This document shows positions 1 to 25,192 of a stretch of DNA of 25,192 nt, piece by piece. The stretch's first letter is position 1. Each line of letters begins with the position of its first letter. Position numbers and translations under genes: made by a program. Origin of the DNA: an uncultured bacterium (GTDB lineage: Bacteria; CSSED10-310; CAZUFC01); the NCBI GenBank assembly GCA_964619725.1, contig CAZUFC010000114.1, positions 1-25,192 on the forward strand, in the 5' to 3' direction. The notes beneath the pieces were generated by a model. That model worked only from the letters and a program-made list of their open reading frames with translations. It ran no database searches and was not told where the DNA came from.

Positions 1-72
1 GCGGTGCAGGGATTTGAACCCCGGACACGCGGATTATGATTCCGCTGCTCTAACCGACTGAGCTACACCGCC
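1..72 (-). tRNA. tRNA-Met(CAT), probably elongator; 3' end cut by window edge
   Basis: Reverse complement GGCGGTGTAGCTCAGTCGGTTAGAGCAGCGGAATCATAATCCGCGTGTCCGGGGTTCAAATCCCTGCACCGC folds as a cloverleaf with CAT anticodon and a GTTCAAATC T-loop. The GGCGGTG acceptor stem is typical of elongator Met; Ile2 is not fully excluded. Confidence 0.9.
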
Positions 73-108
73 ATAGAACACTTTTAATTTCTTGAGTCTG
101 AAAAAAAA

Positions 109-180
<72 letters not shown>

Positions 181-194
181 TCATAGTCGGAAGC

Positions 195-222
195 ATTATA
201 GTCTTCTTTTACGGCATGTCAA
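195..222 (-). promoter_or_regulatory. sigma70 promoter of the tRNA operon
   Basis: Minus-strand TTGACA (217-222), 16 nt spacer, TATAAT (195-200): perfect consensus just upstream of tRNA-fMet. Confidence 0.8.
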
Positions 223-259
223 GTCTTTTTTCTTGAAATCTCATCGCAGAACCGAATTT

Positions 260-1546
<1,287 letters not shown>

Positions 1547-2058
1547 CTACCTTCCTTTCTTTTGATTACTTTTTTATTCCTTAATAATTTCCGGCCTGCT
1601 TCCCACTCTCATGCCGATTCTACTAACCCCGGCCCGCTCCCGCCGGCTTAAAACTGCTCGAAACCTAAATTACACCCGCCTTAATGCTCTATCAAGAAAA
1701 AAATTCATCTCGCACACTCCTCTCTTCAATTCCTTTAAGAATTGAAATTTTGTTTCGGGCTTTCGCTGTAGTTGATGATCCATCCCGCGCCGTAAAATGA
1801 AATTTTTACTTTTTTTAAGCTGTCTCTACTCAGAAAGGGCTGCAGAAGCTTATCGGGCATACGTCCCAAAAAGCCAATCGGAAAAATGCCCCCCGGAAAT
1901 GGGAATATGCCCGTTTGCGGACCGTAACCCCAGTTTTTTCAAAATCTTCTCCCTTATTTCCAACTTATGTTTGACACAACAGCTTCATTAATGCTAAATA
2001 CCGCAACTTGAGGTTCGAAAGAACTTCATCAACTTAAGCGCGAAAGGAGGAAAATCCA

Positions 2059-2286
2059 ATGGCGGAAGATAATAAAACCATCGGAAAAATCAAAAAAAGA
2101 GACGATGTCGAAATTTACGGGACCCTCTCGAAATACAGAAATGAATATTACGTCGATTTTCGGGAATACGTTCAGACCGAAAAATACTCCGGTCCCACCA
2201 AAAAAGGCATTCGTTTTCATATCGAAAACTGGGATTCGTTCAAAAAACTCGTCGATTCCATCGATAACGAAATAAAAGAATTGTAA
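2059..2286 (+). CDS. PC4/p15 (YdbC-like) single-stranded DNA-binding protein
   Basis: YVDFREY...GPTKKGI motif typical of the PC4 family; strong AAAGGAGG RBS; TTGACA at 1971-1976 upstream. Confidence 0.85.
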   Translation: MAEDNKTIGKIKKRDDVEIYGTLSKYRNEYYVDFREYVQTEKYSGPTKKGIRFHIENWDSFKKLVDSIDNEIKEL

Positions 2287-2462
2287 TGCCAAATCCGGCT
2301 CACTGCAATTCATTGTTTCTAAATGTTTTTATTGAATTTTCAATCCTTTGGGAACCCTCTTCGACACGGTTTTTCAAAGCCGAAATCGACGAAAATTCTA
2401 TGTTTTCAAGGCGTAATTTCAAAAAAAAATTGAAAAATATTGAAAAACTGCCGATTTTTGCC

Positions 2463-2490
2463 TTGACATTAAAATCATGGATTTTATAAT
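2463..2490 (+). promoter_or_regulatory. sigma70 promoter of hup
   Basis: TTGACA (2463-2468), 16 nt spacer, TATAAT (2485-2490). Confidence 0.8.
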
Positions 2491-2537
2491 ACCAGTCAAT
2501 CATAGGTTGTAACCTAAACTCTCAAAGGAGGCACCCA

Positions 2538-2810
2538 GTGACTAAAAAAGAACTCGTTGCAAAAATAGCTGCTGATGCCGAAATTACCAAAGTGAAGGCA
2601 GAGAAAGCATTGAATGCTACCCTGGACGGAATCAAAGGCGCATTGGTCGGAGGAGACAAAGTAAGTCTCGTAGGTTTCGGTACTTTTATGGTATCAAAGA
2701 GAAGCGCCCGCAAAGGCCGCAATCCGAAAACCGGCAAAACGATCAATATTCCCGCTTCAAAGGTTCCGAAATTCAAACCCGGCAAAGACTTGAGAGAATC
2801 AGTCAAGTAG
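2538..2810 (+). CDS. hup: DNA-binding protein HU
   Basis: MTKKELV...GFGTF...GRNPKTG...PKFKPGK; GTG start after AAAGGAGG. Confidence 0.97.
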   Translation: MTKKELVAKIAADAEITKVKAEKALNATLDGIKGALVGGDKVSLVGFGTFMVSKRSARKGRNPKTGKTINIPASKVPKFKPGKDLRESVK

Positions 2811-2833
2811 TTTCAGGGAAAAATTCAATCTGG

Positions 2834-2866
2834 AAAAGCAGTGTCGAGTTCGATACTGCTTTTTTT
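2834..2866 (+). terminator. Rho-independent terminator after hup
   Basis: AAAAGCAGTGTCGA-GT-TCGATACTGCTTTT hairpin followed by a T tract. Confidence 0.85.
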
Positions 2867-3210
2867 ATATTTGACTTCGTAATTTTACAGTCACATTAAA
2901 ATATATACGCCGTATACAATGTCGCGCTTTTTCTTTTTTCATAATGCTTTAAATCATAACAGCTTCTGATTTTCCGGCCTAATATCGTCTCTCTTATATC
3001 TCCCTTTTAAAACATCGCCTCATCCGCAATTAGCCCTTCTGAACTGATAGTTAATCCATTTCCTCGCGCTCACTATAACCGGCCATAAGCTTATTATTTT
3101 ATGTCATAGTAATCGTGCGTTTTTTCTAACTTATTGTTTTTAAAATTTTTTATTTATCAGCTTATAGTGATGCAAATATTCTGTTTACCGGAAAGTAAAG
3201 TTGATGACTA

Positions 3211-3389
3211 CCCCGGATTTCTCATACAAAATCGTAAAGAGAGCGTCCAGATTCCTGCAGATTCGAGGGTGAAGGACCGGCGGACTGCGGAAGCATAGCG
3301 GCGCTATGTTGATCACGTGCGCAGAGAGCATCGCAAGAAGGTGCGGGAATATGGAGATTCATAACAGGTTTTGAATAAGAAATCCGGGC
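3211..3389. mobile_element. Non-autonomous palindromic MITE-like repeat (ERIC/RPE-style)
   Basis: Terminal inverted repeats CCCCGGATTTCTCATACAAAATC vs revcomp GCCCGGATTTCTTATTCAAAACC (19/23); TA on both flanks (3209-3210, 3390-3391); inner IR 3246-3259/3342-3355 (12/14); central CATAGCG-G-CGCTATG palindrome at the midpoint; no ORF. Confidence 0.75.
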
Positions 3390-3511
3390 TAATCCCTTTT
3401 CAGTTTTTTCTCGGGACCGCGCATCGAGCTGATAAGGCTTATTCTGGTCAGAAAGTCGAAGCGGAAGTCGCCGCAGTCATGGCGAATTAGAAACCGTATT
3501 GCCGGCAGTCT

Positions 3512-4297
3512 CTATTTACGAGCGTTTTTTGCGGGGAACGTTTTTCTTTTAACGGCAATCGAATTCGCACCGGCGAAATCGTTTGCCAGGGGAGTAATAA
3601 TAGTGTCGTGAGGAATAGTAATTTCTTTTTTATTATTCTTCACGATCTTTTTCAGATCATCTTCCGTTAAAACTTTTCCCTGGAAATCGGGAAGGGTTTT
3701 AACTTTGAACGATCCTGACGAAGCCGGGACATTTTTTGAAAAAGCATCAGGATTTTTGATTTCGGAGGATTTGTTTACTGCAGCCAGGACCTGATCGACG
3801 ACGGCGCTGATGACGTTTTTCAGCACGGTCTGTTCTTTGGAAGAATGGTTCATGATTTTCTCTCCTTCGACAGCCATAATTTTATCCACGCGGCGCTGAT
3901 GACGGCCGCCCTCAAACAGCGATTCCAGGAATATCTTCACGATTTCCAAAGCGGCTCCCTTGCCCACAATCATGCTGCCCATGCATAACATATTGGCGTT
4001 ATTATGTTCTCTTGCATTTCTGGCGCTGAAATGATCGTTGCATACAGCCGCTCTAATCCCTCGCATTTTGTTGGCTGCCATTGCGCTGCCCACTCCCGCG
4101 CCGTCAACCATTATGCCGAATTCAGCCCGGCCTTCCAGGACGGCGCCGGCCGCTTTAACGCAAAAATCAGGATAATCGACCGACTCCGTTGAAAAAGTTC
4201 CTACATCCAGAACCTGATGCCCCTGCTTTTTCAACTCTGACTTGATCGTTTCCTTTAATTCAAATCCGCCGTGATCGCTTCCAATCGCTATGTTCAT
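3512..4297 (-). CDS. rpiB: RpiB/LacA/LacB-family sugar-phosphate isomerase with ~115 aa C-terminal extension (encapsulation-peptide-like helix plus small BMC-associated domain)
   Basis: IAIGSDHGG, SVDYPD, AANK.RGIRAA, AREHNNAN and FEGGRHQRRV motifs; DGAGVG replaces CGTGIG. Confidence 0.92.
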   Translation of the reverse strand: MNIAIGSDHGGFELKETIKSELKKQGHQVLDVGTFSTESVDYPDFCVKAAGAVLEGRAEFGIMVDGAGVGSAMAANKMRGIRAAVCNDHFSARNAREHNNANMLCMGSMIVGKGAALEIVKIFLESLFEGGRHQRRVDKIMAVEGEKIMNHSSKEQTVLKNVISAVVDQVLAAVNKSSEIKNPDAFSKNVPASSGSFKVKTLPDFQGKVLTEDDLKKIVKNNKKEITIPHDTIITPLANDFAGANSIAVKRKTFPAKNARK

Positions 4298-5241
4298 CCT
4301 TCCGCTCCCAATCTCTCGTTTGTATTATTCCAAGCGGAAATTTCCTCAATAATGCCGCCTGCCTTAACAGGGTCCAGTCCTGCCCCGCCGACGAGGAAGC
4401 CGTCAATATCCGCTTCCCTGAGGAATTCCGAAGCGTTCTCAGGCGAAACGCTGCCCCCGTATAATACCGGGATCGTCGAACCTCTGCCGGCGCGGAACCG
4501 ACGGCTCGCCAACATTCTTATATGATCATTCATCGCCGCCGCATCAAGAGGCTCGGCCGCCTGACCGGTCCCTATCGCCCATATCGGCTCATACGCTATC
4601 ATTAACGATCCTGAACGATTCGCCTTCAATAAACCGTCAAGCCCCGCATTGACAGAATCCGACACCCGCTTGCCGCTCCGCTGATTCTCCCGGTCGATCA
4701 GGGATTCCCCCACACATAATATTACTTCTAATCCGTTTTCCAGAGCCGTCTGCACCTTCTCTGCAATTAACTCGTCATCCTCCGTGAAAAATTTCCTTCT
4801 CTCGGAATGCCCGATAATAACCGTCCTTATTCCGACGGAATTCAACATCAACGCCGAAACCTCCCCCGTATACGAGCCCGATTCCTTCTCATGAACATTC
4901 TGAGCGCCTATCTCCACAGGCAGTCCCCTGAAAACCTCCTGCGCCGATTCCAAAAACGGAAATGCTGGACAAACAATCAGCCGGAAAGACAATCCATCTT
5001 CAATCACTCCACGGATACGCTCAGCAAAATCCACTAATTCCCGCTTACCATGATTCATCTTCCAATTCAAAACTAATTGAAACTCGCTTTGCCCCTTATC
5101 CTTTGATCTGAACTCAACACCCAGCCTTAACGCCGCTTCGCGCGCCTCATCCGTTACGATCTCGCCGCCCGACAGCGCTATCCGACCGTTTCCCCTGCTC
5201 GCCTCCACGATGTCCTGAGAAGTAATGAATTTTCGTCTCAT
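4294..5241 (-). CDS. tpiA: Triosephosphate isomerase with ~45 aa N-terminal accessory domain
   Basis: NWKMN, IIGHSERR, AYEPIWAIGTG, YGGSV and DGFLVGGA motifs. ATG at 5241 is preceded by GGGGAG and is preferred to TTG at 5262. The stop overlaps the rpiB start (ATGA). Confidence 0.92.
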   Translation of the reverse strand: MRRKFITSQDIVEASRGNGRIALSGGEIVTDEAREAALRLGVEFRSKDKGQSEFQLVLNWKMNHGKRELVDFAERIRGVIEDGLSFRLIVCPAFPFLESAQEVFRGLPVEIGAQNVHEKESGSYTGEVSALMLNSVGIRTVIIGHSERRKFFTEDDELIAEKVQTALENGLEVILCVGESLIDRENQRSGKRVSDSVNAGLDGLLKANRSGSLMIAYEPIWAIGTGQAAEPLDAAAMNDHIRMLASRRFRAGRGSTIPVLYGGSVSPENASEFLREADIDGFLVGGAGLDPVKAGGIIEEISAWNNTNERLGAEG

Positions 5242-5270
5242 ACGGCTCCCCGGATCAAACAATCCTCGCT

Positions 5271-5299
5271 AAGCTACAAGGATTTGACTGCCTTGTCAA
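5271..5299 (-). promoter_or_regulatory. Probable sigma70 promoter of tpiA-rpiB with overlapping TTGAC-N6-GTCAA palindrome
   Basis: Minus-strand TTGACA (5294-5299), 17 nt spacer, TAGCTT (5271-5276); palindrome at 5284-5299. Confidence 0.5.
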
Positions 5300-5583
5300 G
5301 CCTGGCGACTCGATTCATAATCGCTCATCGCCGCCTTAATTTGCATCCCCCTTCATTCAGTCGGCAGCCCTGCTTTTAACGAAATTTTGTCCATAAACCG
5401 CAGCGACTGTTCAGCATTAAATTTTGAACTGAGATTTGAGTTTGTGGACAGGCGCTGACGAAGGATAAGTTTTTATCGATTAAAGCAGCGCTGCTCATCA
5501 GACGCTCTCCCAAAAAAACGAATGCTGCCGTGGCCTGTAAATTAAAAAAGAGAGCGTTTTTCAAGGCTACTCTGAAATAATAC

Positions 5584-5613
5584 TTGACAAAACGTCAGAA
5601 GAACTCTTAAAAT
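5584..5613 (+). promoter_or_regulatory. Probable sigma70 promoter of mraZ-ftsZ-like
   Basis: TTGACA (5584-5589), 18 nt spacer, TAAAAT (5608-5613). Confidence 0.55.
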
Positions 5614-5673
5614 ATATATGATGATTTTCTTTGTTTTTCATTGAATATCATCAAATAGTAGAGTTTTTCTATT

Positions 5674-6108
5674 ATGGAAAGAATACTCGTCACAGGCGTT
5701 TATAAATCGAAAACGGACAGCCAGGGAAGAATTACGTTGCCTCGGATTTTCAGACCGCAAATACTGGAAAAATGCGAAAACACTTTGTTTTTGTCGGCTC
5801 ATTCCGAATTTCTGATCGCTCTGCCCCCGTATGAACTGGAACAGGCGCTTTCACGAATCGGATTAATGGAGTATAATGATATGGAACAGCGGTCCGAAAG
5901 ACGTCGTTTGACGGCAGCTCTTCACATGGTTGCGGTTGACGGACAGGGTCGGATAAAAATTCCTGATTCTATTCTTTGCAGACCCCTATTTGAGGAGGGA
6001 GCGGTTTTCGTCGGCACAGGCCATGATTTTGAAATTTGGGATGAAGGGGAATATGAGGAACGTCGAAGAGCGGAGAATCGGAATTCTGTCCGGAAAAAAA
6101 AGGAATAA
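5674..6108 (+). CDS. mraZ: MraZ-family transcriptional regulator (two SpoVT/AbrB repeats)
   Basis: Two D-x-x-G-R-I-x-[LI]-P repeats (TDSQGRITLP, VDGQGRIKIP) and C-terminal VGTGHDFEIW; 144 aa. Confidence 0.85.
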   Translation: MERILVTGVYKSKTDSQGRITLPRIFRPQILEKCENTLFLSAHSEFLIALPPYELEQALSRIGLMEYNDMEQRSERRRLTAALHMVAVDGQGRIKIPDSILCRPLFEEGAVFVGTGHDFEIWDEGEYEERRRAENRNSVRKKKE

Positions 6109-6125
6109 AACGTGGAGACTGAGCA

Positions 6126-7148
6126 GTGAAGCCGTGGGATAAAAAGGATAAGGAATTTTTCATTGAAAAGCAGTCGCGTGTCGGGACATTGATATTGGGT
6201 ATTGGAAAGGGCGGAGTGGAATTATTGGACCGAATGCCCGGCAATGGAGTGCAAGCGGATTTACATTTATACGGAGTGCGCACTTCGACGGAAGGAGCTG
6301 CAGAAGGAAATAGATTTCCAATAATTCAAATCGGTAAGCGGAAATTTCCATTGGGTTGCGAGGGCGATCCGTTGAAAGGCCGAAAAGCTCTCATCGAAAA
6401 TTACGAAGAAATCCGCAAACTGTTGGAACCTTATCATCTAATTTTTTTAACCGGATTTTTAGGCCGAGGCACGTGTTCTGGAGCGGCTCCGTTAATAGCG
6501 GAAATAGCGGACCGGGAACTGGGCAAATTTACAATAGGACTTTTCGTAAAGCCGGATGGTGGAGCAAGCAAAATTGAGCAGTATCAGGCGAGGGATGCGG
6601 AAAAAGAACTGAATCGACATTTAAACGTATTGATTTCTGCTGAGCGAAGTAAAGAAACGGAGGGAGTTTTCGATCTGTTGCGTGAAACGTCTGAGTCTAT
6701 CTGGCATTTTAATAAAACTTTGGCTGAACCGGGCGTGGTGAATCTCGATTTATCGGATATCGTCAACGGACTTCCTGAGAAGTGTGAGGGATGTTTATTG
6801 ACCGTATCGTCTGATGACGATGAGATTGACGCGGGCAAGATTTGCCGTCGTTTCGACGGTCATCCGTTCGGCAAAAGTTTTAGTTGGGATTCTGCCGATC
6901 ATCTTTACGTGCATGTTTCGGGCAATGCCAGAATCGGGATGCACGATACGGCAAGAATATTGAATCACCTGCGGTCAAGAATATCGAGCAAAGCGAAAAT
7001 CTTTTGGGGATTAAGCATTCGTCCTCAAGAGAAAGCGTCCTTGACGATTTCGGTATTGGCGGCGACGGAACGGCTATCCGCAAAAAGGGTGGAAAAATCA
7101 AGCCGGCCGGCTGCGGGCTCCATCAGCAGCAATAGAACTTCTTTTTAA
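6126..7148 (+). CDS. Divergent FtsZ/tubulin-family protein (FtsZ-like paralog)
   Basis: Colinear with FtsZ: LGIGKGG (GVGGGG loop), GCEGDPLKG (GAGANPEVG), GRGTCSGAAP (GGGTGTGAAP), GVVNLDLSD (T7 loop), C-domain AKIFWG...TISVLA. Confidence 0.8.
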   Translation: MKPWDKKDKEFFIEKQSRVGTLILGIGKGGVELLDRMPGNGVQADLHLYGVRTSTEGAAEGNRFPIIQIGKRKFPLGCEGDPLKGRKALIENYEEIRKLLEPYHLIFLTGFLGRGTCSGAAPLIAEIADRELGKFTIGLFVKPDGGASKIEQYQARDAEKELNRHLNVLISAERSKETEGVFDLLRETSESIWHFNKTLAEPGVVNLDLSDIVNGLPEKCEGCLLTVSSDDDEIDAGKICRRFDGHPFGKSFSWDSADHLYVHVSGNARIGMHDTARILNHLRSRISSKAKIFWGLSIRPQEKASLTISVLAATERLSAKRVEKSSRPAAGSISSNRTSF

Positions 7149-7792
7149 TTTTGCGCGAAAAAGGACGGGTTTCTTTCATACCGTATCAAGCCGAATTCAT
7201 TCGGCGGCCAATATCTTAATACGGCTTTTCCGATAATATATTTTCTGGGCACATATCCCCATTGTCTGCTGTCGTAACTTTTATTCCTGTGATCGCCCAC
7301 GCAGAAGTAATATCCCTGGGGAACGACGGTTATTTCCTTGTCGTTGTAGCTTTTAAAAGCCCTTGGAATAAAATCGTCGTTGACCTTAACTTTATTGATA
7401 TAGATTATCCCGTTTCTGATCCTTAAACTGTCGCCGGGAACGCCTATAACACGTTTAATGAAATATTTGGTCGGTTCGCGCGGAAACCAGAAGACAACGA
7501 CGTCGCCATGGTCGGGTTCCCTGGTTAAAGGGAGTTTCCACTTCAGAAGGGGTAAAGGGTCTGTCATATATATATATCTGTTGACGAATATTCTTTCTCC
7601 GTCTTGCAGAAGCGGCTGCATGCTTGTTCCTTCGACTTTGTAGGCTTTAAAAAAATAATTCGTAAAAAAGAAAACGAACAAAAGTCCGTAAAACAGACTG
7701 CGACCCCACTCCTTGGCTTCTTTTTTCAATTTAGAAGTCCTTTGACTGTTCTTTTCAGAAGTAAACTCGTCTCTCGTCTTGACTCGAGCCAT
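7145..7792 (-). CDS. lepB: Signal peptidase I
   Basis: N-terminal TM segment, GTSMQP (catalytic Ser), YFIKRVIGVPGD (Lys), GDHRNKSYDSR. Confidence 0.96.
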   Translation of the reverse strand: MARVKTRDEFTSEKNSQRTSKLKKEAKEWGRSLFYGLLFVFFFTNYFFKAYKVEGTSMQPLLQDGERIFVNRYIYMTDPLPLLKWKLPLTREPDHGDVVVFWFPREPTKYFIKRVIGVPGDSLRIRNGIIYINKVKVNDDFIPRAFKSYNDKEITVVPQGYYFCVGDHRNKSYDSRQWGYVPRKYIIGKAVLRYWPPNEFGLIRYERNPSFFAQN

Positions 7793-7904
7793 TAATCAGT
7801 TTCGCTCCTTTCCTCTTCGGTTCCGCCCGAAAAGCGCAATGAATCTAGCATGCAGTATCATCTGATGTCAACGCCAAATGTAACAATTGAAACAGTTATT
7901 AAAG

Positions 7905-9656
7905 TCAATCGGCGGAAAAACCTAATTTTTCAGCTTCATCGATATGTCGAGCGGCGGAAATTTCATCGCCTTTCACATCCCGATAAAGTATGCTCAGATA
8001 CCAATGAGAAGCGCCCGGAAGATTCTGGACTTCCTCAACGGTAACCGGGTCCTGAAAATCATAGACTCTCTCTTTTTCATCCATCAAAGAATTAGGTCCT
8101 CTCAACGACAGATTATTAGGAGTCTGAATGATGAGCTTTAATGATTCCTCGGCCATATCCAGGTTGGTCTGCAATTCCACAGCGCAGCGGGAAAAATAAA
8201 ACCTGGCGAGAAGGCTTTCGGCTTCAGCGACGAGTTTGTGCAATATCTCGATGGCCGAACCGAAATCATTCTGTTTGACGTAGGTCGCCGCCATATAAAG
8301 TTCAATATCAGGCATGGAAACCTTCATGTAATTCTGCGCCAATCGCAGTTCTTCCAGTCCTTCCTGATGATCCTCTTTTAAAAGGCGGCACAGACCCAGG
8401 GCAAAATGAGCCTCAGCATGCGTAAATTCATCTCTGAGGATATGCTTAAAATCTTCGGCAGCGTCGTCGGTTTGTCTTCTGCTGTAATGAGTCCATCCTC
8501 GGTTCAACAAGAAGTCGATTTTTTTCTTGTTTATTTTGTCTCGAAAATAGGCCGGGTCTTTATTCATAATTCGACAGAAAGCCGAATAATCCTCCATGGC
8601 CTCCGTAAACTCATTATGCTCCAGTTTGTCCTCAGCTTTCCCCAACAATATCTTACTCCGTAATTCCTTCTTCTGTTCCTCCAGCCTCATCGGCGACACA
8701 TTGCGAAAGGACATGGACTCAACGCTTCTCATCGCCTTGTCGTATTCTTTCTGATCTATCAGGTTCATTATTTCTGCGATTTTTTTTTCCATCGTATGAG
8801 CCGTGAATATTTTGGGAAATATAAGCTGAACAATGATGAAAAGGATCAAAAAAATGATCAGACCCACAGAAATGATGAGCAGAGGATTCTTCCTTACAAT
8901 AAGCTGCTCTTTGACAATTCCCAGGATCGTGGTCTCATCCTGAACCGATTCCTTCCTGATAACCGGCGGTTCGGTATCTTCCCTGACCAATGACTTCAAA
9001 AGCTGGATCATATATCGCGCCTGTCTGTGAATATCCAGGTCCCTTAATTGTCTCTCTTCCTCATCGCTCAACGGCCTTCCTCGCAAAGCCAACTCCTGCC
9101 TGAGGCCATCCAGGCTGATCGTGTTATAGAGATGTATCTCCACCGTTTCCTTGATGTCGTCCATCAGCAAACCATCGACCATTCGCCCTACGGCCTTGTC
9201 GCCCAAACCTATAATCACGTTTTCTATCTTCTTTTTTAACTGTGGAGGCGGATTGTGAGAAAGTTCTTCCAGTAAAGGTATGGCTATCGCTTCACCGTCT
9301 ATTCCGGCGAGCACGTCCACAAGATGCATCTTCTTGCGTATGCTTCGCGTCTCCTTGAACTCTTCGATAACAGGCTCCAGGCTTGCCTCTTCATAATAAA
9401 TCAATTCGGTTTTGATCGCTCTTATTACCGCATCCCCCGATTTATTGTTCAGATTGGTCAACAAGTGAGGAATAAAATCCGTGTCGTAATAGTTGGAAAT
9501 TTCATCCAACGCCATCAATTTTTCCGTTCCTATTCCCTCGCTTAATTTCTGAACCAGATTTGAAAAAACGGCGGGGTCAACGTCATCTCTCGCTGAGACG
9601 CAAGAAACTAAAGCCGCAAAAATGATTATGATTGTAACTATGCTTCTGTAAGTCAT
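7905..9656 (-). CDS. Membrane protein: signal peptide, HEAT-like repeats, one TM helix, C-terminal TPR repeats
   Basis: Hydrophobic N-terminus (LVSC possible lipobox), helical repeats such as LVDVLAGIDGEAIAIPLLEEL, TM LLIISVGLIIFLILFIIVQLIF, TPR-like AEAHFALGLC. ATG at 9656 has a GAGG RBS; alternative TTG start at 9677. Confidence 0.75.
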   Translation of the reverse strand: MTYRSIVTIIIIFAALVSCVSARDDVDPAVFSNLVQKLSEGIGTEKLMALDEISNYYDTDFIPHLLTNLNNKSGDAVIRAIKTELIYYEEASLEPVIEEFKETRSIRKKMHLVDVLAGIDGEAIAIPLLEELSHNPPPQLKKKIENVIIGLGDKAVGRMVDGLLMDDIKETVEIHLYNTISLDGLRQELALRGRPLSDEEERQLRDLDIHRQARYMIQLLKSLVREDTEPPVIRKESVQDETTILGIVKEQLIVRKNPLLIISVGLIIFLILFIIVQLIFPKIFTAHTMEKKIAEIMNLIDQKEYDKAMRSVESMSFRNVSPMRLEEQKKELRSKILLGKAEDKLEHNEFTEAMEDYSAFCRIMNKDPAYFRDKINKKKIDFLLNRGWTHYSRRQTDDAAEDFKHILRDEFTHAEAHFALGLCRLLKEDHQEGLEELRLAQNYMKVSMPDIELYMAATYVKQNDFGSAIEILHKLVAEAESLLARFYFSRCAVELQTNLDMAEESLKLIIQTPNNLSLRGPNSLMDEKERVYDFQDPVTVEEVQNLPGASHWYLSILYRDVKGDEISAARHIDEAEKLGFSAD

Positions 9657-9673
9657 AATTAACCTCGGTCTTT

Positions 9674-10528
9674 TCAATGTAATTTCAAGGAATGGATATA
9701 ACTCCTCAGGGTTTCTCCAATTTCGGGAGAGCGTAAAGCTGTTTCGAGCGTAGCGGACAGATACTCCATCCGATCATCGAATCTAACGAAATCGTCTTCA
9801 AATTCAAGCGCGTATACCGTCCCTGCCGCAAGCGCGGCTCTGACGACATCCGACAGCCCCCATTCCCTGTCTGTTATCGTTTCTTTTAATGATTCGAATA
9901 AGCTTGAATCAAAAACCAACCTTCCTTTCAGCGTCTTCTCGTTTTCTCCCGCTTTCTCTTTGTCCGAAACATCCCGAACCCGATAAATGCCATCTCCGGC
10001 ATTTTCAACGGCCAGGCAACCATAAGCCGGTCGTTGCTTCTCATCGAAAGGACTCACCGCAACAACCGCCCCGCCCGTCTTCTCGCGAATCTCCGCTAAT
10101 CTTTGTAATGCAGAAACCTCACCTGTATATATTTCTTCCGGCATCAACACACCGAAATTTTCACCCCCGATAAGACCTTCGGCCTCCATTAACGCATCTT
10201 TCAGGTCGGATGTTCCCCTGCTTCGAATAAACGCTATTCGGATCATATCCGTTATTTCTTTCAACATTTCCCGGAACCTGACTTTTCCGGCTCCTTCCAG
10301 ATATTTGTCCAACTCCTGAGAAAACGCAAAATACTCCGGAACGATTCGTTGTCTTTCTCCCAGTATCATAATCGCAATTTCAATACCGGCTCTTGAGGCT
10401 TCTTCAATAATGTAATGAATTGCGGGTCTGTCTACCAGAGGAAGCATTTCTCTCGGCATCGCGTTCGACGCCGGCATAAATTCCAGCGCTTCCTTCATTG
10501 CCGGAATAACGGCTTTCGTCATCTGCAT
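9674..10528 (-). CDS. GalU/GalF-like nucleotidyltransferase-fold protein with degenerate active site
   Basis: KAVIPA...P.EMLPLVDRPAIHYIIEEASRAGIE and C-terminal EYLSATLETAL match GalU, but AGLGTRF is replaced by MKEALEF; GAGGAG RBS. Confidence 0.85.
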   Translation of the reverse strand: MQMTKAVIPAMKEALEFMPASNAMPREMLPLVDRPAIHYIIEEASRAGIEIAIMILGERQRIVPEYFAFSQELDKYLEGAGKVRFREMLKEITDMIRIAFIRSRGTSDLKDALMEAEGLIGGENFGVLMPEEIYTGEVSALQRLAEIREKTGGAVVAVSPFDEKQRPAYGCLAVENAGDGIYRVRDVSDKEKAGENEKTLKGRLVFDSSLFESLKETITDREWGLSDVVRAALAAGTVYALEFEDDFVRFDDRMEYLSATLETALRSPEIGETLRSYIHSLKLH

Positions 10529-11060
10529 TTATACTCTCCTCGCTTTTCTTCTTCTCGGTTCCCTTTGGCTCAGCATCAGAGTTCTCGTCATCGCTAATTT
10601 TCTCCCTCCTGAATCTTATTATTACCTTTTTCATTATAAAATATGCAGCGACGCTGACAACCGCTCCCAATAGCGTGCACCCCAGCAGAAACGGCAAAAA
10701 AAGACTCCAGAAACCCTCCCAGCTCACCAAAGTTTCCTTTAACTCGTTTAAACTTCTCGGCATAAGCGTACTTTCGTCCGCTCCGTATCCTAAAAGAAAT
10801 CGACCCGTCGCAAAAGCCGCCGCATAAAAAAAAGGCGCTATCCAGGGAGGATTCAGCATAGTCCCGACTAAAGCTGAAAACGCCTGCAACCGCAGTAAAG
10901 GGATGAGGATCATCGTTGTTGCCGTGTGAGTCCCGTAGAAAGGATTCAGACTTATGAACATTCCTATAGCAAAGCTTCTCGCCAGATATGACGGACTTCC
11001 CTTCAGCTTGACGATATCTATTAATGCCTTCTTTAGGCGAGAGCGAAGTCCCCCCTTCAT
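10404..11060 (-). CDS. DUF2062-family membrane protein
   Basis: SPSYLARSFAIGMFISLNPFYGTHT...NPPW...PFLLG pattern with 3-4 TM segments; the charged tail overlaps the next gene by 125 nt. Confidence 0.75.
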   Translation of the reverse strand: MKGGLRSRLKKALIDIVKLKGSPSYLARSFAIGMFISLNPFYGTHTATTMILIPLLRLQAFSALVGTMLNPPWIAPFFYAAAFATGRFLLGYGADESTLMPRSLNELKETLVSWEGFWSLFLPFLLGCTLLGAVVSVAAYFIMKKVIIRFRREKISDDENSDAEPKGTEKKKSEESINADDESRYSGNEGSAGIYAGVERDAERNASSGRQTRNSLHY

Positions 11061-11166
11061 TTTTTTTTTATATTCGTTTGTGGGAAGTTCAGTTTCTATG
11101 GCCGGCTCCTATTCAATTATTCTGAAAATTCTGCGGCTTGTTTCGGTCAATCCCTTCAGAGCTTTC

Positions 11167-11205
11167 ATACTACTACTTGACAAAATTTAAGTCAATACTT
11201 AGATT
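11167..11205. promoter_or_regulatory. Overlapping divergent sigma70 promoters
   Basis: Plus strand: TTGACA (11177-11182), 17 nt, TAGATT (11200-11205). Minus strand: TTGACT (11190-11195), 17 nt, TAGTAT (11167-11172). Confidence 0.6.
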
Positions 11206-11241
11206 AATTTTCCCTTTTAATCCTGAGAAAGGGAGGGACAA

Positions 11242-11520
11242 ATGCCGATTTATGAATACAAATGTTCAGAATGCGGATACAAATTTGAAAAACTCGAAAG
11301 TTTCTCCGATAATAAAAAATCAAAATGCCCGCAATGCGGAGGCGAAGCCAGACGGCTCATATCATTAGCGGGATTTGTTCTGAAAGGAACGGGCTGGTAT
11401 GTTACGGATTACCCGTCCAAAGAGAGGAAAAAGGGAATGGAGCAAGAGAAAACAGCAGCCAAGGAATCGAAGCCGACACAATCGGAATCTTCCGATAAAA
11501 CGAAAAAAAAATCTGAATGA
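11242..11520 (+). CDS. FmdB-family zinc-ribbon protein
   Basis: [12 protein letters not shown]...CPQCGG...RLIS...[13 protein letters not shown] with low-complexity tail; GGAGG RBS. Confidence 0.92.
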
Positions 11521-11612
11521 ATGATTAATGATCTTTGAATCTCAAATTTGTTCTATTTTATTTGAACCTGCTTTGATTTACCGAATGTTTTATAAACTCA
11601 GGGAATTAGAGA

Positions 11613-12284
11613 ATGAACGAAAGAGAAAACAATAAAAAACCAGAGTGGAAAAGAATTGAAATAATGAGTGATTCGACAGAAGACAAAAAGAACAGAAGGG
11701 ATACAGAAAAAGGAACCGAAAAGGAAACGAAACATGCGGGGCCAGCTTCCGAAGCTGGAGTAGAATCGACGGATCAGGAGAATTCGCCGCAAAATGAAGT
11801 GACCGAAGAGGCTTCCGGAACGGAAGAAATCCCGGAACAGCAAGCCTCGAATTACCTGGAAAAACTCCAAAGACTTCAGGCAGAATTTGAAAATTTCAAA
11901 AAACGAACAGCCAAGGAAAAACGAGCCTGGCGGGAAAACGTGGAATCATCCCTGCTCAAAAAATTCTTGCCGATAATAGATTCTTTTGAGCGTGCATTCG
12001 AATCAGGCGACAAGGTACGGAATGAAGACGCCAGGTCCGTACTGGAGGGATTAAAATTAATCTACAATCAATTCATGTCCGTTCTCCTAAACGAAGGAAT
12101 TGAAAAAATAGAAACGGTGGGTGAGGAATTTGATCCTAATCTTCATGAAGCCGTCTCCACTTTGCATACGGACGAATATTCCGACCGTATGATAGTCTCG
12201 GAAATTTCATCGGGTTATAAGCGGGGAGACAAAGTGCTCATACCCGCTCGAGTCGTCGTGAACATCAAAGAAGAGTCTGAATAA
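11613..12284 (+). CDS. grpE: Nucleotide exchange factor GrpE
   Basis: RLQAEFENFKKR, LPIIDSFERA, FDPNLHEAV, GYKRGDKVLIPARVVV; acidic disordered N-terminus. Confidence 0.95.
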   Translation: MNERENNKKPEWKRIEIMSDSTEDKKNRRDTEKGTEKETKHAGPASEAGVESTDQENSPQNEVTEEASGTEEIPEQQASNYLEKLQRLQAEFENFKKRTAKEKRAWRENVESSLLKKFLPIIDSFERAFESGDKVRNEDARSVLEGLKLIYNQFMSVLLNEGIEKIETVGEEFDPNLHEAVSTLHTDEYSDRMIVSEISSGYKRGDKVLIPARVVVNIKEESE

Positions 12285-12353
12285 ACTCCTTCTCTTCGAT
12301 ATGCGGGCGACGGTCGGCCGGAGTTTTTTTCGACTGTGGTTCTTTTTTGAGGA

Positions 12354-13232
12354 GTGAATTTCCGTAAAAAGATGTCCTCTGAACGCCAAAAAACGATCGA
12401 ACGTCCTGTTGAGTTCATCGGAAAGGGCCTTCATACCGGCAAGACGACTCATTTACGGATCGAACCGGCTGCGCCGACCAACGGCATAACTTTTTCCTTT
12501 GATTATCGGAAGCAGCATATTTTTAATTTGTCTGTCGAGGCCGTGGAATCACTTTTTTACGCTACGAAACTGATTTTCGGAAACAATCGTCTTGCAACCG
12601 TAGAACATTTTTTTGCGGTGATAAATGCCTTTGAAATCGACAATCTTCATATAAACGTAAAGGGAGAAGAGTTGCCGATTTACGACGGCAGCGCCCTGGA
12701 GTACGTTCGATTATTCGAGAGCGCAGGCATCAGGATTCAAAACGCGCCGAGGAGGTTCTACAAAATTCTGAAGCCTTTAAAGATTTCGAACGGCGATAAA
12801 CATTTTCTATTCGAACCGTCCGATGATTTAATCATCAATTATCGCGTCGACTATACGCATCATGGGATAACAGCTCAGTCTCTTCAAATGAAAATCGATA
12901 AAAAAAGTTTTGTAAACCGGATTGCTCCGGCAAGGACATTCGGATTTCTTAACGAAATCGAAATATTAAGAAAAGATGGCCTCTTAAAAGGCGGGGAGCT
13001 CGAAAACGCGCTGGTATTCGACCAGGGCCGACTGATCTGCAACGAATTAAGATTTTCCGACGAGTTGGTGCGGCACAAAATCCTTGACTGCCTGGGAGAT
13101 TTGCTGCTTTTAGGAAGCCCCCTATCGGGAAAAGTATCCGTCGAAAAAGGGGGACACGATCTACACATAAAAGCGATCCGTTCTCTTTTATCCTCACGCG
13201 ATAATTTCTCCGTCACAGAAATGAATCCATGA
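12354..13232 (+). CDS. lpxC: UDP-3-O-acyl-N-acetylglucosamine deacetylase
   Basis: RQKTI...GKGLHTG, TVEH, ELPIYDGSA, IAPARTFGF, RHKILDCLGDL, GGHDLH; the true start may be ATG at 12372. Confidence 0.95.
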   Translation: MNFRKKMSSERQKTIERPVEFIGKGLHTGKTTHLRIEPAAPTNGITFSFDYRKQHIFNLSVEAVESLFYATKLIFGNNRLATVEHFFAVINAFEIDNLHINVKGEELPIYDGSALEYVRLFESAGIRIQNAPRRFYKILKPLKISNGDKHFLFEPSDDLIINYRVDYTHHGITAQSLQMKIDKKSFVNRIAPARTFGFLNEIEILRKDGLLKGGELENALVFDQGRLICNELRFSDELVRHKILDCLGDLLLLGSPLSGKVSVEKGGHDLHIKAIRSLLSSRDNFSVTEMNP

Positions 13233-13452
13233 AGCAGCCAGGTTTCTGCCGCCTATATCCTTCCAGGATTCGCCTGCTCCTCTGGAACAGCTTACCAGGA
13301 AAATGACGCAGCATTTTCTGCAGTATCGACAGAATTATACTGACTTCGGCAGGGTAATTACGGCAAATTAAATCTCTTGCTCCTGCCCTTCTTTTTCTGT
13401 AAAATTCCGACGGCGAACGAAACCGAAATCGGTATGCGGAGCTTAAGCTGAA

Positions 13453-14088
13453 TTGGATAAATTAATAACAAAAATCAGTTTTTTCCTGTTCCTTTCCTGG
13501 GGGTTCTTTTGTTACGCCCCCGCAACGCCGGCAGAGGAGGCGAAGCTGACCGGACTGTCTGTCGAACACAATAAAGGAGAGATCACCGTATCGGCTGTTC
13601 TTGAAGGAGCATTCACCGACGAAATAGTCGACGATATCCGCAGCGGCATACCAACGGCTTTTCGCTATATTTTAAAAATTCAGAGGCGACGTGGTTGGTG
13701 GTGGGATGAAACCGTCATGAAAAAAGAAGTAATTCATCTGATTCAATACAGCAATTTGAAACAGGAATTTCGCATCACCATCGGATCGAACGGAGAAGAG
13801 AACAAAATCATTACGAAAGACTTTGAAAAAGCAAAACAAATGATGTCACGGTTTGAAACTTCTTTTCGACTGCCGCCGATGAAGGATCGGCAGAGTTTCG
13901 AATTTTACGTGAAGTTGAAGACGGAAATGAAAACCAGTCGCATGCCGATCCCTTTCAATATAATATTTTTCTTTATCTCCTGGGATTTTGAAACCTCCTG
14001 GGTTTACTCGGAACCCTTTCAGGTTCAGGAAAGTTATAAAATAAACTCCAAATCGGAAACCGATTCCGATACTGCTCCTGAAAGATGA
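13453..14088 (+). CDS. DUF4390-family exported protein
   Basis: Signal peptide; IRSGIP.F.Y...RRGWWWDE...WDFETSW pattern; usual position upstream of ntrY-ntrX. Confidence 0.7.
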   Translation: MDKLITKISFFLFLSWGFFCYAPATPAEEAKLTGLSVEHNKGEITVSAVLEGAFTDEIVDDIRSGIPTAFRYILKIQRRRGWWWDETVMKKEVIHLIQYSNLKQEFRITIGSNGEENKIITKDFEKAKQMMSRFETSFRLPPMKDRQSFEFYVKLKTEMKTSRMPIPFNIIFFFISWDFETSWVYSEPFQVQESYKINSKSETDSDTAPER

Positions 14089-14129
14089 GCATTATTGGCT
14101 GAAAAGCCGGCATTCCTAGTCATCCCGGA

Positions 14130-16409
14130 TTGAAAACAATGTCTGCAGCAAAAGAGGACAAACAGAAAAAAGAGGTCGCCTATTCTGATCGTCTGAGAAG
14201 ACGAAGAAAGAACCTGATTATCGTTTTCAGTCTTATGCTGGCGCTTATAATTCTCAGCGTCGTCGAGATGCTGGTATTCAAAAATCAATCTCTGCTGATT
14301 CTTGTCCTGATCAATTTCAATATCATTTTGCTTCTGCTGTTGCTGTTGCTCATTTTACGAAATGTAGTCAAGCTGATTTTCGAAAGAAGACATCGGCCTT
14401 TCGGGACAAAATTCAGGACGAAACTGGTCTTTGTTTTTGTGGGATTATCGTTATGGCCGACTATTTTTCTTTTCCTGGTGGCCTTCAATTTGATTTCAGA
14501 AAGCATAGACAACTGGTTCAATCCCCGTGTAGACGTATTTCTGATGAATGCATTACGAGTAGTGCATGATTATACTGATTCCACGCGGGATACGGCATTG
14601 CATTTCGGACGTTTGATGACAGAGGAAATCAAGCGAAGTGAGTTGTTGAATTCAAAAAAGGAAAGCGACTTAAAAAACCTTGTGGAAGAAAAACAAGACG
14701 AATATCGTCTGGGTATGGTTCAAGTATTCGATTTCACGGGCAAGGAACTGATACGAACGGCCAATCCTGCCCTTCCCATCGGCAAGGTAATGAAACCGGG
14801 TTCGGAGTATTTTCGCCAGGCTCTTAGCGGCAAGGAATTCTTCACCATCAGTCAACTGGAGGAAGGAGAACTGCTGCAGTGCGGTCTTCCGATTTGGAAC
14901 AAGGATAATCCTGAGCAGGTAGAGGGCATTCTCGTCGCAAATTATTATCTTCCGCAGTCCTTAGCCAGAAAAATAAATCAGATCAGCAACGATTATGAAA
15001 GATACCTCCAGCAGAGGCAGGCAATTTTTGAAACCAAGGGTTTGTATATCACTATACTGCTCATGATCACTCTTACGATTTTATTCGCTGCGGTTTGGCT
15101 GGGGTTCTACATCGCCCGGGGAATTACCATACCGATCGAACGGCTTGCTGAGGGAACCCGTGCCATTTCCACAGGCAACATGGATTTTCAGCTTGATGTG
15201 GAGGCCGGTGATGAAATAGGCGTTCTTGTGGAATCTTTCAATCAAATGACGGCTGATCTGAAAAAAAATAAAGAAGTAATAGAAAAGGCCCACGAAGAAT
15301 TGCAGCAGAAGAATCTGGAACTCAACAGACGCCGCATGGATATGGAAGCCATACTGGAAAACATCACGACCGGAGTGATCTCAATCGCTGCCGGCGGTTA
15401 CATAAAAACCATGAACGATTCGGCTGAAAAAAAGCTGGGACTTTCCAGACTCGTCTCCGGTCGCGCCCACTATCGTGAGGTTCTTAACAACGGATTCCTG
15501 CTGCCTTTATTGATGCTCATTGAAAATGCTTTCCGAACAGGCACGCCCATTGTTCACAAACAGCTTCATATGAAAATAGGTAAAAGGCCGGTGGTGTTTT
15601 CTGTTTCCGCTATACCGATGACCGATCCCAGTACGAGCAAATCAGGATTGCTTTTAGTTATTGAAGACCTGACAGAGCTTCTTAAAATACAAAAAATGGC
15701 GGCATGGCAGGAAGTCGCCAGAAGAATTGCTCATGAAATAAAGAATCCTCTGACGCCGATAAAATTGTCGGCCGAGCGCCTGCAGAAAAAACTTTCCGGC
15801 CCGGCCGCCGATTCAAACGCGGTTTTCAAAGAATTGACCGAGACGATTATTCAGGAAGTCGAAGGATTGCGGATACTGGTCAATGAGTTTTCCCGATTCG
15901 CCAAGATGCCCAAAGCGCAACCTCAACCAAATGATCTCCATAAGATTATCGATAATACCATCGGCATATATTGTGCGGTTGATGAATCCGTTCAGTTTGC
16001 GAGAAAATTTGATCCGGGAGTTCCGATTTTGCAGTTAGACGCTGAGCAGATAAAAAGAGCGCTGGTGAATTTATTTGATAATGCGCGGGAAGCCATGAAC
16101 GGAAAAGGTACGATAACCGTCTCCACTCGATACGACCCGGTCTTGAAAATAGTGACGCTGGAAATCGGGGACGAAGGGCCGGGAGTCAAACCGGACGACA
16201 AGGATAAGATGTTCCTCCCTTACTTTTCTACGAAAGAAAAGGGGACAGGATTGGGTCTGACTATAGTGGACAGAATTATTTCGGACCATAACGGATTCAT
16301 CCGTTTGAAAAACAGGAAACCGACAGGCTCATTGTTCGTTATTGAACTGCCTGCCTTGCATGCATCCATTGTCATGGGGAGCGAAAATAAAATTGGAAAC
16401 AATGTTTAA
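14130..16409 (+). CDS. ntrY: NtrY-like sensor histidine kinase (TM, periplasmic domain, HAMP, PAS, HisKA, HATPase)
   Basis: SIDNWF, HAMP GDEIGVLVESFNQM, AWQEVARRIAHEIKNPLTPI H-box, N/G1/F/G2 boxes; start may be ATG at 14139. Confidence 0.9.
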   Translation: MKTMSAAKEDKQKKEVAYSDRLRRRRKNLIIVFSLMLALIILSVVEMLVFKNQSLLILVLINFNIILLLLLLLLILRNVVKLIFERRHRPFGTKFRTKLVFVFVGLSLWPTIFLFLVAFNLISESIDNWFNPRVDVFLMNALRVVHDYTDSTRDTALHFGRLMTEEIKRSELLNSKKESDLKNLVEEKQDEYRLGMVQVFDFTGKELIRTANPALPIGKVMKPGSEYFRQALSGKEFFTISQLEEGELLQCGLPIWNKDNPEQVEGILVANYYLPQSLARKINQISNDYERYLQQRQAIFETKGLYITILLMITLTILFAAVWLGFYIARGITIPIERLAEGTRAISTGNMDFQLDVEAGDEIGVLVESFNQMTADLKKNKEVIEKAHEELQQKNLELNRRRMDMEAILENITTGVISIAAGGYIKTMNDSAEKKLGLSRLVSGRAHYREVLNNGFLLPLLMLIENAFRTGTPIVHKQLHMKIGKRPVVFSVSAIPMTDPSTSKSGLLLVIEDLTELLKIQKMAAWQEVARRIAHEIKNPLTPIKLSAERLQKKLSGPAADSNAVFKELTETIIQEVEGLRILVNEFSRFAKMPKAQPQPNDLHKIIDNTIGIYCAVDESVQFARKFDPGVPILQLDAEQIKRALVNLFDNAREAMNGKGTITVSTRYDPVLKIVTLEIGDEGPGVKPDDKDKMFLPYFSTKEKGTGLGLTIVDRIISDHNGFIRLKNRKPTGSLFVIELPALHASIVMGSENKIGNNV

Positions 16410-17772
16410 TGAATACGTTCTTATAGTCGATGATGAGAAAAGCATCCGGCAATCGCTTACGGGAATTTTCCGCGACGAAGGCTACGGAGCGCTCACCGCC
16501 GCTACCGGCGAAGAGGCCATTGAAATCGTCAGGGAAAATAAACCCGATCTGGTTCTATTGGATATCTGGCTTCCGGACGTTGATGGAATCAAAACTATTG
16601 AAAAAATGAAAAAAATCCATCCGGATATCGAAATCATCATGATCTCAGGACACGCCACAATTGAAACGGCTGTCAAATCCACCAAATTGGGCGCCTATGA
16701 TTTTCTCGAAAAACCTCTATCCATGGATCGAGTGCTGCTGGCCGCCAGGAGAGCGCTTGAACATAGCCGGTTAAGCAAAGAATACCGGTCGCTCAAAGAC
16801 AGTATGGAGCTCAAATACAAAATAGTAGGCAAAAGCAAAGATATGAAAGCCCTGCTGAATTCAATCGATAAAAGCGCTCCCACCAACGGTCGCGTCCTGA
16901 TCTCAGGCGAAAGCGGCACGGGAAAGGAATTAATTGCCCGCGCCATCCACGGAAAAAGCAATCGAGCCGACCACAGTTTCATCGAAGTTAATTGCGCTGC
17001 TATTCCAGAAGACTTGATCGAAAGCGAATTGTTCGGGCATGAAAAAGGCTCCTTTACCGGCGCTCTCTCCAGAAAAAAAGGTAAATTCGAAATCGCGCAC
17101 CAGGGAACAATGTTTCTCGACGAAATTGGAGATATGAGTTTAAAAACTCAAGCTAAAGTTCTCAGAGTCCTTGAAGAACAAAAATTTGAAAGAATCGGCG
17201 GCGTAACTACCATTCCGGTCGACGTCCGAGTCATAGCCGCTTCTAATAAAAAACTTCCCGATCTCATAAAACAAGGAAAATTCCGCGAAGACCTCTATTA
17301 TCGACTTAACGTCATACCCATACAAATTCCGCCGCTCAGAGACCGTCCGGAAGATATTCCCATTCTTGCCGACCATTTCCTTACACTTTTCTCAAAAGAA
17401 TACGGAAAACGCAAAAAAAACATCTCACCTCTGGCGTTGGAACTACTCTCTCTTTACCACTGGCCCGGAAACGTCAGAGAATTGAAAAACGTTATTGAAC
17501 GACTGGTGATCATGTGCTCAGATCAAATCATTCAAGCTGATGAAATCGAACTCCCCGTTATCGATAAAAAGAAAAATGTCACCGCTGACCGCATCGAACC
17601 CTTCCAGGAAGCTAAATCCCTTAAAAAAGCCAGAGAAGTTTTTGAAAAAGAGTTCATAGAAAAACAACTGCAATTGAACGAATGGAACGTGACGAAAACT
17701 GCTGAAAAACTGAAAATAGAAAGAAGCAACCTGCACAGAAAAATAAAATATTATGGATTATCTCAATCATGA
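16402..17772 (+). CDS. ntrX: NtrX/NtrC-family sigma54-dependent response regulator
   Basis: Receiver (VDDE, LLDIW), Walker A GESGTGKE, ESELFGHEKGSFTGA, C-terminal Fis-type HTH; ATG at 16402 overlaps the ntrY stop. Confidence 0.92.
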   Translation: MFNEYVLIVDDEKSIRQSLTGIFRDEGYGALTAATGEEAIEIVRENKPDLVLLDIWLPDVDGIKTIEKMKKIHPDIEIIMISGHATIETAVKSTKLGAYDFLEKPLSMDRVLLAARRALEHSRLSKEYRSLKDSMELKYKIVGKSKDMKALLNSIDKSAPTNGRVLISGESGTGKELIARAIHGKSNRADHSFIEVNCAAIPEDLIESELFGHEKGSFTGALSRKKGKFEIAHQGTMFLDEIGDMSLKTQAKVLRVLEEQKFERIGGVTTIPVDVRVIAASNKKLPDLIKQGKFREDLYYRLNVIPIQIPPLRDRPEDIPILADHFLTLFSKEYGKRKKNISPLALELLSLYHWPGNVRELKNVIERLVIMCSDQIIQADEIELPVIDKKKNVTADRIEPFQEAKSLKKAREVFEKEFIEKQLQLNEWNVTKTAEKLKIERSNLHRKIKYYGLSQS

Positions 17773-18014
17773 AACTCGCCTTGATTGTTCATATCGCCAA
17801 ATTCGGCAGTGACCGTTCGTAAACAGAGCTTATCACTCATAAGGCTTCATGCTTCGGATCGGCTCCTTTTTTCAATTATTTTTCCTGCTCCGCCGGATGA
17901 TCGGGAAGTATGTAATTCTTTCCACAACAAGTTACATTTTGAAACACTTTTTCTTGGGGGTGGGGGGATGTCCGAATGGTTCGCAAATAATTGTTTTTCT
18001 GATGTTAAAGAGAA

Positions 18015-18031
18015 CGGGCATGGATTTTGCT
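18015..18031 (+). promoter_or_regulatory. Putative sigma54 -24/-12 promoter upstream of the pilin operon
   Basis: cgGGCATGGATTTTGCT: GG-N10-GC, close to the consensus YTGGCACGrNNNTTGCW. Confidence 0.5.
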
Positions 18032-18085
18032 GGATATTAGCGGGGTTCGACGTCTTGGAATTGCGTTCATAACCCATATGGATAA

Positions 18086-18114
18086 TTGACACGGCTTGAA
18101 CTGTTTTGTAGAGT
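18086..18114 (+). promoter_or_regulatory. Putative sigma70 promoter upstream of the pilin operon
   Basis: TTGACA (18086-18091), 17 nt spacer, TAGAGT (18109-18114). Confidence 0.45.
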
Positions 18115-18173
18115 ATAAACGGAAGGAGAAATTAAGTCGTTGAAATAAATATTCAAGGAAGTCGGTAATTGTT

Positions 18174-18923
18174 ATGGCTAAAAAAACAAAAAGCAAAAAA
18201 ATTCAAGGATTTACGGTGCTGGAACTTCTTTTGGTGGCATCAATCATTGGGGTTCTGGCGACAATTTCATATGCGGCCTGGTATAGTTATTATCCGATAT
18301 TCCGTTTGGACCAGGCGGCTTCTCAGATCGCGGCGGATTTAAATTGGGCGGCCTATCAGGCGGCGAGTCGTCAGAACAACTGGATGGCTTTTATAATTTA
18401 TCCCAGGGCTAGCGCTCCCGGCGTTCAATCAGTCGATCTGAAGCTATACGATCAATCGCCTTATGAAAACGCCTCCTATTGGGTTCCGGTGAACAGCTAT
18501 CTCTTGATCAATGATGACGGGTGGCTGGGAACGGCTCAAGACGGAATAAGGCGTTATAAGCTGGGATCGCCGGATTTTTTCTGGCCGAACAGGAATTCGG
18601 GCCAATTCGATCTCAATGAGCTTTCCCGTGGTCCTATTCGTTTAGGCAAGGGATTGCGTTACATAAGGGGAGCGGTGACTTCGCCGGGCGGTCCATATTA
18701 TAATCCTCAACTGATAATTTTTTATCCGAATCGGACGGTGTCATGCAAAGATTTCAGAGCTCATCCCCATATGAGACCGAGAACGAGCGGAGTATTTTGG
18801 CTGGGGGATCAGTATTATGTTTCGGGCGACGCAAGCGAAGACAACAAAGTGCACTTACGTGAAATTAATATTCGGAACAATGCGAAAGTAACGGTATCGA
18901 GGTCGCCTTCGTTCGTCCCCTGA
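18174..18923 (+). CDS. Prepilin-type protein, FimT/FimU/GspH-like minor pilin
   Basis: Basic leader, G|FTVLELL cleavage motif with E5, RLDQAASQIAADL...A helix; first gene of the operon. Confidence 0.8.
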   Translation: MAKKTKSKKIQGFTVLELLLVASIIGVLATISYAAWYSYYPIFRLDQAASQIAADLNWAAYQAASRQNNWMAFIIYPRASAPGVQSVDLKLYDQSPYENASYWVPVNSYLLINDDGWLGTAQDGIRRYKLGSPDFFWPNRNSGQFDLNELSRGPIRLGKGLRYIRGAVTSPGGPYYNPQLIIFYPNRTVSCKDFRAHPHMRPRTSGVFWLGDQYYVSGDASEDNKVHLREINIRNNAKVTVSRSPSFVP

Positions 18924-18963
18924 TGAGGAGATTGAAGAGTATATCATTCTGAAGGAGTTATTT

Positions 18964-19419
18964 ATGAAATTAAAATATTTTAATAAAAGACAGGAAGGAT
19001 TCAGTCTTCTTGAGTTACTATTTGCGCTAACCATAATGGCGACGGGGATGCTGGCTTTAGCCACGGCTTTTCCTTCCAGTTATTTGAGGGTTGAGGAGGC
19101 CGACAGCCGTGAGAATGCGGCTCGACTGGCGCAAACCGTTTTAGAAACGGCCAAAACCGTGAGGTTCGACAAGTTGAATGCTGCGTTTGAGGCGGAATAT
19201 ACCGATGATGTCGACGTGAACCAGGATGATGATGCCCTGGGCGGCTCTGATTATGAGTATCGCATCGTTGAAATTTTAGATGATCAGCCCTGCGTTGGGA
19301 TGAAAACGGTGAGAGTGCGGGTACGGTGGCTGAGGTTGCCGCTGACTGATCAGAACAATGATACGGTGGCTGATGCTTCTGAAACTGAACTGGTATTATT
19401 TTTTGATGAAATATTTTAG
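18964..19419 (+). CDS. Prepilin-type protein, PilV/GspI-like minor pilin
   Basis: G|FSLLELLFALTIMATGMLAL, A.RLAQ..LE, KTVRVRVRW. Confidence 0.85.
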   Translation: MKLKYFNKRQEGFSLLELLFALTIMATGMLALATAFPSSYLRVEEADSRENAARLAQTVLETAKTVRFDKLNAAFEAEYTDDVDVNQDDDALGGSDYEYRIVEILDDQPCVGMKTVRVRVRWLRLPLTDQNNDTVADASETELVLFFDEIF

Positions 19420-19460
19420 AAAAGGCATTAGATTTTCAAATTTAAAGGGAGGACGTTAAA

Positions 19461-22400
19461 TTGAGAAAGCATATAAAAAGCCTGAAAAGCAGAAAGGGAT
19501 TTACTCTGATCGAGTTATTGGTATCAATAATGGTGTTTTCATTAGTTATGTCCATTATTTATTCGTTGTTTCTTACGACGAAAAAGGATGTAAGGACAGA
19601 GGTGAATCTGACGGAGGCTCGCGAAAATGCCCGAATAGCATTGGATGCATTGAAACGAGACATCGCCCGCATGGGACTGAATGTAGATCGCGAGCCGGGA
19701 GGCGCTGCGGCTTATGAACAGCCGATGTTTGTTTACGGCGATCCCTATCAGATCATCTTCAATGCTGATATTGACAACGATTTAGCGCAATATCCGACTT
19801 ATTCGGAATCTGACGTCCTGGGGCCGGTAGACCCCCGGGCGAGCGCTCCGCCGCGGCTTAACGTGCTGCAAAACAGTTCGCATGAGCCGGGAAGCGTTAT
19901 AGCGGCGTCTTATCCTCAATTTTGGAATCAGATTTGGGGCGAAGCGAGGGGAAATGAGATGCAAGGCGCTGAACTGCTGCGTTATTCGCTGGACTTCGTA
20001 GGCAACGGGACTATAGCAGGACTTAATCAGAACAATGAGGATTCGGTATTCATTCATACGGGTTTGAACAGAACGGTCAATCCTTATGATTTTTATCTAG
20101 TTCGAGAAATTTGGGGATCGCGTATAGTGAATGGAGCGCGTCAAAATTATTACAACGGTTCGGAATTCAGTCCGCCGCGCCCCCATATCGTCGCCACGAA
20201 TATAAGGGCTTTCGACTACAATTTTTCTGACTTTTACAGGTTTCCCAACGGCGAAATTCCCTATCCGATATTCACCTACTGGGGGCATTTCGAGGACGAT
20301 CCGCGAGATGATGACGATCCTCCCGAAGAGCCTGATGAAGTAGTTGAAAAATTGGACCTTTGGGGTGATCTTGATGACAGCGGCGATTTGAATTCAACTG
20401 AAATAATGCAGATGCTGACGAACGGCGGACCTTATTCCCGGGCCTTGCAGTATGCGTCTGAGGTGAATCCTTTGACCGGCGAATGGAATGACCGAAACGG
20501 CAATGGAGTGAAGGATTACAACATCGACAACGTGTTGCGTAGAGTGGTCGTTTCCATAACGACGGAGACAGGCAGCCGTGATCTGCAGAATCCGAATCAG
20601 AAATATGTACAAAGCGGAGAAGATTATTGGTTTCACGAAGTCAAGATGGCTGAATCGGTTGCGCTGAGGAACCTGGAGCTGATCAAGACGGAAGGCAGCA
20701 TTCAGCCTCTTCCCACCAGTTCTCCCATGCCCACTTCGTTTGACTCCACCGGAACTCCAGTACCCACTGCGCACACAGAAACACCTACTCCCACTCCGAC
20801 TCTCACACCCTCTCCTCCAGGCATAACGCCGACATTCACCCCTGACACCGCTCCTACATTCCCGGATTACTTGAATCTTTCTGAAGTTATCGTAGGCAGC
20901 GGGAATTTGACGAAAGGTCCTGACAAGGTTGAGGCGTTTTTTGTTTGCGGATACGGTGTTGGGTTATGTCCTGACGCATTTGAAGACGGACGGTGGCAGC
21001 TCCCGGGCCGAGTGCTTCTTTCCGGCGAACCGCAAGGCGAACCGGTCAATTCTCCAGCCATATCCGGAGAAATCGTCAAAATTATAACCGGCGATCTGAA
21101 AGGCGACTACGACTATCGTTATGATGCCGTCGTCGTTACTGATGCTTCGGACCCCGGTTCTCCGTTCGACGAAGTCTATAACTTATATTTGTTTTCAAAT
21201 GAGGAACCCGATAATGAAAGCGGGGGACTTCGATTTGTTTGCAATCATACTGAGACCTTCAGGCGCGCAGCGTTCATTGAATCCAGGCTTCCCGATCCCT
21301 CGGACCCTTCCTCTACCGTTCCTGCAAAAATCGTCTCAGTCGCTCTGGGCGACGTCCTTCCCGAAAAAACCCACTTTGATCCTTACAACGAGATCATCAT
21401 TGGAATGAATCCCGTTAATCCTCTTGATTACCGCTGCTCAATCATTACGATAGACCTTGCCACAATGATCGGCGACCCTGCCGGTTTCGTAATACAGAGA
21501 ATAGCGGAAGACAACAGCTTCATTATTGAAGGGCACAGGCTGGTTGATTTCAAAGTAGGTCCTTACTATCCCTCTTCTATGCATGACTATCGCCATGATC
21601 TTATGGTAGCATTAAGACCCGATCCTTTCGCACCACCGGCGAATCCCAGCGACGTCAGATTCTATTACGCGGCAACTCCTTTGCCTATTACTCCGACCCC
21701 CGGTCCCCAACCTCATAACAATTTCGTGGAACTCGAAAACGCCACGATTAAGCTGTCCGAACTTTTGAATTATGAGACGGGAGATTACATCACGGCCATT
21801 GATACCGGCTCGCTTTTTACCTATGACATCATCCACGATTTCGTCGTCGGCACTACTAAAAACATTCACTTTTTAAGAAATTTCAACCTTGACTCAACTC
21901 CGCCCCTGGAAAATCATAACCAGGCCGTCAGTTCAAGAGTCGTCGAACTTAAAATCGCACGTTTCTTTTTCCCGATCATGGACCCCATCTATGATGTTTT
22001 TGCGCTTACTGCAGAAACCAACGCCGACAAGTCCAACTTCTTTCAGTTCTTCGGGACAAGCGGAATGATTACTCTCGACAATTCCATTTTCCTTTCCAAC
22101 TATCCCGCTACGATTGAAATCGGCGAAATGAACCTGGGCTCCGGGGAATTCCCTTATGATCTTGTGGTCGGTCACTCCAATCCGGTACCCGGCTCCGGTT
22201 GTCAGTTCAATCCCGGGTATCCTCGCTACAAAGCCAGCATCTTTCTCGGTTCTCAACCTGAACCTTTACATTACATTATAACCAACCTGGAACATGATTA
22301 TCTGAAATGTCCCTTTTACGGACCTATCCGCGACATCGCCATCGCTCAACAGTTGTATCGTTCTCAGCATCCGGATCGCGGTTCTGACGGATCGAATGCC

Positions 22401-22523
22401 GAAGGAGGCAAGAACAAAAAAGGATCGCTTCAAGGAACAAAATCCGGTGATGATAGCTCATCAAGCAAACGACGCGGCGACGTCAAGGAAGACAAAATTC
22501 AGAGACCCATTGTTGTTCGATAG
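19461..22523 (+). CDS. Giant PilW/GspJ-like minor pilin (1020 aa) with Pro/Thr linker and C-terminal FG-GAP-like beta-propeller
   Basis: G|FTLIELLVS, ENARIALDALKRDIARMG (PilW-type helix), RRVVVSIT...VALRN end of the pilin domain, PT-rich linker, repeated blades; GGAGG RBS with TTG start. Confidence 0.85.
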   Translation: MRKHIKSLKSRKGFTLIELLVSIMVFSLVMSIIYSLFLTTKKDVRTEVNLTEARENARIALDALKRDIARMGLNVDREPGGAAAYEQPMFVYGDPYQIIFNADIDNDLAQYPTYSESDVLGPVDPRASAPPRLNVLQNSSHEPGSVIAASYPQFWNQIWGEARGNEMQGAELLRYSLDFVGNGTIAGLNQNNEDSVFIHTGLNRTVNPYDFYLVREIWGSRIVNGARQNYYNGSEFSPPRPHIVATNIRAFDYNFSDFYRFPNGEIPYPIFTYWGHFEDDPRDDDDPPEEPDEVVEKLDLWGDLDDSGDLNSTEIMQMLTNGGPYSRALQYASEVNPLTGEWNDRNGNGVKDYNIDNVLRRVVVSITTETGSRDLQNPNQKYVQSGEDYWFHEVKMAESVALRNLELIKTEGSIQPLPTSSPMPTSFDSTGTPVPTAHTETPTPTPTLTPSPPGITPTFTPDTAPTFPDYLNLSEVIVGSGNLTKGPDKVEAFFVCGYGVGLCPDAFEDGRWQLPGRVLLSGEPQGEPVNSPAISGEIVKIITGDLKGDYDYRYDAVVVTDASDPGSPFDEVYNLYLFSNEEPDNESGGLRFVCNHTETFRRAAFIESRLPDPSDPSSTVPAKIVSVALGDVLPEKTHFDPYNEIIIGMNPVNPLDYRCSIITIDLATMIGDPAGFVIQRIAEDNSFIIEGHRLVDFKVGPYYPSSMHDYRHDLMVALRPDPFAPPANPSDVRFYYAATPLPITPTPGPQPHNNFVELENATIKLSELLNYETGDYITAIDTGSLFTYDIIHDFVVGTTKNIHFLRNFNLDSTPPLENHNQAVSSRVVELKIARFFFPIMDPIYDVFALTAETNADKSNFFQFFGTSGMITLDNSIFLSNYPATIEIGEMNLGSGEFPYDLVVGHSNPVPGSGCQFNPGYPRYKASIFLGSQPEPLHYIITNLEHDYLKCPFYGPIRDIAIAQQLYRSQHPDRGSDGSNAEGGKNKKGSLQGTKSGDDSSSSKRRGDVKEDKIQRPIVVR

Positions 22524-22540
22524 ATGAAGCAGGTGAGGCA

Positions 22541-24892
22541 ATGATGATACGGAAGAAATTAAAGCATATTTTTCAAAAGTTGAAACATGGTGATCCGGGG
22601 AAGCGAAACAGCGGTTTTGCACTGGTCGCTATTCTCCTGATATTGGTTTTAATGACTGCCCTCGGTACAGGCTATATTATGAGTACAAGCCTGGAAACTC
22701 AGATGGCCAGAACTGAACATGATGCTCTCGTGGCGGCTTACGTCTCCGAATCAGGACTGGCATACGCCATAAATCGAATCAGAAGAGCCAACTGGCTGAA
22801 AGACATAGATGCTGACCACGGGCCGGGAGGAACCTATAAACAGGCGCTTGATCATGTCGGACATTACACTCACGAGCCGAATCATCCTGATTTTCCTGAA
22901 AACTCTCATTTACCTGAAAACATTATGGATTTCGGCTTCAACGACGGGCAATGCACTTCTGAAGACGGCTGTATGCACGAGCTGCCTGTGAACACTTTGT
23001 TTCAGGTTTGGGCAGAGCCGGCCAATCCCGGAGAGGAGAACTTTTTGGACGCTCCTATTAAAGCGTTATATTCTATCGGTTTTTGCGACATGATTTCGCA
23101 CACGACCAGAGTTCTTTTTCGCCCGTTGCCTGATTTTCTTGATTTCGCCGTTGCGGCAGATCGTTATATTTCTTTGCATGCTGACGCAGCCGTAAATCAA
23201 ACGATCGTCGGAGGGGTATGGAGCAATGGTGAAATAAGTCAGTCATACGGCGTAAAGATAATGACGGACAAAGACGGACCCGACGATTTTGAAGGAAAAA
23301 ATCCGATCACAGGCGTCAATGACGATCAATATGTAGCCTCAGTAGGTCACGCCAGGCTTGGAGGTTTTGTTGATGGAGACGTTTATGCAAGTTCCGCGGA
23401 TAATCATCAGCCTATTTTCAGGGAGGCCGATCCCTATGAAGAAAACACGGACCGAACTGAAATAGGTCACGTAACCGGATGGCTTTATCTGAGACCTTCC
23501 ATAGAACCTAAGGAGGGGCCGAGATACAGCGGATATAAAGACAATTGGGAAGACATTTATGAATATGCCGAGGTTTGGGGTCCAGGATTCACGGAGCGAA
23601 CCAACCCGATTTGTTATTGCGCTTCTCTGATCGACCACAAACGGGACCGTTCCTATTTTGAATACCAGGATATTTTCACATTCGAAGATTGTATGGATAT
23701 CGGCAGAACTCCTACCATAACTCCTTCAGCGCATACGAATACCCATACTCCTACTTTTACTCCAACTCCTATGATTACCGGAACGCCTCCACCGACCAGA
23801 ACGTTCACCAACACCCCTACGTCAACCCCGACGTTCATCTGCAACAACCCGGCCTGGCTTGATGATGGACATTGGTCACGTTATTGCGGAAGGGCGGAAG
23901 AAGATTGTAACGTCGCCGCAGCTTTTTGCCCGGGATACTTTATTCAGCACCCCTACAAGACATGGCCGAATCCGCTGCTTTGCAATTTCGACGAAGGTAT
24001 CGACAATACGCATTATGACATTCAACCGGCGGACGGCGAATACCTGGAGAATCCTCCTGAAGGCAACTGCCTTACGAAAAAGCACATCGTCGGCTATTTC
24101 AACTTTGATTACTACAAACAACTGGCCGGGACTTATGTAGATACCGGTTATCCTGACGGAATGGTTTTCAATGATTGGGGCGAATTCAACGACTATATCG
24201 AAAGCGCGGTCAACGGTAGTCCCCAATACGCGCGAATCGTAAAATACCACGGATGGGAATGGCGGCTCATTCTGGGCAATGAACTGCAAGAAGTTTACCC
24301 GGTTTTCTACATTGATGATCCCAGTGTGCCCGATTCTGACGAACCCTACGGCTGGATGAACTTGAAGCCCATTAACGATCAGTTGGACGGCGAAATCGAA
24401 CGCGTCTATATTCACGGCACGATCGTTACGACCGGCAGCTTAGACATTAGAGACATCGACAACCGATGGAGGCGGCCTGGAGCCAGGTATCGCACCGTCA
24501 GGGCAGATGTCCGCGATCCCACAGACGTCAGTGTTTGGGATGGTTGTAAACGGTTAATCATTGATTGTCAAAATTATGAACGTCCCGCCCTGGCGGCTAA
24601 AGGCGATATCTGGATTACACGCAGAAATTACTTCACCGATATCTTCGGCCTTGTTTATGCCGAAGGAAAAATTAAAATCTCCAATGATAACGTTGCCGGA
24701 CGCGTATGGGTCGGCAACCCCAATGATATGGTCATTTCCGGGGGCGCTGTTGTGGGAAGAGAATTGGAATTTAACGGTTTCTACTACATCGAATACGATC
24801 CTGAAGTCAAAAATCTTCTCGGCTGTATAGACCTCGATCCGAGACAAATTGAAATTGTCTCCATTGAAAAAAGCTTTTATTACAACTTCTGA
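22541..24892 (+). CDS. Large PilX/GspK-like minor pilin (783 aa) with internal Pro/Thr linker and Cys-rich segments
   Basis: G|FALVAILLILVLMTALG lacking E5, A.Y.SESGLAYA (PilX N-terminal motif), C-terminal GLVYAEGKIKIS...GAVVG...IEYDP. Confidence 0.82.
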   Translation: MMIRKKLKHIFQKLKHGDPGKRNSGFALVAILLILVLMTALGTGYIMSTSLETQMARTEHDALVAAYVSESGLAYAINRIRRANWLKDIDADHGPGGTYKQALDHVGHYTHEPNHPDFPENSHLPENIMDFGFNDGQCTSEDGCMHELPVNTLFQVWAEPANPGEENFLDAPIKALYSIGFCDMISHTTRVLFRPLPDFLDFAVAADRYISLHADAAVNQTIVGGVWSNGEISQSYGVKIMTDKDGPDDFEGKNPITGVNDDQYVASVGHARLGGFVDGDVYASSADNHQPIFREADPYEENTDRTEIGHVTGWLYLRPSIEPKEGPRYSGYKDNWEDIYEYAEVWGPGFTERTNPICYCASLIDHKRDRSYFEYQDIFTFEDCMDIGRTPTITPSAHTNTHTPTFTPTPMITGTPPPTRTFTNTPTSTPTFICNNPAWLDDGHWSRYCGRAEEDCNVAAAFCPGYFIQHPYKTWPNPLLCNFDEGIDNTHYDIQPADGEYLENPPEGNCLTKKHIVGYFNFDYYKQLAGTYVDTGYPDGMVFNDWGEFNDYIESAVNGSPQYARIVKYHGWEWRLILGNELQEVYPVFYIDDPSVPDSDEPYGWMNLKPINDQLDGEIERVYIHGTIVTTGSLDIRDIDNRWRRPGARYRTVRADVRDPTDVSVWDGCKRLIIDCQNYERPALAAKGDIWITRRNYFTDIFGLVYAEGKIKISNDNVAGRVWVGNPNDMVISGGAVVGRELEFNGFYYIEYDPEVKNLLGCIDLDPRQIEIVSIEKSFYYNF

Positions 24893-24906
24893 CAAACATC
24901 TGTCTC

Positions 24907-25192
24907 TCACGAATCTTTCGCCCGCTCCGTAAAACGTCTCTGGCGAATAACGGAGCGGGCGACGGATTCCCGCATTATTGAAAATTCGTCGCTGTCAGTC
25001 CCAAAGAATCCCTCATATCTAAAGCAGAACGGAAACATTATTCTTCTTTCGTAAAACAAACCCGAACAAATTAATTCCATACTCCATTCACCTTTTTTGT
25101 CCGCCTTTATTCTGTTCTGAATCTTCAAACAGACTCCACTGTATATTCTGGACCAAAGATGCCGGCGATTCCGGTTTAAAGATGCCGCCCAT
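24907..25192 (-). CDS. Possible 3' end of an unknown convergent gene truncated by the window
   Basis: The frame of ORF 24907..25128 stays open to the window end. A second minus frame is also open down to a TGA at 25088-25090, so the frame is ambiguous. Confidence 0.3.
   Translation of the reverse strand, partial: WAASLNRNRRHLWSRIYSGVCLKIQNRIKADKKGEWSMELICSGLFYERRIMFPFCFRYEGFFGTDSDEFSIMRESVARSVIRQRRFTERAKDS

Follow-up and report, generated by a model that had tools for sequence, protein, structure and literature searches.

Features of the tpiA-rpiB locus

The DNA analysed, referred to here as the window, is a stretch of 25,192 nucleotides from an uncultured bacterium, and its minus strand carries tpiA and rpiB, the features of which are collected in Table 1. 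Both genes, their coordinates and the ATGA overlap between them are as described in the initial annotation, and the overlap suggests that tpiA and rpiB lie in one operon with translational coupling.

Table 1. Positions of the genes, domains and other features of the tpiA-rpiB locus in the window.
Feature	Position	Strand	Description and basis
tpiA	4294-5241	-	315 aa from ATG at 5241; ORF list and sequence
TIM-barrel catalytic domain of TPI	4345-5076	-	Pfam PF00121, residues 63-306 of the 322-aa reading
TPI N-terminal ~45-aa module (aa 1-48)	5098-5241	-	HMM match to aa 2-45; hhalign; EutQ profile
ATGA overlap	4294-4297	-	tpiA stop TGA and rpiB start ATG share bases
rpiB	3512-4297	-	261 aa; ORF list; Pfam LacAB_rpiB (PF02502) 3.3e-57
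RpiB/LacAB isomerase domain (aa 1-145)	3863-4297	-	Asp65 in place of the catalytic Cys; His98 kept
Encapsulation-peptide-like helix of RpiB (aa ~153-177, TVLKNVISAVVDQVLAAV core)	3767-3841	-	AF2; pattern in alignment A1
RpiB disordered linker (aa 178-205)	3683-3766	-	pLDDT <50 for aa 180-200; gappy, unconserved columns of A1
RpiB C-terminal ~45-aa module (aa 206-252)	3542-3682	-	beta-alpha-beta-beta-alpha-beta; IITPLAND core

A GGGGAG motif is located 4 nt upstream of the tpiA ATG, and an in-frame TTG at 5262 is an alternative start that adds 7 aa. The tpiA product was matched by the Pfam TIM profile (1.9e-75) and exceeded the cut-off of NCBIfam tim (TIGR00419). It contains the stretches NWKMN, GHSERR and AYEPIWAIGTG, which we take to be the catalytic motifs of TPI, and the enzyme appears to be catalytically intact. 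Only ~10 residues separate the N-terminal module from the barrel, and no separate amphipathic helix was found ahead of the module or elsewhere outside it.

Window RpiB was matched by RpiB structures of the PDB down to 5e-44. The Asp65 codon (GAC, 4103-4105) encodes the residue aligned opposite Cys65 of PDB 3he8, and D65 and H98 are invariant throughout an RpiB alignment (A1). In the AF2 model, pLDDT was >90 across aa 1-140 and 66-83 over aa 150-180, and a helix spans aa 131-177, so that the stretch at aa ~153-177 is a continuation of the domain's final helix and is followed by the linker. This stretch was not singled out by a hydrophobic-moment scan; by eye, most rows of A1 show a hydrophobic repeat pattern there, and it is similar to the N-terminal helices of RpiBs with an N-terminal module. 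The arrangement agrees with the definition of an encapsulation peptide (EP) as an alpha-helix of >10 aa with a linker, absent from non-compartment homologues (legend of Supplemental Table S2, PMC11585597), with the position being C-terminal. Neither the helix plus linker (aa ~153-205) nor the active-site substitution had been mentioned in the initial annotation.

The neighbours of tpiA and rpiB in the window are housekeeping genes (eno, HU, mraZ, a ftsZ-like gene, lepB, grpE, lpxC and pilins), with eno three kilobases from tpiA. As had been noted before, shell genes are missing from the window: no PF00936 or PF03319 match was obtained by Pfam among its 21 main ORFs, and our own shell HMMs gave no match to any window ORF. 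Genes for DeoC (PF01791), AldDh and PTAC were likewise not found among the window ORFs, and both TPI and RpiB are thus encoded outside an SPU locus at the 25-kb scale.

Homology of the two extensions

The N-terminus of TPI and the C-terminus of RpiB had been proposed to carry the same ~45-aa module, and the proposed coordinates agree with the positions found here (Table 1). It is highly improbable that the two are unrelated tails with a chance or low-complexity resemblance, although the two window sequences taken alone are of little help: the Smith-Waterman score of 29 is marginal, being reached in 83 of 5000 shuffles, BLASTP gave no alignment between them at E<=100, and word-indexed searches using the extensions only returned nothing beyond the window's own proteins. 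The profile comparison was decisive. We built an HMM, free of window sequences, from 15 C-terminal modules of RpiB from other organisms and ran it against 272 proteins; it found both window RpiB (aa 203-250, 1.2e-16) and window TPI (aa 2-45, 9e-4), and among the other 119 TPIs just two, P0036 (2e-9) and P0019 (8e-7). By hhalign, the three TPI N-termini (window, P0019 and P0036) were aligned to 50 RpiB modules, the window copy being left out, with a probability of 98.9% (E 2.6e-17), which contradicts unrelated extensions; the N-terminus of window TPI alone gave 96.7% (E 3.5e-10). All 29 module copies share the Thr and the Ala of the TP.A core, and the core motif, TP in most copies, is TD in window TPI. 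On this sequence comparison the two extensions are one module.

In a tree of TIM domains, window TPI was placed with the three module-TPIs in a 7-member clade (support 0.97). The tree of RpiB domains was too poorly supported to tell whether the C-terminal arrangement arose once. A further TPI with an N-terminal extension, the 298-aa Wallbacteria protein P0085, was considered by eye as a carrier of a truncated module and was rejected, since the HMM missed it even unfiltered.

Fold and family relatives of the module

The isolated module was predicted by AF2 as a compact alpha/beta unit with a mean pLDDT of 90, and within the full-length RpiB model it reached 90-95 after the disordered linker. 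No match to the module model was obtained by Foldseek against the PDB at E<=0.001, so no solved homologue is known; sequence searches of the PDB, whether with the module alone or with a 29-copy profile, gave chance-level matches only (best 0.034; uL23, KRas). Pfam matched neither window module, even at E<=10.

Matches to NCBIfam families agree with the earlier statement that the module occurs on microcompartment (BMC) proteins. The C-terminus of eut_hyp (TIGR02536) was matched by 20 of the 29 copies, PduM by 14 (NF011957) or 11 (TIGR04493), and positions 1-49 of EutQ (NF012001) by nine (best 2.1e-5), whereas the EutT N-terminus (positions 12-45 of 267), named in that statement, was matched weakly and by two copies. 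The RpiB module of the window was matched by eut_hyp at 7.7e-10 (profile positions 163-206 of 207) and by PduM at 0.046, and the N-terminus of window TPI was matched by positions 2-51 of the EutQ profile, weakly when taken alone (E 0.02-0.03). These matches stay far below the curated whole-family cut-offs (38.7 vs 152.6 bits for eut_hyp, 13.6 vs 50 for PduM and 14 vs 193 for EutQ), which points to a shared module and not to family membership. Furthermore, positions 112-152 (of 153) of Pfam PDU_like (PF15953) were matched in two of ten copies, and a sub-threshold lead (0.86) in the ESM Atlas was a cluster in which 12% of the members carry PF15953. The assignment of the module as a microcompartment accessory element is thereby supported at the sequence level. 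No description of a module common to EutQ, PduM, TIGR02536 and PF15953 was found in the open-access literature searched, and according to PMC12108088 PduM lacks sequence homology to any protein outside Pdu compartments.

Association of Asp-type RpiB with shell genes

In a set of 149 RpiB representatives, 58 of the 85 Asp-type proteins carry the module, as against none of the 58 Cys-type or the six Gly-type ones. The median length of the Cys-type representatives is 153 aa, and at least 190 aa is reached by 79 of the 85 Asp-type ones. Shell genes were found within the 10-kb flanks at 25 of 42 Asp-type rpiB loci and at none of 38 Cys-type loci (Fisher 7e-10, a value that overstates independence because the 80 loci are phylogenetically related), or at 23 of the 42 when restricted to shell ORFs passing Pfam at 1e-5; of the shell candidates, 58/58 for BMC-P and 38/47 for BMC-H were confirmed by Pfam. 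In a Wallbacteria locus (L002), the gene order is BMC-H, rpiB, BMC-P, BMC-P, and its RpiB, 45% identical to window RpiB, has the same C-terminal architecture; unlike window rpiB, it shares its locus with shell genes and with DeoC. Locus L003 is a full SPU locus with a module-TPI, PTAC, BMC-H, AldDh, a PduS-like protein, a tandem BMC, RpiB, BMC-P and DeoC. Adjacent tpiA and rpiB were found at none of the 80 related loci.

No shell gene was present in the flanks of 15 of the 23 loci with a module-bearing Asp-type RpiB, six of which (L008, L013, L015, L018, L020 and L044) are covered for the full 10 kb on either side, and so the module-bearing form is often located away from shells and may have a shell-free use. 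In the most syntenic relative, a CSSED10-310 MAG (L001), no shell gene occurs within its 6.3 kb. Pairs of rpiB and deoC in otherwise unrelated contexts (L008, L013, L020 and L044) and an RpiB-DeoC fusion (L016) were also found. These loci, together with the housekeeping surroundings without shell genes, would fit a cytosolic, SPU-derived pair in an organism with no microcompartment, in which TPI near eno would be glycolytic and the appendages would be relics or parts of a shell-free cluster. We regard this explanation as quite unlikely. In the window proteins the module is well preserved and its fold is predicted with confidence, which speaks against a relic in decay, and together with Asp-type RpiB it is tied to shell loci in many genomes; flanks of up to 10 kb are too short to prove a genome free of shell genes; and satellite loci are documented in microcompartment genomes (PMC8217296).

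Proposed role of the tpiA-rpiB pair

The explanation that we consider probable is that tpiA and rpiB form a two-gene operon encoding cargo of an SPU-type microcompartment, with the shell and core genes (BMC-H/P/T, DeoC and aldehyde dehydrogenase) being encoded beyond the 25-kb contig. TpiA and RpiB are most likely microcompartment cargo because both carry an add-on domain of microcompartment proteins. The earlier statement that SPU BMCs encode DeoC and RpiB was borne out in PMC8217296. RpiB is the SPU-type Asp variant, in which the C-terminal helix, the linker and the folded module follow the isomerase domain. For the one Asp-variant homologue that has been tested, ribose-5-P isomerase activity is reported to be negligible and a complex with the DeoC aldolase to form. 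The helix would tie RpiB into the cargo core in the manner of encapsulation peptides, and the module may dock the enzyme to the shell, because the matching region of EutQ binds the shell: according to PMC12487888, EutQ residues 9-41 are required for shell association, as deletion and localisation showed, and residues 62-99 bind the EPs of cargo. Profile positions 1-49 correspond only approximately to residues 9-41, which bind the shell. TPI, at or inside the compartment, would convert between DHAP and the glyceraldehyde-3-P that DeoC releases. We infer the status of tpiA-rpiB as satellite cargo, and likewise the shell in the source genome, the encapsulation and the binding partner of the module; the overall interpretation of the initial annotation is therefore partly supported.

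A different division of labour, in which the module is an enzyme-to-enzyme assembly domain, the helix does the targeting and a module-only TPI enters the core by pairing with the module or helix of RpiB or of a stand-alone helix-plus-module adaptor, was also weighed and is considered unlikely. It is favoured by the TPI fusions that have the module, no helix, and a partner with both helix and module in the same operon or locus; this partner is RpiB in the window and, in L003, a 141-aa stand-alone helix-plus-module protein beside a bare RpiB. Further stand-alone proteins of this kind occur in L073, L072, L079 and L061. The second half of the module gave sub-threshold matches to the peripheral-subunit-binding domain (PF02817) in four of ten copies (best 0.0016), and an SPU RPI-DERA complex is reported in PMC11585597. 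Against it, the EutQ region that matches the module is the one assigned to the shell, residues 62-99 being assigned to EP and cargo (PMC12487888), and 22 of 41 representatives of RpiB with an N-terminal module have <20 residues before it, so that the module often occurs without a helix. The predicted complex of RpiB aa 146-261 with TPI aa 1-56 scored 0.00 and was counted neither way.

Wider meaning

SPU compartments are among the most widespread types of microcompartment, and to our knowledge the loading of their cargo is known solely from predicted helices. Taken alone, the window yields a more modest result, namely two known SPU enzymes in a new architecture. A conserved, folded module, however, sits in the stretch of SPU RPI that was previously described as an unstructured linker, and the locus and its relatives tie this module to PduM and to the part of EutQ for which shell association has been mapped by experiment. 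Should the module be a shell-docking domain, a common mechanism of core-shell tethering would operate across Eut, Pdu and SPU compartments, and the module would serve as a sequence marker for satellite-encoded cargo such as the tpiA-rpiB operon and as a small tag to load engineered shells.

We tentatively extend the cargo interpretation to a broader possibility, namely that the module is a second general targeting device, distinct from the helical encapsulation peptides, which would act as a portable shell-docking tether between core and shell on EutQ, PduM, eut_hyp and SPU cargo. Genes of central metabolism, such as tpiA at its housekeeping site, might thereby be drawn to a compartment whose genes lie elsewhere, or to the surface of that compartment, and RpiB, with its helix and module, might act mainly as a tether or scaffold and not as an isomerase.

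Comparison with known systems

EutQ of Salmonella resembles the window proteins in that its positions 1-49 match the module and in that it connects shell and cargo (PMC12487888). Stand-alone SPU proteins of L079 match EutQ positions 4-100 (7.1e-5), and their module, linker and helices follow one another as they do in EutQ; the window proteins differ from EutQ in having no cupin/acetate-kinase domain. PduM is likewise bipartite, a targeting helix occupying one end and the module the other, where the match covers the final ~40 positions of the PduM profiles. In PMC12108088, PduM residues 1-23 are given as a core-targeting EP, the body of PduM is needed for the core-shell connection, and core and shell come partly apart when PduM is lost. 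PduM itself is small and structural, whereas the window module is an appendage of enzymes. For eut_hyp (TIGR02536), the top-scoring family for the RpiB module, a 256-aa relative in L061 covers positions 52-206 (1.1e-13), but just the C-terminal ~45 positions are common to the window proteins.

SPU RPI (pfam02502; Chloroflexi GWB2_54_36) shares with window RpiB the LacAB_rpiB fold, an extension with a linker and a helix (in window RpiB a candidate amphipathic one) that is absent from plain RpiB, and the active site, the substitution of Asp for Cys66 (E. coli numbering) with the His kept being given for all SPU RPIs in PMC11585597. Relatives of window RpiB lie in loci with BMC-H/P, DeoC and AldDh. 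The RPI EPs in Supplemental Table S2 of the same source are all N-terminal (SPU2, 3 and 6), whereas the appendage of window RpiB is C-terminal and its gene lies outside a shell locus.

The TPI of SPU loci (pfam00121) is, like window TPI, a TIM enzyme with an N-terminal extension, and window TPI groups with the module-TPI of the complete SPU locus L003. That a TPI fused to the module is unusual, as had been remarked, needs to be qualified, for TPI in an SPU setting is not new: in PMC11585597 it is a listed SPU-locus enzyme, frequent in SPU1 and SPU4, with an N-terminal EP in SPU4 and an N-terminal tail in SPU7 (Supplemental Table S2), and TPI is also reported from type II compartments of Myxococcota and Hodarchaeales in PMC12747264. 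In contrast to the SPU-locus enzyme, window TPI has an alpha/beta module as its extension and not a lone amphipathic helix, and its gene adjoins rpiB in a housekeeping region. TPI and RPI are thus already known SPU components; the novelty lies in recognising the module, in finding it at the C-terminus of RpiB, and in the tpiA-rpiB operon itself.

Homology of the TPI and RpiB extensions

In the window, tpiA precedes rpiB with an ATGA overlap, the RpiB ATG sharing bases with the TPI stop. The Pfam catalytic domains do not extend over ~55 residues at the TPI N-terminus and ~115 at the RpiB C-terminus. The pairwise alignment of the two extensions in the initial annotation was not sufficient alone, because BLASTP of the window TPI module against the window RpiB module gave no alignment and the best score of their direct local alignment (29) was matched by 83 of 5000 shuffles, which is marginal. 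The shared module was confirmed at both positions through relatives, by HMM and hhalign. A HMMER search with RpiB against 1.84 billion representatives returned 149 other RpiBs, on many of which a module-like stretch was located at the C-terminus or, more often, at the N-terminus. The module HMM, built from 15 RpiB C-terminal stretches with the window sequences excluded, matched window RpiB at residues 203-250 (1.2e-16) and window TPI at residues 2-45 (9e-4 among 272 proteins), none of the remaining window ORFs and only 2 of the 119 other collected TPIs (P0036 and P0019, 303-304 aa, with the canonical TPLAR core N-terminal). The three TPI N-termini were aligned to 50 RpiB modules by hhalign at 98.9% (E 2.6e-17), and the window TPI N-terminus alone at 96.7%. 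All 29 aligned module copies keep the Thr and the Ala of the TP.A core.

Fold and family of the module

The 29-copy alignment was modelled by AlphaFold2 as a compact beta-alpha-beta-beta-alpha-beta module with a mean pLDDT of 90. No solved structure resembling it was found by sequence, and Foldseek gave 0 matches at E<=0.001. No Pfam model is dedicated to the module; the last 40 positions of the Pfam PDU_like model (PduM family) matched 2 of 10 module copies. Among NCBIfam profiles, the C-termini of TIGR02536 'eut_hyp', PduM NF011957 and PduM TIGR04493 were matched by 20, 14 and 11 of the 29 copies, respectively, positions 1-49 of EutQ by 9 (best 2.1e-5), and the N-terminus of EutT (positions 12-45) by 2 (E about 0.008). 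Since the matched profiles all represent microcompartment accessory proteins, the microcompartment (BMC) type proposed for the module initially is borne out, through eut_hyp, PduM and EutQ; its likeness to the EutT N-terminus holds weakly. The shared module is without description in the available portions of the SPU (sugar-phosphate-utilisation microcompartment), PduM and EutQ papers and in the open-access literature searched.

Sub-threshold matches to PF02817 (E3_binding, peripheral-subunit-binding domain), a small domain that serves docking in 2-oxoacid dehydrogenase cores, were seen in the second half (TPLAR...GI) of 4 of 10 module copies (L036, L057, L050 and L001; best 0.0016, 19 bits vs a cut-off of 23.7), and this resemblance is a lead only.

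SPU-type active site of RpiB and shell genes near Asp-type rpiB

In window RpiB, Asp65 takes the alignment position of catalytic Cys65 in the C. thermocellum enzyme, and His98 is kept. As stated in the available text of PMC11585597, all SPU RPIs have Asp in place of the catalytic Cys, and the tested Chloroflexi SPU RPI has negligible ribose-5-P isomerase activity and complexes with the DeoC aldolase. By this sequence hallmark, the window RpiB is classed as SPU type. When the 149 representatives were sorted by the residue at the catalytic position, the module was present on 58 of the 85 Asp-type RpiBs and on none of the 58 Cys-type or the 6 Gly-type ones.

Eighty genome loci (L-numbers) were retrieved with an RpiB alignment, 42 Asp-type and 38 Cys-type. 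Shell genes were present in the fetched flanks of 25 of the 42 Asp-type loci vs 0 of the 38 Cys-type ones (Fisher 7e-10, p-values here overstating independence as the loci are mutually related); the module was likewise found in 0 of the 38 Cys-type loci. All 58 BMC-P candidates and 38 of the 47 BMC-H candidates were confirmed by Pfam, and the strict count of shell-flanked Asp-type loci is 23, because L010 and L022 rest solely on unconfirmed candidates.

Gene neighbourhoods

The window, which is the entire contig, lacks genes for shell proteins, DeoC, aldehyde dehydrogenase and PTAC, and the initial annotation was right as to the shell genes. The 19 other main ORFs encode enolase, a PC4-like protein, HU, MraZ, an FtsZ-like protein, signal peptidase, a TPR protein, a nucleotidyl transferase, DUF2062, a zinc ribbon, GrpE, LpxC, DUF4390, a two-component pair and pseudopilins. 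Module-bearing Asp-type RpiB is commonly encoded at satellite positions: 15 of 23 such loci were without a flanking shell gene (6 of the 15 with full 10-kb flanks on both sides), compared with just 2 of the 19 Asp-type loci that lack the module. In four shell-less loci (L008, L013, L020 and L044), deoC with an N-terminal extension of ~80-100 residues lies just downstream of rpiB (at about 9.8-10.7 kb), and in L016 (9740-11316) a module-bearing Asp-type rpiB and deoC are fused; all five lack shell genes within 10 kb, in otherwise unrelated surroundings.

The RpiB of L001 (candidate division CSSED10-310 MAG) is 48% identical to that of the window, and the gene order rpiB, HU (66% identity), PC4-like gene (59% identity) is common to both; neither an upstream tpiA nor a shell gene occurs within the 6.3 kb of L001. 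The RpiB of L002 (Candidatus Wallbacteria GWC2_49_35), 45% identical over residues 1-254 and alike in its C-terminal appendage, lies at a contig end in the order BMC-H, rpiB, BMC-P, BMC-P. Given these relatives, the window probably stems from a poorly sampled lineage close to the two candidate phyla. Because tpiA adjoined rpiB in 0 of the 80 loci, the tpiA-rpiB operon counts as a distinct variant.

Features of the window and of loci of RpiB relatives
Feature	Location	Strand	Remarks
TPI (tpiA)	ATG 5241, stop 4294	-	315 aa; Pfam TIM 1.9e-75
Alternative TPI start	in-frame TTG at 5262	-	less likely than ATG 5241
RpiB (rpiB)	4297-3512	-	261 aa; Pfam LacAB_rpiB 3.3e-57
Bacterial PC4 (transcriptional coactivator p15)-like ORF and HU	2059-2810; L001 5380-6011	+ (window)	adjoining rpiB
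mraZ	5674-6108	+	divergent FtsZ/tubulin-like ORF directly after; usual rsmH not there
FtsZ/tubulin-like ORF	6126-7148	+	Pfam Tubulin 1.4e-13; FtsZ_C 1.9e-4, below its cut-off
Nucleotidyl-transferase ORF; DUF2062 ORF	9674-10528; 10404-11060	-	125-nt overlap of first-start-codon calls; true start of downstream gene probably later
Pilin-type cluster, four genes	18174-24892	+	three with prepilin N-methylation motifs, one with PilX N-terminal match; unusually large 1020-aa and 783-aa proteins, Pro/Thr-rich linkers
tRNA genes, contig edge	1-72 (cut at end); 109-180 (tRNA-Met CAT)	-	
Stand-alone helix+module protein	L003 10446-10871		directly after bare RpiB
Stand-alone helix+module protein	L073 2201-2584		directly before RpiB
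Stand-alone 110-120-aa proteins	L079 15249-15581; L072 3066-3428		Anaerolineales SPU loci; EutQ profile positions 4-100 (L079 7.1e-5)
Stand-alone eut_hyp relative	L061		1.1e-13

Relatives of the TPI

Both protein types are linked to shell loci elsewhere. A complete SPU locus in an uncultured-bacterium MAG (L003) contains a module-TPI, PTAC, BMC-H, BMC-P, aldehyde dehydrogenase, a PduS-like protein, a tandem BMC, RpiB, a helix+module protein, two BMC-P genes and a flavoprotein-DeoC fusion. A TIM-domain tree (FastTree, midpoint root) of 120 TPIs, drawn only from the top hits, paired window TPI with a Wallbacteria TPI as its sister (support 0.93), within a seven-member clade (0.97) holding all three module-TPIs. 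P0005, a 297-aa TPI in whose TIM barrel a stretch of ~45 residues is duplicated, probably through misassembly, was left out. Compartment-associated TPI is known, because, in the available text of the two reports, TPI is an SPU-locus enzyme prominent in SPU1 and SPU4, its N-terminus bearing an encapsulation peptide (EP) in SPU4 and a tail in SPU7 (PMC11585597, Supplemental Table S2), and occurs in type II compartments of Myxococcota and Hodarchaeales (PMC12747264). A folded module as TPI extension is not described in those portions (PMC11585597, PMC12747264).

Proposed role of the module

In the full-length RpiB model, the isomerase domain (pLDDT above 90) is followed by a helix continuing to residue 177 with a TVLKNVISAVVDQVLAAV core (pLDDT 66-83), disordered residues 180-200 (below 50) and the module (90-95). 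A comparable hydrophobic helix pattern was seen by eye in most of 16 C-terminal-type RpiBs. At least 20 residues preceded the module in 19 of 41 N-terminal-type representatives, and 18 of these 19 stretches resembled typical EP helices by eye.

The module would dock its carrier protein to the shell, and the RpiB helix would anchor in the cargo core; RpiB, probably with DeoC, may thus be enzyme or scaffold plus core-shell tether, and the module-only TPI may be kept at the shell, interconverting DeoC-derived glyceraldehyde-3-P and DHAP. The main rival explanation is that the module pairs the enzymes with one another, TPI being carried in by RpiB or by a helix+module adaptor. The unit of the RpiB appendage also occurs as small stand-alone proteins of SPU loci (L003, L073, L072, L079 and L061), adjoining RpiB in L003 and L073. 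The L079 and L072 proteins resemble the shell/cargo-linking N-terminal region of EutQ without the cupin domain. The interpretation of TPI and RpiB as satellite cargo, proposed initially, is partly supported, strongly by homology and by the context of relatives, and the pair are candidate cargo in this genome.

As for known systems, EutQ without residues 9-41 stays with cargo and EutQ without 62-99 stays with the shell, and because of these outcomes 9-41 was assigned to shell association and 62-99 to cargo EP binding (available text of PMC12487888). Residues 1-23 of PduM serve in core targeting and the remaining PduM is needed for core-shell connection (available text of PMC12108088). The RpiB appendage runs in the order helix, linker, module and therefore has the layout of PduM, helix (1-23) first and module at the end, and EutQ's N-terminal region has the same elements in reverse order. 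More widely, the 'linker' of SPU cargo conceals a conserved and putatively docking module that EutQ and PduM also have.
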